Virus record (IMG/VR): IMGVR_UViG_3300017917_001616
Span: 10,983-74,982 of that record
Length of the DNA stretch: 64,000 nucleotides
Source: a virus
Reading direction: 5' to 3' (one strand)
Part shown: positions 1-64,000 of the stretch, one piece after another
Position numbering within the stretch: position 1 is the first letter of the stretch
Layout of the letters: every line of letters begins with the position of its first letter
Translations under genes and position numbers: made by a program
The notes under the pieces: generated by a model
What the model was told of the DNA's origin: nothing
Database searches by the model: none
The model's input: only the letters and a program-made list of their open reading frames with translations

Positions 1-70
1 AAGAGAAGTATATATTGATAGTGAAAACTATGAAGATTATGACTCAGATGACGAAGATAAATGGTAAGTA

Positions 71-526
71 ATGAACTGGTTTAGAGAAATCCGTCAGGAC
101 ATATCTCAAATTATTCCTGCAATTGATTATTACGAGTCGCAACTTGCACAAGCTCGTATTGAGTGCGGTCTTAAAGGCAATGTCGAAAAACATAGCCGTG
201 ACATGCCGGGTATAGTTGAACATAGGTTTAATCAATTGCAGGAAATCGAAGCAATATTAGAATATCTAAATATTGAACTTCGTAAAAAAAGAACCGAGCA
301 TTACAAGAAATTTTTAGAACACTATAACCGTGCATTGACCAGTCGTGATGCTGAAAAGTATGTAGACGGCGTCCAAGAAGTTGTAGATCAACAGCACATC
401 GTAAATGAATTTGCACTCATCCGTAACAAGTATATGGGTTTAATCAAAGCCCTTGATGCGAAGCAATTTCAGATTAATAACATAGTAAAATTAAGAGCAG
501 CAGGACTAGAAGATGTCTCATTATAA
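71..526 (+). CDS. uvsY: UvsY-like recombination mediator protein
   Basis: 151 aa helical protein with Y..HYNRALTSRDAEKYVDG and KQFQINNIVKLRAAG motifs typical of T4-like UvsY. Confidence 0.7.
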   Translation: MNWFREIRQDISQIIPAIDYYESQLAQARIECGLKGNVEKHSRDMPGIVEHRFNQLQEIEAILEYLNIELRKKRTEHYKKFLEHYNRALTSRDAEKYVDGVQEVVDQQHIVNEFALIRNKYMGLIKALDAKQFQINNIVKLRAAGLEDVSL

Positions 527-962
527 TATTGCAATCGGTTCCGATCACGGGGGCTATGAACTAAAAACTGCCATTGTAAAGCATCTGTCGGGCCGAGATC
601 CGTTTGCAGACTTTTATACATGCAGCGTGACTGATTTCGGATGTTATAGCACTGAAAGTGTAGATTATCCAGACTACGCTCATGCAGTGTGTGGCGCAGT
701 TGGCGAGCATGACAATTTTGGTATTTTAATTTGTGGAACTGGCATTGGGATTAGTATTGCAGCCAACCGTCATGCCCACATTCGGGCAGGACTTTGCCAT
801 ACTGTCGAAACTGCAAAGCTAACGAGACAGCACAACAATGCAAATGTGTTGTGTTTAGGCGGTCGCATTACTTCAGTTGAAGATGCTATTAAGATAGTTG
901 ATGCATTTTTGACTACCGAGTTTGAAGGTGGACGACACCAAAAAAGATTAGATAAATTGTAA
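513..962 (+). CDS. rpiB: Ribose-5-phosphate isomerase B
   Basis: GSDHGG, SVDYPD, CGTGIG, HNNANVL, FEGGRH motifs. Confidence 0.95.
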   Translation: MSHYNIAIGSDHGGYELKTAIVKHLSGRDPFADFYTCSVTDFGCYSTESVDYPDYAHAVCGAVGEHDNFGILICGTGIGISIAANRHAHIRAGLCHTVETAKLTRQHNNANVLCLGGRITSVEDAIKIVDAFLTTEFEGGRHQKRLDKL

Positions 963-970
963 AATAGTTC

Positions 971-1000
971 TTGCAATCCAAGAGCTCATACACTATATTA
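971..1000 (+). promoter_or_regulatory. Early sigma70-like promoter with conserved spacer element
   Basis: ttgcaa-tccaagagctcatacac-tatatt; variant of the motif at 2179, 7056, 25032, 26530. Confidence 0.6.
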
Positions 1001-1028
1001 TAAATGTAGGCGATAGAGGAGACTGCCA

Positions 1029-1316
1029 ATGACGAAACCCGCTCGTAAGACTGTTGAAGTTGGTAAAGTTCTTAAGATTGCAAATAACTTCCTTGCTGCG
1101 AAGCACACCACTGCCGACGAGCGTGAAGCTGTTGCTGCAGTGATGGAAGCTATCCTGTTTGAAACAGGTAACTATCGTGGGTATGCATACCTTCCCAAGG
1201 AGAACTACCCCGACGAAGTTGACGGGCTCGGCACTCGTCGTCGTTACTTTGTAAGCGGCACTATCGACGCTGACTACGAGGCAGAAGACCGCAACATCAA
1301 CAAGATTCGTGTGTGA
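1029..1316 (+). CDS. Hypothetical early protein
   Basis: ORF with gagga RBS downstream of promoter. Confidence 0.7.
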   Translation: MTKPARKTVEVGKVLKIANNFLAAKHTTADEREAVAAVMEAILFETGNYRGYAYLPKENYPDEVDGLGTRRRYFVSGTIDADYEAEDRNINKIRV

Positions 1317-1327
1317 GGAGAATAAAC

Positions 1328-1561
1328 ATGCGTAACTTTGGCCATAGGAAAGATGGAATGGACTGGTTCTTTGACAGGGTGTTTCCTAAATTGTTTATGA
1401 CAATTTTTGCAATTGCCTTTATCGCTATCCTTGTGCAGTTTGCAGTCATTGGATATGCCGGCTATAAGTTGGTAACCGATCCTAGCGGAACTGCCAACTT
1501 CGTAGGAACGATTGCAGGCGAGGCTATCCGTCCTGTTGCTGACGCTGTTCGTGGAGAATGA
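1328..1561 (+). CDS. Small membrane protein
   Basis: gaggag RBS; hydrophobic TM stretch. Confidence 0.6.
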   Translation: MRNFGHRKDGMDWFFDRVFPKLFMTIFAIAFIAILVQFAVIGYAGYKLVTDPSGTANFVGTIAGEAIRPVADAVRGE

Positions 1562-1740
1562 TTTTGAGATATACTGTTGCAATTGACTATGCAGATAACA
1601 GTCCTACTAAGTGGCACTCTGCAATTTTAGAGTGGCAAATGTTAAGTAACACTCTTTATTTACGTGGTAGTGATATTGAAATTTTGATTCCTATGACAGA
1701 AAATATCATTAACGTTAATATAACTAAAGACGAGGACTGA
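1558..1740 (+). CDS. Hypothetical protein
   Basis: Overlapping ATGA coupling with upstream gene. Confidence 0.5.
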   Translation: MILRYTVAIDYADNSPTKWHSAILEWQMLSNTLYLRGSDIEILIPMTENIINVNITKDED

Positions 1741-1841
1741 CATGGACTGGACCATCGAAGAATATCTAGCGTTCGAGAGACACCTACTTGAGCAAATGGA
1801 AGAAGACGAAGAAGACGAAGAACCCATCTACTGGTGCTAAT

Positions 1842-2171
1842 ATGTCGGAATTTCTTATCTCATGGGATATAAATGGCATCGAAGCTATTATTCCCATTGG
1901 TGAACAACGCAATGTAAATTTAGTAGCTAAGTTGTCTGGGCAACGAGAACCCTATAACATTGGATCGACATACAATATGCTATGTATGCGAGCTCGATTC
2001 AACCCGCAACGTTCTCCACAAATTTGGGGTATCAATGTAGACGACAGTATCACCGAAGCAATGCTTCGTGAGATTGCAGACGCCGACCCACAAGTTCTTG
2101 TTGATCTTGTGAAGGAAAAAGGAGTCAAACTTTACGGAGATAAAATCCAAAAAAGTGTGATTTCTTATTGA
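1842..2171 (+). CDS. Hypothetical protein
   Basis: ORF; likely start MSEFLISWD. Confidence 0.65.
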   Translation: MSEFLISWDINGIEAIIPIGEQRNVNLVAKLSGQREPYNIGSTYNMLCMRARFNPQRSPQIWGINVDDSITEAMLREIADADPQVLVDLVKEKGVKLYGDKIQKSVISY

Positions 2172-2178
2172 ATAGCGG

Positions 2179-2210
2179 TTGACATTCAAGAGCTCTTACA
2201 CTATATATAA
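2179..2210 (+). promoter_or_regulatory. Early sigma70-like promoter with AAGAGCTCTT palindrome in spacer
   Basis: ttgacattcaagagctcttacactatatataa, identical copy at 26530. Confidence 0.75.
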
Positions 2211-2241
2211 TATGTAGGCAGAAAAGAAGAGGACTTCAAAG

Positions 2242-2655
2242 ATGGCTTATGTGTCCCAAGAAATGAAACGTGCTAAAGCCCCTGCTATCAAAGCAGTGCT
2301 TAAAAAGTATGGCATGAAAGGCACGATCAGTGTTGATAACCATTCGTCGCTTGTTGTGACTCTTAAAGAAGGTGTGCTGGATCTGATCGGCGAAGCTAAC
2401 CGTTCCAACAAAGAATACGCCGAACGGCGCAATGAACGTTTTTACCCTGTAGAGGGTAACTACAGCGTTAACACTTACTGGATCGATGAAAACTACAAAG
2501 GTAAGATCCGGTCGTTCTTTAAAGAGCTGCTTGCTGCTATGCGGGGCGATGACTGGTTTGATGAGAGCGATGCGATGACCGATTACTTCCACACTGCGTT
2601 CTACATCAACATCAATGTTGGTCGTTGGAACAAGCCCTACGTTCATTCGAAATAA
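2242..2655 (+). CDS. Conserved early phage hypothetical protein
   Basis: ORF with RBS; DxMTDYFHTAFYININVGRWNKPY C-terminus seen in many large phages. Confidence 0.75.
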   Translation: MAYVSQEMKRAKAPAIKAVLKKYGMKGTISVDNHSSLVVTLKEGVLDLIGEANRSNKEYAERRNERFYPVEGNYSVNTYWIDENYKGKIRSFFKELLAAMRGDDWFDESDAMTDYFHTAFYININVGRWNKPYVHSK

Positions 2656-2666
2656 GGAGAAATAAA

Positions 2667-3002
2667 ATGCCTTGCAGATCTGATGGTTGGGATACTCCTG
2701 AAACTCCGAAACGTAACGGTCTAGATATTGATCAGTTTGAAGCAACCCTCTGTGCGTTGTTCACTATGATTGAAGTTAATGCCCCAGAGGGCGAAAGCCT
2801 AAAAGAAGCTCTTGACAAGGTCGACTGGCGAGAAGCAGGCGTAAAGCGTGGACATGTTGAGGCGTGGTGGACACGCCACAAGCGCCAAGATGAAGATCGC
2901 CGCAAGCGTGAAGCTGCTGAAAAGCGTAAGGCTGAATTGCGTAAAGTTGCTATCGGAAAACTAACGCCAGAAGAACTTGACGTCCTCGGTATTCGACTAT
3001 AA
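2667..3002 (+). CDS. Hypothetical protein (MPC-start family)
   Basis: aggaga RBS then MPCRSDG. Confidence 0.7.
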   Translation: MPCRSDGWDTPETPKRNGLDIDQFEATLCALFTMIEVNAPEGESLKEALDKVDWREAGVKRGHVEAWWTRHKRQDEDRRKREAAEKRKAELRKVAIGKLTPEELDVLGIRL

Positions 3003-3373
3003 TATAATGACACAAGCAACGGAGAAGACTATGGAAAATATTCACAGTGGTTATCTTCCTTACCTAACTCGTTTGCAACGGACGAAATACGGTAAGCACA
3101 AATACTGGATGAAAATGCTGAAGCAATGGTCTGACGGAAGAATGACTGTCCAGTTTATTCCATACGAAACGGGAGACAACTAATGGCATATTATATCCGT
3201 ATTGAAGGTGAAATTATTGCCGTTGCAACCGATGAAAAGGATGCAGTTGCTATTGCTACCGGTATGGCTATTGATCCCGATAAAAAAGATAAAAAAGTTA
3301 CAGTTACAAAAGAATAACGTTGACAAACTAGCGAAAACAAGATATAAATAATACTGTAACAAGAGATACAAAA

Positions 3374-3667
3374 ATGAAACTAGCAGATTACTTTATGATT
3401 CGAAAAGATTTGTTTAGAGAAGGTAACCAAGTTCTACTGGACTTCGGTAACTATCATCTAAGCATTGTTGACGACGGCATGGGTAAAACTGCAAATCTCT
3501 TTGAAATCGCAACCTTTAATTCCAATGACGGAATTGCATCGGACTTTGTTGAACTGCCTGGCATTACTGATAAGCGTGGTGTTCGTGGTTACTTGACAGA
3601 AGACGATGTTGACGCTATTATTAAAAAGATGTATAGTGTAACTGGTCGATTACCTGTTCAGATATAA
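3374..3667 (+). CDS. Hypothetical protein
   Basis: ORF after ttgaca-type promoter. Confidence 0.65.
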   Translation: MKLADYFMIRKDLFREGNQVLLDFGNYHLSIVDDGMGKTANLFEIATFNSNDGIASDFVELPGITDKRGVRGYLTEDDVDAIIKKMYSVTGRLPVQI

Positions 3668-3702
3668 AAGTTGTTTTTTGCTGGTTTGGGAGTTTTTCTG
3701 AT

Positions 3703-3779
3703 CTGCCCGTAGCACAACTGGATGGTGCAAGGCACTTCTAATGCCAAGGTTGGGGGTTCGAGTCCCTCCGGGCAGGCCA
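3703..3779 (+). tRNA. tRNA-Arg(TCT)
   Basis: Cloverleaf, loop cttctaa, GGTTCGAGTCC, CCA. Confidence 0.9.
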
Positions 3780-3832
3780 AAAAAACTTCTTATCTTGCGC
3801 TCTTATTATAAATATAATAAAAGGAGTGCAAG

Positions 3833-4312
3833 ATGCCAGGACCAAAACCTACTGTATCTAAAGAAGATATTATTGATCTTATAAGCCAAGGATATCTCAA
3901 AAAAGAAATTGCTACTAAGTTAAATGTATCGTTATCGACTATTAAAAGACACAGTTCGGGACTAATTACAAAAAGAATAAGCTCTAAATATATTTGTCGA
4001 ACATGTAGTATAGAAGGTAAAGAACATTTTTATAAAGATGCAAAGTATCAATGTAAATCTTGTTGGAATAAAAGATCATATACTGCTACTAAATCTAGAA
4101 TTGCAGAATATATGGAATCTAGAGGTGGTGCAAAATGTCAAATATGTGGTTATGATAAATGTGTAGCTGCTTTAGATTTTCATCATAGAGATCCTAATGA
4201 AAAGGATCCGTCATGGAACAGAAGTTGGAGTATTAAAAGATTAAAAACTGAACTTGACAAATGTGATATATTATGTTCAAATTGTCATAGAGAATTACAT
4301 TGGTTAAGTTAA
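3833..4312 (+). CDS. HNH homing endonuclease with N-terminal HTH
   Basis: HTH, CxxC pairs, ALDFHHRDP...LCSNCHRELH; AT-rich insertion between tRNAs. Confidence 0.85.
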   Translation: MPGPKPTVSKEDIIDLISQGYLKKEIATKLNVSLSTIKRHSSGLITKRISSKYICRTCSIEGKEHFYKDAKYQCKSCWNKRSYTATKSRIAEYMESRGGAKCQICGYDKCVAALDFHHRDPNEKDPSWNRSWSIKRLKTELDKCDILCSNCHRELHWLS

Positions 4313-4316
4313 AAAT

Positions 4317-4399
4317 GCGGGCATGGTGAAATGGTAGCCACGAGAGACTTAAAATCTCTTGCTCAATGCGTCCCGGTTCGAGTCCGGGTGCCCGCACCA
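4317..4399 (+). tRNA. tRNA-Leu(TAA), long variable arm
   Basis: agaga-cttaaaa-tctct, CCA. Confidence 0.9.
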
Positions 4400-4406
4400 G
4401 AAATAC

Positions 4407-4483
4407 GCCCTTGTAGCCCAACCGGTAGAGGCAGGAGACTTAAAATCTCTGTGTTGTTGGTTCGAATCCGACCAGGGGCACCA
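4407..4483 (+). tRNA. tRNA-Leu(TAA), short variable loop
   Basis: ggaga-cttaaaa-tctct, 77 nt, CCA. Confidence 0.85.
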
Positions 4484-4489
4484 AAGTTT

Positions 4490-4566
4490 GGGGGATTAGC
4501 TCAATTGGTTAGAGCGTCCGACTCATAATCGGCAGGTTATCGGTTCAAGTCCGGTATCCCCTACCA
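4490..4566 (+). tRNA. tRNA-Ile2(CAT) (lysidine type, probable)
   Basis: CAT anticodon, ileX-like body, next to tilS. Confidence 0.8.
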
Positions 4567-4570
4567 AAAC

Positions 4571-4647
4571 GGAAGGATAGTATAATTGGTGAATGCATAC
4601 GTCTCATAAACGTAACTATCTGGGTTCGAGTCCCAGTCCTTCCACCA
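4571..4647 (+). tRNA. tRNA-Met(CAT)
   Basis: tacgt-ctcataa-acgta, CCA. Confidence 0.85.
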
Positions 4648-4662
4648 AAATAGAGTAATACG

Positions 4663-5268
4663 ATGATTAAAGTCCAAGGCAAACTTCCTAGAGACGTAGT
4701 AGTTGCTTGCAGCGGCGGCGTTGATAGTATGGCTATTGTTGATTTTCTAAAAAGAAATCATCGTATTACTCTACAGTTTGTGCATCATGGCACGGAAACT
4801 AGTGAACAAGCACACCAGTTTCTAGTGCAATATGCTGCAGATAATCAACTTAAACTATACACGTCACATATCAACACTGATCTTCCTAAAGGCGTAAGTC
4901 AAGAAGAACACTGGAGAAACGAACGTTATAAAATTTTTAATGCTTGGCAGAAACCGGTTATTACTTGTCATCATTTAGATGATTGTGTAGAGACTTGGAT
5001 TTGGTCAAGTATGCACGGCGAGGGTAAAGTTATTCCCTACCAAAATGAAAATGTAATTAGGCCTTTTAGACTAAACAAAAAACATGAGTTTATCAATTGG
5101 TGTAAACGAAAAAATGTAAGTTGGATTGAAGATAAATCAAATCTTGACACATCATATATTAGAAACTATATTCGTAACAATATTGTAGAACAACTGTTAG
5201 TTATTAATCCAGGCTTACATAAAGTAATCGCAAAGAAAATTGAACAAGAACACAAAGGACACATGTAA
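4663..5268 (+). CDS. tilS: tRNA(Ile)-lysidine synthetase (minimal catalytic domain)
   Basis: PP-loop SGGVDS, HHLDDxxET, IRP, EDKSN..Y.RN.IR motifs. Confidence 0.9.
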   Translation: MIKVQGKLPRDVVVACSGGVDSMAIVDFLKRNHRITLQFVHHGTETSEQAHQFLVQYAADNQLKLYTSHINTDLPKGVSQEEHWRNERYKIFNAWQKPVITCHHLDDCVETWIWSSMHGEGKVIPYQNENVIRPFRLNKKHEFINWCKRKNVSWIEDKSNLDTSYIRNYIRNNIVEQLLVINPGLHKVIAKKIEQEHKGHM

Positions 5269-5840
5269 TGGAAATCTCACTACGTAAAGCAAACGCACTA
5301 CAACACGCCATCAACGAGATGCTAGGCACACTAGACCTTAGCACTGAAGTCTCGATTAATGAATTCGAGAAGCCAAGCGAAAAGGTAACCGAAGCAACTG
5401 CTCGCTTTGCTACACACATGGCTACTCGTAGCAAGCTAATTGCTGTGCTTTACGAGATTCGCAAGGCTGTTGCAGATGCAAATGCAGCGTCTGGGATCGA
5501 CGGGCACCTTGCAGACGTAGCAATGCTAGACAAAGATATCCAGCTATATGGGCGTCTAAGCAAGCTAGAGCCTGCAGTGGCTAACGATGTGCTAGTCGGT
5601 AAGCTAGGCAAGATTAAGGGACGTGACAAAGCAGACGTTTACGGGCGTTTCGGCGACGACACTGTCACAACTAACATCTTCGATAAGGAAAAGATCGAAG
5701 AATTCAAGTCAGAGCTTGCTCGTCTGAAGCGAGCAAAGACTGCACTGCAAGATGAATTGCTAGAGCTTAACGTAAGCACTACAATCACACTGGACGACGA
5801 AACAGAGCGTTTCCTTGTTCGTGCAGGAATCGTAGAATAA
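5268..5840 (+). CDS. Coiled-coil protein, possibly DIP1984/septicolysin-like
   Basis: MxISLRKANAL start and LQDELLELNVSTTI end resemble the DIP1984-type helical hairpin pattern; family call is inference. Confidence 0.5.
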   Translation: MEISLRKANALQHAINEMLGTLDLSTEVSINEFEKPSEKVTEATARFATHMATRSKLIAVLYEIRKAVADANAASGIDGHLADVAMLDKDIQLYGRLSKLEPAVANDVLVGKLGKIKGRDKADVYGRFGDDTVTTNIFDKEKIEEFKSELARLKRAKTALQDELLELNVSTTITLDDETERFLVRAGIVE

Positions 5841-5889
5841 GTTTTGGTAGATGCAGGGCAAGGTAACTTGCCCGAAACTACCCGGAGTA

Positions 5890-6119
5890 GGAGAGAGAAA
5901 CGAGAATAAAGGCGGGCAAGCGTTACTTGCATATTCAAACGATCGGTTTTTGATCTCCGCTGTGTGTTCCGATTTTATTATATTCGTCTTAATTGACACT
6001 GCATTTTGATAATCGGAAATATAGGCATTGTAGATTGCGTGTTGTTTGTTGCAAAAGTAGGTCTGTATACCACGCTACATGCACTTTGCTGGATCTTTAT
6101 TACTCACTCTTTCCTCTCT
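5890..6119 (+). ncRNA. Putative structured RNA downstream of the coiled-coil gene
   Basis: Ends complementary (gagagagaaa/gagaataaag with ctttattactc/tttcctctct); internal TTG repeats at 7-nt spacing. Confidence 0.5.
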
Positions 6120-6130
6120 GTTTTAGTTTA

Positions 6131-6207
6131 GCCCTTGTAGGCCAATTGGTAGAGTCGGCGGATTCAAAATCCGCATAGTGTCGGTTCGAGTCCGACCAAG
6201 GGCACCA
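6131..6207 (+). tRNA. tRNA-Leu(CAA), short variable loop
   Basis: gcgga-ttcaaaa-tccgc, CCA. Confidence 0.88.
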
Positions 6208-6233
6208 AATATTTTGTATTAAGGAAGTATAAT

Positions 6234-6617
6234 ATGCGTAGAGATGGGAGAAATGCAATGCGTAGTGTTAAGATGAATCGTGACGAACTTTTAAAGATTG
6301 TCAAAGAAAATAAGATTAAGCACGTTGCCGAATACGAAGAAGCAGTGAATGATTATAAAGCACTTGCTGTTAAGATTACAAAAGAAAATGTGAAGCTAGC
6401 AAACACCGGCGACTTGGATAAAATTAAAGATATCAAAAGCATTCCGTCTGCACCACGTAGCTACGAGAACGATTACAATCGTGCAGCACGTATGCTTGAA
6501 CTAAGCGTAGAAGACGTTATCGAACTTGAAGATGATGTATTCAACCAACTAGTGCTTGACGAATGGTCTTGGAAACAATCATTTACTGTAAGCAACAGTA
6601 TGTATAAATCAATGTAA
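6234..6617 (+). CDS. Conserved phage hypothetical protein
   Basis: ORF with aagga RBS; FNQLVLDEWSW C-terminus. Confidence 0.75.
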   Translation: MRRDGRNAMRSVKMNRDELLKIVKENKIKHVAEYEEAVNDYKALAVKITKENVKLANTGDLDKIKDIKSIPSAPRSYENDYNRAARMLELSVEDVIELEDDVFNQLVLDEWSWKQSFTVSNSMYKSM

Positions 6618-6639
6618 TACTCTGTAAAGAGTAACCAAG

Positions 6640-6790
6640 TTTAGTCTGCGTCTTGTAGTTTATAACTGAGATTCACTACTTAAGGCGTAACAATGGACCG
6701 ATAAGAACATTCGAAGTAAGAAGTCCTAACACTGCTGGTAAAACCGTTAAATGCTTTCTCAGGCTGTGCAGTTGCCGGACGCAGACTAAA
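6640..6790 (+). ncRNA. Putative ~150-nt structured RNA
   Basis: 13-bp terminal inverted repeat tttagtctgcgtc/gacgcagactaaa. Confidence 0.45.
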
Positions 6791-6870
6791 TAATTTAAGA
6801 TGATAAATAAAAGTGTAAGATAATTTTATCTCAGATGATAAATAAACTTATATAAGGAATACAAAGTTCA

Positions 6871-6960
6871 ATGATTACATGCGGAACCACAGCACAGAAT
6901 ACATGGTCACTAGGGGGCAATCCTAGTGTCGATTCCGTGCGGGCGGGCCGAGGTAGTTAA
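6871..6960 (+). CDS. Putative leader peptide (29 aa)
   Basis: aagga RBS, MITCGTTAQNTWSLGGNPSVDSVRAGRGS, followed by terminator. Confidence 0.5.
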   Translation: MITCGTTAQNTWSLGGNPSVDSVRAGRGS

Positions 6961-6985
6961 GAACAAACCAAAAAGTTCGAACACC

Positions 6986-7017
6986 AAGGCCCCAAGCGAA
7001 AGCAGAGGGGCTTTTTT
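6986..7017 (+). terminator. Intrinsic terminator after leader ORF
   Basis: aggcccc...ggggctt plus T-run. Confidence 0.7.
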
Positions 7018-7202
7018 AATGGCTCAAAAAAAGATAAAAAAAGACAAAATAACAGTTGACAGGCAAGAACTCATACACTATATGTAACTAGTAAGGAACG
7101 CAGACGCAGCAACGCAGAGCTTCCAAACAAAAAAGAAAAAAGTTGTTGACAAGGCAAAAACAAGACGCTAAGTTAACAAGGTAAGCAAGAAGTTGTTTAC
7201 AC

Positions 7203-7213
7203 GCTCTTTGACA
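7203..7213 (+). promoter_or_regulatory. rrn-type boxA antitermination site
   Basis: gctctttgaca downstream of ttgaca promoters at 7056 and 7147. Confidence 0.65.
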
Positions 7214-7316
7214 ATTTAGACGTATTACGGTAAGCTATAGTAGCTTATCACATTCCTTAGCGAAAGCGATGATAGGGATTGTAAGTAGACAATGTATGCA
7301 CCAACATACATTAACT

Positions 7317-7448
7317 AACTCTACTTACACGTATGTTAGAAATGGGGGTAGCACGGTTCGACTCCGTGCGTGGTTGGGTTGACCTATGCAAAAAGCCGGC
7401 GGGCGCTCGCTGTTTCGAAGACAGACTAACATACTTGTAAGTAGAGTT
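7317..7448 (+). ncRNA. Closed-stem small RNA with T-loop hairpin (family B)
   Basis: aactctacttaca.gtatgttag / ctaacatac.tgtaagtagagtt enclosing gcacggttcgactccgtgc. Confidence 0.55.
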
Positions 7449-7559
7449 AATAACTAGCGCAGGGGGATGACCCCGTAAGACGCAAGAGACTCGGCACTGC
7501 TAGGCTTATAGCAGCTAAGTCGCCCTTGTTGCCTGGGGTAGAGCCCATAACTGTTATGT

Positions 7560-7635
7560 TCCGTCTTAGCTCAGTTGGTAGAGCAGGTGACTGTTAATCA
7601 CCGGGTCGCTGGTTCGAGCCCAGCAGACGGAGCCA
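7560..7635 (+). tRNA. tRNA-Asn(GTT)
   Basis: Canonical cloverleaf, CCA. Confidence 0.93.
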
Positions 7636-7643
7636 AAAATTAT

Positions 7644-7722
7644 CTGGGTGTAGCTCAGCTTGTGTTAGAGTGCTCGCCTTGGAAGCGAGAGGTCGAAGGT
7701 TCAAATCCTTTCACCCAGACCA
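7644..7722 (+). tRNA. tRNA-Pro(TGG)
   Basis: ctcgc-cttggaa-gcgag, CCA. Confidence 0.9.
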
Positions 7723-7810
7723 GATACATCACGGTGCTGCATAAGCGAGGCTTAATCATAAATGCAGTTAAATCACTAACGGGCAGCGGTTAGCAGAGCC
7801 AAAAACATAC

Positions 7811-7898
7811 GGAGCGGGGGCAGGATGGTAATGCAGCAGATTGCTAATCTGTAGAGGGGGCAACTCCTCACTGGGTTCGACTCCCAGTCGCTCCGCCA
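7811..7898 (+). tRNA. tRNA-Ser(GCT)
   Basis: Long variable arm, G73, CCA. Confidence 0.92.
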
Positions 7899-7970
7899 AT
7901 GGCACACTAGCATCAGGCTAGTCCAGACCGTAAGGTTAACGGTGACAAGCAGGGAGAGTCCTGCACACAC

Positions 7971-8080
7971 ATTCTACTTTAAACTATGCACAAGGCGTAG
8001 GCCACGCCGATGTTATGGCAACAGGTTGGCATTTGCTGACTAGGTGGTTCGATTCCACAGTGTATAGTTTAAAGTAGAAT
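7971..8080 (+). ncRNA. Closed-stem small RNA with T-loop hairpin (family B)
   Basis: attctactttaaactatgcac / gtgtatagtttaaagtagaat enclosing gtggttcgattccac. Confidence 0.55.
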
Positions 8081-8082
8081 AT

Positions 8083-8159
8083 TGCGGGGTAGAGAAGTGG
8101 TCATCTCGCTTGGCTCATAACCAAGAGATCGCTGGTTCGAATCCAGCCCAACGCAACCA
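8083..8159 (+). tRNA. tRNA-Met(CAT), initiator-like with irregular acceptor stem
   Basis: tgcgggg start, ctcataa loop, extra A in the 3' acceptor strand. Confidence 0.75.
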
Positions 8160-8262
8160 AATTTCCAGTCTTAGTTACTAGGATCTCTCAGTTAAAAGCT
8201 GTCCTAGTGTAAAGCAATGTCCTAAATGGCTTGCTTCTAAGGTAGCTGGAAAGCCAACAGTT

Positions 8263-8353
8263 GGACACTTGGCAGAGATGGATTATTGCACCGGTCTTGA
8301 AAACCGACGACGCTGAAAGGCGTCCCAGGGTTCGAATCCCTGAGTGTCCGCCA
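8263..8353 (+). tRNA. tRNA-Ser(TGA)
   Basis: Long variable arm, CCA. Confidence 0.92.
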
Positions 8354-8359
8354 TAAATT

Positions 8360-8433
8360 GGCCCTATGGTATATGGGTATTACACTAGGCTGTCTACCTG
8401 GTGAACGGGGTTCGAGTCCCCGTAGGGTCGCCA
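8360..8433 (+). tRNA. tRNA-Asp(GTC)
   Basis: ctagg-ctgtcta-cctgg, G73, CCA. Confidence 0.9.
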
Positions 8434-8436
8434 AGA

Positions 8437-8606
8437 TACTTGAGTGTTAGTAAGTGAAAGGTGCAACAGTTTAGCGGCTGTTGTAACAAGGAGATATGCA
8501 ATCCTCCGAGTAACTGTAATAACGGACCCCAAGGACGCAAGTCCATAACTGCACGGCCGAAAATTTGCAGATAATGCTGTTGATGTTGTGGCAACAGGCT
8601 CAAGTA
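8437..8606 (+). ncRNA. Putative multibranched small RNA
   Basis: tacttgagt/gctcaagta closing stem with several internal hairpins. Confidence 0.4.
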
Positions 8607-8634
8607 ATAAAATAAAAAAAAGATAAAAAAAGTG

Positions 8635-8706
8635 TTGACAATGACAACAACACATACTATATTAAGAACATAAGCAGCAAACGTGTTGTTTATGCGCTCT
8701 TTGAAA
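8635..8706 (+). promoter_or_regulatory. sigma70 promoter plus boxB-like hairpin and boxA
   Basis: ttgaca..tactat, hairpin taagcagca/tgttgttta, gctctttgaaa. Confidence 0.65.
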
Positions 8707-8717
8707 ATTTGGTAAAC

Positions 8718-8902
8718 ACTGTGTTTAAAACTAACACGATACTAGATACTGTGTATAATGCACCGTTGGTTAGTGACCAGGTATTAGTAGGCTGAACAGC
8801 GTTGGGACGCAACTGTCGCAAAGACAGGAGGACTGGTTCGATTCCAGCAGTAGCAATTTACTCTCGAGGTGGGTTGCTTATTGTGTTAGTTTTAAACACA
8901 GT
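8718..8902 (+). ncRNA. Long closed-stem RNA with T-loop hairpin
   Basis: ~23-bp IR actgtgtttaaaactaacacgat / attgtgttagttttaaacacagt; ctggttcgattccag inside. Confidence 0.5.
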
Positions 8903-8907
8903 ATAAC

Positions 8908-9765
8908 ATGGGCGGTATAGCGTCCGACTTAAGGGTAAGTGCAGTAATGCACCCAAAGCAAGGTTTCCTATAAACTTGCGCTGTAGCAATACAGTCCATC
9001 TATGCAAGCCTGAACTAGAGTTGACTCGGTTATCCGAAAGCAACTCCCGTCCGTAGAAAGGCGGTAGGCAGTAAGTTAGGAATGGTGTCCGAAAGGATAG
9101 TCGCAGAGCCAGTCGGTGAGCGATAAGAGGGTTGGCGCCCAAACACCGTTCAGCCAAACTAACGAATGCTGAAAGTTAACAGGTAGCTACAGAGTCTGAG
9201 CCCGCAAGCAAAGGCATGGTAGCATCTTGAGAGTGGAAGGGTTAGGCCCCGGATACTTGAAAAGACGTTGAGTAGTCCGCAAGACGAAAGACAGTTGGTG
9301 TGTTGTATTCTGTATCTAACAAGATATGGAGCAACTGGGGCAGCACATCGAAGTAGGTTCGCAATATTGCATAACGGTAATGCAATCGTATTATCAAACG
9401 ACAGACTGTGGGTTCGATTCCCACTGTTGCACACAAAAGCGAAAGACTGTCCCGGTATACTACGAAAGGTGGTTAATGCCACACTCGAAAGAGAATGTGG
9501 TCTACAGATGCTCGCAAGGCGGACGTAGTTGTTCGGAAAGATAGCGTAACTTCTTAGCGGAAGTGAACTGCTCGCAAGGCAGGCGAAGGATAGAAGGACG
9601 AGTAGTAGTATGCGACGAGAGAAACGCCACTCTCCAAAAAAGGCACCACTGGAAGATACAGGATGACCGTAAAAGGCTCCTGTGGATAACGAGAGAACGT
9701 GGCTCGCAAGGCTAACGGTAATGCTCAAAGGCTTCCATCCTATGCTGTAATCTCAAGCTAGGCAA
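8908..9765 (+). ncRNA. GOLLD-like giant ncRNA
   Basis: ~860 nt, no credible ORF, dense GNRA-capped hairpins (gcaa, gaaa), in a phage tRNA cluster, 3' end gctgtaatctcaagc; matches my recollection of GOLLD. Confidence 0.7.
9361..9430 (+). ncRNA. tRNA-like domain embedded in the GOLLD-like RNA
   Basis: gcaata/tgttgc acceptor, D arm, 8-nt anticodon loop, gtgggttcgattcccac T arm, no CCA. Confidence 0.65.
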
Positions 9766-9769
9766 AACA

Positions 9770-9855
9770 TTACGTTTTGATGATACACATATATACTAAC
9801 AGAGGCTTAGTCCGGAGAGCGTTATGCCAAGTTTATGTGTATCTTCTAAGCGTAA
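9770..9855 (+). ncRNA. Closed-stem small RNA (family A, copy 1)
   Basis: ttacgttttgatgatacacata / tatgtgtatcttctaagcgtaa. Confidence 0.55.
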
Positions 9856-9869
9856 AATAAATACTTTAC

Positions 9870-9945
9870 GGGCTCTTAGCTCAGTTGGGAGAGCGGTAGC
9901 TTTGCAAGCTTCAGGTCAGCGGTTCGATCCCGCTAGGGTCCACCA
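9870..9945 (+). tRNA. tRNA-Ala(TGC)
   Basis: G3:U70, tttgcaa loop, CCA. Confidence 0.92.
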
Positions 9946-9952
9946 AAATAAT

Positions 9953-10027
9953 GCGGGTGTAGCTCAGGGGTAGAGCGGCTGCTTGCCAAGCACCAGGTCA
10001 CGGGTTCGAATCCCGTTACCCGCTCCA
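9953..10027 (+). tRNA. tRNA-Gly(GCC)
   Basis: cttgccaag, U73, CCA. Confidence 0.9.
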
Positions 10028-10081
10028 AGTTAGGTTTTCGGTTAAGCCATTTAAAACCGTAAATGTATGTGAGAGGACAAT

Positions 10082-10336
10082 ATGAAAACTTTAGAAGAAA
10101 AAGAACAGTTTTACACTAAATGTGGAGAACTATTGGGAATAGAACACGTTTACACTACACCGGTTCCTAGACGTAACAGATGGAATACAAGACGATTAGG
10201 TAACGGTCGGTATCCCGGGTTTGGGTTGATACACTGTTATGGTAGTAGTGTGCGAGTTATGAGTAAACACGGAACACGTATGTTTAGCTCATACGAAGCG
10301 GTATATGAATATTTGTTAAAAGTTTTGCCCTTATAG
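10082..10336 (+). CDS. Hypothetical protein (stop codon inside next tRNA)
   Basis: gagga RBS, 84 aa. Confidence 0.65.
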   Translation: MKTLEEKEQFYTKCGELLGIEHVYTTPVPRRNRWNTRRLGNGRYPGFGLIHCYGSSVRVMSKHGTRMFSSYEAVYEYLLKVLPL

Positions 10337-10402
10337 CTCAGCTGGTAGAGCATCTGATTTGTAATCAGAGGGTCGGGAGTTCAAGTCTCTCTGGGGGCAC
10401 CA
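10327..10402 (+). tRNA. tRNA-Thr(TGT)
   Basis: tctga-tttgtaa-tcaga, CCA. Confidence 0.93.
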
Positions 10403-10408
10403 AAATTT

Positions 10409-10484
10409 GGCTCGGTAGCAAAAGCGTCGAATGCGTGATCTTGCAAAGATCGAGGTGGTGGTTAAAGTCCATCCTGAGCCTCCA
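10409..10484 (+). tRNA. tRNA-Cys(GCA), divergent
   Basis: gatc-ttgcaaa-gatc, U73, atypical D and T loops. Confidence 0.7.
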
Positions 10485-10494
10485 AAAACTAAAT

Positions 10495-10578
10495 GGTCGG
10501 TGGCCCGGATGGTAAGGGGATGGACTGCAACTCCATAGCACTGCAAAGTAATGTGTTCGATTCACATACCGACCTCCA
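10495..10578 (+). tRNA. tRNA-Cys(GCA) with extended variable region
   Basis: atgga-ctgcaac-tccat, U73, CCA, 84 nt. Confidence 0.8.
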
Positions 10579-10597
10579 AGTTTTTATAAATATATGT

Positions 10598-10987
10598 ATG
10601 AAGATATTTGAGATCACAGCAAAACTTGTAAACAAGTATTATCCAGAGCCGGATGAGACTGAAGTTGGGTCTGATGTAAAGAATGTAAGAAATGAAGTAA
10701 ATCGAGTTGTTACATTGCCAATGAATCAAATTAAGTCTAGATTCGAAGGCGACGATAAAGCAGATCCTGCGTGGACTACAGCTAGAGCAAATATCGAAAA
10801 CATTAAAAAACAAATTAAAAAAGATGTCAAACAGCTACCTCCAATAGTTGTGAGAAGGCTTCCAAGAGAAAATACGTATCAAGTAATAGATGGTCACCAT
10901 CGTTACTTTGCATTTCGTGAAATGAATATTAAACTTATACCAGCTATAATACTAAATGCTGGACAAGTTACTGGTGACAAATATTAA
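10598..10987 (+). CDS. ParB/Srx N-terminal domain protein
   Basis: PPIVV...YQVIDGHHRYFA; TATAAATA late promoter upstream. Confidence 0.8.
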   Translation: MKIFEITAKLVNKYYPEPDETEVGSDVKNVRNEVNRVVTLPMNQIKSRFEGDDKADPAWTTARANIENIKKQIKKDVKQLPPIVVRRLPRENTYQVIDGHHRYFAFREMNIKLIPAIILNAGQVTGDKY

Positions 10988-10996
10988 AAATACAAT

Positions 10997-11073
10997 GCGG
11001 ATGTAGGCCAATTGGTAGAGTCGCTGCGCTTAGAACGCAGATGTTGGGGGTTCGAGTCCCTCCATCCGCACCA
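10997..11073 (+). tRNA. tRNA-Leu(TAG), short variable loop
   Basis: ctgcg-cttagaa-cgcag, CCA. Confidence 0.88.
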
Positions 11074-11081
11074 AAGGTTGA

Positions 11082-11156
11082 TGGGAAGTAGTTCAGTGGT
11101 AGAATAACTGACTTTGAATCAGCAGGTCGGAGGTTCGAGCCCTCCCTTCCCAACCA
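11082..11156 (+). tRNA. tRNA-Gln(TTG)
   Basis: U1:A72, ctttgaa loop, CCA. Confidence 0.9.
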
Positions 11157-11164
11157 AAAAATAT

Positions 11165-11241
11165 CCGAGTGTAGCTCAGTTTGGTAGAGCGCCTGGTTTG
11201 GGACCAGGATGTCGTGGGTTCAAATCCTGCTACTCGGACCA
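11165..11241 (+). tRNA. tRNA-Pro(TGG)
   Basis: cctgg-tttggga-ccagg, CCA. Confidence 0.92.
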
Positions 11242-11311
11242 ATAAATTGTAGTGTTGAGCAACGACAACAAGACTGCTACAGCGGTCTACTACATTCGGT
11301 AAGCGGGACCG

Positions 11312-11492
11312 TTCGTTGTAACAGCCAAACAAGACGACCGAAGTAAACTAGTTTAGACCTAGCGAAAAGGGCCAGCTGCCTGTGACGTGCATTCCGGGGT
11401 TAGAGAAGCTGGGGATATGGTTTCGGTGTTTACCTGAACAAAATATACTGTGGAATGTCGTTTTCTGTCTAAGAATAATCTGTTACAACGAA
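11312..11492 (+). ncRNA. Putative ~180-nt rod-like RNA
   Basis: ttcgttgtaacag/ctgttacaacgaa plus nested aagacgac/gtcgtttt, gtaaac/gtttac, ccagct/agctgg. Confidence 0.45.
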
Positions 11493-11537
11493 ATAGTAAC
11501 TCCGGATGATAGTAACCGGTTTATATAGAGATTCAAT

Positions 11538-11612
11538 GCGGGTGTAACTCAGAGGTAGAGTGTCAGCCTTCCAAGCTGTTCGTCGAGGGTTCGATTCCCT
11601 TCGCCCGCTCCA
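11538..11612 (+). tRNA. tRNA-Gly(TCC)
   Basis: cttccaa loop, U73, CCA. Confidence 0.93.
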
Positions 11613-11616
11613 AATT

Positions 11617-11691
11617 GCCGGTGTAGCTCAGTGGTAGAGCGACGGTCTCCAAAACCGTGCGTAGTGGGTTCGATTCCTACCTCCGGCGCCA
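11617..11691 (+). tRNA. tRNA-Trp(CCA)
   Basis: acggt-ctccaaa-accgt, CCA. Confidence 0.9.
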
Positions 11692-11942
11692 AACTTGGGA
11701 GTTAGCCGCCCAAAACCAGTGTCAACGACTTCTCATACAACTTGACACTCTAATAAACTTTTGTATCTGAGACGAGGCCATCTGCGTAGTGATGGCAGGC
11801 GTTGGTTGTGTTGGTCTTGAAAGAAACGCAACGGGTATTGATGCATGCCTAAGGAAAGGGTTGGCCCCCAGCATCGACTATTTTATGACCTAGCGTCACT
11901 GTATTGGTCTAGTCACCCTTATACACCTAGGTCTTCTTATTT

Positions 11943-12017
11943 GCGCCCTTGGACAAGATGGATTGTCAGAGGATTCTAACCCTTAGTAGACGGGATCGTT
12001 ACCCGTAGGGCGCACCA
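11943..12017 (+). tRNA. argU-like tRNA with irregular anticodon arm (TCT, or CTA in another register)
   Basis: gcgccct/agggcgc acceptor, gagg-attctaac-cctt. Confidence 0.65.
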
Positions 12018-12387
12018 AATATTTCTGGGTTATCCGAGACAATCTCCGCCACGGGCGGCTTGGCTGTTTATAAGTCTAGCAAAGCTAGTTAGATACTATA
12101 GGACATAGACGGTAACTTGGGGCGCTATAAATAAAAGGAGCAATACATGAGAATGACCAAAGAAGAAATTGAAACCGCAGTTCGAGTTTGGCCAGCTAAT
12201 GTAAAGGCTCCGATAACTCGAGACGAACAAATACAACTAATTATTACAGCACGTGAACGTCACGCTGCTAACAGAGAAAAAATTCGACAACTTTTAAAGG
12301 AGAATAATAATGTCGTAGATTGAATATGCTTGTAAGGAACTAGTTTTCCATTTCAACAAAAAACACTTAGAAGATGATACTATCCCG

Positions 12388-12903
12388 ATGTGGGTTATCA
12401 AGTTTCGTGGTGAAACATATTATGTTAACCATGTAGATTGCAGCGTTCCGTGGTCAACCAAAGAAACGCCAGATAACAATCACACCAAAGGCAGTATTAA
12501 AGTTAAAAACTGCTTAGTAGTAATTGATGATTCAAACACAGCAATTATTACACCATTGACTGAAGCAGATAAGAAAAAACTCGAAAGTAAGAAAAAATTT
12601 ACACGTATTATTACTAGCTATGGTGCAAAGTTGAAGGCAGCAATCAACGACTTAGGACTTGAAACTGGTTATATTAAAAAAGCAGGCGGTGGCTGTAGCA
12701 CGTTATGGTTCATCACCGAGTTGTATAATTACGATGAGTTTTTTCAACTTAAGTTTGCTATGACAGGCACAGACTTGCGAGTGTTAAAAGAAAACGAAGA
12801 CTACTTCAAAGCGTATGGTTCATCAACAGATGACCAAGAATATATCGACGACGAAGAAGATTTGTATGATGACGAGGATTACGAATCATTATACGAAACT
12901 TAG
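12388..12903 (+). CDS. Conserved phage hypothetical protein (true start probably 12310, interrupted by TAG)
   Basis: ORF; upstream in-frame ATG TCG TAG with aaggag RBS. Confidence 0.7.
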   Translation: MWVIKFRGETYYVNHVDCSVPWSTKETPDNNHTKGSIKVKNCLVVIDDSNTAIITPLTEADKKKLESKKKFTRIITSYGAKLKAAINDLGLETGYIKKAGGGCSTLWFITELYNYDEFFQLKFAMTGTDLRVLKENEDYFKAYGSSTDDQEYIDDEEDLYDDEDYESLYET

Positions 12904-13011
12904 ACTACAAACGTAGCAGTAACTAGGTTACTGCCCGTATAAAACCCCCGCTGTGATCCCGAGATAAGAACACAGAGGACCAGCACCCCACGCTTTCGAG
13001 CGTGGGTTTTT

Positions 13012-13086
13012 GCGGGATTAGCTCAGTGGTAGAGCCGCTCGTTTACACCGAGAAGGTCGGGAGTTCGAACCTCTCATCCCGCACCA
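13012..13086 (+). tRNA. tRNA-Val(TAC)
   Basis: tttacac loop, CCA. Confidence 0.92.
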
Positions 13087-13108
13087 ATTATTTTTATGGA
13101 CGTTATAT

Positions 13109-13735
13109 ATGGTTAAAATGACTTGTTACTCGGATGTTCCTGGATGGGGAGATTTTCCGATAGTATACCGTGATTTAGTTGCGTCACTGCCTGCTAACGC
13201 TAGTATACTTGAATTAGGTGTTGGGTTTGGACGTGGAACATGGACAATGCTCGACGCAATGACGGATACCATGTCACTTTATATAATTGATAGTTTTAAT
13301 GCAGTAGACACAGTAGATTTGTGGGAAAATTATTTCGAAACAGGTAGTCCGGTAACACTAAGTCGGGAAAATATATTAGAGTATGGAAATATGACTAAAA
13401 TATATAACCACTACGAAATCTTTTTACATAATATATGTCAACACACACGTTACTCTCAAATACAAGCAATACATGCTATATCAAGCGACGAGTATATTGC
13501 TTCGAATTTTAAGAATGATTTTGATCTTGTATTCCTAGACGGCGAGCATTCATATGAAGCTGTAAAGCAAGAACTTGAATACTTTAAAAATTCTGGCATA
13601 ATTTCTGGACATGACTACAATATTGAAACTTGGCCGGGTGTAATACAAGCGGTAACCGAATTTCTTGATAGTAACCCCGATCGGTATTTAAAAGTATACG
13701 AAGAAAATGAAGTATTTGTGATTTGCCGTCGTTAA
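13109..13735 (+). CDS. Class I SAM-dependent methyltransferase (Methyltransf_24-like)
   Basis: ILELGVGFGRGT, FDLVFLDGEHSYE, GHDY. Confidence 0.85.
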   Translation: MVKMTCYSDVPGWGDFPIVYRDLVASLPANASILELGVGFGRGTWTMLDAMTDTMSLYIIDSFNAVDTVDLWENYFETGSPVTLSRENILEYGNMTKIYNHYEIFLHNICQHTRYSQIQAIHAISSDEYIASNFKNDFDLVFLDGEHSYEAVKQELEYFKNSGIISGHDYNIETWPGVIQAVTEFLDSNPDRYLKVYEENEVFVICRR

Positions 13736-13773
13736 ACTGAATAATAAATAGTTTTAATTACGGAGATTACAAT

Positions 13774-14637
13774 ATGGTCTATCATTTAGAAAATTCTATC
13801 TGGAATAAAAAAAATCATCCAGAAGGACTTTCGCTGCCTATGATCGAAGATTTACCTAGGGTCAACTTATTATTAAAGCCTGCAATAGAAAGAAAGGCAA
13901 AAGACAAGATTGTTATTGACCTTGGGTGCGGCAGCGGATTATTGGGACTATATGCTTTTGACTACGGTGCAAAATTTGTTTATTTTGTTGAACAAGACCC
14001 TTTCATGATTGATACATTACGTAACAGTTTGCCTAAAATACTAGATCCTAACAAATTTAAAATTATTCATAAGTATGCACAAGACTTAACTTATGATGAT
14101 TTTGATTGTGGCGAACCAGAGTTATGTGTTAGTGAGTTACAAGGGCCGCAACTGTATGACGAAGGTTGCTATCAATGCACAATTCCTATACGAAGCATGT
14201 ATCAAAACTTAGTATTCATACCAGAAGTGTATCGACTCGATATCATTGAATCAGATGTAGACTATAGCAAATGGCCGTGGCCTCAAAGCGAAACACGTTT
14301 GTTAGAGCATTACAAATATATGTATTCTAAAATAGGTTGGACAAATGGGTTTATCGGATTAGACCGTCCTATCGAATTAGTAAATCCGAAAAAAATAGGT
14401 GAGCTTGTATACGACACAAGATCTGGTATTTTTAAAAACACATTTTCTACTGTTATTACTGCGCCAGAAGGCAAAATGATTAACATGTTTGGTTTTTGCC
14501 AATCTGACGAATTAGAAAATGTTACAACTAAATTTGGTTGGTATGTTTATCCCAGACAGGAACAGATGTTATTGACAGTTCATAATCCCAATACAGCTAT
14601 TGATTCTAGGATTATGTTTTCTTTAGCATTACAATGA
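13774..14637 (+). CDS. SAM-dependent methyltransferase (PrmA/PRMT-like motif I)
   Basis: VIDLGCGSGLLG..A...GAKFVYFVE, VSE. Confidence 0.75.
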   Translation: MVYHLENSIWNKKNHPEGLSLPMIEDLPRVNLLLKPAIERKAKDKIVIDLGCGSGLLGLYAFDYGAKFVYFVEQDPFMIDTLRNSLPKILDPNKFKIIHKYAQDLTYDDFDCGEPELCVSELQGPQLYDEGCYQCTIPIRSMYQNLVFIPEVYRLDIIESDVDYSKWPWPQSETRLLEHYKYMYSKIGWTNGFIGLDRPIELVNPKKIGELVYDTRSGIFKNTFSTVITAPEGKMINMFGFCQSDELENVTTKFGWYVYPRQEQMLLTVHNPNTAIDSRIMFSLALQ

Positions 14638-14643
14638 AATTAT

Positions 14644-14717
14644 GCCGGTATAGCTGAGTGGTTTAGCAGCTGATTAGTAATCAGCCGACGGGAGTTCGAT
14701 TCTCTCTACCGGCACCA
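14644..14717 (+). tRNA. tRNA-Thr(AGT)
   Basis: gctga-ttagtaa-tcagc, CCA. Confidence 0.88.
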
Positions 14718-14735
14718 ATACTAAATACATGATAC

Positions 14736-15548
14736 ATGTTTGTAAAGGAATCGGCAATGGGTGTAAAATTTGTAATAGGGTTAACAGATGTAACAATACA
14801 TGAATCGTTTTATCCGACTCCGGACGTTGTTAACACATATCAAGGTCCCGCAGATCAATTTGAAAAAGTGGCATATTATGTTTTACAAAATAATAACGCT
14901 TCAATTGAGAAAGCATCGATAGAATGGACATTGGATACAACTCTTCCTGCTGTCAATACTGTGTTAGATATCATTGATACTGTAAAAATATCGCCCTTAA
15001 ATGTTACACACATATATGCTCACAAGTATACACAAGAAGTATTGCCTAGTTTGTTTGACACAGACTTTATCATTGAAATGAAAAATTTGGTCCCAGTGGA
15101 TGGGTTAGTGTTCCCTGAGTATACTAGTGTTGATTATGATAATATTTCAACAAACAAACCTCCGATGTATTGCAGTTTAGAATTAGACGGCACATGTGCT
15201 ACATTAACAAGTCAGGTTGAAGATGCACAAACACTTGCATACGCTATGTTTAACAATGATTTATCATATTTGGTTAACGGGCCTATGATAAAATATGTTT
15301 ATCCTACGTTTAGGGTAAATTTTAGACATAATGGAGAAACAGTGTTAAACAAATCTATGTCAGTGCAACAAACACAATGGATGCGTGATAACAAAGATTT
15401 TCTTGAATCTAAAGGATATTTCGAGTCTGATAATAAAAACAAATTAGGATCTCTTGTGATAGGTCAACTTGTAGGTAGCTATCAAGATGCATTTGCAAAA
15501 GCACAACAGTATACCAGAATTTGCAGAGTTGAAATAATAAGGGATTAA
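14736..15548 (+). CDS. Hypothetical protein (paralog of next gene)
   Basis: Shared KFVxGLTDV start and ..RICR C-terminus. Confidence 0.75.
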   Translation: MFVKESAMGVKFVIGLTDVTIHESFYPTPDVVNTYQGPADQFEKVAYYVLQNNNASIEKASIEWTLDTTLPAVNTVLDIIDTVKISPLNVTHIYAHKYTQEVLPSLFDTDFIIEMKNLVPVDGLVFPEYTSVDYDNISTNKPPMYCSLELDGTCATLTSQVEDAQTLAYAMFNNDLSYLVNGPMIKYVYPTFRVNFRHNGETVLNKSMSVQQTQWMRDNKDFLESKGYFESDNKNKLGSLVIGQLVGSYQDAFAKAQQYTRICRVEIIRD

Positions 15549-15554
15549 TATTAC

Positions 15555-16316
15555 ATGCTAAAATTTGTAGTAGGCTTAACAGATGTAGTTGATTACGAAG
15601 GGTTTGTATACAACGAGTCAAACAAAGATGATCCAGGTGTATATTACAACATACGTAAAGCATCTGTAGAAATAGAAAAAGCAAAATTAGAATGGAAGAT
15701 ATACACAGATATTGATGCTGCTAAAAATTCCATTATGCTTTGGGAAAAAATAATAAGAATACCTCATTTGTGCATGATCGGTTCTCATTCACAAGAATAC
15801 AAGTTTTATCCAGAGTTTAAAGAATATAATTTTTCTATCTCTTATGTTAACTTATTGCCAATGGGATTAGAATACGTAAAGAAGTTTACAGATGATGATT
15901 ATGATAAGTGTAATGGCGAACCTGACTTTGGAGATCTATGTATACATATGTGCGAAGACATAAACGGGTTACCACAGCACGATTCTAATATTATCGGTGC
16001 CTTTAGTGCAAATGATATAAATTTGTTACCGGATGCATCAATAAGAGGTGATGTATTACCTAGATACTTTATTAATTTTCCGTTACGTGGAAATTCAAAA
16101 CCAAATCGTTGGATCAAGCAAGCAAATTTTGCAGAGTTTGTTGACAACAATAAAGAAACCATCATATCAAAAGGGTATGATATAAGTTCTAATAGAATCG
16201 AAAATTATGGTCCTATTACAATTGGTAAACTGCTTAACGACCCAAACGAAACTTACGATTTCTTAACAAAATATCCGAGGATATGCAGAACAAGTTTTGT
16301 CCAAACAGAAGAATAA
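15555..16316 (+). CDS. Hypothetical protein (paralog of previous gene)
   Basis: Shared KFVxGLTDV start and ..RICR C-terminus. Confidence 0.75.
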   Translation: MLKFVVGLTDVVDYEGFVYNESNKDDPGVYYNIRKASVEIEKAKLEWKIYTDIDAAKNSIMLWEKIIRIPHLCMIGSHSQEYKFYPEFKEYNFSISYVNLLPMGLEYVKKFTDDDYDKCNGEPDFGDLCIHMCEDINGLPQHDSNIIGAFSANDINLLPDASIRGDVLPRYFINFPLRGNSKPNRWIKQANFAEFVDNNKETIISKGYDISSNRIENYGPITIGKLLNDPNETYDFLTKYPRICRTSFVQTEE

Positions 16317-16413
16317 TTTTTTTTGTGTAATACGTCTAAATTGTCAAAGAAAACGGTTGACGAAGATAAATAAAAGCACTATATTACTAACATAAGCAAA
16401 AGGAAATCAAGAG

Positions 16414-16503
16414 ATGACTCACAATACTAAACACATGATTAGCATTAAGCGTTTTGAACGCCACGAGTATCTCTTTGGATTCTCGGAGGGTTATAGCGGA
16501 TAA
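16414..16503 (+). CDS. Putative attenuator leader peptide (29 aa)
   Basis: aagga RBS; MTHNTKHMISIKRFERHEYLFGFSEGYSG; after ttgacg..tatatt promoter. Confidence 0.6.
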   Translation: MTHNTKHMISIKRFERHEYLFGFSEGYSG

Positions 16504-16529
16504 GTGTATATACACATAAACGCAATGAC

Positions 16530-16561
16530 ACCCTCCAGTAGAGATACTAGGAGGGTTTTTT
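16530..16561 (+). terminator. Conditional intrinsic terminator (attenuator)
   Basis: accctcc..ggagggt plus T-run; alternative pairing with the leader ORF. Confidence 0.75.
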
Positions 16562-16697
16562 ATTAGGCTAAAGTGGAAATGCGGAACGAGACTGCGAGTA
16601 ACCACTATAAACAAACTCAAATGGGCGTGTTAGAAGATGAAACGACCGGTGGTAACGGCGGAGTAAAAATCTAGCAGCAAGCTAATAATTTTGTTTT

Positions 16698-16768
16698 GGC
16701 GACACGGCAAGTGCCGACTCGGCTCTCATAAGGCTGATGATTTGGAGCGTTACCAAATGTCGCTACCA
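16698..16768 (+). tRNA. Minimal tRNA(CAT) with reduced D arm
   Basis: ggcgaca/tgtcgct, cggct-ctcataa-ggctg, atypical T loop, CCA. Confidence 0.6.
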
Positions 16769-16770
16769 AC

Positions 16771-16896
16771 AACTCTATTTTTAGAATAGGCAGAGCAAGT
16801 AAGCAAAAGTAGTTACATTCCCTAGTGTAGCGAAAAGAGGAGCAGGTTTAGGGACCCGGAGCATATCCCCTCGCTGCCTTTTGTAAAAGTAGAGTT
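16771..16896 (+). ncRNA. Closed-stem small RNA (family B)
   Basis: aactctatttt...aggcag / ctgcct...aaaagtagagtt. Confidence 0.5.
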
Positions 16897-16900
16897 TTAT

Positions 16901-16975
16901 TGCCTCTTAGCTCAGTGGTAGAGCAATCCCCTGATAAGGGATAGGTCACTAGTTCGAATCTAGTAGGGGCAACCA
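16901..16975 (+). tRNA. tRNA-Ile(GAT)
   Basis: atccc-ctgataa-gggat, CCA. Confidence 0.92.
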
Positions 16976-16981
16976 ATTATA

Positions 16982-17059
16982 TCTCGCATAGGACTACTCG
17001 GTGATGGTCGCTGGCCTTTCAAGTCGGAGAAACGGGTTCGAAACCCGTATGCGGGACCA
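16982..17059 (+). tRNA. tRNA-Glu(TTC)
   Basis: ctggc-ctttcaa-gtcgg, CCA. Confidence 0.8.
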
Positions 17060-17064
17060 ATAAC

Positions 17065-17140
17065 GCTTCTAACTGTCTAATGGAAAGGCAGGCGCCCGAT
17101 AAGCGTCTAGAAGGAAGTTCGATTCTTCCTAGAAGCACCA
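17065..17140 (+). tRNA. tRNA-Ile(GAT), C33 variant
   Basis: ggcgc-ccgataa-gcgtc, CCA. Confidence 0.75.
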
Positions 17141-17147
17141 AACACAT

Positions 17148-17233
17148 GTGCAGGTGGGTGAGTGGCTTAAACCAGCAGACTGTAACTCTGCCGCTGAGAA
17201 GCAACGTTGGTTCGAATCCAACCCTGCACACCA
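17148..17233 (+). tRNA. tRNA-Tyr(GTA)
   Basis: Long variable arm, ctgtaac loop, CCA. Confidence 0.92.
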
Positions 17234-17347
17234 AATATAGATCAAGCCTAGTTGATCTCGAAAGTCGCTAGGCCCGCCCTTGCAAGAGGTTATAGAAAGG
17301 ATCGAGACTTTCTATGTGGGATCGTTCCCCACCAAGGGTATCGTTAC

Positions 17348-17439
17348 GGGGGATGCAAGTAAGGCTAGGTGGTCCTGGCGGCTGGCTGTAAACCAGTCCC
17401 TGCAAAGGCAAGGCGTTCGAATCGTCCCATTCCCCACCA
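17348..17439 (+). tRNA. tRNA-Tyr(GTA), atypical
   Basis: 8-bp acceptor gggggatg/cattcccc, enlarged D region, CCA. Confidence 0.7.
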
Positions 17440-17444
17440 AATAT

Positions 17445-17520
17445 CCCTAGGTAGTTCAGTTGGTAGAACACATGCCTGAAGAGCATGGTGTCGGCGGTTC
17501 GATTCCGTCCCTAGGGGCCA
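17445..17520 (+). tRNA. tRNA-Phe(GAA)
   Basis: catgc-ctgaaga-gcatg, CCA. Confidence 0.9.
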
Positions 17521-17523
17521 TAT

Positions 17524-17599
17524 CTGTCTGTAGCTCAACTGGAAGAGCAAGGGATTTCTACTCCCTAGGTTGCGAGTTCGACTCTTGCCAGGCAGGCCA
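17524..17599 (+). tRNA. tRNA-Arg(TCT)
   Basis: aggga-tttctac-tccct, CCA. Confidence 0.88.
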
Positions 17600-17601
17600 A
17601 T

Positions 17602-17676
17602 CCTGATGTAGTGATAATGGTAGCACACTGAGCTGTGGACTCAGTAGAGTTGGATCGTAACCAACCGTCAGGACCA
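17602..17676 (+). tRNA. tRNA-His(GTG), A73 and no G-1
   Basis: ctgag-ctgtgga-ctcag, ends ggacca, preceded by T. Confidence 0.88.
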
Positions 17677-17766
17677 AAAAAATTAAAAAAAGATGAAAAT
17701 AGTTGTTGACTCCAAGATGTCTTGAATGTAGTGTGTATATGTAAGTTGAGAACAACGGAGACAACA

Positions 17767-18123
17767 ATGAAAGTTATCGTCCAGCATATCGACCAAGATC
17801 GTGATACTGGTGCTGTTTTGGGCTTTACTAATGTTGCAGAAGTTAACGTGTGGCACACCGAAGACATCGACGAAGCACTCGAATACGCTTATCGTTGGAC
17901 CAACAACGTGTCAGGTTCGTGGAGCATCAAGTTGCGAGATATGCGACTGCGTGATGGCACTATGTTTGAGAATGGTGACTACAACGATGATGTAACTGTG
18001 CTTGTTCCCTTGCATAAGGGCGGAGTTGGTTTGCGTAGCACTTCGATGTTTGACCGTATGATTCTTAACGGCAAGACATACAAAGTATCGATGGTTGGGT
18101 TTACTGAAATGGAGACTGCATAA
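17767..18123 (+). CDS. Hypothetical early protein
   Basis: ggag RBS after promoter at 17706; GLRSTSMFD motif. Confidence 0.7.
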   Translation: MKVIVQHIDQDRDTGAVLGFTNVAEVNVWHTEDIDEALEYAYRWTNNVSGSWSIKLRDMRLRDGTMFENGDYNDDVTVLVPLHKGGVGLRSTSMFDRMILNGKTYKVSMVGFTEMETA

Positions 18124-18389
18124 TGTCGGACGTTACTAAGTTTTTTGCAATCGCACTTAATAGTGCGCTAGCAATTGTTGTAATCGGGATGGTGGTTAAC
18201 TACGATCCCATGCGGGCAGCAATCGATCATGCTGTGCTAGTTGCAATTATGAGCGAGTAATGAAGTTAGACCCCGAAGAAAGAATACTGTTAACAAAGGA
18301 GGAAGCTGAGCGTATTGAAGACATATGTAAAAATCCTCCCGAGCCGACCGACTACGTAAGACGATATATTAACGCATATAGGAAGAAAG

Positions 18390-18528
18390 ATGAAACGAAA
18401 ACGCCAAAAGGTTCCTAAGGAAAGGAACGTGTTTGTAGCTGCCGCATTGTTTCGCAAGGCAGGCGCACACACTAAAACAAACAAAGCGAAACGAAAACGT
18501 GAAAAACAAGACTTCACAGAAAACATTA
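18390..18528 (+). CDS. Small basic protein whose frame runs into tRNA-Lys (formal stop at 18716)
   Basis: MKRKRQKVPKERNVFVAAALFRKAGAHTKTNKAKRKREKQ. Confidence 0.5.
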
Positions 18529-18615
18529 GGACCGGTGCCCGAGAGGCCGATGGGGACAGACTTTTAATCTGTAGCAGCAATGCCAACGAAGGTTCGAATC
18601 CTTCCCGGTTCACCA
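18529..18615 (+). tRNA. tRNA with Lys(TTT) anticodon and long variable arm
   Basis: acaga-cttttaa-tctgt, 87 nt, CCA. Confidence 0.8.
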
Positions 18616-18925
18616 TTACTTTGATGATACGTAAAATATGGGTTCGATTCCCGGCACTATACCTCGCAAGGGTGAAGGGCTCCTTTAAGGTAGGATTGAA
18701 CGTATCTTCTAAGTAATGATTATTTTGACGATAACAGAATAGCAGATCCTGGGTAATTAAGTTTGCTTTAGAGTGGGATCAGGGATATGTTGCGAGCCCT
18801 GCTGTTATCTTCTAAGTAATGACATTGTTTTGATGATATATTGATACCGAAGGGCACGACGGTTTGGTTAGTAACCCTGATGCCGGGTGAACGGTTCGAA
18901 TCCAACAATATATCTTCTAAGTAAT
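18616..18925 (+). repeat. Tandem array of three family-A closed-stem RNAs
   Basis: tttga(t/c)gata ... tatcttctaagtaatg three times, period ~103-105 nt, unrelated interiors. Confidence 0.75.
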
Positions 18926-19000
18926 GCGCCGGTAGCTCAGAGGCAGAGCAGGGGGCTCTTAATCCCAAGGTCGAGGTTTCGAAATCCTCCCGGCACACCA
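18926..19000 (+). tRNA. tRNA-Lys(CTT)
   Basis: ctcttaa loop, CCA. Confidence 0.85.
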
Positions 19001-19008
19001 AAGAATAT

Positions 19009-19086
19009 TGTCCTAGAGTCGTCCAGGTGACGGCACCTGGCTGTTAACCAGGATGGAGAGAGGTTCGAGTCCTCTTAGGACAGCCA
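19009..19086 (+). tRNA. tRNA-Asn(GTT)
   Basis: cctgg-ctgttaa-ccagg, G73, CCA. Confidence 0.85.
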
Positions 19087-19288
19087 AAATAGAATAGTGA
19101 ACTCGAGAGGATAAAAACTAAAACACTGCAAGCTGATCACTTGCTGATTTAAAAAAACAATACTAAATCAGTTTTAGTTTGACTTTCGATGTAGCTTAGT
19201 AGGGCGGCCACTAAAACTCCGGAGAGATGGCTCATTACCATCCAGTGCCCTACGACCAATTACTGTGTTATAAATAAAATTAAAAGGT

Positions 19289-19834
19289 ATGTTTATGACA
19301 CTAAGACACGTTTTTCTAGACTACGATTTTTCATTATTTCTAGGTGCAAACTATCACATACACGAAGGAAGTTGCATTAAGCATCAAGTGTATGAACTCA
19401 CTGATATTCACAATGAATACGGCGGCTTTCCTGACTCTTACAGTTTTGAAAATACACGTATTCATCAGCTCTGGTGGAATGAAGAACAAGTTGATTTTGT
19501 CGAGTTAGGAAATCAACTTGGCATGGATGTAGTGACTATAAGCACTATACTGCAGCCGCCGGGAAATGTTATTCCTATACACCGAGATACGTTTTTTCAA
19601 ATAAAAAACAAATATCCAGATGACAGTAGAGTTAAGGTCAGGGCTAACATATACTTAGAAGAATGGGCAGTCGGTCACCTTATACAATACAAAGAGAACG
19701 GTGAGTGGAAAAATTCTACACATTGGAAGGCTGGCGAAGGCTGGTTATGGGATAGCAGTATTTTGCATCTTAGTGCCAATGCAGGAATGAAAAACAAATA
19801 TACTATGCAAATAAGCGGCTTCTTACGAGAATGA
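19289..19834 (+). CDS. Cupin / 2OG-Fe(II) oxygenase-like protein
   Basis: PGNVIPIHRD ... LHLSANAG ... MQISG. Confidence 0.65.
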   Translation: MFMTLRHVFLDYDFSLFLGANYHIHEGSCIKHQVYELTDIHNEYGGFPDSYSFENTRIHQLWWNEEQVDFVELGNQLGMDVVTISTILQPPGNVIPIHRDTFFQIKNKYPDDSRVKVRANIYLEEWAVGHLIQYKENGEWKNSTHWKAGEGWLWDSSILHLSANAGMKNKYTMQISGFLRE

Positions 19835-21030
19835 TTTCTAAGGATGTTTTTGTTGTGTTAAGCAACACTGTTGAAAGTTATCATTCTTTTTTATCTGTTA
19901 AAAATGAACGTATAAACAGCATAGAAAATACTTTAGGTTTTTATCCAGGGTTTGACTATAACTTACTTGTAAATTTTAAATTTGCAAAGTTTTTACCCGT
20001 CGATTCGTTAAAGTTAGTATTAAATTTAACTATGTTACCAAATTACGTTAATATATACCTAGATAGTGAAGTAATCGATTATATAAATCAAACAGACAAC
20101 GTATATCTTTGGTTATATTCGCCGCACGAATCTACATTACGATTTGATTTATTGTTCGACGAATTACAAAAACATAATATAAAATTTGAAAAAGTCATTA
20201 TATCTAACAGTAGTGATCGCTATCATCATAAAATAGTAGATGGTGTAAAGTTTACTTGTTTATATAATTGGTGGGAACAATATTATAAGTTTCATTTACA
20301 GACCTTTACAGACGTTTCCTTTGTGACTCCGGAACAAAGATTAGCAACTATTAGCACTGCAAATAAAAAGTTCTTAAACTTAAACCGGAATTTAAAAAAC
20401 TTCAGAGTTTGGTTCTATTACAAAATGATAGAACACGGCGTCGTAGATCAAGGACATGTAAGTTACCATTTGCCTACAATAGCAAATAGTTTTGAAGATT
20501 ATAATTTGTTTTTAGAAAAAGAACTATCTAAACTAAACAACAATACATTAAAAAATAAAATTTTACTAACACCTGAAATTTATAAAGTCAAAGAACTTGA
20601 TGCGTTAAACCATAATATGATAATCAATTACCAAAATAGTATTGCAGATTATTATAATGACAGTTTAGTATCTTTTACTTGCGAAAGTTTATTAGAAGAA
20701 AACTTTATAACGGAAAAAACATTTAAGTCTATAACACATTCGCATCCGTTTATAATGATAGGCAACGATAAGATAACACAACGATTAAGATTAGCGGGCT
20801 ATAAAACCTTTGAATCAATATTTGGGTTAGATCACGTATCTACCTTAGATGCTGCAGATGAATTGTTATATGCAGTAAAGAATACAACGTTAGACAATTT
20901 AAAGAAAATTGTTAGAGAAGAATGTTTTGAAGATGTGACGTATAATTACAATCATTTTTTTAATCGAAAAGTTCATTTCAACGAAATACTCGACGATATT
21001 AAAAAAGTGGTTGACTTCAAGACATCATGA
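19831..21030 (+). CDS. Hypothetical protein, glycosyltransferase-like family of large phages
   Basis: KFLNLNR, FITEKTFK...HPFI, GYKTF motifs. Confidence 0.55.
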   Translation: MISKDVFVVLSNTVESYHSFLSVKNERINSIENTLGFYPGFDYNLLVNFKFAKFLPVDSLKLVLNLTMLPNYVNIYLDSEVIDYINQTDNVYLWLYSPHESTLRFDLLFDELQKHNIKFEKVIISNSSDRYHHKIVDGVKFTCLYNWWEQYYKFHLQTFTDVSFVTPEQRLATISTANKKFLNLNRNLKNFRVWFYYKMIEHGVVDQGHVSYHLPTIANSFEDYNLFLEKELSKLNNNTLKNKILLTPEIYKVKELDALNHNMIINYQNSIADYYNDSLVSFTCESLLEENFITEKTFKSITHSHPFIMIGNDKITQRLRLAGYKTFESIFGLDHVSTLDAADELLYAVKNTTLDNLKKIVREECFEDVTYNYNHFFNRKVHFNEILDDIKKVVDFKTS

Positions 21031-21052
21031 AAGTATATATAAATTAACAAAT

Positions 21053-21127
21053 GCCTCTGTAGCTCAGTGGAAGAGCTCTGGTCTTCGAAACCAAGGGTCG
21101 GGAGTTCGAATCTCTCTAGGGGCACCA
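21053..21127 (+). tRNA. tRNA-Arg(TCG)
   Basis: cttcgaa loop, CCA. Confidence 0.88.
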
Positions 21128-21132
21128 AATAT

Positions 21133-21208
21133 ACTTCCGTAGCTCAATTGGAAGAGTGCCGCCCTACGAAGGCGATTGTTGGGGGTTCGAGTCCCTCCGG
21201 GAGTGCCA
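21133..21208 (+). tRNA. tRNA-Arg(ACG)
   Basis: ctacgaa loop, CCA. Confidence 0.9.
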
Positions 21209-21214
21209 ATTTTA

Positions 21215-21291
21215 TAGGCCGTAACTATGGTGTAGTCGGACAATATGACATGTTGTCGTCGGAGATGGGTTCGATCCCCGCAGGCCTACCA
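21215..21291 (+). tRNA. Degenerate tRNA-Val(GAC)-like
   Basis: aggcc/ggcct, gacaata-tgaca-tgttgtc, T loop, CCA. Confidence 0.5.
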
Positions 21292-21295
21292 ATTT

Positions 21296-21369
21296 GCTGC
21301 TATAGTATAAAGGTATTATGCGTCTTTGGTAAGGACGAGACGGAGGATCGTTACCTCCTAGCAGCACCA
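21296..21369 (+). tRNA. tRNA-Thr(GGT)
   Basis: cgtct-ttggtaa-ggacg, CCA. Confidence 0.88.
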
Positions 21370-21388
21370 GAAAAAAGATAAAAAAGAT

Positions 21389-21450
21389 GTTGACATTTAT
21401 AACGTCTTACTTTAAATGTAACATGTAGACGATGAAGATGCTCTTTGACA
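21389..21450 (+). promoter_or_regulatory. sigma70 promoter plus boxA
   Basis: ttgaca at 21389, tgctctttgaca at 21439. Confidence 0.65.
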
Positions 21451-21460
21451 AATTAAACAA

Positions 21461-21964
21461 ATGACTTGGTTGTGTGCAGAACACGTAAACCCAAGTTGCG
21501 TAAATAACAGAAGCTGGTGACTATAGCATATTGTTAATGCGCTACATTGAAGGAAAGATGGCGTGGCGACCATCCAGAGCAAAGGCTCTGCAAGCACAAA
21601 TCAGCTAACATGTGCGTCAGTTGTAGAGAAACTTGTCGATTCAAGTCAATGGTCGCTTCTGTTTTCACATGCACATGCGGTAGGCGCCGCTTCGAAAAGG
21701 TATGAAAGACCTAACGCCGAAAGGATAGCGAAAGACACTCTGCAGGGTGGCTCGAGTAACTAACATGTGCAGCTGAAAGCAGAAATACCTGGGCGATGAC
21801 TCGAGTAAAGCAATCTTTACCAGAGGTTGTTTGAAAGACGGCGTCAGGCTCGATACTCTAATTGTAGGGGTGCATAACGTCTACTACTACGGGCATCGGG
21901 CGGCAAGATAAGGTGCTGGTAACACTGGACTTGCTGGTGGGTTCAACTTCCCATGCCTTGGTCA
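21461..21964 (+). ncRNA. Unknown ~500-nt structured RNA
   Basis: No credible ORF; cagaagc/gcttctg, tgcacatg/catgtgca, GAAA tetraloops; 3' tRNA-like module. Confidence 0.55.
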
Positions 21965-22118
21965 AAATAATAGATTGGCCTGAGTTTGATGTTTCTCGAG
22001 ATAAATCATTCCAGGACGACGTCGGCCTGTGTTCCCACCGTGCTTGAGCCGACGATAAAAAAGCAGAGTGAAAATGCTTGAGAGACTGTTCAGTTAACGG
22101 TGGGCCGTAATTTAGTTA

Positions 22119-22225
22119 CGCTGGGTCTAGCATGGTGCTGTCGAAGAGGTTGATCTCTCCTAGACGAAGTAGAGAAATGAAACGCTCATGTGCTTCATCC
22201 CGTTCGAATCGGACGCCCGGCGCCA
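22119..22225 (+). ncRNA. Enlarged tRNA-like element ending CCA
   Basis: cgctggg/cccggcg acceptor, gttcgaatc T loop, no canonical anticodon arm. Confidence 0.5.
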
Positions 22226-22427
22226 ATTAACACCCATGTTCGTCTTGCTTAGTTTAGCATGTATGACTTGGGCACCAAATATTCACTATACAGGGGGTCG
22301 ACATTCTGTGTAGAGAGAACACTGCCTAGCCCGTGGGACCTCGGGGTAGCATTAAGGCGAAATACCAGTTCGTGCAGGGGTAAAAGTCCTAACGGGGGGT
22401 CCCAGGAAATTTTTAAGGTAATAGAAG

Positions 22428-22949
22428 ATGAAAGAAGCACGTAAATACCTAGTATTTTTGGATGTTGATGGCGTGTTTACTTCGTCACGTGTTCATTATG
22501 GTCACAATGCTAGCTACGATATGTGGCACAGGTTTGATCCAGTTGCAGTAGACTTTATGAATAAGATTCATGATCGGTATCCAGTTGAGTTTGTTCTAAT
22601 GTCAACTTGGAAAAACTATATCGATGTAAAAAGTCATATGATCCAGCATTGGGTTCGTGCTGCATTTGGTAATAGCGGTTTCAGGGGGCAACTTGCAACT
22701 CCGTGGAAAACAGATCCTGACGAACTTTGGATCAACAGAAAAAACTTTGACCGAGGCGACGAAGTAAAAGAGTATTTAGATGTATACGGACAGGATGTCA
22801 ACGATTTCATCTTATTTGACGACAATGCTTATAACTTCGATAAAGCACTAGGAGTTAAGCGGCTAGTAAGAACAGATCATGAAAATGGACTGTTATACAA
22901 GCATATGCTACATGCCCAGAGTATCATGGGACAATGGCATGAACGATAG
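22428..22949 (+). CDS. HAD-family (Swiss-army-knife RNA repair type) domain protein
   Basis: FLDVDGV, STW, RGDEV, FILFDD motifs. Confidence 0.7.
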   Translation: MKEARKYLVFLDVDGVFTSSRVHYGHNASYDMWHRFDPVAVDFMNKIHDRYPVEFVLMSTWKNYIDVKSHMIQHWVRAAFGNSGFRGQLATPWKTDPDELWINRKNFDRGDEVKEYLDVYGQDVNDFILFDDNAYNFDKALGVKRLVRTDHENGLLYKHMLHAQSIMGQWHER

Positions 22950-23013
22950 GTAGCTGCAACTACCTTGGCTAGGAGACTATCTTTAACGAACTTTGCAGAG
23001 TTGTTGATAGGTA

Positions 23014-23085
23014 GACTGTTTCGTCTAACGGAGAGGACGCTGCCTAGAGGTGGCAGAGATATAGGTTCGAATCCTGTAGCAGTTT
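23014..23085 (+). pseudogene. tRNA-like pseudogene (GAG-centred loop, no CCA)
   Basis: gactgtt/agcagtt, ctgcc-tagaggt-ggcag, ggttcgaatcc. Confidence 0.5.
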
Positions 23086-23104
23086 TGCTCTTAGCCAGAA
23101 ATTA

Positions 23105-23183
23105 GTCCTTGTAACGGAAATTGGTAAACCTCTTCCGTCGAGAGCGGCAGGATTTGTGGGTTCGAGTCCCACCAAGGACACCA
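23105..23183 (+). tRNA. tRNA-Leu(GAG), short variable loop, C33
   Basis: gtccttg/caaggac, ccg-tcgagag-cgg, CCA. Confidence 0.7.
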
Positions 23184-23246
23184 ATTAATATCTTGACATT
23201 ATACCAAATGTAATTTACAATTTAGTAGAAATATGAAAGGTATAGC

Positions 23247-23813
23247 ATGACAAAAGATATTTGGGTTATTAGTGATACGCACTTTAACCACGCAAACATT
23301 CTAAAATTTACAGATAGTAACACAGGCGAATTGATTCGTGGCGCTAAATTTCAGTCAGTGACTGAAATGGACGAATATATGGTAGACCGTTGGAACAGCA
23401 CAGTAAAGCCCGGGGATAAGGTTTATCATCTAGGCGATGTTATGTTCGGAGATAAAGAGTATTTCCAAAAGCTATGGCCTAAGCTACACGGACAAAAGCG
23501 TCTTATTGTGGGAAACCATGACGACATTAAGTATCTATCTAGTGGCGGGTTCTTTGCAAAGGTTCATATGTGGCGTATGATGACTGAGTTTGGCTTGCTG
23601 CTAACACATGTTCCTGTTCATCCTAGCAACTTGCGAGTATACGCTGTAGAAGGCGAATACAACGAGGGTGATGTAGGAACAGTTCAAAAGACGTTTCTTA
23701 ATGTTCATGGACATATTCACCAAAATCCAAGCCCAGAAGGGCCATATCGCAATATGAGCGTAGAGGCCATTGATTATACTCCTGTTAACATCGAAGAACT
23801 GAGGATTAAGTAA
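23247..23813 (+). CDS. Calcineurin-like metallophosphoesterase
   Basis: SDTHF, HLGD, GNHD, HGHIH. Confidence 0.9.
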   Translation: MTKDIWVISDTHFNHANILKFTDSNTGELIRGAKFQSVTEMDEYMVDRWNSTVKPGDKVYHLGDVMFGDKEYFQKLWPKLHGQKRLIVGNHDDIKYLSSGGFFAKVHMWRMMTEFGLLLTHVPVHPSNLRVYAVEGEYNEGDVGTVQKTFLNVHGHIHQNPSPEGPYRNMSVEAIDYTPVNIEELRIK

Positions 23814-23971
23814 ATGCTAGAAATTATTCTGTGGTATGTGTTGCCTAATGTTGCACTGTTTGGCAGTCTTTATCTACTTGGTAAAGGCATTGAGCGAGCA
23901 ACATGGTTTTTTATTGAAAACTATGACGATATTGTCTCTGGTAAACTCACTCTAAAAAAGAATCGTTAATA

Positions 23972-24208
23972 ATGCGTTGGAAATCATATCAAGGGCCCAA
24001 GTCGGGTGAGAAGCGTGTAGTAGAATGTTTTGCAATTCTTCCAACAAGACTAGATGATGGTTATACAGTATGGTTAGAAAAATACTATGCTGTAGAAACA
24101 TGGGATGATGGCACAACTAGCACTGGGTTCGGTTATTGGAAAACAAATAGCACTTCGTCAGAACATCCACACAAACCTGACACTGGAAGTAATTATCGGA
24201 GAACATAA
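23972..24208 (+). CDS. Hypothetical protein
   Basis: FAILP...VWLEKY small phage family. Confidence 0.6.
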   Translation: MRWKSYQGPKSGEKRVVECFAILPTRLDDGYTVWLEKYYAVETWDDGTTSTGFGYWKTNSTSSEHPHKPDTGSNYRRT

Positions 24209-24858
24209 TGACACTAACAAGACTAATCGGCGACATTCACGGAATGGTAAATGATTATAAGGCATACTCCATTGGAGATTTCGCCGGGCCTACTATCCAA
24301 ATAGGAGACTTTGGCATTGGCTTTGGTCAGAGCGATTACTGGCATGAAAGCGTTAATGAGTTTCACACTATTGGTGGGCATCGTTTTATTCGTGGCAATC
24401 ACGATAATCCTGCAACTTGTAAGACAATGTCTGGATATATCCCAGATGGTCTAGTAGAAAACGATGTGATGTTTATCGGCGGCGCATGGAGTATCGATAA
24501 CCCAAATGCTCCTCCGGGGTGGTATCGCAGAACTGCTAATTATGACTGGTGGGACGATGAAGAATGTTCGGATAAACAATTTCGACATTTCCTTGAAATT
24601 TATGCTACTGTAAAGCCTCGAGTTATGATTACACATGACTGTCCTGCTAAAGTTTCTTACCCTATGTTTTGGGGAAGCGGCTTTATCAAAGGACCGGTGT
24701 ATCCTAACCGCACTAGCGCATGGTTTGATAAGTTTATCGATGTTCACGAGCCTGAAGAATGGTATTTTGGACATTGGCACAAAACCATGGCACACAAACA
24801 CGGTCGCACAATGTTTCAGTGTATTGGCGAACTAGATTATATGGATGTAGAGCTATGA
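24208..24858 (+). CDS. Metallophosphoesterase
   Basis: GDIHG, GDFG, GNHD, THDCP, FGHWH. Confidence 0.9.
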   Translation: MTLTRLIGDIHGMVNDYKAYSIGDFAGPTIQIGDFGIGFGQSDYWHESVNEFHTIGGHRFIRGNHDNPATCKTMSGYIPDGLVENDVMFIGGAWSIDNPNAPPGWYRRTANYDWWDDEECSDKQFRHFLEIYATVKPRVMITHDCPAKVSYPMFWGSGFIKGPVYPNRTSAWFDKFIDVHEPEEWYFGHWHKTMAHKHGRTMFQCIGELDYMDVEL

Positions 24859-25031
24859 TACATGGCGGTCATTTGCTGTTATTTTGTATCTTGTTTTGGG
24901 TGCTTGTGATTTTCTTTAGTTTTCAGTATATCGGTTGTTCAAATTACTTACTTATGTGGTATCAAATTACAGAATGTGTGTTGACTACAAATCAAACACC
25001 ATTCTTTAAGTAAAGATTACAATATTTTCTA

Positions 25032-25063
25032 TTGACAACCGAGATGTCTTACACTATATTATA
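25032..25063 (+). promoter_or_regulatory. Early promoter with AGATGTCT spacer palindrome
   Basis: ttgacaaccgagatgtcttacactatattata. Confidence 0.7.
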
Positions 25064-25090
25064 AGTGTAGACAGCGAAGAGAGGCACTAG

Positions 25091-25486
25091 ATGGCTTGGG
25101 GCGATTTCGAAACTGCGGTCGGTAAAGAAGTTGGCATCGTTCGTCGTAACCGTTCCTATGGCGGCTTGTCGCTTGCCAAGTTTGGCACTGTGACCAAGAT
25201 CAACGGTCATGGTCACATTTTTGTCAAAGCTGGAGATAAAGAATTTCGTTTCACTCGGCGGGGCGATGCTTACAAAGATAATTGGGGCCCGCACTTGTGT
25301 CATGCAGATCAGCTTCGTGAAGAAGTTGCTCGTGAAGAACGGCGTAAAGCAGTCAACACTGTTGCTCGTGAGATTGAGCAGACGCTGAAGAATGGTTGGG
25401 GATACAGCGGCACGTTTCATGCTAGTAAAGAAACTGTTGCTGAACTCGAAGCACTCGTTGCTAAACTTAAAGAAAATGTAAAATAA
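25091..25486 (+). CDS. Hypothetical early protein
   Basis: gagagg RBS after promoter. Confidence 0.7.
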   Translation: MAWGDFETAVGKEVGIVRRNRSYGGLSLAKFGTVTKINGHGHIFVKAGDKEFRFTRRGDAYKDNWGPHLCHADQLREEVAREERRKAVNTVAREIEQTLKNGWGYSGTFHASKETVAELEALVAKLKENVK

Positions 25487-25876
25487 ATGGAACCTAGACT
25501 TTATATCATTATGCGCCGTGACCTGTGGGATATGAACCCAGGTAAAGGTATGGCACAAGCCGCTCACGCTCAAGCAGACTTTGACGCACATCTGTTTCCA
25601 ATGGATATTCCAGATGCAGATGAATTTCAAGCTGCTGTAATGGCTTGGCGTGAAAACCGTAATTTTGGCACCACGCTAGTTCTTCACGAACCGCTTGATA
25701 AGTTTGGGCTGATTTCGATGAATGTAGCACATTGGGGATTCGTCACTGATCCTACATATCCATACCGTAACTACTACGGCGAAGTGTTTACTCGCAGCGA
25801 AGTTACTTGCATGTGGGTATTTGTGTATACAGAGGAAGAACTGGAATATATGCGTCAATGGGATCTACATAAGTGA
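25487..25876 (+). CDS. Peptidyl-tRNA hydrolase II (Pth2)-like protein
   Basis: LYIIMRRDL..MNPGKGMAQAAHA motif. Confidence 0.7.
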   Translation: MEPRLYIIMRRDLWDMNPGKGMAQAAHAQADFDAHLFPMDIPDADEFQAAVMAWRENRNFGTTLVLHEPLDKFGLISMNVAHWGFVTDPTYPYRNYYGEVFTRSEVTCMWVFVYTEEELEYMRQWDLHK

Positions 25877-26244
25877 GTGAAGATATATACCAATTCCTAG
25901 CTTGCGATTACTATGCCACCGGTGAAGGGAGAACTATTATGCTTCTTATCACTCGTGCATATCCACGATCAGACGACTACGAATATCACGGACATATTGA
26001 CGAAAATGGCCAATGGGTCAGCGGCAAACTAAAAGATCATCATACGCCTAAGGTGATTGCTGCTAAAGAATTTATCGAACAGTTCGGTGACTATTTTGCA
26101 CAAGGGGCTGAAAACCTGCCACGGGAAGAATTTTTAAAACGATTTGGACATCACCTTCCGGAATATATTAAAAAGATGCTATCAGAATCTGATCAGCCAG
26201 GAAATTTGCATTTTGTGCAATCATTCCATTTTAACTTTTCATGA
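25873..26244 (+). CDS. Hypothetical protein
   Basis: Coupled ORF; DYYATGEGRT. Confidence 0.65.
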   Translation: MSEDIYQFLACDYYATGEGRTIMLLITRAYPRSDDYEYHGHIDENGQWVSGKLKDHHTPKVIAAKEFIEQFGDYFAQGAENLPREEFLKRFGHHLPEYIKKMLSESDQPGNLHFVQSFHFNFS

Positions 26245-26299
26245 TGCCATAAATATCCTTATACGTTTAATCGTATAATCAATCATGTGAGGATACCAA

Positions 26300-26524
26300 A
26301 TGAAAGCTCTTTCTACTTTTACCAGTGATTGCGGCAGCAAAAAAGCTGTTATTCGCATTTCAAAAGAAACTCTTGTAGTTGACTTTTATCACAACGGACA
26401 ACGTATCGGAGAAATCGAATACCCTAATTACAGTTATCCTTATGTAAGAGATGCTGCTGATAATTGGGTAACCGGTGTTATGACCGAAGAGACAATTCAA
26501 AAATATTCACAATTTGCTGCATAA
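26300..26524 (+). CDS. Hypothetical protein
   Basis: gagga RBS. Confidence 0.6.
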   Translation: MKALSTFTSDCGSKKAVIRISKETLVVDFYHNGQRIGEIEYPNYSYPYVRDAADNWVTGVMTEETIQKYSQFAA

Positions 26525-26529
26525 ACAGG

Positions 26530-26561
26530 TTGACATTCAAGAGCTCTTACACTATATATAA
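26530..26561 (+). promoter_or_regulatory. Early promoter identical to 2179
   Basis: ttgacattcaagagctcttacactatatataa. Confidence 0.75.
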
Positions 26562-26583
26562 CATGTAGACAGCGAAACAAAGG

Positions 26584-27021
26584 GTGATGCAGATGACCTA
26601 TACCTTCGATGAGCAGATCGTTTCCGACCTTCACAAAGACGCCTACGGTTATCGTCCTTCCTCTTACTGGTGGAGCCTGTGGATGACCTCCACAGACGAC
26701 GAGAAGCAGTCGACTTGGGACAACCTACTTGTTGAACTTCGCCACTCGATGGACGAAGAGCGTGATCGTCACGCTCGTGCCGAAGCTCGTTTTGGCGAGC
26801 TTATTGCTAAGAATATGCAGCTCGGTGCCCGAGACGAAGAGACCGCCGTCCGTTGGATCCTCGACGCCGAAGAACTGAGTGACGTGGACCGGATGTATGG
26901 CTCGGACTATGTGGCCTACCTGTTCGACCTGCCCTACAAGGGCCGCTACGATAACATGATCCAAACGGTGCTGGCAGGGATGGAACCTGCCCGCCGCATC
27001 GCTGAAGAAGTCGACCTCTAA
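26584..27021 (+). CDS. Conserved early hypothetical protein
   Basis: SDLHKDAYGYRP motif. Confidence 0.75.
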   Translation: MMQMTYTFDEQIVSDLHKDAYGYRPSSYWWSLWMTSTDDEKQSTWDNLLVELRHSMDEERDRHARAEARFGELIAKNMQLGARDEETAVRWILDAEELSDVDRMYGSDYVAYLFDLPYKGRYDNMIQTVLAGMEPARRIAEEVDL

Positions 27022-27036
27022 CCAAAGGAACACACC

Positions 27037-27264
27037 GTGAACGTCTCCGATAAGCGACTGAACACTCTGATCGACAATTCCATCAACGCCGCAATGGCTG
27101 TGCTTACTGTGGGTCTGCCTGAGTTCCCCAAAGCCTTGCTGAAACAACTGCGAGAGGATATCGAGATGCACCTCTCGGACACAATCGAAAGCCACGTGGC
27201 TGGGCTGACCGAAGAAGAGTATCGCAAGCCCAAAGAACCGCACCCGTTTGAGGCTGAAGAATAA
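27037..27264 (+). CDS. Hypothetical protein
   Basis: aagga RBS, GTG start. Confidence 0.55.
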   Translation: MNVSDKRLNTLIDNSINAAMAVLTVGLPEFPKALLKQLREDIEMHLSDTIESHVAGLTEEEYRKPKEPHPFEAEE

Positions 27265-27331
27265 CGGTTGACAACCACGCAGAATGCGTGTTAACTTAGT
27301 ATTATAGCTGGACAAGAAAACCTAGGATAAG

Positions 27332-28033
27332 ATGAAAATGAAAGTATCTAAGACTACGTATAACACAGATTCGGTTCTTGCGCTGTCTGTTGCAATTGAC
27401 CGTGAACAAGGCTTTATTAAGAGCGGGTTTGGATACTACGATTACGGTCGTGGAGTTCAAATTCATGATAACAAAACAGCTATCTCGCTGGCACTTACTG
27501 CAACGGAAAAAACTGTTGTCGTAACTGACGAAGACCGTGAGCTTGCACAAGTGATTAAAACTTCTTTCAAAGAAGAACTCATTGCTAAGAAGCTAATGAA
27601 TAAGCTGAACCAGTTCGAGGAAAGCGTTCTTAATTCTATTGCAAATGATAATGTAGATAACTTTGGGGTTAGCATTCTTGCAAGCCTGCCCAATAGTTAT
27701 CGTGTGCAAAAGAAGCGGCAGACCCTGGACAACTGGTTTGATGCACACCGTGCTACTAGTGAGTTTGTTGGAAAGATCGGCGACCGTGTGAAATTTGAAG
27801 TCGAAGTTAAGGATGTCAAGTTCATTGCCAAGTTTGGCATTCACCTTGTTACTTGCATCAACGATGATGGTAACATCGTAAAATTCTTCTTCAATCGGGA
27901 ACCTGACATTGCAGGGCTGCTCGAAGGCAAGCGCATTGTTCTGACCGGCAAAGTTAAGACACACGATGTTAGCAAGTTTAGCGACTGTAAAGAAACAGTG
28001 CTGAATTATGTAAAGATCGAAAATAAAGGTTGA
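27332..28033 (+). CDS. Hypothetical protein with C-terminal OB-fold-like domain
   Basis: FVGKIGDRV...GKVKTH...ETVLNYVK. Confidence 0.65.
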   Translation: MKMKVSKTTYNTDSVLALSVAIDREQGFIKSGFGYYDYGRGVQIHDNKTAISLALTATEKTVVVTDEDRELAQVIKTSFKEELIAKKLMNKLNQFEESVLNSIANDNVDNFGVSILASLPNSYRVQKKRQTLDNWFDAHRATSEFVGKIGDRVKFEVEVKDVKFIAKFGIHLVTCINDDGNIVKFFFNREPDIAGLLEGKRIVLTGKVKTHDVSKFSDCKETVLNYVKIENKG

Positions 28034-28080
28034 CTCTACTGTCGCATATGTTAATGTAAATTGTAGGCAGAAAAAAGAGG

Positions 28081-29100
28081 GTGACACCGATGCAAAAAGT
28101 TCTAGTTCATAGCGGCAGCTATCGCAATCTTGAGATTAAGGATACCGTTTTTACTTTGGTTAAAGAATACACAGAAGGCAAAGACAGCAACTACATTACT
28201 GTCGACGGTGCTGAACACGCCGGTCTTCCGAATTCCAAAGTTCGTATCAAAGTAAATCCTGAGGACTTCGAAATTCTCGAGGGCGAATACGAAGCACCGC
28301 ACCCTGTCAAAGCTAAGGCAGAGTCGGACGAAGAGATTATGGATCGGCTTCGTGAACGATTCCAGATCCTAGACGACATGAGCTATGCTGCATGTGACGG
28401 TGTTGTGCGGGGTATGATTGTTTCAGGTCCTCCGGGCGTGGGTAAATCATATGGCGTCGAGAAAGTCATGCGTGAAGCAGAAATGATGAACAAGATGAGC
28501 GGCAGTCAAAGCACTACCGGGCGTAAGTTCGGTGTAGAGAAGGGTGCTGCTAGTCCGATCGGCTTGTATAAACTGCTTTACGAATACTCGGGTGCAGGCA
28601 GTGTGCTTGTTATGGACGACTGCGATAGTGTGCTGTATGACGAACAGTCGCTGAACTTGCTCAAGGCAGCACTGGACAGCGGCACCAAGCGTTGGTTGAG
28701 CTGGCGTTCAGAAAGCCGTGTGCTTAAAAATGAAGGCATCCCTGACAAGTTTGAGTTCAAGGGTTCGATCATCTTTATTACCAACCTTAAGTTCGATAAA
28801 GTAAAAGGTAAAATTGGTCACCATCTTGAGGCTGTCATGTCACGTTGTCACTATATTGATCTCACTATCGAGACCTTCCGTGACAAGTTTCTTCGCTGCC
28901 GTCAAATTGTGCAAGATGGTATGCTGTATCAATACGGATTTAATCAAGTAGAGCAAGACGAACTGCTAGATTACATTTACGATAACCGGAACAAGTTGCG
29001 TGAAATCAGCTTGCGTATGGTTCTAAAAATTGCCGATCTCAAGAAGATGAACGGCAATAAATGGAAACGTTATGCAGAGACGACCTGCATGAGGCGTTAA
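28081..29100 (+). CDS. AAA-family ATPase
   Basis: Walker A GPPGVGKS, Walker B VLVMDDCD. Confidence 0.85.
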   Translation: MTPMQKVLVHSGSYRNLEIKDTVFTLVKEYTEGKDSNYITVDGAEHAGLPNSKVRIKVNPEDFEILEGEYEAPHPVKAKAESDEEIMDRLRERFQILDDMSYAACDGVVRGMIVSGPPGVGKSYGVEKVMREAEMMNKMSGSQSTTGRKFGVEKGAASPIGLYKLLYEYSGAGSVLVMDDCDSVLYDEQSLNLLKAALDSGTKRWLSWRSESRVLKNEGIPDKFEFKGSIIFITNLKFDKVKGKIGHHLEAVMSRCHYIDLTIETFRDKFLRCRQIVQDGMLYQYGFNQVEQDELLDYIYDNRNKLREISLRMVLKIADLKKMNGNKWKRYAETTCMRR

Positions 29101-29167
29101 TCCAGACCGCTCCGGCAGTGGCTCCTCTGTCACTGTCACTCTCACTCAACCACTGTCGGGGCTACCT

Positions 29168-29202
29168 AAGGGCTAGTAAGATGTCTTACTAGCCCTTCTT
29201 TT
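29168..29202 (+). terminator. Intrinsic terminator
   Basis: aagggctagtaaga/tcttactagccctt plus T-run. Confidence 0.75.
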
Positions 29203-29258
29203 ATATAAGTATTTACGTAAAGATTGACAAATATTAACAGTTGCTTTATATTGATAAA

Positions 29259-30761
29259 ATGAAGTGTAACATTATTTTAAAAGACGAAGTTAATTGTAAA
29301 ATAGAAAACCTGCAATTAACAACTCGTCGCAAATTAGAAAAAAAACTAAAGTTTCTCTTACCGTATGCGTTTCATAGTCCTGCATATAAACTAGGGCGTT
29401 GGGATGGCTGTGTAGGCTTTTTCACTACGGGCGGTAATACTTTTATCAACTGTTTGCCTACCATTCTGCCTGTGTTAGAGGAAGATGGTTACAGTATTGA
29501 TATTGAAGATCAGAGAACACCGTGGAAACTTGAATTTCCAGAAATACAAGAAGACCATTTTAGTCATAAAGTCTGGCCTGCAAAACACCCTGCTGCAGGT
29601 GAGCCTGTTGTGTTGCGAGACTATCAGGTTGAGATTATTAACAAGTTTTTAGCTAACCCACAATCGCTACAGGAGATTGCAACAGGCGCTGGGAAAACAT
29701 TGATTACTGCCGCATTGAGCAACTTAGTTGAAACTTCAATTGATCTTGATACTAAAGTGCAACTAAAACTGTCAACAGGCAAAAGCGGCGCTCGTAGTAT
29801 TGTAGTTGTCCCCAATAAAGACCTTGTTGTCCAGACCGAAGCAGATTACATCAACTTAGGGCTAGATGTGGGTGTATACTTTGGTGACCGCAAAGACTTA
29901 AACAAAACACATACAATTTGCACTTGGCAAAGTCTTAACGTTATCGACAAGAGATTTAAAGACGGCGAAAGCGACTACAGTTTAGCAGATTTTGCAGAAG
30001 GTGTAGTTTGTATTATTGTAGACGAAGTTCACCAAGCAAAAGCAGATGTATTAAAAAAGCTACTAACAGGGCCGTTTAGTAACATACCAATACGTTGGGG
30101 ACTGACAGGAACCGTTCCTAAAGAGCAGTGGGAACGACTATCGCTTGAAGTTAGCTTAGGCGAAGTTGTTCATCAGTTAGCAGCAAGTGAACTGCAAGAG
30201 CAAGGAGTTCTTGCACAATGCGAAGTTAATATATTACAGTTACAAGACAACGTTACATATAATAACTACCAAAGCGAACTTACTTATCTTACCACTAACG
30301 CACAACGGCTAGATTACTTAGCAAATCTTATACAAACGTTAGCCCAAGACGGAAACACGTTAGTTCTTGTTGACCGTATCAAAACAGGCGAAGGTCTATT
30401 AGAACGGCTAGGCGACGATGTAGTGTTTATTAGCGGTAGTATGAAAAGCAAAGATCGTAAAGACGAGTATGATGGAGTATCGGAAGCAAACAACAAGATC
30501 ATCGTCGCTACATATGGTGTAGCGGCAGTTGGTATTAACATACCAAGAATTTTCAATCTTGTATTACTTGAACCAGGTAAAAGTTTTGTAAGAGTTATCC
30601 AAAGTATTGGTCGTGGTATCCGTAAAGCAAAAGATAAAGATAGTGTCCGTATATGGGATATTACTAGCAGTGCAAAGTTCAGCAAGCGACATTTAACTGA
30701 ACGTAAAAAATTCTACAAAGAAGCGAATTATCCTTTTGTAGTAGACAAGGTAAACTATTAA
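29259..30761 (+). CDS. uvsW: UvsW-like SF2 DNA helicase
   Basis: LRDYQ, ATGAGKT, DEVH, GLTGT, QSIGRGIR. Confidence 0.9.
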   Translation: MKCNIILKDEVNCKIENLQLTTRRKLEKKLKFLLPYAFHSPAYKLGRWDGCVGFFTTGGNTFINCLPTILPVLEEDGYSIDIEDQRTPWKLEFPEIQEDHFSHKVWPAKHPAAGEPVVLRDYQVEIINKFLANPQSLQEIATGAGKTLITAALSNLVETSIDLDTKVQLKLSTGKSGARSIVVVPNKDLVVQTEADYINLGLDVGVYFGDRKDLNKTHTICTWQSLNVIDKRFKDGESDYSLADFAEGVVCIIVDEVHQAKADVLKKLLTGPFSNIPIRWGLTGTVPKEQWERLSLEVSLGEVVHQLAASELQEQGVLAQCEVNILQLQDNVTYNNYQSELTYLTTNAQRLDYLANLIQTLAQDGNTLVLVDRIKTGEGLLERLGDDVVFISGSMKSKDRKDEYDGVSEANNKIIVATYGVAAVGINIPRIFNLVLLEPGKSFVRVIQSIGRGIRKAKDKDSVRIWDITSSAKFSKRHLTERKKFYKEANYPFVVDKVNY

Positions 30762-31261
30762 TGAAAATTTTAACAGTAGAAAATAAGCCATACGACTTAG
30801 ATTACGTCCCGGAAGAAATTGACGATATCCGATACTGTGTGTTAGACTATAGCGATAAGGATAATGCAGATTACATATTTGTGCCGCTTGTCTTTTTGGA
30901 AAGTTTCAATAGTCCGGCTGCAGTATTGAGGTTAGGAAAACACACGATAACTGTTCCACTAGATTGGAGTCTTATAGTATGTGACCCCGAAGTAGGCGAT
31001 CCGGAAGTGTTGCCTATTACAAGTTTAAACGACAGGGGATTTAAAGCATTCTTGTTTAACCCGATTACAGGATTTATTCCAGATTTTGTAGAAATTGAAA
31101 TTGTCAATATATACCAAGATATGAGATGGTATTTTCCTAAACTAAAGTATGGACATATTTTAACTATTCCTGTTCAAACAACAGATAACCCGAAGTGTGC
31201 ATTTTTTGTTAAAGAGACAAGCAAAGTGCCGGACGTATTAAGCACAGATGACCTATGGTAA
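30761..31261 (+). CDS. Conserved jumbo-phage hypothetical protein
   Basis: Coupled ORF between uvsW and clamp-loader subunit. Confidence 0.7.
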   Translation: MKILTVENKPYDLDYVPEEIDDIRYCVLDYSDKDNADYIFVPLVFLESFNSPAAVLRLGKHTITVPLDWSLIVCDPEVGDPEVLPITSLNDRGFKAFLFNPITGFIPDFVEIEIVNIYQDMRWYFPKLKYGHILTIPVQTTDNPKCAFFVKETSKVPDVLSTDDLW

Positions 31262-31719
31262 ACAAACTAGACATCAAAGAAGAGATGCGAGCAATAGATT
31301 GCCGAGACAAGTCTTGGTGGGATAGCTTAACAGAAGAAGAACAAGGCAAAGTTAGTATCTTTGTTCTTATGCGATATACTAGTGCTGTTGATAGCAAAAA
31401 CTTCGACATCCAAGCGCATTATTTGACAATGACAAATGAATTTGTTAATGTTCATAATAATATATTGCGCCATCATCCGCAACTGCAGCATCAGTTACTA
31501 CAACTGGTGGGCATAGGGGCACCGCAGTATCACCCTTGGATTGCGCCAGGTAAACGTGGTAAGAAAAACAAATTACTAGAATGGCTTGCTGCACAATATC
31601 CAATATATAATGACGATGAGCTAGATTTACTTGTTGCAACAAACACTAAAGAAGATTTGATCGATTTAATGGAGCAACAAGGCATGACTACTAAGGAAAT
31701 TAAAGAACTGTTCAAATGA
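31255..31719 (+). CDS. Clamp loader small subunit (gp62-like)
   Basis: Size, N..H.....HP.LQ motif, replication context. Confidence 0.55.
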   Translation: MVNKLDIKEEMRAIDCRDKSWWDSLTEEEQGKVSIFVLMRYTSAVDSKNFDIQAHYLTMTNEFVNVHNNILRHHPQLQHQLLQLVGIGAPQYHPWIAPGKRGKKNKLLEWLAAQYPIYNDDELDLLVATNTKEDLIDLMEQQGMTTKEIKELFK

Positions 31720-32366
31720 TTACATGTGAATACTGCAAACAAACATTTAAAACAGAGCGCACCGCAGCGGTGCATATGTGTGATAAAAAACGCAGATGGA
31801 TGCAAAAGTCTATGCCCGAATCAATTGCCGGATTCGATGCATTTGATTTGTTTTATAGGTTGGGTATGCAAAGTAAACCTAAAACATTTGATGACTTTGC
31901 AAATAGTCAGTATTATAGTGCATTTGTTAAATTTGGTAGTTATTGTATTAACACTCGTGTTATTGATGCTGAAGCATATGCCCGTTGGCTAATCCGTAAT
32001 CAAGCAAAACTTAAAGATTGGCCCACTGATCGAATGTATGGATTATTTGTCAAAGAACATTTGAAGAAAGAAACTGTAGAACGGGCATTAGAACGTTTTG
32101 TAGAACATGCAAGCGAGCTATCGTATTTCGATACATTTTGGGAAGATGCGAGCGGATATTTAATTGCAGATTGGACAGAAACTGGAAAAATTAGTCCATG
32201 GCTACTTATATGCAGTAAACGTGGTCAAGCTGCAATTGAGCGCCTTAATAACGAACAACTAGACAGAGTAGCAGCATGTGTTGATGCTGACTACTGGGCC
32301 CGTAAACGTGATCTTAATCCAGCAGATGCTGCATGGGTCAGCCATATTATTGATGGGACAACATAA
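31716..32366 (+). CDS. Hypothetical protein with N-terminal zinc finger
   Basis: CEYCKQTF...H.C. Confidence 0.65.
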   Translation: MITCEYCKQTFKTERTAAVHMCDKKRRWMQKSMPESIAGFDAFDLFYRLGMQSKPKTFDDFANSQYYSAFVKFGSYCINTRVIDAEAYARWLIRNQAKLKDWPTDRMYGLFVKEHLKKETVERALERFVEHASELSYFDTFWEDASGYLIADWTETGKISPWLLICSKRGQAAIERLNNEQLDRVAACVDADYWARKRDLNPADAAWVSHIIDGTT

Positions 32367-32923
32367 TGGATATTGATATCGACTTAGCAAATCGTAACGA
32401 CATTTTGAAATTACTTAAACATGTTCCTGCAAGACTAGGAGACCGTAAACATAACACAGGTGTTTATTTTCATCGTGTCCCAGTTGATCCTTTTAAAAAT
32501 GTTTGCACAATAGATCATAAAGATGGTGAGGGTCACGGTTATTTTAAAATCGACTTGCTCAATGTAAATATATATAAAGAAGTTCAAAACGAAACACATC
32601 TTAACACATTAATGAATACTGAGCCATTATGGGAATTATTAGAACACGACGAATTTTGCTCGCAAGTATTTCACTTAGCAGGTAACGAAGATTTAGTAAA
32701 ACGGCTAGCGCCTAAGAATTTAGAACAATTAGCTGTTACTTTGGCATTGATTAGACCGTCGAAACGATACTTAACAAGAGATATTGATTGGAATCGTATA
32801 CAAAAGGAAGTATGGCTCAAACCCTCGGACGGTAGTTATTATTTTAAAAAGGCACACGCCTTTAGTTATGCAATGGCAGTAGTAGTGCATATGAATTTGA
32901 TATGTGAAAAGTTACAAAGGTAA
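32366..32923 (+). CDS. Small DNA polymerase III alpha (DnaE)-like fragment protein
   Basis: DIDID, KHNTGV, FKIDLL, ALIRP, YYFKKAHAFSYA. Confidence 0.8.
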   Translation: MDIDIDLANRNDILKLLKHVPARLGDRKHNTGVYFHRVPVDPFKNVCTIDHKDGEGHGYFKIDLLNVNIYKEVQNETHLNTLMNTEPLWELLEHDEFCSQVFHLAGNEDLVKRLAPKNLEQLAVTLALIRPSKRYLTRDIDWNRIQKEVWLKPSDGSYYFKKAHAFSYAMAVVVHMNLICEKLQR

Positions 32924-32931
32924 ATAAATTT

Positions 32932-33675
32932 ATGGAAGTAGATAGAGAAAAATTTATTAGGGAAATAACAGATATTGGATTTACTACACATGAGTCTGTG
33001 TTTCCAATTGAAATGATACAAGAACTGAATATCTATGCAGAAACATTAAAGCCAGAGCGTGGTCATGACATGAATCATAAATGGCACGGGTGGAATGAAG
33101 TTGAAAAATTACAAGATCCGTTCAGCGTAAATTGGGCATATTACTGGACTCCCCATGCAGAGCACCCTCATATAGAAACAATTAAACAGACGCTGGAACC
33201 GTTAGCTGATGCTGCCTTTGGAAAAGACAATTGGGTATGGCATGTTCAAGATTTCATTACTACTATGCCGGGAATGAATTTTTATAGGCCTCATATTGAT
33301 ACGCCTTATAGATTTAAAGAATTTCGTTATGCTACCGAGCTGTTAGGGTTGCAGTTTATGGTCATGATGTGCGACTTCAACGAGTGGTCAGGTGCAACAG
33401 GTTACGTTCCGGGAACTCACAAATATACATATGATGGTATTCATATGCGTGATAAACAAGAAAGTTGGAAAATATTTTTTGGTGATAATTATCAGCAATT
33501 TACAGCACCGGCCGGAAGTTTTGTGTGCTGGCACCCTAGATTAATTCACAGCACTATGCCTAATAGAACTAAACAACCCAGACGTGCGTTGTTAATACAT
33601 GCTGCGGAACGTGTTACTGCAAGACGACTAGATGTAATAGATCCGCAAGTAAACAGTGTGTTGAGAACAACCTAA
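32932..33675 (+). CDS. PhyH-like 2OG-Fe(II) dioxygenase
   Basis: HIDTPY, GATGYVPGTH, H.TMPN.T..PRRA. Confidence 0.85.
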   Translation: MEVDREKFIREITDIGFTTHESVFPIEMIQELNIYAETLKPERGHDMNHKWHGWNEVEKLQDPFSVNWAYYWTPHAEHPHIETIKQTLEPLADAAFGKDNWVWHVQDFITTMPGMNFYRPHIDTPYRFKEFRYATELLGLQFMVMMCDFNEWSGATGYVPGTHKYTYDGIHMRDKQESWKIFFGDNYQQFTAPAGSFVCWHPRLIHSTMPNRTKQPRRALLIHAAERVTARRLDVIDPQVNSVLRTT

Positions 33676-34052
33676 AGTTTTCGTATAAGCTGAATGTTTC
33701 TGCGCTTAACCCGGCGCTGAATAATATTACTCAAACTAACAACAGGCCCGTGTATTACTTCAAAGTCTTTAAGACTGAATGTAACTAATGCGGGCCTAAA
33801 CTTTTCAAACCGGGCTTTAAAGATAATGTTGATGGGTATCATCCTGTTGGTCCCCCACCACCATTCCTCGCCTAATTCTAAAAATTCTTTTCGGTCGTCT
33901 AATGTCTTAACATTTTCAAAATTATACATACTTGCTAGATTGTTATCTACATTTTGTATAATACCTATATACTCGTTTCCACCATAAGAAACTAGTGTTA
34001 AGAACGGAAAATCATCTAAAAGTGTTTGATATTTTTTTGGCAGTGTTGTCAT
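33672..34052 (-). CDS. Conserved jumbo-phage hypothetical protein
   Basis: YGGNEYIGIIQN, WWW..NRMIPINI. Confidence 0.7.
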   Translation of the reverse strand: MTTLPKKYQTLLDDFPFLTLVSYGGNEYIGIIQNVDNNLASMYNFENVKTLDDRKEFLELGEEWWWGTNRMIPINIIFKARFEKFRPALVTFSLKDFEVIHGPVVSLSNIIQRRVKRRNIQLIRKL

Positions 34053-34092
34053 ATTATTACTTAGCAAATAAATAGTATTGGAGATTTAAAAA

Positions 34093-34887
34093 ATGAATTA
34101 TCAAGGCACCGCATACAGCTATAACCAACGAGCAGAAATACTTGTTCCTAATAGAAAAGGAACAACATACTTTGTTCCGCAAAATGCAAGAAATTTAGTT
34201 ATATATACCGGTCTAGATACTGATATTGAATTTTTTATAGCCGACAGTAGCAGAAAACCAGTTAACCTTAGCGGCAAGACTTTTGTAGCCCAATTAGTAG
34301 ATAGAACTACTGATACTGTTCGTTTGACAGAAACCCTTGTTCCAATTAATTACGAAACTAGTAATCTAGTTATGCGTGTTTCACAAGATGATACAGTTGA
34401 CTTAACTGAAGGACTATACGATCTTGTAATTACTTATACAGACGCACAAAACAGAACTTTTGGACTTTTAAGTGACCAAAACAATAGAATAACTTTTGTT
34501 CTAGAAGTTAAAGAAAACCCACTGCCTGAATTAAGAGAGAGCGCAACACTTAATACTTTCACAACAATCAGCGGCGGCTATTATACAAGCAGAACTGCAG
34601 GAACAGCGCAATCATTCAACAAGGACGGCACTAACACTTGTGCAGTATACTTAGATGGTTATACAGGTGTGTTTTATGCACAAGGCACACTGGAATTAAA
34701 TCCAACAGAATCGGACTGGTTTACTATACAGTTAGATCCAGAAAATGCAGAAGACGGTTATACGTTTACCAATGAATCAGGTGTTATCCCGTTTACATGG
34801 GACGGTATGTTCATGTGGGTAAGATTCTATCATATGCCAGATGTTGCTAACACCGGAACACTTGACAAAGTATTATATAGAAACTAA
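34093..34887 (+). CDS. Putative virion structural protein
   Basis: Beta-rich, TAAATA late promoter. Confidence 0.55.
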   Translation: MNYQGTAYSYNQRAEILVPNRKGTTYFVPQNARNLVIYTGLDTDIEFFIADSSRKPVNLSGKTFVAQLVDRTTDTVRLTETLVPINYETSNLVMRVSQDDTVDLTEGLYDLVITYTDAQNRTFGLLSDQNNRITFVLEVKENPLPELRESATLNTFTTISGGYYTSRTAGTAQSFNKDGTNTCAVYLDGYTGVFYAQGTLELNPTESDWFTIQLDPENAEDGYTFTNESGVIPFTWDGMFMWVRFYHMPDVANTGTLDKVLYRN

Positions 34888-34896
34888 TATTATTGC

Positions 34897-35913
34897 ATGT
34901 TAGCCTTAGAATTTATTCGACAGCAAATACCACACGGCTGGCGGCAAACGCCTAGCGGTTGGATCAGTGGAAACTGTCCAATGTGTGCTACTCGTGGTCA
35001 TCGCCCCGACACTCGTCGGCGTGGCGGTATCATGTTTGTTGACGACAAGTTCCAATACAATTGCTTTAACTGCAGTTATAAAACAGGTTGGAGTCCAGGT
35101 AAGCGTATCAATGATAGATTGAAAGACTTACTTGTGCAGTTTGGAACTGATCCTGCACAAATCCAACGAGTCAATTTCGAACTTCTTAAAGAAGCCGACG
35201 CTGAAAATATTGCTAAACAGTTTCTTCCTGTCGCTACAGTTGAAGAAGTAAAGGTATATTGGAAAGAATACGAACTACCTCCTCATTCGAAGTTGCTGCA
35301 AGAAGTAGATACAACAGAACTCACTGACGAACAATTAGAAAAGTTCATCGTTGCATGTGAATATGTTGCAAGTCGTAGTTTAGACTTTTACGATAAATGG
35401 CATTGGTCCCCGCATAGTCATTTTGTAAATCGGGTCATCTTGCCCTTTTATCATAATGACATGGTAGTCGGTTATACTGCTCGGTGGACGTTACCTGACC
35501 GCTCGGCAGAAATGCCTAAGTATTATTTGCAAAGTCCAAAAAACTTTGTGTATAACTTAGATGCACAAGGTGATCATGAATATGTTATTGTTACTGAAGG
35601 TCAGCTAGACGCACTGCTAGTTGGTGGCGTTGCACTGAATGGTAATACTCCAAATCCGACACAATGTAGCATTATTGACCAGTTAAACAAAAAAGTTATT
35701 TTGTTGCCGGATTTTGACAAGCCAGGGCTCGAAACAGTTAAGATTGCAATTAAGAGAAACTGGTCAGTTAGTTTCCCTCCATGGGAGAACTGCAAGGACG
35801 CAGGCGATGCGGTTGCTAAATATGGCAGACTGTTCACTGTGCGTAGTATCTTAGATAGTGCTGAGACTAGCAGCACAAAGATTCAGATTTTAGCAAAGCA
35901 ATATTGTAGATGA
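34897..35913 (+). CDS. DNA primase
   Basis: Zn finger CPMC..YNCFNC, TOPRIM TEGQLD, PDFD, KDAGD. Confidence 0.9.
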   Translation: MLALEFIRQQIPHGWRQTPSGWISGNCPMCATRGHRPDTRRRGGIMFVDDKFQYNCFNCSYKTGWSPGKRINDRLKDLLVQFGTDPAQIQRVNFELLKEADAENIAKQFLPVATVEEVKVYWKEYELPPHSKLLQEVDTTELTDEQLEKFIVACEYVASRSLDFYDKWHWSPHSHFVNRVILPFYHNDMVVGYTARWTLPDRSAEMPKYYLQSPKNFVYNLDAQGDHEYVIVTEGQLDALLVGGVALNGNTPNPTQCSIIDQLNKKVILLPDFDKPGLETVKIAIKRNWSVSFPPWENCKDAGDAVAKYGRLFTVRSILDSAETSSTKIQILAKQYCR

Positions 35914-36116
35914 AATATGTGGGTGTTATGGGAATACATTGGGCAGGAGATAAACGATTTGCGTGGCGACCAATAAAGCTAGATTCGAACAAATATGTTT
36001 GGTTGACACATTATTATGTAGTTGTTACATTTACAGGGTTAACTAATTATTACGAAATATTAGATTGTGAAAAGTTGTCAGTAGACGAATACATTGTTAG
36101 GAAGTTGTCGAGATGA
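35910..36116 (+). CDS. Hypothetical protein
   Basis: Coupled between primase and helicase. Confidence 0.55.
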   Translation: MKYVGVMGIHWAGDKRFAWRPIKLDSNKYVWLTHYYVVVTFTGLTNYYEILDCEKLSVDEYIVRKLSR

Positions 36117-37510
36117 GTGAAGAATATACAGATGAATTACAAAAATTATATATTGAGTTCTTGTTAGCCGAGAAGGATCTGTATGTTCGGTGTAATGCGA
36201 TCACGAACCCAAAATACTTTTCTAGGAAGTTTCAACCTACTATTACGTTTATTGACGAGCATGTTAGAAAATATAACGACTTGCCTACACTTGAACAAAT
36301 CAAAGCAAAAACACAACAGCAGTTCGACGACATCACTGGTAAAGTAACAGATGACCACAAAAAGTGGTTTATGGACGAATACGAAAAGTTTTGTCGACAT
36401 AAGGCACTTGAAAACGCAATTTTACAAAGTGCTGATAAACTCGAGAAACACGAATACGGTGCAGTTGAACAATTAATCAAAGATGCAGTAGGCATTGGTC
36501 TTGCTAAAAACTTTGGTCTTAACTACTGGGATGACCCTGCAGGACGTATTCAAAAGATTAAAGACAATAGAGGTCAAAACAGCACTGGCTGGGCAAGCCT
36601 TGATAAAATTTTGTATGGTGGATTTAACCCGGGCGAATTAAATATTTTCGCAGGTGGTTCTGGATCCGGTAAATCGTTGTTCATGCAAAACATGGCATTG
36701 AACTGGGCGCTACAAGGTAAGAACGTTGTTTACGTAAGTTTAGAACTTAGCGAAGAACTATGCTCTATGCGTCTTGATGCTATGCTTACAAACATGAGCA
36801 CCGTCAATGTTATGCGTAATCCAGAAGATGTAGAACTTAAAGTTAAGATAGCATCTAAAAAAGCAGGCATATTACAGATCATTCAAATGCCTAACGGTTC
36901 TACTGTCAACGACATTAGAGCTTATATTAAAGAGTATCAGATACAAAAGCGTATCAAAGTCGATGCGCTGTTCGTTGACTACCTGGACCTTATGATGCCA
37001 GTTAGTGTAAAAGTAAATCCTAGCGATCAGTTTATTAAAGACAAGTATGTATCGGAAGAGTTACGTAACTTGGCAATTGAATTGCATATCTTGTTTGTTA
37101 CGGCATCGCAGTTAAACCGTAGCGCAGTTGATGAAATTGAGTTTGACCATAGCCACATTGCAGGTGGTATTTCTAAGATCAATACAGCAGATAACTTGAT
37201 TGGTATTTTTAGTAGCCGTGCAATGCGTGAGCGTGGTCGTGTTCAAATTCAGTTTATGAAAACACGTAGTAGCAGTGGTGTGGGCACCAAGCTGGACTTA
37301 GGTTACAACATGGAAACGTTGCGTATTACTGATTTGGATGAAGATGAACAAGACAGCAGTGAAAACCAAGTAACTAGCATTTATCAAAAGCTAAAAACAA
37401 AAAGCTCTATTACACCAGGAGAGCAAGCTGCACAGCCAGCAGCGCCTGTAATGACACATTCTAATGTTAATACAGATAAACTAAAAAGTTTACTTAAACG
37501 AAGAGAGTAA
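36113..37510 (+). CDS. Replicative DnaB/gp41-like helicase
   Basis: GGSGSGKS, SLELSE, VDYLDL, TASQLNR. Confidence 0.93.
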   Translation: MSEEYTDELQKLYIEFLLAEKDLYVRCNAITNPKYFSRKFQPTITFIDEHVRKYNDLPTLEQIKAKTQQQFDDITGKVTDDHKKWFMDEYEKFCRHKALENAILQSADKLEKHEYGAVEQLIKDAVGIGLAKNFGLNYWDDPAGRIQKIKDNRGQNSTGWASLDKILYGGFNPGELNIFAGGSGSGKSLFMQNMALNWALQGKNVVYVSLELSEELCSMRLDAMLTNMSTVNVMRNPEDVELKVKIASKKAGILQIIQMPNGSTVNDIRAYIKEYQIQKRIKVDALFVDYLDLMMPVSVKVNPSDQFIKDKYVSEELRNLAIELHILFVTASQLNRSAVDEIEFDHSHIAGGISKINTADNLIGIFSSRAMRERGRVQIQFMKTRSSSGVGTKLDLGYNMETLRITDLDEDEQDSSENQVTSIYQKLKTKSSITPGEQAAQPAAPVMTHSNVNTDKLKSLLKRRE

Positions 37511-37773
37511 GTGCTGAAGCAAAGATGTTGTTGACCTTATCTTTATCTATATATGATTCTGAACGACGAGCAGAGCCAAACGGAGTCAATAAGTATGAGC
37601 CTGTGTGTGCCAAATCGTAAGCCTGTATTTTGCTCGCCTGTCATTGATGTTCTAGTTCTTATAAGCAATGAATCTGTTGTCCAGGTATCAGGTTGTCCGT
37701 AACTGCCATAAGTGCTGATCATCAATGCTTCAGCTAAAAATATTTACCAGCTAAACCGCTAAATAGTGTTATA

Positions 37774-38046
37774 ATGAAGAAAAATACGAGATCTATTTTA
37801 GAAGAAATCAATGCAATGTCTCCCAAAAGAGACAAAAAGCAAATTGTTGAATCTAATGCACAGCAAGTTATCATTACTGCGATTAATCTTATAAAGTTGA
37901 TTAATGAAAGTTTTGATCCAGAAGTTGCAGAAGATTTAAACAAGCGTTTGCTAGCTAGTATTCGACTACAGGATCCGAAAAAATTTAGTAGAGGAATAGC
38001 AAAAATTGAAGATAAGAGACATCCTAAGTGGGACAAAGAAGCGTAG
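37774..38046 (+). CDS. Hypothetical late protein
   Basis: TAAATA upstream. Confidence 0.65.
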   Translation: MKKNTRSILEEINAMSPKRDKKQIVESNAQQVIITAINLIKLINESFDPEVAEDLNKRLLASIRLQDPKKFSRGIAKIEDKRHPKWDKEA

Positions 38047-38767
38047 GGCAGGACGTGGCCCACGTGTTAAGCGTCTACTTCAACACGATTTGATAATTAA
38101 AGAAGGCGGCAACGTCTTCTCAGATGCACAGCCTTTTGCACACGAAATGATTCCTACTATTGTTGCAACAGTTAATAAAGTGCTGGCGCAAACAGGAGCA
38201 AAAGCTATTCCGATTGGCAGTGGTGCTACACCAACGCCTGGTAAAGTTAGCGGCGACTTAGATTTAATCGTCGATCAAGATACACTAGCCCGTGAATTCA
38301 AATTAGAAGATCCAAAATTAATAAGAAAAAAATTACGTCAAGTATTTGACCTTGCAGGTTTGCAAACAGGTCAAAGCGGTGTTAGTGTTCATGTTAGAGT
38401 GCCAATGGAAGATCACTCGCATCAAGTTGACATTATGGTTGTTCCTAATGCAGAAGATGTTTCTAAATTCCATACACATGCTATTCCCCAAGGTAGTCCT
38501 TTTAAAGGTGTTAATAAACATATTGCAATGTCATACCTTGCAAAACAAAAAGGCTTAAAGTGGAGCGGTTTTAAAGGTTTACTAAAGCGTGACGACGACA
38601 GTATGGTATCAAAAGATGTTAACGATGTTGCTAAAATATTATTAGGACCGTCTGCGTCGGCTGCAGATTTAGGTAGCGTCGAAGCAATTATGAATGCGTT
38701 GCCAGATAAAGGACAACAAATGCTAGCGGATTTGAGAGCAGATCCGAACTGGAAGGAAATAGCGTAA
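38006..38767 (+). CDS. Putative Pol-beta-type nucleotidyltransferase
   Basis: GSG...SGDLDL and QVDIM motifs. Confidence 0.55.
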   Translation: MKIRDILSGTKKRRAGRGPRVKRLLQHDLIIKEGGNVFSDAQPFAHEMIPTIVATVNKVLAQTGAKAIPIGSGATPTPGKVSGDLDLIVDQDTLAREFKLEDPKLIRKKLRQVFDLAGLQTGQSGVSVHVRVPMEDHSHQVDIMVVPNAEDVSKFHTHAIPQGSPFKGVNKHIAMSYLAKQKGLKWSGFKGLLKRDDDSMVSKDVNDVAKILLGPSASAADLGSVEAIMNALPDKGQQMLADLRADPNWKEIA

Positions 38768-39949
38768 ATGAAAGCCAATGAGTTTTTAGCAGAAGCATGG
38801 AGCGAAAAATACAAGCGTAGTATTAATTGCAACAACCCGAAAGGATTTTCGCAAAAAGCTCATTGCGCTGGCCGTAAAAAAAATGAAAGTGTAACCGAAG
38901 CAACAAAGGTCGGCCGTGAATGGCAACACTTGGAAGACCTAGTATTTGTTGATGGAAGTCAAGGCGCATTGCAAGCTGCAAAAATATTGCAAGATATGGG
39001 TAGCGGGGCTACCGCACTCAACATCAAGTGGGACGGTAGAATTGCAGTTTATTGGGGTCGTGAACCAGACGGCACATTTGTATTAGTCGGAAAAAATGGA
39101 TGGGGTAAAGACAAATACACATCTCCCGAAGAAATGCAAACCGCTATAACAACTGCAGGAAAAGGCGAAGAATGGCGGCAAAAGCTAGGTGCAGACATGG
39201 CACAAGTATTTGCTATCATGGAGCGTAACACACCTGCTAATTTTAAAGGGTATGCGTTCGGCGACTTGCTATGGTATCCCGGAGAACCGTTTGCTGTAAC
39301 TAAACAAGGCATTTCATTTACCCCAAACAAAGTTACATATACCGTCAATCCTCAAAGTGAATTAGGTAAGCGTGTTGCAAATAGTAGTGTAGGAATCGCT
39401 GCACATTTATACTATAAAAATTTCGGCGATGCAGAAGGCTCGCCTTTAACTGATGTAACAGCATTAAACTCTGCAGACGCTGTTGTGTTAAATTCTAGAA
39501 TCACTTCATACAAAACAAAAATAGATACAAGTGCAGTTAACGAGATTGTATCCCTAGCTAAAGCACATGCAAATGAAATCGACGACTTGTTAGCACCACA
39601 GCCTGGGTTAAGTGATATGAAAAATATCATATACACTTATGTTAATCAAATGAGCAGAGCAGGACGCTTAAATGAACTTGCGACCGGATTTACAGACTGG
39701 CTTAAAACTAGCAAAGTAAGTCCGCAAAAGCAAGCTAAAATTCTTGCAATGCCACAAAGCAAGTCTATACCTTTGCTCTTTGAACTAGTGTTAAAAGTGC
39801 AAAGTGTTAAAAACGATATTATTGACCAATTGGATCAGCAAACAGCAGATATAACTGCTACTACTGACGGACAACCAGGCGGCGAAGGTTACGCAGCAAA
39901 CATAGAAAAAGTTAAACTGGTGCCACGTCACCGCTGGACCCCAAGCTAA
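38768..39949 (+). CDS. Ligase-like (KWDG) protein, DUF6267-type
   Basis: HLED, KWDG, GDLL, GEGY motifs; small Cys module at N-terminus. Confidence 0.55.
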   Translation: MKANEFLAEAWSEKYKRSINCNNPKGFSQKAHCAGRKKNESVTEATKVGREWQHLEDLVFVDGSQGALQAAKILQDMGSGATALNIKWDGRIAVYWGREPDGTFVLVGKNGWGKDKYTSPEEMQTAITTAGKGEEWRQKLGADMAQVFAIMERNTPANFKGYAFGDLLWYPGEPFAVTKQGISFTPNKVTYTVNPQSELGKRVANSSVGIAAHLYYKNFGDAEGSPLTDVTALNSADAVVLNSRITSYKTKIDTSAVNEIVSLAKAHANEIDDLLAPQPGLSDMKNIIYTYVNQMSRAGRLNELATGFTDWLKTSKVSPQKQAKILAMPQSKSIPLLFELVLKVQSVKNDIIDQLDQQTADITATTDGQPGGEGYAANIEKVKLVPRHRWTPS

Positions 39950-39962
39950 GGTAAATATCGAT

Positions 39963-40682
39963 ATGGAACAACGATACACAGCAAATGAATATGCACAATT
40001 AGCAGGCGGACACACTGTAGAAGAAACTAAACCTTCACTACAACTAAGTATCATTTCGGATTTAAATGAAAGCACTATGTTCAGATCAAAGCAACAAGTG
40101 CAAACAACAGACGCAAGATTTATGATTGATTTTGCGTTTATCAATCTGTTAACAATCGAGTTATTATTCAACGAAGGCGAAACTAATTCATCTGCACAGT
40201 CGTATGCAGCTAAGACAATACAGTATCAAAACTTTAATAGTTACCAACAATCAGGAACAGATTTGTATATTGCATTGAATAGTATTTTGACAAAAAAATT
40301 AGTAGGTGACCGTCTTGTTGCTAGCAAAATAAACAAACTAGCTGTTCCGTATAGTAAAATTAAAGATTACTTAATAAAGTTAAGCAATGGTGTTTCTTAT
40401 CCGGGCGCTAATGCATTTTTCTTTTCGTTAGAGCGTAGTTTCGATATTACTAACTCGAACTATAAAGATTTGAGAAGATTAATTACTAACTGGTCAAATT
40501 TAGACGATAATCAACAAAAGTTAGTAGTAACTCGTTTATTACAGTTTTATAGAACAACTGCAATACGTAGCGAATTATATCAAGTGCTAAATGATTACGC
40601 AAGAGAACAGGATCTAGAATTGAAAAATGTTAAAAACGCAGAACAACCAAGATCATCAGTTTCTCCGTTAAGTAAACTTTAA
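39963..40682 (+). CDS. Hypothetical late protein
   Basis: ORF after taaata. Confidence 0.65.
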   Translation: MEQRYTANEYAQLAGGHTVEETKPSLQLSIISDLNESTMFRSKQQVQTTDARFMIDFAFINLLTIELLFNEGETNSSAQSYAAKTIQYQNFNSYQQSGTDLYIALNSILTKKLVGDRLVASKINKLAVPYSKIKDYLIKLSNGVSYPGANAFFFSLERSFDITNSNYKDLRRLITNWSNLDDNQQKLVVTRLLQFYRTTAIRSELYQVLNDYAREQDLELKNVKNAEQPRSSVSPLSKL

Positions 40683-40710
40683 TAGTTCGTGATATTTTAT
40701 AGGTTACTAG

Positions 40711-41127
40711 TTGACACAGCAATTCACAGCATACACGTTAGTTGATATTACAGAAACAAATGTTTTTAATAGTAAAACTTTAGATACTAAAGGTTACAAT
40801 CAACAACAAAATTTAAACACATTGATACAATTAATAAGTATGCGTAGTCAGCCTATTAATATCCGTGTGACTGCATTACAGACACAAGATTTAGTTAATT
40901 TTAGATTCGGAAAACAATTTTCAGGACTACATAGTGTGTGGAAACTCGACTTTGCATCTGAGCATACGGATGTATACAATCATAATGAAGATGCTGTTTA
41001 TTTTTTAAAAGAAGATAGTGATGGTGCTGCATTTGTATCTAATTTAACTGAAACTGTTAAGTTTAAGCGTGGCACGTTCGAAACTAAAAATAAACATAGT
41101 ATAAACTTATACTTTTTAAATTGGTAG
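40711..41127 (+). CDS. Hypothetical protein
   Basis: YTLVDIT.T...QQ.N..TL.Q family. Confidence 0.65.
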   Translation: MTQQFTAYTLVDITETNVFNSKTLDTKGYNQQQNLNTLIQLISMRSQPINIRVTALQTQDLVNFRFGKQFSGLHSVWKLDFASEHTDVYNHNEDAVYFLKEDSDGAAFVSNLTETVKFKRGTFETKNKHSINLYFLNW

Positions 41128-41234
41128 TAAAGTAATAAATATATTAATAAAATTAGGCACAACATTTAGGCACAACATCTAAGGCTCCTATAAACAAATT
41201 AGCTAGAAGCTAATGAAGAAGTAGGCAGTGAACC

Positions 41235-41525
41235 ATGTCTGTTACAATGACAACACAATTAGAGAAAACTAATTTGGAAGCACATGTTGACCTATGCGCT
41301 GAAAGATATCGTGTCTTGGAAGAAAAAGTAAAAAATATTAGTGACCGGTTAGATAACATAGAAGACAAAGTCACTGCCTTACGTGAAGAAGGCATCAAAG
41401 CATTTGCACAAATGCGTGAAGATAACCTTAAGCAAAACCAAACAACTAATAAAATATTGCTAGGCTCTGCAGCAAGCGTTGTTGCAGGCATACTAACAAC
41501 CATCGTTGTTATATTAATGAGCTGA
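41235..41525 (+). CDS. Coiled-coil membrane protein
   Basis: LEAHVDLCAERY, C-terminal TM. Confidence 0.7.
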   Translation: MSVTMTTQLEKTNLEAHVDLCAERYRVLEEKVKNISDRLDNIEDKVTALREEGIKAFAQMREDNLKQNQTTNKILLGSAASVVAGILTTIVVILMS

Positions 41526-41550
41526 GCATGTAACTGTAATAAATAGTTAT

Positions 41551-41838
41551 ATGGATTTAGATGATTTAACACCAAACAAACCAATTGTCGAGGCACAACT
41601 AGTTTGGGCCCGTAAAGGTAAAACATTGGCTAGAAAATACCGCTGTAGCGTTGGACATAGATCCGGAAGACTAGTTAGCAACCCGGGGCAATGCACACAG
41701 CCAGTTGATCTAAAAAAGCAAATTATATTGCGTAGAACTAAAGCAAAAATGGGTGTAAGATTACAAAAGAAAGCAAAGTTTACTAAACGATTTAATCCGG
41801 CAAGCATTGCAGTTCGTAAACTTAATAAGGTGAAATAA
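41551..41838 (+). CDS. Basic hypothetical protein
   Basis: ORF after late promoter. Confidence 0.65.
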   Translation: MDLDDLTPNKPIVEAQLVWARKGKTLARKYRCSVGHRSGRLVSNPGQCTQPVDLKKQIILRRTKAKMGVRLQKKAKFTKRFNPASIAVRKLNKVK

Positions 41839-41839
41839 A

Positions 41840-42115
41840 ATGAAAGTTAGTGATATAGTCGAAGCATACGGATTAAATGATGAACCAAATCGAGGCATTT
41901 CTAGTGCTTCTATTAGACAACAACAATCCGGCGATCCTGCAAATCAGAATAAACGTGCTAATAATGATAACAAAAATGCAAACGACGAAGCTAACATCAA
42001 AGCAGCACACGAATATTATAAAGAAAAGCGTAGACAATACGCACCCACCGGAATTCCTAATAGGTTATTAAATCCACAGCCCGCCGCTGCACCTGCACAA
42101 GGACAGCAAAAATGA
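41840..42115 (+). CDS. Hypothetical late protein
   Basis: ORF in operon. Confidence 0.6.
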   Translation: MKVSDIVEAYGLNDEPNRGISSASIRQQQSGDPANQNKRANNDNKNANDEANIKAAHEYYKEKRRQYAPTGIPNRLLNPQPAAAPAQGQQK

Positions 42116-42339
42116 AAACATTTGTTACAAAGGGCGGATTTCATACATGGATTAATAGTAGAGAAAGCAAGTTTCTCGAAGAACATTTTAACGACAAAGA
42201 GTTACTAGATAAAAAAGACTTAAACGAACGTGATGAGTATATTGCCCAAACACTTGTTAGTAGAGGAGTGTTGGACAAAGTTGTAGACCGTAAGTCGGTT
42301 AATTATAAGTTAAATGTTAATAATCTAAATAGGGAATAA
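42112..42339 (+). CDS. Hypothetical protein
   Basis: Coupled ORF. Confidence 0.6.
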   Translation: MKTFVTKGGFHTWINSRESKFLEEHFNDKELLDKKDLNERDEYIAQTLVSRGVLDKVVDRKSVNYKLNVNNLNRE

Positions 42340-42821
42340 TGAAAGATTTACTTAAAGAGCTAGACAAACTAAGTCACGTGATTGATAAGCAATTGCGTGA
42401 AGCTGTTGATGACTTGGCTAAAGAAGCGTTAAAAGATGTTGAGCTTTCGATAGCTATGACTCAAGTAGTAACCGAAAACAGTATAGAAGTTCAGAATTAC
42501 AGAGTAGATATAGTAGAACACGATTTTGCAGGTCGTAAAAAAAAGTTTTATAATATAATTGATACTGAAATTAATGAAACATTGCAAACAGAACTAGGGT
42601 TATTTGAAACTGCATTAGCAATGGTCAAAGCGTATATGTTAGGTAAGTCTAATACAATTCTAGAATTAGAAAAGCATGATCTAGATTATTGTAATGCGTT
42701 ATATGAAGTATACATGTATAAGAATAAACCATACTTGTCAGAAGACATCAGTTTAGCTAAAATCGATAACGCTACTCGTAAGTTGCAAGAAGCGAAACGG
42801 AAAATTATTAGAAAACTATAA
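42339..42821 (+). CDS. Hypothetical protein
   Basis: Coupled ORF. Confidence 0.65.
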   Translation: MKDLLKELDKLSHVIDKQLREAVDDLAKEALKDVELSIAMTQVVTENSIEVQNYRVDIVEHDFAGRKKKFYNIIDTEINETLQTELGLFETALAMVKAYMLGKSNTILELEKHDLDYCNALYEVYMYKNKPYLSEDISLAKIDNATRKLQEAKRKIIRKL

Positions 42822-42852
42822 ATATACTATAACAGAATCAGGAACCACTATC

Positions 42853-43695
42853 ATGTATTTAAATGACTTAAATTCATCACAGCATAATGTCCAAAAGATT
42901 AATAGTGTTCTTGCAAACACTTTTGGGCATAATGTAAATTTGGAAGAAATGAGCACCGATGCATTGCACCGTATGCTAAGAACTACAAACGCTAAAATGG
43001 AAGCTATTAAAGAGAGCGACCTCAAGTATTGGGAAAATGCACAATACAATAAATTAAACTTAATCGCACACTCATTGAAAACATATATTAGTGAAGTTGC
43101 GCCAGCAAGAAAAGATGGAAAAGCTATGAAAAAGAAAACAATGGAAAGCAGACGAATAATGGAACAAGATTTAGCACAAGCTGAAGTTCTATTAGCAGCA
43201 CAAGAATTGGTAGACAAGCTACAAAAAATGGTCGAAGATGTTGCAGCAATGCAAGTTCAAGAACTAATGCCAATTACTGATGCGATGAAAGAGCAAATTG
43301 GTTTTGATGTAGCTGAACAATACAACAGCGCAGCAGATTCAGCATTGGGATCATTATTAGATCAACTAAAAGCAGCTAAAGAATCACTTGAAAATGCTAC
43401 ACTTCAGGCACAAGGAAAGCCAGTTAATGCACCTGCACCAACTGACATGGGGCCAGCAGCACCTGAAGATATGGACATGGACATGGGCGACGATTTCGAA
43501 GGCGATGATGCTGCCGCAGGCGCAGACAACACTGTCGGCCGTGAATTAAAAGCTGAAAGTGTTATGGACCGTATGGAAAAAGATGCACTTAAAGAGCAAA
43601 GAGTTATCAATGCTAAGAAAAAAGTGTTAGAAGCAGCAAGAGCAGCAGGCTATACAAGACCACAACTAGAAAAACTATTAAAGCAAATCAGATGA
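42853..43695 (+). CDS. Putative prohead core/scaffold-like protein
   Basis: Coiled coil, acidic linker, TATAAATA promoter. Confidence 0.5.
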   Translation: MYLNDLNSSQHNVQKINSVLANTFGHNVNLEEMSTDALHRMLRTTNAKMEAIKESDLKYWENAQYNKLNLIAHSLKTYISEVAPARKDGKAMKKKTMESRRIMEQDLAQAEVLLAAQELVDKLQKMVEDVAAMQVQELMPITDAMKEQIGFDVAEQYNSAADSALGSLLDQLKAAKESLENATLQAQGKPVNAPAPTDMGPAAPEDMDMDMGDDFEGDDAAAGADNTVGRELKAESVMDRMEKDALKEQRVINAKKKVLEAARAAGYTRPQLEKLLKQIR

Positions 43696-44018
43696 GATTT
43701 TCAGATTTAGTTGAATCCACAGTTGAGCAAGATGATATTGCTAACGATCTTGAGGAAATAATCACTCGAGCAAAGGCTCGTGGATACACTAAACTCAATA
43801 CACCATCCGTGTTATCTAAATTACAAACAATGGGCTATAGTGTAGATATTATTAGTTTAAAAAGTTTGTTGAAAGATATAAAAAGTGTAGGCGCAGCATC
43901 TGATACTGAAATCACTCTTGATACAGCGGTTCCTGATTCACCAAACGCTGATAAAGAAAAAGACAAAGATACAGTTAGTAAGTTAGCTAACAAGCAAATT
44001 AAGAAAAGAATGCCATGA
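43692..44018 (+). CDS. Hypothetical late protein
   Basis: Coupled ORF. Confidence 0.6.
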   Translation: MRFSDLVESTVEQDDIANDLEEIITRAKARGYTKLNTPSVLSKLQTMGYSVDIISLKSLLKDIKSVGAASDTEITLDTAVPDSPNADKEKDKDTVSKLANKQIKKRMP

Positions 44019-44629
44019 CATATAGTTTTAATAGTAAACAAGCATTAACAGTAGCAAGGAATGATCTTGTAATATTCCGTGAAATAAACACAATCATGGA
44101 GCAAGTTATATCCGACGCAAGCAATGGTTTATATGAAACTACAATAAGCGACGGAACAACAATGACAGAATCAACTCCTGACATTGTTGTTACTGGCACG
44201 GTATCAAACCCTACTATTACAGTTGGTCAGACTCTTATACTTAATGGCACAACACTTACACTTGGAACTACTGGCACTAGTTTAAAAGCAATCATTGCTG
44301 ATATCAACGGATATTTTCCTGGGGTAGTAGCAAGTGCAAATGCTTCTAATAGACTTGTGCTTACAAAAACTACTACTGCAGGTGCATGGACATTTACTGT
44401 AGGCGCAGGCACTGCAAATACTGCACTTGGGTTAACTGCTACAACACATACTGCAACAAACCCAGACAGCGTATCATATTTCAATGTTTGGAATGGCTCA
44501 ACAACTGATCGTTCAAAAACAGATCAAATGAGCCAAGTTATTGCACATTTTGAAAGTTTAGGGTATAGCATCGAACAACAAACAAATGCATCTACCACTA
44601 ACACATTCAAATGGGTAATTACTTATTGA
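44015..44629 (+). CDS. Putative virion structural protein
   Basis: Thr/Gly/Ala-rich beta content. Confidence 0.55.
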   Translation: MTYSFNSKQALTVARNDLVIFREINTIMEQVISDASNGLYETTISDGTTMTESTPDIVVTGTVSNPTITVGQTLILNGTTLTLGTTGTSLKAIIADINGYFPGVVASANASNRLVLTKTTTAGAWTFTVGAGTANTALGLTATTHTATNPDSVSYFNVWNGSTTDRSKTDQMSQVIAHFESLGYSIEQQTNASTTNTFKWVITY

Positions 44630-44660
44630 CAATATTGTTACAATACTATATTGTCAAAAC

Positions 44661-45335
44661 ATGTTAACAATAACCACACCATATCCATATCAAGAATTAA
44701 AGCGTAAATCGTTAAACGGAAAGCGCCTATATGAGAACCCATGGGGCGAACCTGTTCCTAGTGTCACTACTATTCTCGACAAAACAAAGCCAAAAGAAAA
44801 ACGTGAAGCTTTAAACAATTGGAAACAACGAGTTGGTGAAGAAGAAGCCCAACGTGTGGTTACTGAGGCAGCAAATACAGGAACGTATATGCATGCCATA
44901 TTAGAGCATTGGGTCAAAAACGAAACATATACAGGTGAAGCAACTGTTCAGTCTAAACTCATGGCTGATACAGTAATTAAAAATATTCAGCCGCATATTT
45001 CAGAAGTTTGGGGAAGCGAAGTTAATCTTTGTTATCCTGGACTATACGCAGGGACTACTGACCTTGTTGGAGTGTGGAAAGGCAAGCCTGCTATAATGGA
45101 TTTTAAACAAACCAATAAGCCAAAAAAACGAGAATGGATTGAAGATTATTTTATGCAAGCTGCCGCATATGGAATGGCACATAACGAGCTATACAAAACA
45201 AATATTGAACATGCTGCAATTTTTATGTGCAGTAGAGATTGCGAATGGCAACTGTTCGAAGTAGAGCCCGACGAGTTTAAATTTTGGGAAGAAAAATGGG
45301 CTACTCGAGTTGCTGAGTTTTATAAACTCAACTAA
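44661..45335 (+). CDS. PD-(D/E)XK exonuclease
   Basis: PSVTTIL, GT.MH, AGTTD, IMDFKQ, QAAAY. Confidence 0.85.
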   Translation: MLTITTPYPYQELKRKSLNGKRLYENPWGEPVPSVTTILDKTKPKEKREALNNWKQRVGEEEAQRVVTEAANTGTYMHAILEHWVKNETYTGEATVQSKLMADTVIKNIQPHISEVWGSEVNLCYPGLYAGTTDLVGVWKGKPAIMDFKQTNKPKKREWIEDYFMQAAAYGMAHNELYKTNIEHAAIFMCSRDCEWQLFEVEPDEFKFWEEKWATRVAEFYKLN

Positions 45336-45358
45336 ATATGTTATCGAGGGAATAAAAA

Positions 45359-46018
45359 ATGGCAACTACACGTATTAGTAAAATGAAAGTAAAGCAAGGT
45401 AATTTTGCAGATTTGCCTTTGTTAGATGCGGGCGAGTTTGGATATGCAAAAGACCAACGTAGATTATTCATAGGCAACGATACGATTGCAGTAGGCACAG
45501 GTAACGGGTCTACCACTGCATTTGTTCTTCCTGTGGATTTTAGTAATCACAACGTTATCGGTGTTTACTTAAACGGAACAATTACAACTGCATACACTAT
45601 ATCTGGAACTACAATAACATTTAACACTGCACCAGGATCAGGTGTTGCCATTACTGCAAAGTTCAATGGTGAACTTGACTTCTTAAACGATATTGTAACA
45701 CCTAGCAGTATTCAGTTAGCTGCAAATGGATCTGCAGCAAACACAGGCTTTAGTTTTAATACAACTGTTGCGGATGTGTGTATTATTGATTACACACTAA
45801 AATCAGCAAATGGACTTAGAGTAGGTCAATTGCGTATCGCAGTAAACACAACGGGGCCTACTGCAGCTATTGATGACAACTATACTGAAGTAGGCACAGT
45901 TGATATATCATTCGGAACTAACGTTGCAACTGCAAATACACTAAGATTGACATATACAGATAATGCCAACGCCGTAGCAAAATTCAAATATACATATCAA
46001 CTTTGGAACAGCAATTAA
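45359..46018 (+). CDS. Putative tail/fibre-associated structural protein
   Basis: LP.L.AGEFGYA.D.RRLFIG motif. Confidence 0.65.
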   Translation: MATTRISKMKVKQGNFADLPLLDAGEFGYAKDQRRLFIGNDTIAVGTGNGSTTAFVLPVDFSNHNVIGVYLNGTITTAYTISGTTITFNTAPGSGVAITAKFNGELDFLNDIVTPSSIQLAANGSAANTGFSFNTTVADVCIIDYTLKSANGLRVGQLRIAVNTTGPTAAIDDNYTEVGTVDISFGTNVATANTLRLTYTDNANAVAKFKYTYQLWNSN

Positions 46019-46458
46019 GACATAGAGCATGGTTTGAATCTCCTAGCGTAAGATTAAATCGCTGGAGAGAATTCAGACGTGGATTAGATACAACAAACAC
46101 ACTTGATGTGTGTAAGACTGTAGTGACTTGGTGGGAGACTGCACCGTTGGTTAGTATAACTATCGATCCTGTCGACTGCCGTCAGTGGCCAACTCCTTGG
46201 GAAATGTTACACCAAGGAGATTTTTGTGAAAATAGTTTAGCGTTAGGAATGGCATACACAATATATTATGCTAATCAAGAAATACCAAACGAACTAGTTT
46301 ATGTAACATGCAATGGCAGAAGTTTCCAAAAACTTTGTGCCTTAATAGATAATAAACACTTGCTTAATTATGAGCGAGGAACGATAAGTAGTTTTCACGA
46401 CAGCGAATGTTCGATATCTTATCGTATTTCCGTTAACGATATTATAAAAAATTTATAA
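46003..46458 (+). CDS. Hypothetical protein
   Basis: WPTPWE conserved family. Confidence 0.6.
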   Translation: MEQQLRHRAWFESPSVRLNRWREFRRGLDTTNTLDVCKTVVTWWETAPLVSITIDPVDCRQWPTPWEMLHQGDFCENSLALGMAYTIYYANQEIPNELVYVTCNGRSFQKLCALIDNKHLLNYERGTISSFHDSECSISYRISVNDIIKNL

Positions 46459-46522
46459 TTTAAACCTTGCGTTATACTAACGCATAGGAAGCCTATTTTA
46501 TTCTAAAAGGGAAAAGTATGTT

Positions 46523-48835
46523 ATGAGCAATATACAAGTAATTAAACGAAATGGTTCGAAAGAAATTTTAAACTTAGACAAGCTACACAAAGTAGTATTC
46601 CACGCCTGCGAAGGCATATCCGGCGTTAGCCCCAGCGAAGTTGAATTAAAAAGTGCTATTCAATTTTACAATGGCATCACAACTGACGAAATTCAAGAAA
46701 CTTTAATAAAAGCTGCGGCAGATTTAATTAGTGAAGAAACACCAAACTATCAATCTGTTGCAGGCAGACTAATTGTATACCACCTACGTAAAATGGTATA
46801 CGGATCATACGAACCATGCCACATACTTGAGCTTATTAAGAGAAACATTGCAGAAGGATTTTACGATCCAGAATTGCTCACTGCATACACTGAAAATGAA
46901 TGGAACGAATTAAATAGCTACGTAAGACACGACAGAGACGAATCACTAACCTATGTTAGCATGGAACAGTGGCGTGGAAAGTATCTTGTTCAAAACAGAG
47001 TGACAAACGAGATAAAAGAAACGCCCCAAATGGCATACATGCTGATAGCAGCAACGCTATTCAGTAATTATCCAACTGAAACCCGTCTCCGCTGGGTGAA
47101 GGATTATTACGATGCTATTAGTATGCACGATATTAGTTTGCCTACTCCTATTATGGCGGGAGTCAGAACTCCGCAAAGGCAATTTTCTAGTTGCGTTCTC
47201 ATTGAAACTGGCGATTCTCTCGATAGTATTAACGCTACTACTAGCAGTATCGTTAAGTATGTATCTCAAAAAGCAGGGATTGGTATCGGAGCAGGATCAA
47301 TTAGAGCTATTGGCTCCCCAATTCGTAAAGGAGATGCTTACCACACAGGAGTAATTCCTTTTTATAAAATGTTCCAGGCAGCAACTCGTTCTTGCAGCCA
47401 AGGCGGCGTCCGCAATGGTGCAGCTACATTATATTACCCTATATGGCATTTAGAAGTCGAAGATTTACTTGTTTTGAAAAACAATAAAGGCATCGAGGAT
47501 AACCGTGTTCGTCATATGGACTACGGGGTTCAGTTTAACAAGCTAATGTATGAGCGTCTAATCACTGGCGGTAATATTACACTGTTTTCGCCGAGCGATG
47601 TTCCCGGACTTTACGATGCGTTCTTTGCTGACCAAGATAAGTTTAAAGAACTATACGAAACTGCTGAACGCAATACAAGACTACGTAAGAAGGTAGTTAG
47701 TGCATTAGAACTTTTCAGTTCATTTATGAGCGAACGTAAAGATACTGGTCGCATTTACTTAATGAATGTTGACCATGCAAACACACACGGTTCGTTTAAA
47801 CCTGATCTTGCACCAATTAAGCAAAGCAACCTTTGCACTGAAATCGACTTACCGACCAAGCCGTTGAATGATTTCAACGATGAAGAAGGTGAAATTGCAC
47901 TTTGCACTCTGTCGGCAATTAATTGGGGTAATATCAAAAAACCTTCCGACTTTGCAAAAATATGCGAACTTGCTGTCCGTGGACTAGACGCATTGTTAAG
48001 TTACCAGAGCTATCCTGTTAAAGCAGCATACCGTGCAACAATGGGTAGACGTCCATTGGGTATTGGTATCATTAACCTTGCATACTGGATGGCTAAAAAT
48101 GACATGACTTATAGCAATCCAAATCTAGCAATGATTGACGAGTATGCAGAGGCTTGGAGTTATTACCTAATTAAAGCTAGTGCCGATTTGGCGGCAGAGC
48201 AAGGTGCATGTATATGGAACGATCAGACAAAGTATAGTGATGGTATATTGCCAATTGATACTTATAAGCGTGATGTCGACGAACTCGTTGCACATCAAGA
48301 ACGCATGGATTGGGACGGTTTAAGAAAACAATTGCGTAACACTGGTATTCGCAATTCAACTCTTATGGCGCTAATGCCAGCAGAAACATCTGCACAGATT
48401 TCAAACTCAACAAACGGCATCGAACCTCCACGCTCCTTAGTGTCAGTGAAGCAGTCAAAGCACGGCGTATTGAAACAAGTTGTGCCTGGTATTCATAAAC
48501 TAAAAAACAAATACGAATTACTATGGGAGCAAAAGAGTCCAGAAGGCTATCTAAAGATTATGGCAATACTACAAAAATATATTGACCAAGGTATCTCTGT
48601 AAACACTTCTTATAATCCACAGTTTTTCGAAGACGAAAAAATTCCGATGTCTACAATGATCCAGCACATGTTAATGTTCTATAAGTATGGCGGCAAACAA
48701 TTGTATTACTTCAATACATATGACGGCGCAGGCGAAATTGACATTGACAAATTTGCACAATCAAATATAGTGGTCGAAACAGAAAATGTAAATGGTTTCG
48801 CAGATGAAGCCGCTTGCGATAGTTGCACAATTTAA
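46523..48835 (+). CDS. nrdA: Class Ia ribonucleotide reductase alpha subunit
   Basis: ATP cone, PTPIM, FSSC, SNLCTEI, C-terminal CxxC. Confidence 0.97.
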   Translation: MSNIQVIKRNGSKEILNLDKLHKVVFHACEGISGVSPSEVELKSAIQFYNGITTDEIQETLIKAAADLISEETPNYQSVAGRLIVYHLRKMVYGSYEPCHILELIKRNIAEGFYDPELLTAYTENEWNELNSYVRHDRDESLTYVSMEQWRGKYLVQNRVTNEIKETPQMAYMLIAATLFSNYPTETRLRWVKDYYDAISMHDISLPTPIMAGVRTPQRQFSSCVLIETGDSLDSINATTSSIVKYVSQKAGIGIGAGSIRAIGSPIRKGDAYHTGVIPFYKMFQAATRSCSQGGVRNGAATLYYPIWHLEVEDLLVLKNNKGIEDNRVRHMDYGVQFNKLMYERLITGGNITLFSPSDVPGLYDAFFADQDKFKELYETAERNTRLRKKVVSALELFSSFMSERKDTGRIYLMNVDHANTHGSFKPDLAPIKQSNLCTEIDLPTKPLNDFNDEEGEIALCTLSAINWGNIKKPSDFAKICELAVRGLDALLSYQSYPVKAAYRATMGRRPLGIGIINLAYWMAKNDMTYSNPNLAMIDEYAEAWSYYLIKASADLAAEQGACIWNDQTKYSDGILPIDTYKRDVDELVAHQERMDWDGLRKQLRNTGIRNSTLMALMPAETSAQISNSTNGIEPPRSLVSVKQSKHGVLKQVVPGIHKLKNKYELLWEQKSPEGYLKIMAILQKYIDQGISVNTSYNPQFFEDEKIPMSTMIQHMLMFYKYGGKQLYYFNTYDGAGEIDIDKFAQSNIVVETENVNGFADEAACDSCTI

Positions 48836-48844
48836 GGAAACATT

Positions 48845-49975
48845 ATGACATCAGTATTTGATATTAACAACAAAAGTGATCACACAACAGTAAAGGCCTT
48901 CCTCGATCCAAGCGGAGGGCCAACTATTCAACGTTACGATACAATGAAGTATCCTAGCTTTGACAAGTTTACAGATAAGCAGTTGGGGTTCTTTTGGCGT
49001 CCCGAAGAAGTAGATGTTATGAAGGATGCAAAAGACTTCAAAGCACTTACAGAACACGAACAACATATTTTTACATCAAACCTAAAGCGTCAAATTCTAC
49101 TTGATTCTGTGCAAGGTCGAGCACCAGTCGAAGCCTTCGGCAGTATTGTTAGTCTGCCTGAACTTGAAAACTGGATTATGACTTGGACTTTCAGCGAAAC
49201 AATTCATAGTCGCAGTTATACTCATATTATTCGAAACATTTATAGTAATCCTAGTAAAATTTTCGATGGGATGATGGACATCGAAGAAATCGTTGATTGT
49301 GCAGAAGACATTTCTAAAAATTATGATGAACTAATTGAGCTTGCAGGTTACTACAACCTATTAGGCGAAGGAACACACACTGTAAATGGCAACACAGTTG
49401 TTGTGGATCTATATGAACTAAAAAAGAAGCTATGGCTTGCACTTATGAGTGTAAACATTCTTGAAGGCGTTCGTTTCTATGTTAGCTTTGCATGTAGCTG
49501 GGCATTTGCTGAATTGAAAAAGATGGAAGGCAATGCTAAGATCATCAAGCTAATTGCTCGTGATGAAAACTTGCATCTTGGTAGCACACAGTTGCTACTA
49601 AAAACACTACGCAAGGACGATTCTGATTTCGAGAAAATTGCAGTTGAAACAGAAGAAGCGTGTATCAAAATGTTTGTTGACGCAGTTGAGCAAGAAAAAG
49701 CATGGGCAGAATACTTGTTTAAAGACGGTAGCATGTTAGGCCTTAACAAGCAATTACTATGCGAATATATTGAACATATTGCAGCAAAGCGTATGTCGCA
49801 TGTATCTTTGCCTAAAGTATACAGCCAAGCAACCAACCCACTACCATGGACACAAAAATGGATTGCTGGGGCAGAAGTCCAAGTTGCACCACAAGAAACC
49901 GAGATTAGTTCGTATACTATCGGTGCAGTTAAACAAGATGTTAGTGGCGACACATTTAAAGGATTTAGTCTATAA
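48845..49975 (+). CDS. nrdB: Class Ia ribonucleotide reductase beta subunit
   Basis: FFWRPEE, ETIHSRSY, EGVRFY, DENLH. Confidence 0.97.
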   Translation: MTSVFDINNKSDHTTVKAFLDPSGGPTIQRYDTMKYPSFDKFTDKQLGFFWRPEEVDVMKDAKDFKALTEHEQHIFTSNLKRQILLDSVQGRAPVEAFGSIVSLPELENWIMTWTFSETIHSRSYTHIIRNIYSNPSKIFDGMMDIEEIVDCAEDISKNYDELIELAGYYNLLGEGTHTVNGNTVVVDLYELKKKLWLALMSVNILEGVRFYVSFACSWAFAELKKMEGNAKIIKLIARDENLHLGSTQLLLKTLRKDDSDFEKIAVETEEACIKMFVDAVEQEKAWAEYLFKDGSMLGLNKQLLCEYIEHIAAKRMSHVSLPKVYSQATNPLPWTQKWIAGAEVQVAPQETEISSYTIGAVKQDVSGDTFKGFSL

Positions 49976-50108
49976 TGGAAATATTGCTAGGAATGCTTAT
50001 TGCATGGTTAGTGCCAAGACCGGCATTTATCGGCAAGATCGAAAGAGCTATTTGGGAACCAGTTAAACAAAAGTTACCAGATAGCTTTAGAAAGTTATGG
50101 GGATAAAA

Positions 50109-50372
50109 ATGATTACAGTTTATAGTAAAGCAGGATGCGGGTATTGTGACCTTGCAAAAAACTATCTTACTAAAAATAATATTCAATTCGAAGAAATTAG
50201 AGTTGACCTGGACGCTGCTCAACGAGAGTGGATTATGGCGCAAGGACACAAGACTGTTCCACAAATTTATTATAAAGGAAAGGTTTTAGTTGAAGGCGGC
50301 GGCATGCCATTGAGCAAGATGAATCCAGCAGAGGTAAAACAATTAATGGAAAATATTGATGCTCAATCTTAA
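50109..50372 (+). CDS. Glutaredoxin
   Basis: CGYC, TVPQI. Confidence 0.9.
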   Translation: MITVYSKAGCGYCDLAKNYLTKNNIQFEEIRVDLDAAQREWIMAQGHKTVPQIYYKGKVLVEGGGMPLSKMNPAEVKQLMENIDAQS

Positions 50373-50682
50373 ACCAACTTATGTTGTAAATGACGTAGTC
50401 ACACTTAAATTAGTTACCGGTGAAGAAATTATCGGTAAACTAATCGAAAATAAAGCCGATGCGTTGACACTCACTCGGCCATTGGTCTTTACAGTTAATC
50501 CACAAAATGGTCAAGCAATGCTTATTCCGTGGTTAATGAGTATCGATCCTAAGGATACTACGCCTATCGACATTTACAAAAACAATGTTGTTATGGTTAC
50601 AAAAACAGTTAAACAAATATCTGACAATTATACACAAGCTACATCTGGTATTGTAGCAGCACCTGCAGGTCTTGTTCTGTAA
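50356..50682 (+). CDS. Sm-like fold hypothetical protein
   Basis: TLKLVTGEEIIGK motif. Confidence 0.6.
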   Translation: MMLNLKPTYVVNDVVTLKLVTGEEIIGKLIENKADALTLTRPLVFTVNPQNGQAMLIPWLMSIDPKDTTPIDIYKNNVVMVTKTVKQISDNYTQATSGIVAAPAGLVL

Positions 50683-50693
50683 TAAATATATGC

Positions 50694-50981
50694 ATGGGAT
50701 ACGTGCATAGAGACAGGGATTCGAGAAGTTGCGGCGCACAAACTATCGCAACAGGTGTTAACGTTAGAGTAAACGGTAAAACTGTTGCAGTAGATGGTGA
50801 TAAAAATACACACGGCGGCGGTGCGCTAATTACATCTAATCCAAAAATTCGAATCGGTGGGAAGCCAATTATTGTTTTAAACGATAATGCTTCCCCTGAC
50901 CGATTATGCCCGATAGTCGGCCCGCCTCATTGCAATCCTAAGGCAACAGGTGCAAGTGGCAATGTAAGAGCAGGTGGATAA
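50694..50981 (+). CDS. PAAR-like baseplate spike tip protein
   Basis: HR..D...CGA, V.VNG, HC.P....S.NV. Confidence 0.75.
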   Translation: MGYVHRDRDSRSCGAQTIATGVNVRVNGKTVAVDGDKNTHGGGALITSNPKIRIGGKPIIVLNDNASPDRLCPIVGPPHCNPKATGASGNVRAGG

Positions 50982-50983
50982 CA

Positions 50984-52549
50984 ATGACTACATTTACAGA
51001 TTTCCAAGCAGGTTTGCAAAATGCAAACGATTATTTAGATGCAACACAATTTGGCGGGGGTATTGGTATAGATGCCGGCCCTGTGAAAATTATTGCATCG
51101 GCTGAGTATAGTTTTACACTCAGAGAACTTATTTGTGGATTGCTAAGTGGTAGCGGGTTTAAGTTGCCTAACTTGCAAATTTGTATGTATGCTAACATAC
51201 AAGAATTACTAGGTTTGCCAAACTTACAAGCTGCATTGTATTCTGCGTTAGACAAACTTGCAGGTGCATTGCAGTCATTTATGGATCACACTAAAATAGA
51301 TGATATTTTAGGCAGACTAAATGCCATTATTGCAGAGGCTCAAAACGTTGCAGCAATGATTAACTTTTGTGCTTCTCCTGTAAATCCTATTGCTATTCCA
51401 AATATTATCGGAAATGCGTTTGGTAGTTTTCTCGGTGCAGGCAAAGCTATAATTGATCAGATCGGCAGTATTGTTCCAGGTCAAGTATGCGGTTGCTTAA
51501 GCACAGGCGGATTTAATACCGGCGTGTTCAATGGCGGTATTTTAGGAACAATTGCAGACAACTTTGAAGCTGTTAGCCTTGGAACTTTAAGTCAAAGTGT
51601 TATTGACAGCATCACAAATGACGTAAATGTTGTTGCAGATGCTATATCTAACATAATTAGTTTTGAGAACAATATACTAGGTTCTTATAACACAGGCGGC
51701 AGCAACTTTACTTCTGGAGCATGTAATACTGAAGTAGGTGTAATGTATAACTCTGGCGGATCGATAACATCAACTGCTAGTGTTGTTTCATCCCTGAAAA
51801 GTGTTTACGATAATCTAGCATCGTATCCTGTTACTTACAAGTATAATTACAACCCAGTGACCGGCGGTCCGTTATTTACAAATACACAAACTGTTATCGG
51901 TGAGCCAATAACATACCCTAACATATTTCACTTATTAGTAGAACCTGAGATTTTAGATATCTTAGACAGAGACGACGAACCTAATCCTAATATATCTCAG
52001 CAGGTGCCTATATATGATTATTGTGGAACTATAACCGGTTACCGAACTGTTTACTCACAAAAGCAAACTGAAAGAAGCACAGGCGCAGAACCTGTTGAAT
52101 CTACCAATCCGGGCTTCAACGGCGGCGACATAGTAACTACAACACCGCTTACTTCTACTAGTGCAGTTATACAAACAGATACAGTTTCGGGCAGCGATCC
52201 TTATACAAAATATTCTATTAAAACCGTCGGTGCTTCACAGTCTGTGGTAAAATTTGACAATGTAGAGATGACACCTGCTTTAAATAAAATATGGTCTTAT
52301 ACCGTAGAAGCTGTTGGATCAAATAATGCAAGAACTGAATTGCAAAAAATAAAAATAGAAGGCGTTGTTCAAAATAATAACGGCGGATATGTCTTACCAG
52401 TGACTCCTACTAAAACATATACCTTTTCTAATGCAAACGGGTGGGATATAGACACAGTAATAGATAACGGTCAGTTCAAAATTTATGCGAACGGGTCTGC
52501 TACCGCAGATGTTACATGGTCATTAAAGTTTTCGTATATCGAACTTTAA
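50984..52549 (+). CDS. Putative baseplate/tail structural protein
   Basis: Follows PAAR; Gly/Thr-rich. Confidence 0.5.
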   Translation: MTTFTDFQAGLQNANDYLDATQFGGGIGIDAGPVKIIASAEYSFTLRELICGLLSGSGFKLPNLQICMYANIQELLGLPNLQAALYSALDKLAGALQSFMDHTKIDDILGRLNAIIAEAQNVAAMINFCASPVNPIAIPNIIGNAFGSFLGAGKAIIDQIGSIVPGQVCGCLSTGGFNTGVFNGGILGTIADNFEAVSLGTLSQSVIDSITNDVNVVADAISNIISFENNILGSYNTGGSNFTSGACNTEVGVMYNSGGSITSTASVVSSLKSVYDNLASYPVTYKYNYNPVTGGPLFTNTQTVIGEPITYPNIFHLLVEPEILDILDRDDEPNPNISQQVPIYDYCGTITGYRTVYSQKQTERSTGAEPVESTNPGFNGGDIVTTTPLTSTSAVIQTDTVSGSDPYTKYSIKTVGASQSVVKFDNVEMTPALNKIWSYTVEAVGSNNARTELQKIKIEGVVQNNNGGYVLPVTPTKTYTFSNANGWDIDTVIDNGQFKIYANGSATADVTWSLKFSYIEL

Positions 52550-52679
52550 ATAAATACTATAACCAAACATTATTGGTTGACAAGTAAGTCATCTTGCCAT
52601 AGTATCTTAATACAAGATAATCATGGAGAGATGTCATGGCACATCAGAATTTAACATATTGGCAACGAAAGGCATAACT

Positions 52680-52970
52680 ATGAGGTCAAAAGATACTGGC
52701 ACTGGGCGAAAGATTTTAGCTAAAGTAGAAGTCCCACTTAGCGTAAAAGATATTACTGTATATGCATTGCGATATCTAGATGATATCGGCGACAATGATA
52801 TGCAAGACACACTACTCCAAAGCAATAAACGAGAAATTTTTGGATTTGCGAAAAACGCAATTTTTCGTTGGGGAACAGAAGAACCCCATGTTTACGTGAA
52901 AAATAAACTCAATGGGCATTTTTCTGGCATGGAGCAAATTGTAAAACATAAGTTTCCTGAATGTGACTGA
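52680..52970 (+). CDS. Hypothetical protein
   Basis: Likely start MRSKDTG. Confidence 0.6.
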   Translation: MRSKDTGTGRKILAKVEVPLSVKDITVYALRYLDDIGDNDMQDTLLQSNKREIFGFAKNAIFRWGTEEPHVYVKNKLNGHFSGMEQIVKHKFPECD

Positions 52971-53775
52971 ACTAATTGTTTTTTGCTTTCAAAGAACTGG
53001 ATCGAGTGTATTTGGCAAATGGTTAACAGACGCAGGGTTTGTTGATCTCAAAGAAATATATGCAGTTGGGTTTGATTATCAAATCTTAGAAATACCAGAT
53101 TCTGGCGAAGCAACCACCGAAGAATACATAAAACACTGCAACGATTTTAGTTGTATTCAATGTCATGAATTTTACGACAAATATCTACGTATGATTTCTG
53201 CATTTGATAAGTTGCACTCACCTAAAAAATTCTTATATAAAATGTTTTTAAGTTGGCATTCATTTTACTGCCAACAATCGTTTTATAAAGAATACATAAA
53301 AGATAAGAAAAAAGTTTTATTAATTAGAAAAGATTTTATCGATTGGGTGACTTCTATAGCACTACAAAACGCTAACATATACTTAGGACATCAACAAAAT
53401 TATGATGATGTAACAATTGATGTGGCAAGTAAATTACTAGATGATTTGCTATATGGTTTCGAATCATTGATTCGTCATGTCGAACATATCGATTATATTA
53501 TTGTTTATGAAGATGTTATTCGTGATAAACTGTTTGATGCAGAGTTAGAAAATATATTTGGAATTTTACAAAATTTCGATGAACATGTAGCAGTAATAGA
53601 CAACCCTTATAAATTAAAAAAACAATATGTAACTAACTTTGAACAATTTTCAAAATCAATGTTAGAGACCGGATACGTTGACAAATATAAAGAAATTCTA
53701 CATGACGTGTATCGAACGTATGCAGTAAACGGCAAGACAACAATCATCGGAAATCTGCTTGACAAACGAGTATAA
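52963..53775 (+). CDS. Sulfotransferase-like protein
   Basis: PSB-like QRTGSS, R...S, YED. Confidence 0.55.
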   Translation: MTELIVFCFQRTGSSVFGKWLTDAGFVDLKEIYAVGFDYQILEIPDSGEATTEEYIKHCNDFSCIQCHEFYDKYLRMISAFDKLHSPKKFLYKMFLSWHSFYCQQSFYKEYIKDKKKVLLIRKDFIDWVTSIALQNANIYLGHQQNYDDVTIDVASKLLDDLLYGFESLIRHVEHIDYIIVYEDVIRDKLFDAELENIFGILQNFDEHVAVIDNPYKLKKQYVTNFEQFSKSMLETGYVDKYKEILHDVYRTYAVNGKTTIIGNLLDKRV

Positions 53776-53815
53776 GTAAATTATATTATACTTTACTGTA
53801 TAAGGAGTAATAGCG

Positions 53816-54037
53816 ATGGCAACTTTCGAAGTAGAAACCATTTATTATACTTCCCAAGGTGGGGTCAAGACTAAAGAGTGTGATCTGTTTGATAACAGAA
53901 AAAATGCTCTTGCATATATGCGGTCCAAACTAAGTAGATCAGAAATGATCAAGCAAGGTGATGTAAAGGACGGCGTTGTTAAATTACTAGATGACCGTGG
54001 CAATTTACGGCAGGTAGTAAAGTTTGGAACGCTGTAA
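53816..54037 (+). CDS. Hypothetical protein
   Basis: aaggag RBS. Confidence 0.6.
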   Translation: MATFEVETIYYTSQGGVKTKECDLFDNRKNALAYMRSKLSRSEMIKQGDVKDGVVKLLDDRGNLRQVVKFGTL

Positions 54038-54060
54038 GGCTTTCGTGCATAAATAAATGC

Positions 54061-54999
54061 ATGAGAGTTTTTGAAGTTACATCCCAACCAATTAATGAGG
54101 GTCCAAACGATCCTTACATCTTTAAAGCAGTCTTTATGGCTGGCGGCCCAGGTAGTGGCAAAAGTTACGTTGCTGGAAAATTGCTAGGAGGATATCCTGG
54201 TCTTAAAATGTTAAACAGCGATGACGTATATGAAATTTTTATGAAAAAGGCTGGCATGGAATTAGATCCTGCCAGCATTTTTAGTCCCCAAGGTCAAGAA
54301 ATTCGTAACCGTGCAAAGCAAACAAGTGCTACACAAGACGACTTATATAAACTAGGTCGCCTTGGAATGGTAATCGATGGCACAGGTAAAGACGCAGACA
54401 AAATTGCAACATTGAAAGCAAGATTGGATGCATTGGGATACGACACAATGATGATATATGTAAACACATCATTGGATGTTGCACAAGAACGTAATCGTCA
54501 ACGTTTACGTAGTTTAGATCCTAAAGAAGTTGAAAAAATGTGGAGTGCAGTCCAAAATAATATCGGACGTTTCCAGCGTATGTTTGGCAATGATATGATT
54601 ATTTTTGATAGCACGGAAGGATTTGAAGCAGATCCTGACCAAGTAAAAAATGCACAAACAAAAATTAGAGAATTTTTATCTTCACCTGTTAGCAAAAAAC
54701 AAGCTAAAGATTGGATTGCAAACGCAGATAAAACTCAAGCAAACTTTGGTAGTAAATCACCAGATGAGAAAAAAGCAGCAATTGCAGCTACTAGAAAACC
54801 AGAACCAAATACTAACCAAGAACCAAAGCAAGAATCAATAACAGAAGCACAGTTTGATGAAGCAGCAGGTGAAAAAGACGCTTGCTATCACAAAGTTAAA
54901 TCTCGCTATAAAGTATGGCCAAGTGCATATGCTTCCGGTGCGTTAGCAAAGTGTCGCAAAGTCGGCGCCAAGAACTGGGGCAATAAGAGTAAAGACTGA
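54061..54999 (+). CDS. P-loop kinase (zeta-toxin/AAA_33-like) with C-terminal Cys module
   Basis: GGPGSGKS, IDGTG, RN..R.R; DACYHKVK..WPSAYASG. Confidence 0.75.
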   Translation: MRVFEVTSQPINEGPNDPYIFKAVFMAGGPGSGKSYVAGKLLGGYPGLKMLNSDDVYEIFMKKAGMELDPASIFSPQGQEIRNRAKQTSATQDDLYKLGRLGMVIDGTGKDADKIATLKARLDALGYDTMMIYVNTSLDVAQERNRQRLRSLDPKEVEKMWSAVQNNIGRFQRMFGNDMIIFDSTEGFEADPDQVKNAQTKIREFLSSPVSKKQAKDWIANADKTQANFGSKSPDEKKAAIAATRKPEPNTNQEPKQESITEAQFDEAAGEKDACYHKVKSRYKVWPSAYASGALAKCRKVGAKNWGNKSKD

Positions 55000-55253
55000 T
55001 GTTAATAGAAGAAATAGTAACAGAAGACTTACGTAAATGGTTCAAGCAAAAATGGGTCAGATTTGGCCCAGACGGAAAAGTTCGTGGTCCTTGCGCTCGG
55101 GGAGATGATAGCGAAGGTAAGCCTAAGTGCTTACCGCAAAGTAAAGCATATGCGTTAGGAAAAAAAGGCAGAGCTAAAGCAGCTCGTCGTAAACGCAGAG
55201 AAGATCCTAATCCAGAGAGACGTGGTCCTGCTAAAAATGTAGCAACAAAATAA
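54999..55253 (+). CDS. Small basic Cys-containing phage protein
   Basis: LRKWFKQKWV..C...KPKCLP. Confidence 0.6.
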   Translation: MLIEEIVTEDLRKWFKQKWVRFGPDGKVRGPCARGDDSEGKPKCLPQSKAYALGKKGRAKAARRKRREDPNPERRGPAKNVATK

Positions 55254-55265
55254 AGGATTTGTAAA

Positions 55266-55472
55266 ATGAACAATGCAACAGATATTCAAACTTGGATTGA
55301 CAATTACACCTTTGTAGATAACGGAACTACTAGCAGAGATATATTGTCTCAAATTGTTCCGCATTTTAGTAATCACGGGTTTCGATACGGCCCAACTGTT
55401 GCCGGTGGCTATACATTAAGTATTAACGGCCCTATATTAACACAAGATTTTGTAATCAAAGCAGACAACTAA
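55266..55472 (+). CDS. Hypothetical protein
   Basis: aagga RBS. Confidence 0.5.
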   Translation: MNNATDIQTWIDNYTFVDNGTTSRDILSQIVPHFSNHGFRYGPTVAGGYTLSINGPILTQDFVIKADN

Positions 55473-55535
55473 TACAGTCGAGCTATAAAAATCCTTATTT
55501 GTCTATAAATATTAAGAGACAGAGGATTATAACAA

Positions 55536-55883
55536 ATGTATGAATATAAATGTTTTGTTATCCGTGTAGTAGACGGATGCACAGTTGACGCTCAAATTGA
55601 TTTAGGATTTAATGTTCTAATCAGACAACGTATTAAGTTATACGGAATCAATTGCGAAGATATCAAAAGCACAGACGAGTCTATTAGACAAAAAGCTGTT
55701 GCATCTAAAAACAGATTAACAGACCTATTAGGTAAAGAATTTATTTGTCAAACAATCATGAATAAACGTGGTAAAGCTGGTAGAACATTAGGACATGTAT
55801 TTACAGAAGATGAAAACGGTGTTAAAATAGACATTAACCAAAAAATGATAGATGACGGTTACGCTGTTACATACGGAGAATAA
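55536..55883 (+). CDS. Thermonuclease (SNase)-like protein
   Basis: RVVDG.TVD..IDLGF; catalytic residues look altered. Confidence 0.7.
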   Translation: MYEYKCFVIRVVDGCTVDAQIDLGFNVLIRQRIKLYGINCEDIKSTDESIRQKAVASKNRLTDLLGKEFICQTIMNKRGKAGRTLGHVFTEDENGVKIDINQKMIDDGYAVTYGE

Positions 55884-55886
55884 TAT

Positions 55887-57422
55887 ATGTTATTTGGATC
55901 ATTAGTTTTAGTCACTGCTCTTACTATTAGCGGTGTTGCTATATATTATAGCGTATCTGGCTTAGTGGCCATATTTGCGGCTGCAGCTATACCTATTATA
56001 ATCATGGGCAGCGCACTTGAGATTGGTAAGCTAGTAGCCGCTGTATGGTTGCACAAATATTGGAACAGGGCGGCTTGGTGGTTACGAGCATATCTGAGTG
56101 TTGCAACACTTGTATTAATGTTCATCACAAGCATGGGTATTTTCGGTTTCTTATCTAAAGCACATATCGATCAAACTGCAAGCGCAAGTGAAAGCGTTGC
56201 TCGAATCGAACGTATTGATTTAGAAATTGCTAAACAACAACGAATCATTGACAAGTCAGAATCTGAAATTGCAGAGTTGGAAACTGCAGGCAAAAATAAC
56301 GACACTGAATTACAAACGCAAATTGACAAAGAGCAAGAACGTATCGATTCTGCATATGAGCGCATTCAGCCTGCTATCGACGAACAAAACGAAATCATAC
56401 GTAAAGAAGAACAACGACTAACAGGTGGTCTATCAATTTACGAAGATCAGCTAGCTACAGTTAACGATAATTTACAAAAAATTGAACAATATATTACAAG
56501 CAATAGTATTAAAGAATTGCAAGCATTAGTCGGTGTAGAAGCTGACGGATCAATTGGGCCTGCAACAACAAGTGCAATCGAAGCGTATCGAGTAGCACAA
56601 ACTAACGAAAAACAACGTTTAGCAGAATTGATTGCATCCGAACGTAGTAAGTTAACATCACCTGTAATTGATGCTGCTCGAGCAGAAATACAAAGACTGC
56701 GAACAACTGCAGAGTCACAAATTGCACAATCCAATGAACTTATCAATCGTTTAAGAGAACAACTAGGAACTGAAGATAAAACAACAACAGAAGCAAATAT
56801 CTTAACCGAAGAAGGAAAAATACAACTAGCTGAAGCAGAAGTTGCAAAATTAGCGGAAGAAAAATATAAACTCGAAGCAGAATACCGAAAGTTAGAAGCT
56901 GAAGTCGGACCAGTCAAGTATCTGGCAGAGTTTGTATATGGGGAAACTGCAAATAAATCACTACTAGAAGAAGCAGTTCGCTGGGTTATTATCACTATTA
57001 TATTTGTGTTTGACCCACTTGCTGTTATACTGTTAGTTGCAAGTCAATACACATTTAAGTGGGCTAGGGAAGATAAAAAGGTTGTTGCAGCGAAAGTCGA
57101 AGATCAGATAACAGACGCTGTTACAACTAAACCAAAAAAAGTTACTAAACCAAAAAAAGAAAAAGTCGTAGTTGTTAAAAACAATTTGCCTAAAACTATA
57201 ATTGTAGATACTCAATTAGAAGAAATGTTAGAAAAGGCAGATCCCGAAACTATCGAAGAAGTATTCAACGAATTGAAAAAAGAAACGGTTGACAATGAAC
57301 GTATCGAGCCTTATATTGAGATAAATGATACTGTTACAGATAAAGTATATGGCATCGACGGTAAACTTGTGCAACCAACAAAACAAATTAAATCTATTAA
57401 AATAAAGAGCAAGGACGAATAA
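55887..57422 (+). CDS. Membrane-anchored coiled-coil protein with PG-binding-like insert
   Basis: N-terminal TMs, LQ..VGV.ADG.IGP.T..AI, FVFDPLAV TM. Confidence 0.7.
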   Translation: MLFGSLVLVTALTISGVAIYYSVSGLVAIFAAAAIPIIIMGSALEIGKLVAAVWLHKYWNRAAWWLRAYLSVATLVLMFITSMGIFGFLSKAHIDQTASASESVARIERIDLEIAKQQRIIDKSESEIAELETAGKNNDTELQTQIDKEQERIDSAYERIQPAIDEQNEIIRKEEQRLTGGLSIYEDQLATVNDNLQKIEQYITSNSIKELQALVGVEADGSIGPATTSAIEAYRVAQTNEKQRLAELIASERSKLTSPVIDAARAEIQRLRTTAESQIAQSNELINRLREQLGTEDKTTTEANILTEEGKIQLAEAEVAKLAEEKYKLEAEYRKLEAEVGPVKYLAEFVYGETANKSLLEEAVRWVIITIIFVFDPLAVILLVASQYTFKWAREDKKVVAAKVEDQITDAVTTKPKKVTKPKKEKVVVVKNNLPKTIIVDTQLEEMLEKADPETIEEVFNELKKETVDNERIEPYIEINDTVTDKVYGIDGKLVQPTKQIKSIKIKSKDE

Positions 57423-57427
57423 ACCCC

Positions 57428-57847
57428 ATGAGGGAAAATTCAATTTATACTATCACACCGCCCGATATGCATTTAACAGATACCGGGCCTACTATTACCG
57501 TTGTTAGCACAAATGAAAAGTTTATTAGTAAAGTAGAGACACTGCACGAACGACTGTTTAAAACGGTGCCTGTAAGCATTTATCACTGTGACGGACAAGT
57601 AAACGAATCTAATATGGCATGGCTAATTAGTGTTATGCGTTTTAGTGACAATGTGTTTGTTGATTTGGATACAGCAAATGACTTAGGTATATTGTGTGCA
57701 ATCTTTAGCGACACTAACACTGTGTTTATTAATAACGAAAAGAAACGTAATGATATCGCAAAGCTGTTTAATGCAGTAAATAACGGTTTCAACGTATATG
57801 AAGACCTCCAAGACTATTTTGATTTAGTTTTGGATAATCTAGAATGA
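57428..57847 (+). CDS. Hypothetical protein
   Basis: ITPPD family. Confidence 0.65.
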   Translation: MRENSIYTITPPDMHLTDTGPTITVVSTNEKFISKVETLHERLFKTVPVSIYHCDGQVNESNMAWLISVMRFSDNVFVDLDTANDLGILCAIFSDTNTVFINNEKKRNDIAKLFNAVNNGFNVYEDLQDYFDLVLDNLE

Positions 57848-57881
57848 GGAGTTCAATGTTTAGTAATATTAAGGATCAAAA

Positions 57882-58415
57882 TTGAGCAAAGATTTTAAAC
57901 GAGTCGATAGACCACAAATTAACGAATATATTCGTTACCATGAGCTTAGAGTCAACGATGACAATGGCCCAATTGGTGTTATGAGTAAGCGTGATGCACT
58001 GCGTCTTGCGGATGAACGAGGTCTTGATTTAGTTCTTATTACTGAAACTGCGAATCCCCCCGTTGCAAAAATTATAGCAGCAGATAAATATTTCTACGAA
58101 CAAAAGCGTAAGGAAAAAGAAGCAGCTAAGAAGCAGCGAGAAAACCGAATTGAATTAAAGGAAGTCCAATTCAGGCCGGGCATCGATCCTAACGATTTTG
58201 CAACAAAGCTAAAGCATATAGAGCGTTTCCTAGCAGACGGTGCAAAAGTAAAATGCATGGTTCAGTTCAGGGGTCGTGAAAATGCTAATAGGCAACTAGG
58301 GTTTGATGTAATGAATCGTATTTCTGAACAACTAGAAAATTACGAATGGGAACAACAACCTAGCCTGAACGGCACAAAAATTATCGGGATTCTAAAAAGA
58401 GGAAAACATGTCTAA
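57882..58415 (+). CDS. infC: Translation initiation factor IF-3
   Basis: INE.IR, GLDLV..ANPPVAKI, KEVQFRP, FRGRE; non-ATG (TTG) start. Confidence 0.92.
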   Translation: MSKDFKRVDRPQINEYIRYHELRVNDDNGPIGVMSKRDALRLADERGLDLVLITETANPPVAKIIAADKYFYEQKRKEKEAAKKQRENRIELKEVQFRPGIDPNDFATKLKHIERFLADGAKVKCMVQFRGRENANRQLGFDVMNRISEQLENYEWEQQPSLNGTKIIGILKRGKHV

Positions 58416-58644
58416 ACATTATAAATTGCAAGATCCAATCGTGAAAGGCACTCATGTAGAAGTGCGTAATAACGATGTATCTAGAGCAATGCGTAAGCTG
58501 AAAAAAATCTTAAACAACGAAGGAGTTTTGCAAGAACTCCGTGATCGTGAGGCATTTGAAAAGCCAAGCATCACTAAGAAAAAGCAGCGGGCCGCAGCAC
58601 GTAAACGTTGGCTAAGAAAATTAGATAAAGAAAAACTATCTTAA
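58408..58644 (+). CDS. rpsU: Ribosomal protein bS21
   Basis: VEVR..V..A.RKLKK, R..FEKPS..K...AAARKR. Confidence 0.9.
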   Translation: MSKHYKLQDPIVKGTHVEVRNNDVSRAMRKLKKILNNEGVLQELRDREAFEKPSITKKKQRAAARKRWLRKLDKEKLS

Positions 58645-58938
58645 TCTTTTGTTCTTGACAATTGCACACACACATACTATATTAGTTCTATAAATATACT
58701 AGATAGCCAGATGCGGAAAAGAATTCATCTGGCGAAAGTGACAAGATATTATTAATTATTAAACTACTAGAAACTTATATTATTCATTGACCGCTGATAA
58801 GATTAAAGCGAGTGGCTTGAAAAGACGTTAGTTATTATATTTAAATAAGAATAGGGTAGCGCCTTAATACGCTCGTGGGAGGCCATGGTTAGCCTCCCGT
58901 TATAAATAAAAATGGATGCCAATGATGGGTCCGAAAAA

Positions 58939-58968
58939 ATCTTGCTATTATAGGAGATACAGCAAATG
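58939..58968 (+). promoter_or_regulatory. ROSE-like RNA thermometer
   Basis: tcttgct opposite aggaga SD upstream of Hsp20. Confidence 0.55.
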
Positions 58969-59400
58969 ACTAGATTAACAACCCTTGACTTGAACAAACT
59001 AACACCACATGCAGTAGGTTTTGACCGTTTGTTTGATGATATGTTCCGCTACGTAGAACATAATAACGCAGGTTACCCTCCATACAATATCGTTAAGAAC
59101 GACAACAAGTTTCAAATTGAACTTGCACTTGCTGGCGTTAAGCTAGACGATCTTGACATTGAGGTAGCAGACAACATTCTTACTATTTCACACAATCCTG
59201 CAGAAATCGACCAGCCGGAAAACTGGCAGTGGATTCATAAGGGCATTGCACAGCGCAAGTTTAAGCGTCACTTTACCCTTGCTGATGATGTTGTAGTTAA
59301 CGGGGCAAGTATGGAAAACGGTATGCTTTATATTGAACTAGAGCGTATTATTCCAGAAGAAAAGAAACCACGTAAAATTACTATTGCTCAAAACAAGTAA
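58966..59400 (+). CDS. Small heat shock protein (Hsp20/IbpA)
   Basis: GFDRLF, YPPYNI, A.MENGML.I.L. Confidence 0.95.
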   Translation: MTRLTTLDLNKLTPHAVGFDRLFDDMFRYVEHNNAGYPPYNIVKNDNKFQIELALAGVKLDDLDIEVADNILTISHNPAEIDQPENWQWIHKGIAQRKFKRHFTLADDVVVNGASMENGMLYIELERIIPEEKKPRKITIAQNK

Positions 59401-59454
59401 TAGTGCTATTATAGTGGGGGAGCAATCCCCCACTTTTTTTTATGGAAAAAATAA

Positions 59455-59757
59455 ATGAGCCAGACCAGTGTAACAATTAAAGAAACCATTAATATTAAAT
59501 TTGATAAACCTAAAAAGTTTAAGGTTGTTTTACACAATGATGATAAAACACCAATGGCGTTTGTTATTGAATTGCTTATAGGTTTGTTCAATCACGATCC
59601 TGCTAAGGCAGAAGATATTACAATGGAAGTTCACACCAAAGGCAAAGGCGTTGCTGGCATTTATTACTATGAAATTGCAGAACAAAAAGCTCACGAAGCT
59701 AACACTATTAGCCGTCACAGCGGGTTTCCTTTGACATTTAGTGTCGAAGAAGAATAA
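59455..59757 (+). CDS. clpS: ATP-dependent Clp protease adaptor ClpS
   Basis: VVLHNDDKTPMAFV, VH.KGKG, IAEQK, FPL. Confidence 0.92.
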   Translation: MSQTSVTIKETINIKFDKPKKFKVVLHNDDKTPMAFVIELLIGLFNHDPAKAEDITMEVHTKGKGVAGIYYYEIAEQKAHEANTISRHSGFPLTFSVEEE

Positions 59758-59766
59758 GAGGATTAA

Positions 59767-60924
59767 ATGCATTTAGAAAACGATATTAAGTTGGACTATA
59801 GCGATGTGCTAATTCGTCCAAAGCGTAGCACGTTGTCTTCACGAAAAGATGTCGAACTATTGCGTAAATTTAAATTTAAAAATTATCAGCCAGATTTTCC
59901 AGACAACATCGAAGACGAACATTATCTTGGTGTTCCAATTATGGCTGCTAACATGGATGGTGTTGGCACATTTAAGATGGCAGACGAGTTGTCCAACAAA
60001 GGAATTTTTACATGTTTAGTTAAGACATACTCTGTAGCTGAATTAACAGATTTTTTTAATTCCGGGACGTGGCTTCGAACTGCTAATGTTGCAATGAGTA
60101 TTGGGACAAGCTCGGCCGATTACGATAAGTTTGTTCAAGTATATGCACGAGTTGGTAATAATCTTAAATATTTGTGCATCGATGTTGCTAACGGTTACAG
60201 CCAGCACTTTGTTGAGCATGTAAAGAACATTCGTAAAATTTATCCACATATTGTAATTATTGCAGGTAACGTAGTCACTGCAGATCAGACACAGGAGTTG
60301 ATTCTCAATGGAGCAGATATTGTTAAGGTGGGAATTGGTCCCGGTAGTGTATGCACTACTAGGATTCAGACTGGCGTTGGGTATCCCCAACTTTCGGCAG
60401 TTATCGAATGTGCAGATGCGGCTCATGGTCTTGGCGGACATATTATTGCTGATGGTGGCTGCACTTGCCCTGGTGATGTGGCTAAGGCTTTTGCTGCCGG
60501 TGCCGACTTTGTGATGCTTGGGGGTATGCTTGCTGGCCACGACGAGGGTGGCGGAGAAGTTATTACAAAACATTACAAGACAGGGGAAGTTATTCTCCAT
60601 CTAACTGATCACAGCGATAGCTATGAAAAAGAAGAATTATACGATACTAAGAAATTCGTGCAGTTTTACGGCATGAGCAGTGATGCAGCTAATACTAAAC
60701 ACTTCGGCGGTCTTAAAGATTACCGTGCAAGCGAAGGCAGAGAAGTTCTTGTTCCATATCGTGGACCTGTCGAAAATACTATACAAAATATTTTAGGCGG
60801 CATTCGTTCTACTTGCACATATGTTGGTGCATCCACTCTCAAACAGCTCAGCAAATGCACAACATTTATTCGAGTCAACAATCAATACAACAGAACTTAT
60901 GAATCATCTACAACCAAAATGTAA
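59767..60924 (+). CDS. guaC: GMP reductase
   Basis: [35 protein letters not shown]. Confidence 0.95.
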
Positions 60925-60935
60925 TAAATAGTTGC

Positions 60936-61742
60936 ATGAGAGTAGTAGAATTTATAAACAACATTGAAGAAACTGTAGGTGCAGGCGGCGTAGAATACGA
61001 AAACCGTGTTTACGCTGCACTGCAATCTGCACAAGTTCCTGGTCTAGATCCGGGCACATCCGGCGGCGCTGGCTATAGTAACGTAGGTGCTGGCGACATT
61101 GAAGCAACATTTAATGGCAACGCATTTAACATTGAAGTTAAAGCAAACAAAAATGCTCAACTTGGTGGAACAAGCGTTCGTGTTGATCCTGAAAACAATG
61201 TATATGAAATTGTAACGCCCGATGCAATCGACGCAGATGCAATACCGTTTTATATACAAGCGGCAAAAAATAAAGCAGATGATGCGATTGCGTATGTTAA
61301 CTTTGTTAGAACGCTAGAACCTGCTGAACTACATGCAAATATACCTCATACTATTCCATTCGGATCAGTAACAAAAGATGCTTGGAATCAGGCCCAGAGC
61401 AAAGGTTTCTTAACTAGACTTAATGCAATCGAATCATTCGATAATGCAAAAATTATTGCAGCTACATATAATCGCAAAGGCGTTTATTATATTCAAATCG
61501 GCGGTGCTGGTTTATTTTATTTAGGTTCAAATCCGCTTAATTTACCTATTCCAGAATTCAACGGTGCAGTTAACATTGAATTTAGACTAGGACGTAGTGG
61601 TAGTAGAGACCGCAAACTAGGTGACCAAGTTGTTAGTGTTGTAGCAGCAGGATACCGTTGCCAAGGACGACTAAAAACTAATATTAAATCTCCGTATACA
61701 TTAGATGATCCCGCAAGTATACGTAAGCTATTCGGTATGTGA
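60936..61742 (+). CDS. Hypothetical protein, possible PD-(D/E)XK fold
   Basis: GD...IEVK motif; late promoter. Confidence 0.55.
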   Translation: MRVVEFINNIEETVGAGGVEYENRVYAALQSAQVPGLDPGTSGGAGYSNVGAGDIEATFNGNAFNIEVKANKNAQLGGTSVRVDPENNVYEIVTPDAIDADAIPFYIQAAKNKADDAIAYVNFVRTLEPAELHANIPHTIPFGSVTKDAWNQAQSKGFLTRLNAIESFDNAKIIAATYNRKGVYYIQIGGAGLFYLGSNPLNLPIPEFNGAVNIEFRLGRSGSRDRKLGDQVVSVVAAGYRCQGRLKTNIKSPYTLDDPASIRKLFGM

Positions 61743-61881
61743 TATGCACTAGACGCATACCGTCTTTGCACAAATACAGGTAGAAAAACGACCATTTTAG
61801 TAGTAAATATGTGTGTGCAGGTGCAGCAATGCATCTGCAACATCTTAACACATATAGACATACAACGAAAGAGAGAATATT

Positions 61882-62046
61882 ATGTTAACACTAAAATTGT
61901 TCGATGGCTTAGTTTCTAGAAAAAAAGTTAAAGCTAATCACGATTTACAAACTTGGGCAAGAATTGAATACAAGCACGACTCTGATTACGCATACAATTA
62001 CATGCTAGAATTTGGAGTTGCTCCAACAGTAGGAGGACTAAAATGA
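61882..62046 (+). CDS. Small hypothetical protein
   Basis: 54 aa, TWARIEY..D..YAY. Confidence 0.55.
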   Translation: MLTLKLFDGLVSRKKVKANHDLQTWARIEYKHDSDYAYNYMLEFGVAPTVGGLK

Positions 62047-62201
62047 TTAATCAAATCAAAGTTTGGTATGCTCGTCGTAAAGTTTACAATCAAACTTATA
62101 GAGAATTAAATTCTTTAACACAGCACGAATTACATGATCTTGGCATTACCGCAGAAATGATTCCTGCAGTTGCATTCGAAGCAACATACGGGAGAAGATA
62201 A
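62043..62201 (+). CDS. DUF1127 family small protein
   Basis: W..RR....T.REL..L...ELHDLGI; aggagg RBS. Confidence 0.75.
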   Translation: MINQIKVWYARRKVYNQTYRELNSLTQHELHDLGITAEMIPAVAFEATYGRR

Positions 62202-62377
62202 TGCTTAAGAATTTTTTTAAAAATTTACTAACTGCTACTACCGAGAAAGATATGATCGATGCATATCTAGCAGATGCGGTTGATTTGGTCGACTTAGAAA
62301 ACAGACTAAGAAACATCGACCGTGGCCTTGCACCTTGGCAAATTAGAGCCAATCAAAATTTAAAAGGATGGGTATGA
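62201..62377 (+). CDS. DUF3563-like small protein
   Basis: AYLADAVDLVDLENR.R.IDRG. Confidence 0.6.
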   Translation: MLKNFFKNLLTATTEKDMIDAYLADAVDLVDLENRLRNIDRGLAPWQIRANQNLKGWV

Positions 62378-62608
62378 TGATAGATCCAGATCACACAGTA
62401 TTCAGAACTTATGCTGAAAAGAAAAAAGGTGGAAAATGATGGCACATATTCCATATTATGGCGAAGACGAAGCACAGAAAAAAGTCAATAAACCAGTTGA
62501 CAAAAATAAATAAACTTACTATTGTTTATAGATAGCAATAGCTTACACACATAGGATTGAGTAATGATAAACATATGCAATCCATACACACACAAAAGGA
62601 AAAACATT

Positions 62609-62905
62609 ATGAATGATATGTCAAAACAATTTGAACAATTTGCAGAAATTATGAAGGCTGCAATGCCACAAGTTAAGCCAAACAAGAATGGCTACGAGAT
62701 TCGCACTAAAGTATTAGAGTTTGCACAAAACCAAGTATGGCAAGATTTTCATGCAAAGTGGGGTGCATTTGAGACTAGCATTTCTAGAGATGGTAAGGAC
62801 CTTGTTACTAAAGTAGACATGCCTGAAATTCCAGGTGCAGACAAAGTTTTAGAAGCTGCTGAAAAGTTTTATAGTTTCGTAAGCGGCACATCCGATAAAA
62901 AATAA
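62609..62905 (+). CDS. Conserved phage hypothetical protein
   Basis: KNGYEIR..VL..A...P....VL..A.KFY.FV. Confidence 0.7.
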   Translation: MNDMSKQFEQFAEIMKAAMPQVKPNKNGYEIRTKVLEFAQNQVWQDFHAKWGAFETSISRDGKDLVTKVDMPEIPGADKVLEAAEKFYSFVSGTSDKK

Positions 62906-62929
62906 TAATAAACGCAACTAATGACTTAA

Positions 62930-62955
62930 AGTAGCCCTTTTGGGCTACTTTTTTA
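62930..62955 (+). terminator. Intrinsic terminator
   Basis: agtagccc-tttt-gggctact plus T-run. Confidence 0.75.
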
Positions 62956-62992
62956 TTTGCCTATAAATATTATTATATGAATAGGAGTTTAT

Positions 62993-63538
62993 ATGGGATA
63001 CAAAAATAATTTCCTAGTGAGTTTGCCATCCATTGCAGGCGGTAGCTTTAATAAAAGTGTCGTCTATGTAGCAGACCACAATGGTGACGGTGCCAAAGGA
63101 TGGATCGTTAACAAACAGTTAGAAGATAGTGTTGCCGAAAAACTAAGAAAAGGCATGAACTTACAATTTAAGGCGCCAATATACTATGGCGGTCCTGTTG
63201 AAATTAGTAGTGCTTATGTGATACATAGTAAAGATTTCCAACTACCCGGGACTATAGAGCTTAATCATAAACTCAGTATGACACGGGACAAAGCAATAAT
63301 TAATATAATGAATATAGGGCAATACCCAGAATACTGGAGAATTATTGTCGGTAGTAGCGCATGGGGTCCAGGTCAATTAGAATCTGAGATTTACGGCAGT
63401 GTTACAAACGGTGTAGGATGTTGGACTGTGCTTCCATACAATAACAAACTCATGTGGGGAACATACCCAGAGGAACAGTGGGATAGCGGCATTCGTCTAA
63501 GTGCAGAGAATTTAACGTCTACAGTATTAAATTTTTAA
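62993..63538 (+). CDS. YqgE/AlgH family protein
   Basis: F.KSVVY, GGPV, G...W..GQLE.EI. Confidence 0.85.
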   Translation: MGYKNNFLVSLPSIAGGSFNKSVVYVADHNGDGAKGWIVNKQLEDSVAEKLRKGMNLQFKAPIYYGGPVEISSAYVIHSKDFQLPGTIELNHKLSMTRDKAIINIMNIGQYPEYWRIIVGSSAWGPGQLESEIYGSVTNGVGCWTVLPYNNKLMWGTYPEEQWDSGIRLSAENLTSTVLNF

Positions 63539-63539
63539 C

Positions 63540-63974
63540 TTACTTTAACGTAGACTTTAGCATCCATGCATATTTGCGATACACGTCTTGACGATCAGCT
63601 AAGAAGTTTGCAAAGCCAAATTCATTTGCGCCTTCTGCTAATTTGTAAACCATACCGCAAAGTTCTGCCATTTTGACCGAGTCTTGTGCAAGTATTGCAA
63701 TCATTGTCATTGCATCCACTGGCTCATTGACTTCTGATACAACAGACAACGAAGCAAACGCACTGAATGAACCCGGTGCGTATGCATCAAGTTTGCGAAT
63801 ATTTTCCGCAAATAAATCAACACTAGCATGGACTTCTTCGTAAATTGTTAAAAATAATGCATGGAAATCATTGAAGTTTTGACCTTCAACATTCCAATGG
63901 AAATTGTGTGCTTTTAGATAAAATGCAAATTCACTTGCAAATGCAATTCTTGCTGCTTTGACTAAGTCTGCCAT
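63540..63974 (-). CDS. dps: Dps / ferritin-like DNA protection protein
   Basis: HNFHWNVEG..F...H, D..AE.IR, WML. Confidence 0.92.
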   Translation of the reverse strand: MADLVKAARIAFASEFAFYLKAHNFHWNVEGQNFNDFHALFLTIYEEVHASVDLFAENIRKLDAYAPGSFSAFASLSVVSEVNEPVDAMTMIAILAQDSVKMAELCGMVYKLAEGANEFGFANFLADRQDVYRKYAWMLKSTLK

Positions 63975-64000
63975 GTTAAACTCCGTTTTAGTTATTTATT

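What the first reader, a model, noticed from the sequence alone, without database searches (positions are those of the whole stretch)
5268..6119. Coiled-coil protein gene followed by a closed RNA with 7-nt-periodic UUG repeats: candidate RNP module
Seen: the 190-aa helical protein is followed by a ~230-nt non-coding stretch whose purine-rich 5' end pairs with a pyrimidine-rich 3' end. Inside, TTG triplets end at exactly 6030, 6037, 6044 and 6051, with further YTG at 6001, 6008 and 6065. Inference: the protein termini resemble DIP1984/septicolysin-like oligomeric helical-hairpin proteins. Phased triplets are what an oligomeric ring would read, as TRAP reads NAG repeats. This may be a protein plus cognate ncRNA system, placed next to tilS in the tRNA island.
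Basis: partly seen in the sequence, partly recalled or inferred. Interest (0 to 1): 0.72.

Follow-up and report, generated by a model that had tools for sequence, protein, structure and literature searches.

The report
Phage UG-heptad RNA with partner protein
Directly behind a small helical-protein gene, this jumbo phage encodes a conserved folded RNA of about 280 bases that displays a UG every seventh base. RNA and gene travel together in hundreds of phages, including lab-grown Caulobacter phages, so they probably form an undescribed RNA-protein particle of unknown function.

Summary
Window 5841-6121 (+) is a structured RNA with a 5' hairpin, a 23-bp purine/pyrimidine closing helix and an internal helix. 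All three helices are supported by compensatory changes across 51 distinct homologues.

Almost the only invariant bases are eight single-stranded UG dinucleotides in 7-nt register, arranged 2+4+2. Their G's are at 6001, 6008, 6030, 6037, 6044, 6051, 6081 and 6088. The repeat unit is UUGY-NNN.

The RNA matches no Rfam family. The 190-aa protein (5268-5840) matches no Pfam, PHROG or NCBIfam family. Its best fold match is DIP1984 (PDB 3KDQ).

RNA and gene are always adjacent on the same strand: 78/78 viral loci, 76/76 testable metagenome loci and 29/29 testable loci found from the RNA alone. Their order and spacing vary. Where the RNA comes first it has its own sigma70 promoter or abuts a tRNA.

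Caulobacter phages CcrColossus and CcrPW carry the same pair. There the RNA core diverges about 4%, against 22% at third codon positions.

Most likely this is a phage ribonucleoprotein in which several protein copies read the UG sites. Binding was not tested and the function is unknown. Earlier agents of this scan reported the same or a closely related family on other DNA.

The parts
5268..5840 (+). Gene of the 190-aa helical partner protein. Its start overlaps the stop of the upstream TilS-like ORF (ATGTAATGG).
   Evidence: ORF. 590 homologues. 1667 cluster representatives at 50% identity with E <= 1e-3, the 150 listed all 184-214 aa with the match spanning the whole protein. AF2 pLDDT 91.8. 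Best fold match 3KDQ. No Pfam, PHROG or NCBIfam family.
5841..6121 (+). UG-heptad RNA, whole element. It starts 1 nt after the stop codon and ends 9 nt before tRNA-Leu(CAA).
   Evidence: nhmmer hit 5842-6125. CM hit 5881-6121. Fold z = -4.5. Covariation. No Rfam match.
5846..5882 (+). P1 hairpin. The base GGUAG/CUACC is conserved and the apical part is hypervariable.
   Evidence: Helix 1: 7 pairs, 6 with changes on both sides, 92.8% of cells paired. The apical part is swapped between close relatives.
5883..5912 (+). P2 closing helix, 5' strand, almost all purines.
   Evidence: Helices 2 and 3: 23 pairs, all with changes on both sides.
6095..6120 (+). P2 closing helix, 3' strand, almost all pyrimidines, followed by a U-rich tail.
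   Evidence: Many G-U pairs are compatible only with a + strand transcript. U-rich tails are visible in the alignments.
5960..5975 (+). P5 helix, 5' strand. Includes the invariant UG 5965-5966, which is paired.
   Evidence: Helices 4 and 5: 11 pairs, 9 with changes on both sides.
6011..6025 (+). P5 helix, 3' strand (consensus CUGGAAAUA).
6000..6008 (+). UG pair a (UGCAUUUUG) in the apical loop of P5. Its G's are at 6001 and 6008.
   Evidence: Invariant columns.
6029..6051 (+). Heptad block b: four UUG at a 7-nt period, with G's at 6030, 6037, 6044 and 6051.
   Evidence: Shuffle test. Invariant columns. The longest run is 4 in 51 of 66 distinct RNAs and 6 in 9 of them.
6057..6078 (+). P6 variable hairpin. 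It is absent in some relatives, where blocks b and c fuse into six in-phase heptads.
   Evidence: Alignments.
6080..6088 (+). UG pair c (UGCACUUUG). Its G's are at 6081 and 6088.
   Evidence: Invariant columns.
6131..6207 (+). tRNA-Leu(CAA), context only. RNase P cleavage at its 5' end would release the RNA's 3' end. It is not a conserved neighbour.
   Evidence: The same arrangement occurs in L001/L004 and L071.

Best explanation
The locus is a two-part phage module: a stable, discrete, structured RNA of about 280 nt and its cognate 190-aa helical protein. P1, the long closing helix P2 and P5 form a scaffold. The scaffold presents eight single-stranded UUGY sites in 7-nt register, arranged 2+4+2, or 2+6 where hairpin P6 is missing. 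I infer that several copies of the neighbouring protein bind these sites, one protomer per UG or one dimer per UG-N5-UG pair, to form a defined ribonucleoprotein. Shown here: the RNA is real, its structure covaries, the UG heptads are invariant, the RNA and gene are strictly co-inherited, the RNA has its own promoter or processing context, and it is under purifying selection. Inferred: direct binding, stoichiometry and cellular role. What the particle does is unknown.
For: 1. Structure. On 51 distinct RNAs 90.7% of cells pair, against 78.3% in shuffles (0/500 reach it) and 39-48% when the partner is slid by 1-3 columns. 38 of 47 pairs show changes on both sides.
2. Conserved bases. Invariant columns are almost only UG dinucleotides 7 nt apart. 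95 of 98 distinct RNAs keep all eight. The unit profile is Y-N-N-N-U-U-G.
3. Co-inheritance. The RNA was found in 78/78 protein loci of IMG/VR. It was found in 76/79 metagenome loci, and the other 3 have at most 183 nt of downstream flank. The protein was found in 29/29 testable loci reached through the RNA motif alone. The strand is always the same. The RNA may lie 1-5 nt after the stop, after a 50-480 nt insert or an inserted gene, or upstream of the gene.
4. Independent RNA. In RNA-first loci a TTGACT-17-TATAAT promoter ends about 6 nt before the RNA 5' end, or the RNA abuts a tRNA CCA end.
5. Selection. In 16 close pairs substitution rates were 0.7% at UUGY positions, 3.2% at paired positions and 13% at other RNA positions, against 25% at third codon positions of the adjacent gene. 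Between CcrColossus and CcrPW the RNA core differs about 4%, against 22% at third positions.
6. Distant cultured members. Caulobacter phages carry the protein (28% identity) followed by an RNA with the same architecture. The covariance model places it exactly there at E about 1e-4. The 4xTTG heptad pattern occurs nowhere else in either 280-308 kb genome.
7. Protein. Invariant R6, K7, R65, K89, K115, K154 and K157, plus conserved aromatic residues, would suit nucleic-acid binding.
8. Spacers versus protein. The protein sequence does not track the heptad spacer alleles. This fits reading of the fixed UUGY rather than of the spacers.
Against: - No binding, expression or stoichiometry data were obtainable.
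- The fold match to DIP1984 gives no function and stands only slightly above generic helical-hairpin matches (Z 10.0 against 9.6).
- Adjacency can also arise from co-regulation.
- A remote homologue in Pseudomonas phage PA5oct (24% identity, E 2e-3) has no heptad RNA anywhere in its genome. The pairing is therefore not universal for the wider fold family.
- The heptad spacers are not simple neutral linkers. A pure read-the-UG-only model does not predict this.
Confidence: 0.55

Rival explanations
1. The RNA is real but works with another partner, such as a host factor, RNA polymerase or the ribosome, or on its own in the manner of GOLLD or ROOL. The neighbouring protein would be linked only by co-expression or by a shared pathway.
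For: No binding evidence exists. The module often lies in stable-RNA islands with tRNAs and GOLLD. An RNA-polymerase-omega-like gene sits between RNA and protein in about 9 loci. PA5oct keeps a remote protein homologue without the RNA.
Against: Strict two-way co-occurrence on the same strand holds across more than 150 loci while all other neighbours change. It persists down to 28% protein identity in Caulobacter phages. No locus with enough flank had only one of the two.
Confidence: 0.2
2. The module is a guide-like ribonucleoprotein. The protein coats the heptad tract and holds the fixed UUGY. The variable NNN triplets are exposed and together specify a nucleic-acid target. This would be functionally analogous to VIPR vrRNAs (fixed GGY, variable NN) but built on an unrelated helical protein.
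For: - The architecture is a fixed motif alternating with variable spacers, and it is phage-encoded (VIPR described in 10.64898/2026.04.26.720920).
- Spacer sets are swapped en bloc between nearly identical scaffolds. L059 and L052 differ at 10/15 spacer positions, 9/9 in block b, against 16% at third codon positions (P about 1e-5).
- Two heptad alleles and two P1-loop alleles occur in all four combinations.
- Elsewhere spacers stay unchanged while third positions diverge 34-41%.
- 98 RNAs carry 75 different block-b spacer sets.
Against: - Only three full spacers lie in the main block, plus one each in pairs a and c. That is 9-15 variable nt, little for specificity.
- Spacers are compositionally biased and position-specific: CAYN after the first UG of each pair, and UAGA in 23 of 98 third spacers.
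- On average spacers evolve at about the neutral rate (28% against 25%).
- The protein is all-helical and has none of the RAMP features.
- No target was searched for or found.
- Recombination alone could produce the allele pattern.
Confidence: 0.12
3. The RNA is a cis-regulatory element of the protein's own mRNA. The protein would bind the phased triplets in its transcript to control termination or translation, as TRAP and HutP do.
For: In most loci the RNA starts 1-5 nt after the stop codon and so lies on the same transcript. In L003 a promoter precedes the gene and a terminator follows the RNA. UAG triplets with 4-nt spacers, the same 7-nt period, are how HutP reads hut mRNA (my own knowledge).
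Against: The RNA can lie upstream or downstream of the gene. It can be separated from the gene by another gene, a tRNA or a 300-nt element, and it can have its own promoter. The scaffold is large and conserved, with no alternative terminator/antiterminator pairing. Several G+C-rich helices covary, which is more than an operator site would need.
Confidence: 0.08
4. The element is not an RNA. It would be a DNA-level repeat such as iterons, an origin or a packaging site, or a small protein-coding gene.
For: Short ORFs of 41-61 aa overlap the region in the window. The TTG repeats are also direct DNA repeats.
Against: Compensatory changes include many G-U pairs that would be A-C mismatches on the other strand. 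A 7-nt conservation period is incompatible with codons. Indels are not multiples of three, and the longest stop-free stretch has a median of 48 aa with no conserved frame. A 7-bp period does not match the DNA helical repeat.
Confidence: 0.03

Closest known systems
HutP-hut mRNA and TRAP-trp leader (Bacillus): oligomeric proteins that read phased triplets. From my own knowledge.
   Same: Short fixed triplets are repeated at a fixed spacing in single-stranded RNA. HutP reads UAG with 4-nt spacers, the same 7-nt period. The spacers are largely free in sequence. The inferred reading is by several identical protein subunits.
   Different: HutP and TRAP are ligand-activated regulators that act on mRNA leaders and are not helical bundles. 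Here the repeats sit inside a discrete 280-nt RNA closed by a 23-bp helix. That RNA has its own promoter or processing context and is always co-inherited with a helical protein. There are eight sites, arranged 2+4+2.
VIPR systems: Vipr RAMP protein plus vrRNA (bioRxiv 10.64898/2026.04.26.720920 and 10.64898/2026.04.26.720927)
   Same: Both are phage-encoded. The RNA alternates a fixed trinucleotide with variable bases. In VIPR the protein oligomerises along the RNA. The RNA gene lies next to the protein gene. A structured part caps the repeat tract.
   Different: VIPR has a 5-nt period (GGY/NN), 9-16 repeats, an RRM/RAMP protein and a shown DNA-targeting function. Here the period is 7 nt (UUGY/NNN) with 4+2+2 repeats, the protein is all-helical and DIP1984-like, and no target or function is known.
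DIP1984 family / DUF6847 (PF20935; PDB 3KDQ; often annotated 'septicolysin')
   Same: 3KDQ is the best structural match. Foldseek gives E 0.017, probability 1.0, TM 0.52/0.62. VIA-align gives Z 10.0 with 142 of 152 residues aligned. In the protein atlas a neighbouring cluster has PF20935 on 15% of its members.
   Different: No sequence-level match to PF20935 or NF038048. The DIP1984 family itself has no known function, and the literature gives only annotation-level mentions.
Y RNA-Ro60 (Rsr) and other RNA plus adjacent protein-gene pairs. From my own knowledge.
   Same: A small stable RNA is closed by a long helix formed from its 5' and 3' ends. It is encoded next to its protein partner and is also found in phages.
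   Different: No TROVE/Ro protein is present, there is no tRNA-like domain, and no Rfam Y RNA hit. Y RNAs have no phased UG repeats.
GOLLD and ROOL large phage-associated RNAs (Rfam RF02032; bioRxiv 10.1101/2024.12.08.627333)
   Same: They share the habitat of phage tRNA islands. GOLLD lies 3 kb downstream in this window and within about 0.6-2 kb upstream of the protein gene in four relatives. Their function is also unknown.
   Different: They are different RNAs and give no Rfam match to this element. They are far larger and form RNA-only assemblies, and no dedicated protein gene accompanies them.

Membership tests
Any Rfam 15 RNA family | Covariance-model match, at the gathering score or at least E <= 1 | tested here: not met
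   No match in window 5841-6130 at E <= 1. No match on the homologous RNAs of 11 loci at E <= 0.1.
DIP1984 / DUF6847 (PF20935, NF038048) | Match to the family's sequence profile | tested here: not met
   PF20935 is absent from the matches of the window protein and from the 25 most frequent families among the 37 members scanned at E <= 10. NF038048 is likewise absent. A profile search of PDB sequences does not find 3KDQ.
DIP1984 / DUF6847 (PF20935, NF038048) | Same fold as PDB 3KDQ | tested here: met
   3KDQ is the top hit of Foldseek (probability 1.0, TM 0.52/0.62) and of VIA-align (Z 10.0, 142 residues, rmsd 5.2). It is the only hit covering nearly the whole chain. The margin over helical-hairpin background is small.
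TRAP / HutP-type triplet-reading regulators | Phased triplet repeats in single-stranded RNA | tested here: met
   UUG at a 7-nt period. The sites are invariant across 95 of 98 RNAs and lie outside the covarying helices.
TRAP / HutP-type triplet-reading regulators | TRAP or HutP protein fold and family | tested here: not met
   The model is nearly all helical. There is no Pfam match to TrpBP or HutP.
TRAP / HutP-type triplet-reading regulators | Repeats lie in an mRNA leader that overlaps terminator/antiterminator alternatives | tested here: not met
   The RNA lies after the gene or is independently transcribed, and it is closed by a 23-bp helix.
VIPR (Vipr + vrRNA) | RAMP protein with RRM core, G-loop and thumb | tested here: not met
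   The AF2 model has six helices and only two 3-residue strands. The fold searches listed no RAMP or Cas7.
VIPR (Vipr + vrRNA) | 9-16 tandem YNNGG units with a 5-nt period | tested here: not met
   The period is 7 and the unit is UUGYNNN. The main run has 4 units, or 6 in some relatives.
VIPR (Vipr + vrRNA) | Hypervariable spacer bases that specify a target | tested here: inconclusive
   Spacers are swapped en bloc in some close pairs and conserved in others, and they evolve at about the neutral rate on average. No target search was done.
UG-heptad RNA family of this report: membership of the Caulobacter phage RNAs | Covariance-model match at the position after the homologous gene, plus UUG heptads | tested here: met
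   Model R1 hits L127 3636-3861 (24.2 bits, E 1.3e-4) and L128 3655-3881 (25.7 bits, E 5.6e-5) over its full length. Six in-phase UUG occur there and are unique in each genome. Fold z = -6.1. E-values from the shortened calibration are rough.

The most novel reading that the evidence does not exclude
The module is a programmable, guide-like ribonucleoprotein built on a non-RAMP helical protein. Protomers clamp the fixed UUGY of each heptad and expose the variable triplets. Read together across blocks a, b and c, the triplets would recognise a gapped nucleic-acid target. This would be a second, independently evolved noncontiguous code beside VIPR. En-bloc spacer swaps between near-identical scaffolds would then be retargeting events.
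Probability: 0.12. Interest if true: 0.95.

Novelty: categorically new. Interest (0 to 1): 0.8.

Why it matters
Neither the RNA nor the protein belongs to any described family, yet the pair is widespread. There are more than 500 metagenomic loci, 338 IMG/VR loci and 1667 protein clusters at 50% identity. It is under strong purifying selection in jumbo phages from fresh and marine waters.

A structured RNA whose only invariant bases are eight UGs on a 7-nt ruler is an unusual design. It points to a defined multi-copy protein-RNA assembly.

Jumbo-phage stable-RNA islands hold several RNAs of unknown role, such as GOLLD and, from my own knowledge, T4 RNAs C and D. This one comes with a dedicated protein handle and so makes the question experimentally approachable. 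It is also present in CcrColossus and CcrPW, which infect the genetically tractable Caulobacter crescentus. Pull-down, cryo-EM and knockouts are therefore feasible now.

If the spacers prove to be specificity determinants, this would be a new kind of RNA-guided system.

Tried and rejected
- **Homo-oligomer prediction.** Nothing was folded, so oligomer state is untested.
- **Sequence-family searches for the protein.** Pfam, PHROGs, NCBIfam and a PDB sequence profile gave only coiled-coil noise.
- **Nucleotide search of cultured phages.** It matched only the tRNA.
- **Genome collection of 185k species.** Only two MAG contigs hit, both carrying the RNA and probably phage. I did not pursue a bacterial origin.
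- **RNAalifold helices 6 and 7.** These pair UGCA and UUG motifs with each other. They show no change on both sides and I dropped them from the model.
- **Full-length covariance model.** A model without P1 was built instead.
- **PA5oct.** The remote homologue gp304 has no heptad RNA within 18 kb or anywhere in the genome, and its annotated lncRNA003 is unrelated.
- **Period-7 and period-8 arrays in bioRxiv 10.64898/2026.10.21.760802.** They are a different architecture: an array plus its reverse complement, in Chloroflexota and Patescibacteria, with no linked protein.
- **Ideas considered and dropped.** An anti-Shine-Dalgarno mimic fails because CCUCC is not conserved in the 3' strand. An anticodon-loop mimic fails because position 37 would be a pyrimidine. 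No Rfam hit or architecture supports 6S, tmRNA, RNase P or SRP RNA.
Full report
**Context.** The window is part of a 74,982-nt IMG/VR contig that CheckV estimates at 19% complete. This implies a jumbo phage of roughly 390 kb. The first 20 kb hold 36 tRNA genes and a GOLLD RNA at 9295-9759. The finding lies between a TilS-like PP-loop ORF (4663-5268) and tRNA-Leu(CAA) (6131-6207).

**Checking the observation.**
- ORF 5268-5840 encodes 190 aa.
- The next 290 nt fold at -91.6 kcal/mol, z = -4.5. There is a 5' hairpin, and a long helix joins the purine-rich strand 5883-5912 to the pyrimidine-rich strand 6095-6120.
- TTG triplets end at 6030, 6037, 6044 and 6051, as reported.
- A run of four or more TTG at period 7 arose in 4 of 20,000 dinucleotide-preserving shuffles. 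No other period from 3 to 12 gives a run longer than 2.
- No Rfam family matches at E <= 1.

**Relatives.** The protein has 590 homologues in the word-indexed search. A full profile search gave 1667 cluster representatives at 50% identity with E <= 1e-3; the 150 listed are 184-214 aa with the match spanning the whole protein, so no fused form was seen. IMG/VR holds 338 loci and JGI/ENA metagenomes more than 500. Many lie on contigs of 300-380 kb.

An HMM of the downstream region found the same RNA on the same strand in several independent samples:

| Sample | RNA and protein together |
|---|---|
| IMG/VR loci with enough flank | 78 of 78 |
| Metagenome loci | 76 of 79; the other three have at most 183 nt of downstream flank |
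| Loci found from an RNA-only motif | 35 true RNAs; 29 of 29 testable have the protein |

For the six RNA-first loci without the protein, the expected side is cut by the locus end.

The arrangement is flexible. The RNA lies 1-5 nt after the stop in most loci. It can also lie after a 50-480 nt insert, after an inserted gene, or upstream of the gene. All other neighbours vary. A gp23-type major capsid gene is upstream in 16 of 53 loci. An RNA-polymerase-omega-like gene (PF01192) is upstream in about nine. tRNAs are nearby in many loci and absent in others.

**Anatomy of the RNA.** On 51 distinct sequences the predicted P1, P2 (23 bp) and P5 helices are 86-93% paired. 38 of 47 pairs of the whole predicted structure change on both sides. 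Shuffled partners give 78% pairing (0 of 500 reach the observed value), and partners slid by 1-3 columns give 39-48%. Frequent G-U pairs fix the strand as +.

Almost all invariant columns are UG dinucleotides. One is paired in P5 (5965-5966). The other eight are unpaired, with G's at 6001, 6008 (pair a, in the P5 loop), 6030, 6037, 6044, 6051 (block b) and 6081, 6088 (pair c). 95 of 98 distinct RNAs keep all eight.

Where hairpin P6 is missing, b and c fuse into six in-phase heptads, so the total stays at eight. The unit is UUGY-NNN.

**A gene of its own.** In RNA-first loci a TTGACT/TTGACA-17-TATAAT promoter ends about 6 nt before the RNA's first base, or the RNA starts right after a tRNA CCA end. 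Many members end in a U-rich tail after P2 or are followed by a terminator. In the window, RNase P cleavage of tRNA-Leu 9 nt downstream would trim the 3' end. This last point is inference.

**Selection.** In 16 close pairs the substitution rates were as follows:

| Position class | Substitution rate |
|---|---|
| UUGY positions | 0.7% |
| Paired positions | 3.2% |
| Other RNA positions | 13% |
| Heptad spacers | 28% |
| Third codon positions of the adjacent gene | 25% |

**Cultured members.** tblastn found a 28%-identical, full-length homologue in Caulobacter phages CcrColossus (gp272) and CcrPW.
- Each is followed by an unannotated gap of about 285 nt.
- That gap contains a 5' hairpin, a purine/pyrimidine closing helix, a P5-like helix, one UG-N5-UG pair and six in-phase UUG.
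- It folds with z = -6.1.
- A covariance model built only from the aquatic family hits exactly there over its full length, at E about 1e-4. These E-values are rough.
- The 4xTTG heptad pattern occurs nowhere else in either genome, and the reversed control gives none.
- Between the two phages third codon positions differ 22%, the RNA core about 4% and the spacers 4 of about 24.
- BFVD adds structural homologues in Vibrio phage Vp_R1 and Erwinia phage pEa_SNUABM_47. I could not inspect their loci.
- A weaker homologue in Pseudomonas phage PA5oct (24% identity; the record notes peptide evidence) has no heptad RNA. This marks a limit of the association.

**The protein.** AF2 gives a confident model (pLDDT 91.8) of long antiparallel helices with two short terminal strands. 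PDB 3KDQ (DIP1984, function unknown) is the top hit of both Foldseek and VIA-align. It is the only hit spanning the whole chain, although its Z of 10.0 is barely above generic helical hairpins. No sequence model of that family matches. Invariant residues include seven Arg/Lys.

**Interpretation.** The data establish a new structured RNA and its obligate genomic partnership with a new protein family. The most economical mechanism is a ribonucleoprotein in which several protein copies read the eight UUGY sites. The 2/4/2 (or 2/6) grouping suggests dimers that each read a UG-N5-UG pair. This is inference and was not testable here.

One unexplained feature keeps a more novel reading alive. Spacer triplets are conserved in many close pairs: 0 of 15 changes while synonymous sites differ 34-41%. 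In others they are replaced en bloc: 9 of 9 block-b positions between L059 and L052, whose scaffolds differ 7%. Two heptad alleles and two P1-loop alleles occur in all four combinations. This could reflect recombination. It could also mean the spacers carry specificity, as in the recently described VIPR systems. VIPR differs in protein fold, period and repeat number.

**Earlier work and novelty.** Earlier agents of this scan reported the same or closely related RNA-protein pairs on other genomes. I re-derived the core facts independently. New here are the eight-site count, the RNA-first search, the promoter and tRNA-end contexts, the spacer-allele pattern, the Caulobacter phage members and the PA5oct boundary. 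Literature searches found no description of this RNA or protein.

Noticed in passing
window 9295-9759 (+): GOLLD RNA (RF02032, 195 bits, E 1.6e-54) with an embedded tRNA-like element at 9360-9432. GOLLD also lies within about 0.6-2 kb upstream of the protein gene in L023, L031, L064 and L082.
   Followed up: partly
L076:2422-2712, L054:3074-3376, L064:3074-3364, L082:3074-3367, L039:1981-2279, L023:3069-3365: A second conserved non-coding element of about 300 nt starts right after the partner protein's stop codon in one subclade. It reads CAGACCCCG ... GGACAGGGUAACAACUCAGUCUAGGGC ... GGCUAGACACUUUAU and has covarying hairpins. It has no Rfam match and is absent from the window. It may be another new RNA tied to the same protein.
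   Followed up: partly
L070:2269-2499, L082:2275-2520, L074:2251-2541, L040:2301-2495: Small genes of 65-96 aa with the RNA polymerase omega / Rpb6 domain (PF01192, E 1e-11 to 1e-15) lie directly upstream of the partner-protein gene, between RNA and protein, in about nine divergent phages. A phage-encoded omega next to this module may hint at a link to transcription.
   Followed up: partly
L032:1197-2387, L034:1220-2389 and 14 other loci: In 16 of 53 representative loci the module lies directly downstream of a gp23-type major capsid gene (PF07068, E 1e-99). In L034 (the only such locus read further upstream) a scaffold-like gene precedes the capsid gene. The module is thus placed among late structural genes rather than in a tRNA island.
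   Followed up: partly
L059, L062, L051, L066, L052 (RNA alignment): Two alleles of the heptad spacers and two alleles of the P1 apical hairpin occur in all four combinations on an otherwise nearly identical RNA scaffold.
   Followed up: partly
L006:3462-3529 and L038:3538-3608: The freshwater-2 RNA motif (RF02980; 54 bits, above its gathering score, in L006) lies about 130 nt downstream of the UG-heptad RNA.
   Followed up: no
window 3833-4312 (+) and 4663-5268 (+): An HNH endonuclease with an N-terminal HTH is inserted between tRNA genes. A short 201-aa TilS-like PP-loop protein has a stop that overlaps the start of the partner-protein gene.
   Followed up: no
No UG-heptad RNA exists in that genome.
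   Followed up: partly
BFVD hits: Structural homologues of the partner protein also appear in the giant eukaryotic viruses Catovirus CTV1 (TM 0.60) and Yasminevirus (TM 0.58).
   Followed up: no

Follow-up and report, generated by a model that had tools for sequence, protein, structure and literature searches.

The GOLLD RNAs are among the largest bacterial and phage non-coding RNAs, and they form a family whose cage structure has been solved. The solved members are homo-oligomeric RNA cages, 10- to 14-mers, known only for env-38, a 14-mer (PDB 9MEE), and for Streptococcus agalactiae, a 12-mer (PDB 9L0R). Cryo-EM of env-38 places an unresolved linker facing the cage interior, and the same work reports that tRNAs sometimes occupy the GOLLD linker (Kretsch et al., bioRxiv 10.1101/2024.12.08.627333). 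The GOLLD of the Mycolicibacterium/Mycobacterium tRNA array has been described with a 'tRNA-Phe' in J13/15 and, in M. aubagnense, with a 'pseudo tRNA gene' (PMC6582537, PMC12990946), and a 2026 review has proposed an 'inhibited storage' of the linker tRNA (PMC12990946). GOLLD RNAs with a tRNA or a pseudo-tRNA in their linker are already published. The GOLLD literature that we surveyed yielded no statement that CCA is systematically lacking, that the loops are hypervariable or that cassettes are exchanged. As far as that literature extends, what appears to be new in this work is a quantitative case that the linker element is non-chargeable, together with comparative evidence that it may constitute an exchangeable cassette with a hypervariable loop.

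The 3′ TLS of plant viruses is tRNA-like, located at the 3′ end and aminoacylated, and the mascRNA of MALAT1 is released through cleavage by RNase P and RNase Z. The insert described here would resemble both in keeping an L-shape for tRNA-binding enzymes without decoding, and it differs from them in being internal and in having no usable acceptor end. Phage tRNAs provide another point of reference. These tRNAs are reported to counter tRNA-targeting defences through anticodon-loop changes, and they are free, chargeable and replace cleaved host tRNAs (PMC10264068, PMC11555353). The locus shares deviant anticodon loops and a tRNA-rich phage genome with those systems, whereas its insert forms part of an RNA of about 850 nt and appears unchargeable.

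The window, by which we mean the whole 64,000-nucleotide stretch of DNA that was analysed (positions 10,983 to 74,982 of the source record), derives from an IMG/VR virus record of 74,982 bases. CheckV rates this record as 19% complete, and it therefore belongs to a large phage. In the first 23 kb of the window ARAGORN finds 41 tRNA genes, the ordinary tRNAs of the phage cover all 20 amino acids, and among the other genes of the island are one that is TilS-like and one encoding a HAD_SAK_2 domain of the RNA-repair type. The GOLLD gene is located within this tRNA island of a large uncultured phage, with tRNAs flanking the RNA on both sides. Its two domains and the elements around them are as follows:

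8635 to 8663, + strand: sigma-70-type promoter TTGACA-17-TATATT, with 11/12 consensus matches
8696 to 8707, + strand: boxA-like motif GCTCTTTGAAAA, thirty-odd bases 3′ of the promoter
8718 to 8902, + strand: structured leader of 185 nt, with a closing stem of about 24 bp (8718-8741 with 8879-8902)
8909 to 9294, + strand: GOLLD 5′ domain, which varies between GOLLD subclades and is conserved within the window's own
9295 to 9759, + strand: conserved GOLLD 3′ domain, including the insert-bearing linker (RF02032 match)
9870 to 10027, + strand: ordinary tRNA-Ala(TGC) and tRNA-Gly(GCC), each with an encoded CCA, 110 nt downstream of GOLLD

A sequence-only reading of this stretch had proposed a GOLLD-like giant RNA at 8908-9765 and had suggested a search with the Rfam GOLLD model as the check. 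That search was clearly positive: RF02032, which describes only the conserved GOLLD 3′ domain, matches 9295-9759 on the + strand with 195.4 bits (gathering score 150, E = 1e-53), and the match spans the complete model, positions 1-416, so that the proposed identity is borne out from end to end of the model without truncation. Twenty relatives share the conserved 5′ domain (8909-9294), and for a 21-sequence alignment of 8874-9308 RNAalifold predicts a consensus structure in which 73 of the 100 pairs show compensatory double changes. In the relatives, conserved sequence begins near 8909, at GGGCGG, and the start of homology lies at about 8889-8910; together with the Rfam match this places the RNA at about 8909-9759, some 850 nt in total and close to the extent first proposed. 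Because the full-length match exceeds the Rfam threshold and the 5′ domain covaries, we regard 8909-9759 as almost certainly the gene for a GOLLD RNA.

Two further features attributed to the region hold. It was said to contain no credible open reading frame, and the sole long frame is an antisense ORF of 189 aa (9159-9728) whose coding potential we discount: in L050, a relative at 93% identity, it is not kept and is down to 104 aa. It was also said to be dense in GNRA-capped helices, and GNRA loops closed by a pair do number 26 in the region against a mean of 11.9 (sd 3.9), above every other sampled 858-nt segment; the enrichment becomes modest (5 against 2.0 ± 1.5) if a 3-bp stem is demanded. 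The window's GOLLD resembles the solved GOLLDs in its 3′-domain match, its multi-helix 5′ domain, its phage tRNA island and its variable linker, and it differs from them in having a 5′ domain and leader specific to its subclade. By analogy with the solved homologues, the RNA would assemble into a cage made of RNA alone, its inter-domain linker turned towards the inside.

The RNA had further been read as lying downstream of its own promoter and boxA. Both elements are present, but they do not lie directly upstream of GOLLD: the leader at 8718-8902 intervenes. The window contains 7 copies of the TTGACA-17-TATATT motif, all on the + strand, where 0.11 would be expected, and the region 8606-8727 is conserved in four relatives (L050, L033, L010 and L031). 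The motif at 8696-8707 resembles the E. coli rrn boxA antitermination signal. The pattern GCTCTTTGAMAA is found in 3 + strand copies (7203, 8696 and 21440) against 0.01 expected, every one of them in the tRNA region and about 35 nt after a TTGACA promoter, and boxA-like motifs also precede GOLLD in L017, L018, L050 and L057. The arrangement is that of an rrn-type boxA, with a boxA-like motif shortly downstream of the promoter of a non-coding RNA operon, and we consider the motif a putative antitermination element; antitermination would suit this transcript because it is long, untranslated and highly folded.

The leader folds with z = -4.55 and matches no Rfam family. Its interior is variable and holds a T-arm-like hairpin at 8833-8847 with the loop TTCGATT. 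The homologue in L057, which follows a boxA-like motif, is 73% identical and has 9 of 60 pairs changed on both sides, and the leader of L050 keeps the stem ends around an unrelated interior. Between GOLLD and the downstream tRNA-Ala/tRNA-Gly there is no terminator-like site, and these genes probably share one transcription unit. Transcription would run from the host-type promoter at 8635-8663 through the boxA-like element, the leader and GOLLD into the two tRNAs.

Within the unpaired linker part of the GOLLD model lies the insert, which comprises the following parts:

9360 to 9432, + strand: tRNA-like cassette in the GOLLD linker (RF00005, 43.8 bits against a threshold of 29)
9360-9366 with 9425-9431, + strand: acceptor stem
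9369-9383, + strand: D arm
9385-9389 with 9398-9402, + strand: anticodon stem
9390-9397, + strand: anticodon loop ATTATCAA, 8 nt, unpaired
9408-9424, + strand: T arm

This match confirms, with slightly different limits, the cloverleaf previously perceived at 9361-9430 with intact D and T arms, and it also agrees with the claim of an 8-nt anticodon loop (ATTATCAA at 9390-9397) and of a missing CCA, since ACA follows the discriminator in its place. The D loop and T loop are canonical (U8, G18-G19 and a TTCGATT T loop), 6 of the 7 acceptor pairs form, with a C1·A72 mismatch, and ARAGORN names the element 'tRNA-???', no anticodon being assignable. The insert possesses the cloverleaf of a decoding tRNA but neither the 7-nt loop with U33 and a purine at position 37 nor a fully paired 7-bp acceptor stem with CCA. 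Folded in isolation, the cloverleaf lies 2.2 kcal/mol above the minimum free energy, compared with a median of 2.1 for ordinary tRNAs. An alternative fold disrupting the cloverleaf was set aside, given that its gain of only 2.2 kcal/mol is the same gap as in ordinary tRNAs and speaks neither for nor against it.

Absence of an encoded CCA and one mismatch do not by themselves exclude charging, because CCA can be added post-transcriptionally and a C1·A72 mismatch is also found in bacterial initiator tRNA. A broader comparison was drawn from related loci. Further IMG/VR GOLLDs were retrieved by means of a 3′-domain 18-mer and a 3′-terminal motif, and the subclade membership of about 50 GOLLDs was assigned by nhmmer. 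A second DNA pattern, GAAAGGTGNNTAATGCC, was rejected, the loci found by this pattern alone appearing to be chance occurrences (0 subclade HMM matches, and no Rfam GOLLD in the 20 checked). The culturable roseophages MD18 (a Phaeobacter phage) and DSS3_MAL1 harbor unannotated GOLLDs, at 170 and 160 bits, in which the nested element is annotated as tRNA-Arg. Across the roughly 50 IMG/VR and roseophage GOLLDs of the subclade, a tRNA-like element sits at the same offset in nearly all; the majority of GOLLDs sampled only through the 3′-end motif have no nested tRNA, and the window's GOLLD, with a tRNA-like module in its linker, is unlike most GOLLDs of that sample. The window's GOLLD shares with the Mycolicibacterium/Mycobacterium GOLLD a tRNA-shaped element at the inter-domain linker that is suspected not to be an ordinary expressed tRNA (PMC6582537, PMC12990946, Kretsch et al.), and differs from it in lineage, belonging with aquatic jumbo-type phages and roseophages.

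The nominal 'anticodons' of the nested elements comprise Arg, Lys, Asn, Leu, Ser, Ile, Glu, Gln, Met, Trp, opal and ochre. Comparison of 48 distinct nested elements with 93 distinct ordinary tRNAs flanking them at the same loci gave the following counts:

Encoded CCA: nested 3/48, flanking 74/93 (p = 5e-18)
Acceptor stem paired 7 of 7: nested 7/48, flanking 68/93 (p = 2e-11)
Canonical Y32-U33-R37 loop: nested 21/48, flanking 87/93 (p = 1e-10)
True 6- or 8-nt loop: nested 7/48, flanking 0/93

All 93 flanking tRNAs have 7-nt anticodon loops, and the few nested elements that combine a full acceptor stem with CCA are those of L019, L044 and L048. The three arms of the nested elements are well maintained. 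Across 32 homologues the D, anticodon and T stems are paired at 99%, 94% and 95%, respectively; 12 of the 14 pairs in these stems change on both sides, the arm covariation score is 0.54, against 0.17 when shuffled and at most 0.15 when partners are slid, and about 48 diverged nested copies retain U8, G18-G19 and the T-loop nucleotides. The acceptor stem is the least paired part (54% of cells in alignment A2), with 5-6 of 7 pairs in most copies. This pattern indicates that the nested fold is under selection and that adaptor function is not.

The retention of arms alongside a decayed acceptor end also bears on the possibility that the insert is a processing signal, whose tRNA shape would recruit RNase P or RNase Z and either split the GOLLD into its 5′ and 3′ halves or free a small tRNA-like RNA, in the manner of mitochondrial tRNA punctuation and MALAT1 mascRNA. 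An RNase P site, like a nuclease decoy, had been put forward in the sequence-only reading. The T arm and elbow, which RNase P recognizes, are indeed the best conserved parts, the two GOLLD domains are separate in three dimensions, and the other ends of the GOLLD transcript are probably tRNA-processed, tRNAs abutting GOLLD in relatives. The acceptor stem is the actual substrate helix, yet it is the least paired (54% of cells, A2), and the 3′ CCA, which helps bacterial RNase P, is missing; the decay of the acceptor end speaks to some extent against efficient cleavage by RNase P. This enzyme can do without the anticodon and D arms, and yet both are strongly maintained, and the solved full-length GOLLDs assemble as single chains. 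Taken together, we view a processing role as fairly unlikely.

The loops and bodies of the nested elements also bear on decoding. The loops remain anticodon-like, with U33 in 28 of 32 and A-rich sequence at 37-38, a pattern that would also fit real anticodon function. 'Ser' and 'Leu' anticodons occur on nested bodies of 71-77 nt without a long variable arm, and bodies that are 90-97% identical bear Ser, Glu and Arg anticodons, or Lys, Ile and Leu anticodons, a range that no one set of identity elements could accommodate. For the window's own copy, the lack of CCA, the mismatched top of the acceptor stem and the 8-nt anticodon loop argue against a decoding tRNA, and it is quite likely that the insert is a non-decoding tethered module. 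The idea of a non-decoding mimic, already voiced in the sequence-only reading, gains support from the relatives, whose nested elements nearly all lack the CCA encoded on the phages' ordinary tRNAs and have mismatched acceptors, odd or fast-changing anticodon loops and covarying arms, and this non-decoding character appears to be common to the GOLLD subclade rather than special to the window's copy. The 'tRNA-Arg' annotated in the MD18 and DSS3_MAL1 genomes is probably not a tRNA gene.

These observations leave it distinctly unlikely that the insert is a real tRNA stored in the cage, inactive until RNase P and 3′ trimming free it and CCA addition allows it to take part in translation. Stored tRNAs of this kind would be at odds with the 8-nt loop and absent CCA of the window's copy, where 74/93 neighbours encode CCA; with the fully paired acceptor stem found in only 7/48 nested elements; with near-identical bodies bearing anticodons of incompatible identity rules, and Ser/Leu anticodons lacking the long arm; and with a phage whose tRNAs already serve all 20 amino acids. 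The idea draws on the 'inhibited storage' published for the Mycolicibacterium GOLLD (PMC12990946; Kretsch et al., bioRxiv 10.1101/2024.12.08.627333), and it accords with the U33 and purine at 37 kept by many nested loops, with the full acceptor stem and CCA of L019, L044 and L048, and with the tRNA-Arg annotation of the roseophage copies. Expression of the nested pseudo-tRNA was not detected in M. aubagnense (PMC6582537).

The relationship between nested elements and the GOLLDs that carry them points to exchange. For 32 of 33 nested elements the nearest sequence is another nested element and not one of 115 ordinary tRNAs, which makes the nested elements a pool of their own. Gene conversion from the phage's own tRNAs was considered and rejected: the best identity of the window's element to the 40 ordinary tRNAs of the window is about 0.67, against 0.84 to a nested element. 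Closely related GOLLD cores carry dissimilar bodies. In gap-free columns, core and body identities are 99.5% and 60% for L167/L169, 98% and 76% for L006/L033, and 93% and 71% for the window and L050, the core values becoming 98.9%, 97% and 91.7%, respectively, with gapped columns included. The converse is seen in L033/L018, where the bodies are 97% identical and the cores 70%. Identity falls immediately within the element's 5′ edge and recovers at its 3′ end, which confines the divergence to the element. Mapped onto the core tree, the two main body types (T1 and T2), groups defined post hoc on data already seen, require 4 changes, where shuffled labels require 4.3 on average, and a tree holding one body type together is rejected (ΔlnL 159). 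On this comparative evidence, the insert appears to behave as a cassette that is exchanged between related phage GOLLDs.

Loops vary faster than the bodies that carry them. Where the bodies of a pair share at least 85% identity, loop differences amount to 0.42 per site, compared with about 0.1 elsewhere; the close pairs used for these rates are not independent. Such fast change is compatible with simple lack of constraint as well as with positive selection. A kissing-loop partner within GOLLD was rejected as a candidate: the search for a loop partner inside the same GOLLD gave 0.31 complementary 6-mers per sequence in the element's own GOLLD and 0.49 in other GOLLDs, and complementary 5- and 6-mers are no commoner in the former. 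A pairing noticed by eye between GTTCGC in the conserved 5′ flank and G(C/T)GAAC in the 3′ domain was likewise rejected, MD18 and MAL1 changing one side alone.

Repeated replacement by another intact L-shaped module is not what would be expected of an inert spacer or relic, that is, of a tRNA captured long ago and now decaying, which would contribute at most bulk to the linker. The acceptor end and the loop do look degenerate, and most GOLLDs sampled by the 3′-end motif do without a nested tRNA, so that the cage needs none; but three arms paired at 94-99%, many compensatory changes and tertiary-contact nucleotides kept in about 48 copies make this account very unlikely. It is extremely improbable that the 8-nt loop marks a quadruplet-reading tRNA, a +1 frameshift suppressor for a four-base codon in a phage gene: expanded anticodon loops are the classical signature of frameshift suppressors and 8-nt loops occur in six related copies (the window, L050, L010, L031, L009 and L029), yet their sequences differ among near relatives (ATTATCAA, ATTGATAA, CTTATGAA and TTTATGGA), close relatives carry 7-nt loops on the same body, and the acceptor and CCA defects apply equally.

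As the best overall explanation we favour, with moderate confidence, a GOLLD with a tethered, non-decoding tRNA-derived module that may, speculatively, act as bait. The insert is the local copy of a tRNA-derived module that occupies the same linker position in nearly all members of the subclade. Because GOLLD shares its transcript with many tRNAs that have to be cut out, we infer that the decayed acceptor end would spare the module from RNase P and from the 3′-trimming enzymes that act on the tRNAs nearby. The module would then stay covalently tethered inside the cage, one copy per protomer.

Rapid cassette exchange and loop variability suggest a reader of tRNA shape and anticodon loop, and the module may be bait for such a factor, for example a host nuclease that targets tRNAs. 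A nuclease of this kind is favoured because phage tRNAs are reported to counter such defences (PMC10264068, PMC11555353), and because the island has the TilS-like and HAD_SAK_2 genes. This bait or decoy role is speculative, and we consider it possible rather than probable. Taken further, the linker would be a slot for exchangeable baits, with 10-14 tethered non-chargeable mimics per cage and a loop under diversifying selection to match the tRNA-targeting nuclease, or another factor that reads anticodons, of the current host, and GOLLD a multivalent sponge or trap for tRNA-directed defences; we judge this extension to be rather improbable.

The window itself adds only another member to the GOLLD family, and the comparison across its relatives gives a concrete handle: the pattern in the subclade points to a partner of the cage that would read tRNA shape plus anticodon. 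The multivalent sponge or trap, if true, would be the first function for the GOLLD family.

The 64,000-nt window contains a structured RNA element that lies between the boxA-like motif (8696-8707) and GOLLD, the giant phage RNA of the tRNA island, and searches against Rfam families returned no match for it. The element and the further features of the window discussed here are located as follows.

8718-8902, RNA element between boxA and GOLLD (fold z = -4.55)
7148-7214, 8635-8707 and 21389-21451, three units of common layout
9782-9843, long-range stem in the spacer between GOLLD and tRNA-Ala (10 bp, GATACACATA with TATGTGTATC, 42-nt interior)
4663-5268, 13109-14637, 22428-22949 and 23247-23813, protein genes in the tRNA island

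The element is enclosed by a stem of approximately 24 bp, in which 8718-8741 pairs with 8879-8902; its interior includes a hairpin resembling a T arm (8833-8847), with TTCGATT as the loop. Among related phage GOLLD loci, L057 carries a homologue with 73% identity and compensatory changes; in L050 the stem ends are kept and the interior between them is unrelated. The 10-bp stem of the GOLLD/tRNA-Ala spacer is also kept in L050, and this region may constitute another stem-enclosed spacer element. The same locus can be compared with the window at the 8-nt anticodon loop of the tRNA-like cloverleaf nested in GOLLD (9390-9397 in the window), where the central triplet is the sole difference. The window has ATC there and L050 has GAT, each the reverse complement of the other; the change may be due to chance or to a small inversion inside the hairpin.

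In all three units of common layout, an A-rich tract precedes TTGACA and a -10 element, and GCTCTTTGA(A/C)AA follows roughly 35 nt further on. These units look like rrn-style promoter-plus-boxA modules, putatively driving phage non-coding RNA operons.

Roseophages MD18 and DSS3_MAL1 encode a GOLLD RNA that lacks annotation and has a permuted, alpha-type tmRNA immediately 3′ of it.

MD18 (L001), 2536-3003 and 3214-3629, GOLLD directly upstream of tmRNA
DSS3_MAL1 (L002), 2525-2988 and 3046-3462, GOLLD directly upstream of tmRNA

The annotated ‘tRNA-Arg’ within these GOLLDs has G rather than U at position 33 and pairs only 5/7 acceptor positions; judging from these sequence features, it is therefore probably not a tRNA gene. 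Within the window, three tRNA calls in 16983-17137 and 23105-23180 receive unusually low Rfam tRNA model scores (41.3, 40.8 and 31.3 bits) and may represent further non-standard tRNA-like genes. Separately, in the L045 contig the GOLLD 3′-domain profile also matches partially at 1828-1957, some 350 nt upstream of the contig's full GOLLD; this second match may be a partial duplication.

The protein genes of the tRNA island encode a TilS-like PP-loop protein, two proteins with methyltransferase domains, a metallophosphoesterase and a protein with HAD_SAK_2, the ‘Swiss Army Knife’ RNA repair domain. This gene content suggests that island-encoded proteins function in tRNA modification and RNA repair.

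Follow-up and report, generated by a model that had tools for sequence, protein, structure and literature searches.

The closest described precedents for the arrangement reported here are the attenuators of enterobacterial amino-acid operons (trpL, hisL, leuL and pheL, together with the multivalent thrL and ilvL, which sample several amino acids), in which a short translated leader precedes an intrinsic terminator and the position of the ribosome selects between antiterminator and terminator. The leader ORFs that lie before vmlR, lmo0919 and bmrCD are likewise ribosome-mediated attenuators, in this case of antibiotic-resistance genes; they answer drug-stalled ribosomes and gate protein genes without any matching of codons to product. 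In T-box riboswitches the same choice between terminator and antiterminator is set by the status of a tRNA, through leaders that bind uncharged tRNA directly (by means of a specifier loop and the T-box bulge) and that need no ORF. Finally, the long tRNA array of the Anabaena trn operon is induced by translational stress, with control exerted at the promoter by the RHH repressor TrcR, which acts on direct repeats (PMC8421152, PMC10272220). The words ‘attenuation’, ‘leader’ and ‘terminator’ are absent from the main text of the paper on the Anabaena trn operon, and full-text searches of the literature for attenuation or leader peptides associated with phage tRNA genes returned nothing relevant and no published account.

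The locus described here, found in the DNA of a phage, is in our judgement reasonably likely to be a ribosome-mediated (leader-peptide) transcription attenuator that senses the decoding of its own block’s codons. As in the amino-acid operons, a short and apparently translated leader lies 5' of an intrinsic terminator, the position of the ribosome is predicted to pick antiterminator or terminator (with a ribosome at the stop codon covering the antiterminator strand), and the regulatory codons mirror the regulated product. In contrast to those operons, control falls on genes for tRNAs and other stable RNAs rather than on biosynthetic enzymes; the sensor codons cover 6-13 amino acids, sampled one to three times each, rather than forming runs; the predicted antiterminator has only 5-11 bp and rests on a hairpin enclosing the stop codon; and the element is encoded by a phage, with one repeat per tRNA block. 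Unlike trpL, it displays no clear 1:2 anti-antiterminator, and an untranslated leader is therefore predicted to read through rather than to terminate. With the resistance-gene attenuators it would share the relief of a terminator by a general slowing of ribosomes on a short upstream ORF (a sensor, in effect, of translation failure); with T-boxes, a decision set by tRNA status; and with the Anabaena operon, an accessory tRNA array that is turned on when translation is impaired. A T-box covariance model found no match at E <= 1 in positions 16000-18000 of the analysed DNA or in the related contigs L090, L100, L104 and L095.

The analysed DNA (‘the window’) is a 64-kb part of a 74,982-bp IMG/VR viral contig, whose completeness is rated at about 19% and which is thus regarded as a fragment of the genome of an uncultured jumbo phage. 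The DnaB-like helicase encoded there shares 54% identity with the counterpart in Pseudomonas phage PA5oct, a relationship that makes the phage no more than a distant neighbour of PA5oct and Atu_ph07. The window contains 41 tRNA genes (as called by ARAGORN), spread over 3.7-23.2 kb, and holds two leader cassettes and two tRNA blocks. A sequence-only reading had proposed that one of these leaders gates a tRNA operon; the promoter, the Shine-Dalgarno sequence, the 29-codon ORF, the terminator and the two complementary segments that it described are all present at the positions it gave. The gene immediately upstream (15555-16316), which has a paralogue adjoining it at 14736-15548, gave no Pfam match, and among GenBank phages there is no close DNA or protein relative of either the leader region or this gene. 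The protein that it encodes is only 53-57% identical between phages (the window versus L082 and L083) whose leaders are 97-100% identical in DNA, a pattern of mosaic conservation.

Related cassettes were gathered from IMG/VR and from one metagenome contig, using an invariant 17-mer from the first RNA behind the leader (‘module B’, described below), which retrieves 27 viral stretches, and a leader pattern, which retrieves nine. The same cassette design occurs in 21 instances (19 of them unique) on about 20 related viral contigs and encodes at least three families of peptide. Each combines a small ORF and its Shine-Dalgarno sequence with a stop-codon hairpin, a bulged CCCTCC...GGAGGG terminator and a T-run, and the distance from the stop codon to the terminator stem is 25-33 nt in every one, so that the geometry of ribosome-coupled attenuation, which the sequence-only reading had recognized in a single leader, extends across the whole collection. 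The nearest relative (L002) is 96.6% identical across the region; in L082 the leader is 97% identical and the ORF the same base for base, with the upstream gene at 71% nucleotide and 57% amino acid identity and the tRNA-Glu gene at 78%. The leader at 16414 belongs to family 1, which is represented by nine distinct versions of 29-32 codons; family 2 has ORFs of 34-38 codons, family 3 includes the second cassette of the window (6837-7017), and family 4 is found in L089 and L103. More distant cassettes, with other peptides and other terminators, are found upstream of module B in L110 and L111. All families share only a Shine-Dalgarno sequence, an ATG, 29-44 codons of open frame and a stop codon whose distance is fixed; no sequence relationship links their 5' domains.

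All of the elements of the leader lie on the + strand. At 16357-16385 is a sigma70-type promoter, TTGACG-17-TATATT, with 10 of 12 consensus matches, and inside its spacer, at 16365-16374, is a phage promoter element, GATAAATAAA. This element has three occurrences in the window, every one of them upstream of the two cassettes, and TTGACR-17-TATAnT is retained in L085, L090, L093, L096, L100 and L102. An equal dual arrangement precedes a gp32-like gene at L113:8493. The idea that GATAAATAAA is a leader-specific signal was rejected, since the promoter of the gp32-like gene carries the same element and TATAAATA precedes several ORFs. The latter is the T4 late-promoter consensus; ten copies are present in the window (for example at 3807, 19269, 42817, 58901 and 62962), all on the coding strand and several of them 13-60 nt upstream of ORF starts. 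A related sequence, ATAAATAAA, is situated within the sigma70-type spacers at 16365 and at L113:8500 (the gp32-like gene), and the placement of the two motifs suggests dual early/late promoters.

Downstream of this promoter, a Shine-Dalgarno sequence (AAGGA, 16400-16404) precedes an ATG at 16414-16416, and a motif of the AAGGA/GAAAG type is found 8-19 nt 5' of the ATG in all cassettes. The ORF (16414-16503, with its stop codon at 16501-16503) comprises 29 codons, of which codons 2-22 are the ‘sensor’ codons discussed below and codons 23-29 form a Gly-rich tail that bears the switch strand. The frame is unbroken in all 21 cassette instances, and indels preserve it. Searches of Pfam and PHROG with the peptide gave no match. 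Within families, peptide motifs are kept (KHMF and EYRxG, for instance, in family 1); synonymous sites are conserved, and segments of the peptide vary while RNA hairpins persist (SIREC versus KRFER). The periodicity of substitutions by codon position carries no information, because family 1 is saturated. The KHMF codons form a perfect 12-nt palindrome, AAACATATGTTT, in L093:3712-3910(-) and in most family 1 relatives, which is degenerate in the window (AAACACATGATT) and which could be either an RNA hairpin or a DNA operator.

The terminator had been thought to open directly onto nine tRNA genes. Instead, its first product 3' is a structured RNA, ‘module B’ (about 16566-16690, + strand), that has no promoter of its own in the window and is followed, also on the + strand, by an atypical tRNA-like gene with a CAT anticodon and an odd T-loop (16698-16768), by a long-stem RNA, ‘module C’ (16771-16896, with 23-nt arms that are 87% complementary and an unrelated interior), and only then by the first tRNA sub-block (16901-17676: Ile, Glu, Ile, Tyr, a tRNA-like gene, Phe, Arg(TCT) and His). 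ARAGORN calls seven canonical tRNAs at 16901-17676, and the number reaches nine only if two genes that it missed are included, namely the CAT gene, whose homologous position in L082 is called as tRNA-Met, and a long-armed, Tyr-like gene at 17350-17433, which has a weak match to the tRNA-Sec model (27.9 bits, below threshold). Long stems similar to module C (attctattttcaca...tgtg.agttgaaaatagaat) come after module B in many relatives.

Module B carries an invariant core, TGCGGAACGAGACTGCG, at 16580-16596, a closing stem that covaries (GTGG/CCAC, AAGG/CCTT, GTGC/GCAC) and a further, variable hairpin with GAUGR...GAAAAAU as its flanks. It is present on 27 viral contigs, where it always heads tRNA arrays, behind either a leader terminator or a promoter of its own. 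A reading of it as a small ORF was rejected, as indels disrupt the frame in L086, L087, L089 and L101 and the stem covaries. Searches of Rfam with module B and with the leader yielded nothing above noise, and a comparison by reading of T4 rnaC and rnaD with these RNAs found no obvious likeness. Bacterial matches to the 17-mer number 65, which is chance level, and the wider signature is present in only one of them. That sole ‘bacterial’ contig with the full signature (L124, DATFKV010000138.1, 5 kb, binned as Cryomorphaceae) is probably phage DNA mis-binned into a MAG, and is a possible hint at the host group.

In family 1, module B starts 6-12 nt past the T-run (about 8 nt in the window), which leaves no space for a promoter, and a promoter scan listed no promoter-like site on the + strand across 16386-16900. 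In L086-L088 module B stands under its own TTGACA-17-TATATT promoter; in family 1 the promoter is instead upstream of the leader. In family 2 (L087, L106 and L109) a tRNA(CAT) called by ARAGORN begins 2-6 nt past the printed terminator stretch, again with no promoter space, and L086, L088 and L108 have a homologous tRNA-like sequence, identified by reading alone. A promoter concealed in the tail of the terminator, where some relatives have TTTAAT, was considered and judged unlikely, there being no usable -35. The RNAs of families 1 and 2 would therefore be made only by read-through, and their terminator must be either leaky or regulated. Such a promoter-free gate is not a general rule, as sigma70-type promoters are found downstream of the family 3 and family 4 terminators. 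The second cassette of the window (6837-7017, + strand) is an example: it consists of GATAAATAAA, a Shine-Dalgarno sequence, a 29-codon ORF (6871-6960), a hairpin, a GGCCCC/GGGGCC terminator (6987-7011) and a T-run, and downstream of it come two TTGACA promoters, which have A-tracts, a boxA-like GCTCTTTGACAA at 7203, and then the other tRNA block. Because these sigma70-type promoters follow, read-through is not needed there. Its homologues are at L085:391 and L093:1556-1754(-).

The presence of two leaders and two blocks in one genome allows the relation between codons and tRNAs to be examined by contrast, by counting only those codons that can be decoded by one block and not by the other and applying Fisher’s test. 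In the window, one leader has 20 codons specific to its own block versus 3 for the other block, and the second leader has the opposite bias (7 versus 18; p = 4.4e-5). The codons of the leader at 6837-7017 match the block at 7560-14717. The match recurs in L085 (p = 1.5e-4) and in L093 (p = 3.6e-4), where the leader-plus-block units are in reversed order; since the family 1 unit there precedes the family 3 unit, leader and block appear to have moved together. No association between codon and block is seen when this DNA is read in the +1 and +2 frames, a control by which nucleotide composition was rejected as the cause. Counted by amino acid, and with the last seven codons removed, the corresponding tables are 13 versus 1 and 3 versus 12 for the window (p = 1.2e-4), 14 versus 1 and 5 versus 15 for L085 (p = 8.9e-5), and 15 versus 3 and 1 versus 17 for L093 (p = 4.1e-6); the persistence of the association makes the first ~22 codons look like a sensor, and the tail like a switch.

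Against the sub-block at 16698-17676 only, 14 of 28 codons of the 16414 leader match, with a background of 26% (p = 0.006). A Cys codon in the leader accompanies a tRNA-Cys gene in the block, and the clade of the window has neither. Family 2, L110 and L111 display no codon enrichment, and offer no contrast, as almost all of the tRNA genes there lie behind one leader. Since the three informative phages are relatives of one another, these statistics represent two or three ancestral pairings of leader and block rather than many independent ones. The suggestion that the leader employs codons of several downstream tRNAs is thus borne out, and can be sharpened: the match is to the block behind that leader, and is specific to the reading frame.

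The 177-nt leader RNA has a predicted minimum free energy of -46.8 kcal/mol (z = -5.1, with 0 of 200 shuffles as good). Its 5' domain (16402-16484, + strand) is a long-range helix that encloses two small hairpins in both the minimum-energy and the centroid structure. In the minimum-energy fold the Shine-Dalgarno/start region (16402-16420) pairs with codons 18-24 (16464-16484), a feature that was not part of the sequence-only reading and that is also predicted in most relatives; an inner hairpin of this domain displays a compensatory change (GCGUU/AACGC versus GCAUU/AAUGC). As a candidate 1:2-type helix, RNAalifold proposed a short GCC.CGAG/CUCG..GGU pairing that would hold part of the switch strand and for which there was no covariation; in single-sequence folds the helix that sequesters the start region is preferred. 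The intrinsic terminator (16530-16561, + strand) is an 11-bp stem with a bulged A (16549), a GNRA loop (GAGA) and a T-run; its letters are ACCCTCCAGTA-GAGA-TACT(A)GGAGGGT at 16530-16556, followed by T5 and A, its predicted energy is -14 to -16 kcal/mol, and a simple terminator scan overlooked it because of the bulge. The upper stem of four pairs covaries, with seven versions among the cassettes, and a swap from C-G to G-C is present in four sequences. In terminators of the CCCTCC type there is always one bulged base (A or C), which lies four pairs beneath a loop that is either GNRA or five bases long, irrespective of the sequence of the upper stem. This conservation of shape exceeds what termination needs and could reflect contact with a protein.

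A second hairpin (16490-16529, + strand), absent from the sequence-only reading, encloses the stop codon; it lies precisely between GGAGGGT in the ORF and ACCCTCC in the 5' arm of the terminator, and bridges the two. An equivalent, unrelated in sequence, is present in nearly all cassettes (mean z of -2.0; p <= 0.05 in 13 of 21).

The 3' half of the ORF holds two segments (both on the + strand) that could compete with the terminator. Segment ‘b’ (GGAGGGT, 16485-16491, situated 10-16 nt ahead of the stop codon) is exactly complementary to 16530-16536, the 5' arm of the terminator, and segment ‘a’ (AGTATCTCT, 16466-16474) is the exact complement of 16540-16548, forming a lineage-specific extension; their pairings with the terminator are nested. 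The proposal that these make up an antiterminator stands in the sense that both complements are exact and are mutually exclusive with the terminator, but the 9-nt pairing is not conserved and the 7-nt pairing is weak in relatives. The former, AGTATCTCT with AGAGATACT, is confined to the clade of the window; it amounts to 5 bp in most relatives and is absent in L090, and in L082 a change of the loop from GAGA to GCGA keeps the GNRA loop and breaks the pairing. As a general feature, pairing of ‘a’ with its complement was consequently rejected.

For the shorter pairing the comparison is mixed. A GGAGG/GAGGG motif is held in three different reading frames (tcG GAG Ggt, acT GGA GGt and GAG AGG Gta); in L085, L100 and the second cassette of L093 the antiterminator is lengthened to 8-11 nt, tracking their own upper stems; L108 has GGAGGGC with a GCCCTCC terminator, and the cassette at 6871 has GGGCC with GGCCCC. 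In the largest clade (L093 and L096-L098) the 7-nt antiterminator is down to 5 bp, and in family 4 (L089 and L103) no such pairing was found. Covariation among related phages, which had been named as a check on the model, is thus found in the terminator stem but not in the antiterminator of that largest clade, where the ORF does not follow the G-C swap. When the last 15 codons were recoded synonymously, the predicted pairing was mostly not above chance (P = 0.013-0.82, or 0.0075-0.55 in a version based on duplex energy); all of these peptides have Gly-rich tails, which by themselves supply G-rich RNA. The 7-nt GGAGGGT/ACCCTCC antiterminator may therefore be described as a recurring feature, and one not clearly in excess of what a Gly-rich tail provides.

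Folding models predict an order of events. With the 3' arm made unavailable, the 5' arm of the terminator pairs mainly with nucleotides -22 to -6 of the ORF (counted from the stop codon) in the minimum-energy structures of all 19 unique sequences, and the predicted antiterminator helix stacks on the stop-codon hairpin. Nascent prefixes of the window’s leader form the antiterminator up to position 16550, and the terminator once its whole 3' arm is present. Masking by a ribosome at the stop codon, as had been postulated, would cover nucleotides -22 to -6, and in the model such a mask abolishes most or all of the pairing in 15 of the 19 unique sequences. At equilibrium the terminator is favoured in the window (-38.6 versus -34.3 kcal/mol), and it is the thermodynamic ground state by 2.4-15 kcal/mol across the cassettes; the switch must therefore be kinetic. 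The terminator of trpL is likewise favoured over its antiterminator at equilibrium, and a stop-to-stem distance of 25-33 nt is approximately that expected between the A site of a ribosome and a closely coupled polymerase.

From these parts we infer that the ORF is translated, that its translation is coupled to termination, and that the response runs in the following direction. Transcription would begin at the dual promoter (16357-16385), and a ribosome would load on the short leader and read its 29 codons, of which the first ~22 call almost only for amino acids served by tRNA genes downstream of the terminator. GGAGGGT is carried by the last seven, Gly-rich codons, and this strand, stacked on the stop-codon hairpin, could pair with ACCCTCC in the 5' arm. 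If decoding is fast, the ribosome would be at the stop codon while polymerase makes the terminator; GGAGGGT would be covered, the stop-codon hairpin melted, and transcription would end. Should the ribosome be delayed, halt at a sensor codon or fail to load at all, GGAGGGT and the hairpin would capture the 5' arm first, and read-through would supply module B and the tRNAs. Overall, the supply of just those tRNAs would be under negative feedback, and on this model the phage probably makes more tRNA when ribosomes slow.

A broader form of the attenuator model, which we hold tentatively and with slightly less than even confidence, is that each tRNA block in this clade of giant phages is under its own ‘codon-sampling’ leader, in which the first ~22 codons test the tRNAs of the block and the Gly-rich tail and stop-codon hairpin turn ribosome delay into read-through. 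Such a leader would act as a homeostat of the tRNA pool that also fires under host defence or stress; it would be the first case of attenuation control of tRNA genes, and leader and block together would form a mobile module.

The alternative that survives best, and that we still consider unlikely, is that the ORF is simply a small gene for a functional micro-protein, expressed from a promoter of its own and ending in a strong but constitutively leaky terminator, and that the stable RNAs arise by unregulated read-through and processing. The conservation of peptide motifs within families (KHMF, EYRxG), the separate promoters downstream of the family 3 and 4 cassettes and the statistical weakness of antiterminator pairing once the peptide is fixed are all as such a gene would have them. 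It leaves unexplained, however, why the peptide matches its tRNA block in one frame only, in three phages of which one has the reversed order, and why three unrelated peptide families share the stop-to-terminator spacing, the stop-codon hairpin and the G-rich tail. Moreover, synonymous sites are conserved, RNA hairpins are kept where peptide segments change (SIREC versus KRFER), and the peptide belongs to no Pfam or PHROG family that could be matched.

Conservation at the nucleotide level is compatible with the converse view, in which the leader functions as RNA only (as a riboswitch-like, protein- or tRNA-binding switch, or as a processing or stability element) and the ORF is incidental. Nucleotide conservation is indeed very high, folding is strong (z = -5.1) with the start region sequestered, internal hairpins show compensatory changes, and the position of the terminator bulge and the GNRA loop are kept in all versions. 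Yet the only features that unite all of the families are those of a gene (Shine-Dalgarno sequence, ATG, open frame and fixed-distance stop), on 5' domains that are unrelated; the frame is preserved through indels, the codon-to-tRNA association is specific to that frame, and no Rfam family, T-box included, was matched. We regard this explanation as improbable.

A third idea, raised in the sequence-only reading, is a special case of the attenuator, in which the leader chiefly detects host anticodon nucleases or translation shut-off and switches on replacement tRNAs; it fits the predicted logic of read-through whenever leader translation fails, as well as the proposal (PMC10264068) that phage tRNAs counter tRNA-targeting defences, but nothing in the sequence singles out nuclease targets, and the sensor codons (for 6-13 amino acids) follow the content of the block and fit supply homeostasis equally well, so that this role, while compatible with the attenuator, is speculation and has in our estimate little chance of being the principal one.

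Why phages carry large sets of tRNA genes, and how those sets are regulated, has long been asked. If the attenuator model is correct, the tRNA supply of giant phages would be feedback-controlled by decoding itself, and the logic of the trp operon, equipped with a multi-codon sensor, would have been turned to a new class of product. The leader would then also constitute a small and self-contained element that serves as a natural, programmable sensor of translation capacity, and the match between leader and block may provide a route to predicting operon boundaries in the genomes of uncultured phages.

What the first reader, a model, noticed from the sequence alone, without database searches (positions are those of the whole stretch)
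18616..18925. Tandem array of three cassette RNAs sharing one conserved closing stem with different cargo; fourth copy after GOLLD
Seen: three ~103-105-nt units (18616-18716, 18719-18820, 18823-18925) sit between two tRNA-Lys genes. Each starts tttga(t/c)gata and ends with an identical tatcttctaagtaatg. The ends pair into a helix with two conserved U.U mismatches, and the helix continues inward with unit-specific, covarying pairs (acgt/acgt, acag/ctgt, atattg/caatat). Interiors are unrelated; two carry tRNA T-loop motifs (ggttcgattcc, ggttcgaatcc). A dispersed fourth copy lies at 9770-9855. Inference: a constant protein-binding or processing stem presenting variable payloads, conceptually like Y RNAs (Ro stem plus tRNA-like domain) but without the GGUCCGA/UUGACC Ro site. 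Could be an undescribed guide, decoy or anti-defence RNP family.
Basis: partly seen in the sequence, partly recalled or inferred. Interest (0 to 1): 0.85.

Follow-up and report, generated by a model that had tools for sequence, protein, structure and literature searches.

The report
Handle-and-cargo RNAs in phage tRNA arrays
A group of uncultured aquatic giant phages carries, inside their tRNA gene clusters, small RNAs that all share one almost invariant closing helix with two deliberate U-U mismatches. The folded interior differs completely from copy to copy and is swapped between near-identical phages; no known RNA family matches, and the function is unknown.

Summary
Three ~103-nt units (18616-18925) lie between tRNA-Lys(UUU) and tRNA-Lys(CUU), with a fourth at 9770-9855 just after a GOLLD RNA.

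- **Structure.** Each unit is closed by the same ~21-bp helix, 5' UUACUUUGAUGAUA / UAUCUUCUAAGUAA 3', with two U.U mismatches. The interiors are unrelated.
- **Spread.** I found about 70 distinct units in about 38 cargo classes, in viral and metagenome contigs. These are jumbo phages distantly related to PA5oct; cultured relatives have none.
- **RNA helix.** It covaries at its edges and is strand-specific (G.U far more common than A.C).
- **Core conservation.** The 10-bp core is 97% identical, against 75% for the adjacent tRNA-Lys.
- **Mismatches.** They are kept as pyrimidine.U.
- **Cargo.** It is structured, about one third of classes are tRNA-derived, and it is replaced between phages whose flanks are 99% identical.
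- **Position.** 47 of 73 units start exactly at the CCA of tRNA-Lys(UUU).
- **Exclusions.** There is no Rfam match, and no Ro60, RNase III or RtcB gene in four complete genomes.
- **Linked gene.** One gene co-occurs: a 46-codon basic ORF whose stop codon lies inside tRNA-Lys.

My best reading is a new handle-plus-cargo RNA family released by tRNA processing, in which the handle is a sequence-specific recognition element. The function and any binding partner are inferred, not shown.

The parts
18390..18527 (+). 46-codon Lys/Arg-rich ORF with no stop codon before tRNA-Lys(UUU). It is the only gene that co-occurs with the cassettes.
   Evidence: tblastn hits in 41 of 62 cassette loci. In 32 of 33 distinct homologues the first stop lies inside the tRNA. 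No Pfam, ArfA or PDB match. The AF2 model shows two helices, mean pLDDT 76.
18529..18615 (+). tRNA-Lys(UUU), 87 nt, with a 12-nt insertion in the variable region. Its CCA end abuts unit 1.
   Evidence: ARAGORN and Rfam tRNA at 55 bits. 47 of 73 distinct units in other contigs start at the CCA of a tRNA-Lys(UUU).
18616..18718 (+). Cassette U1. Handle 5' strand about 18616-18632, 3' strand about 18700-18717. The cargo has a T-arm-like hairpin near its 5' side (18640-18652).
   Evidence: Fold at -33.2 kcal/mol, z -3.2. Covariance model R1 scores 60.2 bits on + and 30.8 on -.
18719..18821 (+). Cassette U2. The inner mismatch is C.U rather than U.U. The cargo has an orthologue in a 518-kb phage (L010, 92% identity) with a compensatory change.
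   Evidence: class 10; R1 scores 59.8 bits.
18823..18925 (+). Cassette U3. The cargo is a degenerate tRNA whose T-arm-like element lies next to the 3' closing strand. It is followed directly by G1 of tRNA-Lys(CUU).
   Evidence: R1 scores 72.1 bits. ARAGORN at an 80% threshold calls a tRNA-like fold with a 4-nt anticodon. Orthologue L014 is 95% identical.
18926..19000 (+). tRNA-Lys(CUU). RNase P cleavage at its 5' end would create the 3' end of U3 (inferred).
   Evidence: tRNA-Lys(CUU) is the commonest identified downstream neighbour, in 16 of 73 units.
9770..9855 (+). Cassette U4, a dispersed copy with a 53-nt cargo. The outer stem covaries; the core and both U.U mismatches are kept.
   Evidence: Fold at -28 kcal/mol, z -4.4. 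R1 scores 55.8 bits.
9295..9759 (+). GOLLD RNA with an embedded tRNA-like element (9360-9432), immediately upstream of U4.
   Evidence: Rfam RF02032, 195.4 bits against a gathering score of 150.

Best explanation
These are members of an undescribed family of phage small RNAs built as a constant handle plus an interchangeable cargo.

- **Release (inferred).** They are transcribed on the tRNA strand as part of the polycistronic tRNA precursor. The enzymes that trim the neighbouring tRNAs probably release them. The 5' end would be set by 3' maturation of the upstream tRNA, usually tRNA-Lys(UUU). The 3' end would be set by RNase P cutting at the next tRNA.
- **Handle (structure shown, role inferred).** The two ends pair into a ~21-bp helix. 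Its 10-bp core and its two pyrimidine.U mismatches are held constant far more tightly than base pairing alone requires. I therefore read the handle as a sequence-specific recognition element, most likely for a protein reading a helix distorted by the mismatches. A defined nuclease is the alternative.
- **Cargo (shown).** The handle gives a common fate to many different folded cargo domains. About a third of cargo classes are degenerate tRNAs whose T-arm stacks on the handle. Cargo modules are exchanged between phages by recombination at the handles.
- **Candidate partner (inferred).** The conserved 46-residue basic two-helix peptide encoded just upstream of tRNA-Lys(UUU) is a candidate partner, but not an obligatory one.
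- **Purpose (inferred).** The constant link to tRNA-Lys(UUU), a tRNA that bacterial defence nucleases target, and the rapid cargo turnover suggest interference with host tRNA or translation factors, or with tRNA-directed defence.
For: - **Real RNA helix.** 19 pairs are 97.8% paired, 11 of them change on both sides, and 0 of 500 shuffles reach this; slid registers give 30-50%.
- **Strand-specific.** The covariance model scores about 40 bits higher on the tRNA strand. There are 48 G.U cells against 12 A.C.
- **Core conservation.** With units found through the 3' strand only, the 5' core is 96.7% identical, against 74.9% for the adjacent tRNA-Lys(UUU).
- **Mismatches.** The inner mismatch is U.U in 64, C.U in 5 and A-U in 1 of 70 units; the outer one is 66/2/2. 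Rare core variants change G-C to A-U or U-A on both strands and keep the inner mismatch.
- **Diversity.** 73 distinct units fall into 41 clusters at 70% identity, 38 of them single-unit classes.
- **Cargo swap.** L034 and L043 have flanking tRNAs 99% identical but cargo at noise level. The same cargo class also appears in different upstream contexts.
- **Cargo under selection.** One class has 6 compensatory pairs and 1 broken.
- **tRNA-like cargo.** 13 of 38 classes have a T-arm-like hairpin against 2.3 expected. Relaxed ARAGORN of 29 units against 0.2 in shuffles.
- **Position.** 47 of 73 units start at the CCA of tRNA-Lys(UUU); a further 5 follow another tRNA, 4 follow another unit, and ARAGORN calls no full tRNA upstream of the remaining 17. 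No terminator separates the units from the tRNAs.
- **Linked peptide.** Found in 41 of 62 cassette loci. Of 24 loci found through the peptide alone, 18 have an intact cassette and 4 a decayed one.
- **Defence context.** tRNA-Lys is a defence target: PARIS AriB cleaves host tRNA-Lys and phage T5 counters with its own tRNA-Lys (PMC11464382).
Against: - Discrete products are therefore inferred.
- No binding partner is shown.
- The complete 201-kb genome G003 has two cassettes, one with a standard handle, but no peptide gene. One peptide homologue occurs without a cassette. The peptide therefore cannot be the only reader of the handle.
- Decayed cassettes lacking the 3' handle exist in otherwise intact phages, so the element is dispensable in some lineages.
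- Two thirds of cargo classes show no tRNA feature.
- Handle conservation could be partly kept up by frequent recombination between cassettes rather than by a reader.
Confidence: 0.45

Rival explanations
1. The handle is only a processing and stability stem. A ~21-bp duplex with internal mismatches would be a substrate, or a deliberately poor one, for host RNase III or a similar double-strand nuclease. That nuclease would excise the cargo RNAs from the tRNA precursor and separate tandem units that lie 1 nt apart, much as rRNAs are cut out of their precursor stems. No dedicated binding protein would be needed.
For: - The helix length and position fit: 5' and 3' flanks pair around a stable RNA.
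- Tandem units have no tRNA between them to supply RNase P or 3'-end cuts.
- The cassettes persist in a genome without the peptide.
Against: - Known RNase III substrates tolerate much sequence change (general knowledge). Here the 10-bp core is 97% identical across phages whose tRNA-Lys is only 75% identical.
- No phage RNase III gene is found in four complete genomes, although a host enzyme would do.
- Cleavage cannot be tested here.
Confidence: 0.25
2. The cassette acts in cis on tRNA-Lys(UUU). A structured 3' trailer beginning at the CCA end would control maturation, stability or timing of the phage tRNA-Lys(UUU). It might do this together with the Lys-rich upstream ORF acting as a translated leader.
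For: - 47 of 73 units abut the CCA of tRNA-Lys(UUU).
- The ORF-tRNA-Lys-cassette block stays together while the rest of the tRNA order is shuffled.
- 10 of the ORF's 46 codons are Lys codons (read).
Against: - Units also follow tRNA-Phe, -Leu, -Arg, -Gly and -Asp, other units, a GOLLD RNA and a non-tRNA element.
- Arrays of up to four units and selected, diverse cargo structures are not needed for a trailer.
- The ORF's amino-acid sequence is conserved, not merely its codon content.
Confidence: 0.08
3. This is a DNA-level feature. The handles would be inverted repeats serving as recombination or transposition sites (MITE-like, attC-like or 'linker' sequences), and the cargo would be decaying tRNA pseudogenes with no RNA function.
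For: - Cargo is exchanged precisely at the handles between near-identical phages.
- Some cargo is degenerate tRNA.
- Decayed copies exist.
Against: - Pairing is strand-asymmetric: 48 G.U against 12 A.C, and the + strand scores about 40 bits higher.
- The two arm differences are fixed as U.U or C.U rather than drifting.
- Cargo helices show compensatory changes.
- No recombinase gene co-occurs.
Confidence: 0.07
4. These are bacterial-type Y RNAs (YrlA-like): a Ro60-binding stem carrying a tRNA-like module.
For: The architecture is similar, with a long terminal stem plus a T-arm-containing domain. Phage YrlA-like RNAs are known (PMC4201824).
Against: - No TROVE/Ro60 gene in four genomes that are at least 92% complete.
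- No Rfam match at E up to 10.
- In most tRNA-like cargos the T-arm lies next to the 3' closing strand. In YrlA the stem takes the place of the anticodon arm.
- Most cargos are not tRNA-like.
Confidence: 0.03
5. These are guide RNAs or a CRISPR-like mini-array: the junction of two handles would act as a palindromic repeat and the cargo as a spacer.
For: In tandem arrays the 3' strand of one unit plus the 5' strand of the next forms a ~33-nt palindromic 'repeat' between ~70-nt variable segments.
Against: - Single units carry only half-sites, flanked directly by tRNAs.
- Cargo lengths range from 53 to about 150 nt, and the cargo is internally structured and conserved.
- No antisense match of U1-U4 cargo in the 75-kb record beyond chance; the best is 15 nt with 1 mismatch, E 0.8.
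Confidence: 0.02

Closest known systems
Bacterial and phage Y RNAs (YrlA/Yrn1) bound by Ro60 (Rsr)
   Same: An 80-130-nt RNA whose paired ends form a conserved protein-recognition helix distorted by non-canonical positions. The helix carries a variable module that often mimics tRNA (T-arm). Some are phage-encoded (PMC4201824).
   Different: - No Ro60 gene and no Ro-site sequence.
- The stem sits at the acceptor side of the tRNA-like cargos, not at the anticodon side.
- Cargo is hypervariable and swapped.
- Units form tandem arrays inside tRNA clusters and start at a tRNA CCA end.
Precursor processing stems of rRNA and tRNA operons cut by RNase III (general knowledge, not tested here)
   Same: 5' and 3' flanks pair into a ~20-bp duplex that encloses a stable RNA in a polycistronic stable-RNA transcript.
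   Different: Those stems covary freely between species and each encloses one fixed RNA. Here the stem sequence is nearly invariant while the enclosed RNA changes.
Stable 'species 1 and 2' RNAs of the phage T4 tRNA cluster (from memory, not examined here)
   Same: Non-tRNA small stable RNAs encoded inside a phage tRNA cluster, co-processed with the tRNAs, function unknown.
   Different: No shared handle or cassette architecture is known for them, and no sequence relation was tested.
tRNA-linked small RNA precursors such as MALAT1-mascRNA or the gammaherpesvirus-68 tRNA-miRNA units (from memory)
   Same: The tRNA-processing enzymes define the ends of an adjacent non-tRNA RNA.
   Different: Those are eukaryotic or viral nuclear systems. 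They have no constant closing helix with variable cargo.
Arginine-rich-motif peptides binding distorted RNA helices, such as lambda N-boxB or HIV Rev-RRE (from memory; a lead only)
   Same: A short, very basic helical peptide (pI about 11, 32% K+R) is encoded next to an RNA helix carrying conserved non-Watson-Crick positions.
   Different: No homology was detected, binding was not tested, and one cassette-bearing genome lacks the peptide.

Membership tests
Any Rfam 15 family | Covariance-model match at or near the gathering score | tested here: not met
   cmscan of 18500-19100 at E up to 10 finds only the flanking tRNAs and chance fragments. The whole window at gathering threshold gives tRNAs and GOLLD only.
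Y RNA / YrlA | Ro60 (TROVE-domain) gene in the same genome, usually adjacent | tested here: not met
   PF05731 gives 0 matches in G000 and in four cassette-bearing phage genomes that are at least 92% complete. The control rings in Deinococcus and Bacteroides.
Y RNA / YrlA | Conserved Ro-binding helix sequence | tested here: not met
   The handle core is UUUGAUGAUA/UAUCUUCUAA, with no GGUCCGA/UUGACC-type site. No Y_RNA match appears.
Y RNA / YrlA | tRNA-like module with T and D arms around an acceptor-like hairpin, with the stem in the anticodon position | tested here: inconclusive
   A T-arm-like hairpin is present in 13 of 38 cargo classes, mostly abutting the 3' closing strand, which is the acceptor position. 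U1 has it on the 5' side.
tRNA | Cloverleaf with a 7-nt anticodon loop, a 7-bp acceptor stem and a 3' CCA or discriminator | tested here: not met
   ARAGORN at default calls none of 29 units and 6 of 29 at an 80% threshold, mostly with aberrant anticodon loops. No RF00005 hit falls inside the units.
CRISPR array | Full direct repeats on both sides of every spacer; unstructured spacers of uniform length | tested here: not met
   Single units have half-sites only, next to tRNAs. Cargo is 53 to about 150 nt and structured.
Type III toxin-antitoxin RNA array (ToxI-like) | Near-identical short tandem repeats next to an endoribonuclease toxin gene | tested here: not met
   The interiors are unrelated, with median identity of 53%, which is noise. 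Neighbouring ORFs have no nuclease match.
DNA inverted-repeat element (MITE / attC-like) | Strand-symmetric repeats read as DNA | tested here: not met
   48 G.U against 12 A.C cells. The + strand scores about 40 bits above the - strand.
RNase III-type processing stem | About two helical turns of duplex formed by the flanks of a stable RNA | tested here: met
   19 Watson-Crick or G.U pairs plus two mismatches close every unit.
RNase III-type processing stem | Staggered double-strand cleavage by RNase III | not testable with these tools
ArfA (for the upstream ORF) | Match to PF03889 or to solved ArfA chains | tested here: not met
   No hit in Pfam scans at E up to 10. A six-frame PF03889 search of five genomes gives nothing at the ORF. 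A profile search against PDB returns only a chance hit at E 0.18.
GOLLD RNA (9295-9759) | Rfam RF02032 match above the gathering score | tested here: met
   195.4 bits against 150, full model length.

The most novel reading that the evidence does not exclude
The cassettes would be a modular RNA counter-defence or host-takeover toolkit. A constant handle, read by a phage or host factor (possibly the adjacent basic peptide), would display a fast-changing library of uncharged tRNA mimics and other folds. These would act as decoys or inhibitors for host enzymes that bind tRNA, including the nucleases that attack tRNA-Lys. New cargos would be acquired by recombination at the handles. That would make this an RNA counterpart of protein anti-defence gene cassettes.
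Probability: 0.12. Interest if true: 0.9.

Novelty: categorically new. Interest (0 to 1): 0.75.

Why it matters
If the reading holds, this is a new way for a virus to organise non-coding RNAs: one invariant, mismatch-bearing helix as a common adaptor, and dozens of interchangeable folded domains that turn over faster than the neighbouring tRNA genes.

- It offers a defined, testable RNA element (a 10-bp core with two pyrimidine.U mismatches) for finding a new RNA-binding or RNA-processing activity.
- It ties into the current question of why large phages carry tRNA arrays and how they counter tRNA-directed immunity.
- The handle could also serve as a natural scaffold for expressing stable structured RNAs in bacteria.
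- If the function proves to be only processing, the family would still add about 38 unexplored structured RNA classes from jumbo phages.

Tried and rejected
- **Rfam.** Scans at gathering and permissive thresholds found no family. A 20-locus permissive scan was swamped by tRNAs and added nothing on cargo.
- **Phage enzymes.** TROVE/Ro60, RNase III and RtcB are absent from four complete genomes.
- **K-turn (C/D-box-like) reading of UGAUGA.** Rejected, because both strands have equal length and the inner stem continues in the Watson-Crick register (reasoned).
- **Hammerhead-like CUGAUGA reading.** Rejected: no GAAA core and no Rfam hit.
- **Guide role.** No antisense matches.
- **Cultured relatives.** PA5oct, Atu_ph07, Phosso and XaC1 have no cassette and no clear peptide homologue.
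- **Cultured phage collection.** blastn found only tRNA hits.
- **Species-representative genomes.** 185,579 genomes gave two hits to the 19-mer, both chance, with no 5' strand.
- **Empty-site search using the tRNA-Lys 3' end.** The first pattern had the wrong spacing.
- **ArfA homology of the ORF.** Not supported.
- **ESM Atlas.** Only viral hypothetical clusters.
- **Fremin et al. 2023 candidate-RNA catalogue.** No supplements are held, so I could not check whether the motif is listed there. Full-text search for the handle strings found no relevant paper.

Full report
**What is in the window**

The window is part of a 75-kb viral record (19% complete). It carries 41 tRNA genes and a GOLLD RNA.

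Between tRNA-Lys(UUU) (18529-18615) and tRNA-Lys(CUU) (18926-19000) lie three head-to-tail units of 103-105 nt. Each begins UUUGA(U/C)GAUA and ends UAUCUUCUAAGUAAUG. That 16-mer occurs exactly three times. Near matches number 7 against about 1 expected.

Each unit folds with its ends paired into a helix of about 21 bp, in this order:
- an outer stem;
- a U.U mismatch;
- two pairs (G-C, A-U);
- a second U.U mismatch;
- GAUA/UAUC, then 4-6 unit-specific pairs.

A fourth copy lies at 9769-9855, 10 nt after GOLLD. It keeps the core and both mismatches, but its outer stem has changed on both strands.

Two details add to it. The helix starts at the CCA end of the upstream tRNA. Col 146 G of unit 3 is already G1 of the next tRNA.

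**Is it a family?**

I ran two pattern scans:
- A scan of viral contigs returned 41 loci, of which about 27 extend the helix on both sides; the rest are chance.
- A scan of metagenome contigs used only the 3' strand, so the 5' strand is unbiased. It returned 86 stretches.

Together these give 73 distinct units, 70 of them single units. They fall into 41 cargo clusters at 70% identity, 38 of which are single-unit classes. Contig names show both freshwater and marine (TARA) sources.

Four cassette-bearing records are complete or nearly so, at 195, 201, 342 and 518 kb. They carry 1-3 units each, always inside tRNA arrays.

The DnaB-type helicase is 54% identical to that of Pseudomonas jumbo phage PA5oct and 48% to Agrobacterium phage Atu_ph07. 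Those phages, with Phosso and XaC1, have no cassette.

No bona fide copy exists in 185,579 species-representative genomes. No Rfam family matches, even at E = 10.

**Is the helix an RNA structure under selection?**

Evidence from an alignment of 29 units:
- 19 proposed pairs are 97.8% paired.
- 11 pairs change on both sides.
- No shuffle out of 500 reaches the observed values.
- Slid registers give only 30-50% pairing.

A covariance model built from this alignment scores about 40 bits higher on the tRNA strand than on the opposite strand. G.U cells outnumber A.C cells 48 to 12. This argues for an RNA on the + strand and against a DNA inverted repeat.

**The core is constrained in sequence, not only in pairing**

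In units found through the 3' strand alone, the ten 5'-strand core positions are 96.7% identical. The tRNA-Lys(UUU) genes immediately upstream are only 74.9% identical on average, with a minimum of 60%.

| Mismatch | U.U | C.U | A-U | Units |
|---|---|---|---|---|
| Inner | 64 | 5 | 1 | 70 |
| Outer | 66 | 2 | 2 | 70 |

Rarer divergent handles were found by the model in complete genomes. They change the G-C pair between the mismatches to A-U or U-A on both strands. They sometimes close or shift the outer mismatch, but they keep the inner one.

Non-pairing is therefore itself maintained. This is the strongest argument that something reads the handle specifically.

**The cargo**

Median pairwise cargo identity is 53%, which is noise. 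Within a class, however, the cargo is conserved and shows compensatory changes. The best-sampled diverged class has 6 compensatory pairs against 1 broken.

- Thirteen of 38 classes contain a 5-bp/7-nt T-arm-like hairpin, against 2.3 expected. It usually sits directly before the 3' closing strand, so it would stack on the handle as a T-arm stacks on an acceptor stem.
- ARAGORN with its threshold lowered to 80% of 29 units as degenerate tRNAs, against 0.2 in shuffles. At default it calls none.
- In short, about a third of the cargos are tRNA-derived. They lack a normal anticodon loop and a CCA end, so they could not be charged. The remainder are other multi-helix folds.

**Cargo is exchanged**

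Loci L034 and L043 are 99% identical through tRNA-Lys(UUU), both handle strands and tRNA-Lys(CUU). Their 50-nt cargos are unrelated.

The same cargo class also occurs behind different upstream elements. Arrays hold one to four units. Decayed copies exist in which a deletion has removed the 3' handle.

**Position**

| Upstream of the unit | Units (of 73) |
|---|---|
| CCA of a tRNA-Lys(UUU) | 47 |
| tRNA-Phe, -Leu, -Arg or -Gly | 5 |
| Another unit | 4 |
| No full tRNA called by ARAGORN | 17 |

- The 17 without a called tRNA include tRNA 3'-half remnants, a conserved ~115-nt element and GOLLD. A unit found in complete genome G003 follows tRNA-Asp.
- Where a downstream neighbour was identified it is most often tRNA-Lys(CUU) (16), tRNA-Ile (11) or another unit (9); 28 units have no called neighbour.
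- No terminator-like site separates units from tRNAs.
- The ends of a solitary unit therefore coincide with the cuts that mature its neighbours. That these cuts release a discrete RNA is inference.

**Co-occurring genes**

Of 32 window ORFs tested by tblastn against 62 cassette loci, only one is widespread. This is the 46-codon ORF at 18390-18527, found in 41 loci. Next is a HAD-domain RNA-repair protein, found in 7.

Properties of the ORF product:
- It is very basic (pI about 11, 32% K+R).
- It has invariant R12, N13, G25, H27, K29, K32 and R35.
- It is predicted to form two helices, the C-terminal one with high confidence.
- It has no match in Pfam, in PDB sequences or to ArfA.
- In 32 of 33 distinct homologues the first in-frame stop lies inside the tRNA-Lys gene. 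RNase P cleavage would therefore leave a non-stop message.

In the reverse direction, 24 loci were found through the peptide alone:
- 18 have an intact cassette right after tRNA-Lys.
- 4 have a decayed cassette.
- 2 have none; these two loci carry the same sequence.

The link is not absolute. Complete genome G003 has two cassettes and no peptide gene.

**What it is not**

- **Not a Y RNA by membership.** There is no Ro60 gene, no Ro site, and the stem sits in a different position.
- **Not a CRISPR-like array.** Solitary units carry half-sites only.
- **Not a ToxI-type array.**
- **Not a guide with a target in the available 75 kb**.
- **No phage RNase III or RtcB** is present.

**Best explanation and its limits**

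I read the units as a new handle-plus-cargo RNA family, co-processed with tRNAs. The handle would be a sequence-specific recognition element and the cargo an exchangeable functional domain.

- **Shown:** the structure, strand, conservation pattern, cargo selection and replacement, tRNA-Lys(UUU) linkage and peptide co-occurrence.
- **Inferred:** the release of discrete RNAs, the existence of a reader, and the biological role.

The main rival is a pure RNase III-type processing or stability stem. It fits the geometry but not the near-invariant core.

The tie to tRNA-Lys(UUU) is suggestive because defence nucleases attack that tRNA and phage T5 counters with its own tRNA-Lys (PMC11464382). That is context, not evidence for a decoy role.

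Noticed in passing
window 18390-18527 (and L015, L034, L039 and others): A conserved 44-46-codon basic ORF runs into tRNA-Lys(UUU) without a stop codon. In 32 of 33 distinct homologues the first stop lies inside the tRNA, so RNase P processing would make a non-stop mRNA. That is the expression logic known for ArfA, but no ArfA homology was detectable.
   Followed up: partly
window 9295-9759: A full-length GOLLD RNA (195 bits) with an embedded tRNA-like element at 9360-9432, which ARAGORN reads with a 2-nt anticodon. It is followed at once by cassette U4.
   Followed up: partly
L039:481-596; also L095, L104, L114, L115, L132, L145: A conserved ~115-nt non-coding element, closed by CCCACCGU...ACGGUGGG, repeatedly sits just upstream of a cassette in place of a tRNA. 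It is probably another structured RNA of these arrays.
   Followed up: no
window 18529-18615: The phage tRNA-Lys(UUU) is 87 nt long, with a 12-nt insertion in the variable region. Homologues in related contigs are 74-78 nt.
   Followed up: no
window 4663-5268, 13109-14637, 22428-22949, 23247-23813, 24208-24858: Protein genes interspersed in the tRNA region point to tRNA modification and RNA repair: a PP-loop (TilS-like) protein, two methyltransferases, a HAD domain of 'Swiss Army Knife' RNA-repair proteins, and two metallophosphoesterases.
   Followed up: partly
L329, L331, L332 (about 1707-1800) and L334 (about 1707-1760): Natural decayed cassettes. The 5' handle and cargo are retained but the 3' handle is deleted. 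In L334 the deletion runs into tRNA-Lys(CUU).
   Followed up: partly
L092 (metagenome contig, 5573 nt): The peptide-tRNA-Lys-cassette block is followed by two tRNAs and a full bacterial 23S plus 5S rRNA. This is most likely a chimeric assembly joined at a conserved tRNA rather than a phage rRNA operon.
   Followed up: no
L009:990-1064, L010:1007-1081: Related jumbo-phage contigs carry a tRNA with anticodon CUA, which ARAGORN labels 'Pyl'. This is a candidate amber suppressor.
   Followed up: no
L063, L090, L101, L025 (upstream of their cassettes): Some cassettes are preceded only by a tRNA 3' half (T-arm, 3' acceptor strand, CCA) rather than a whole tRNA.
   Followed up: no
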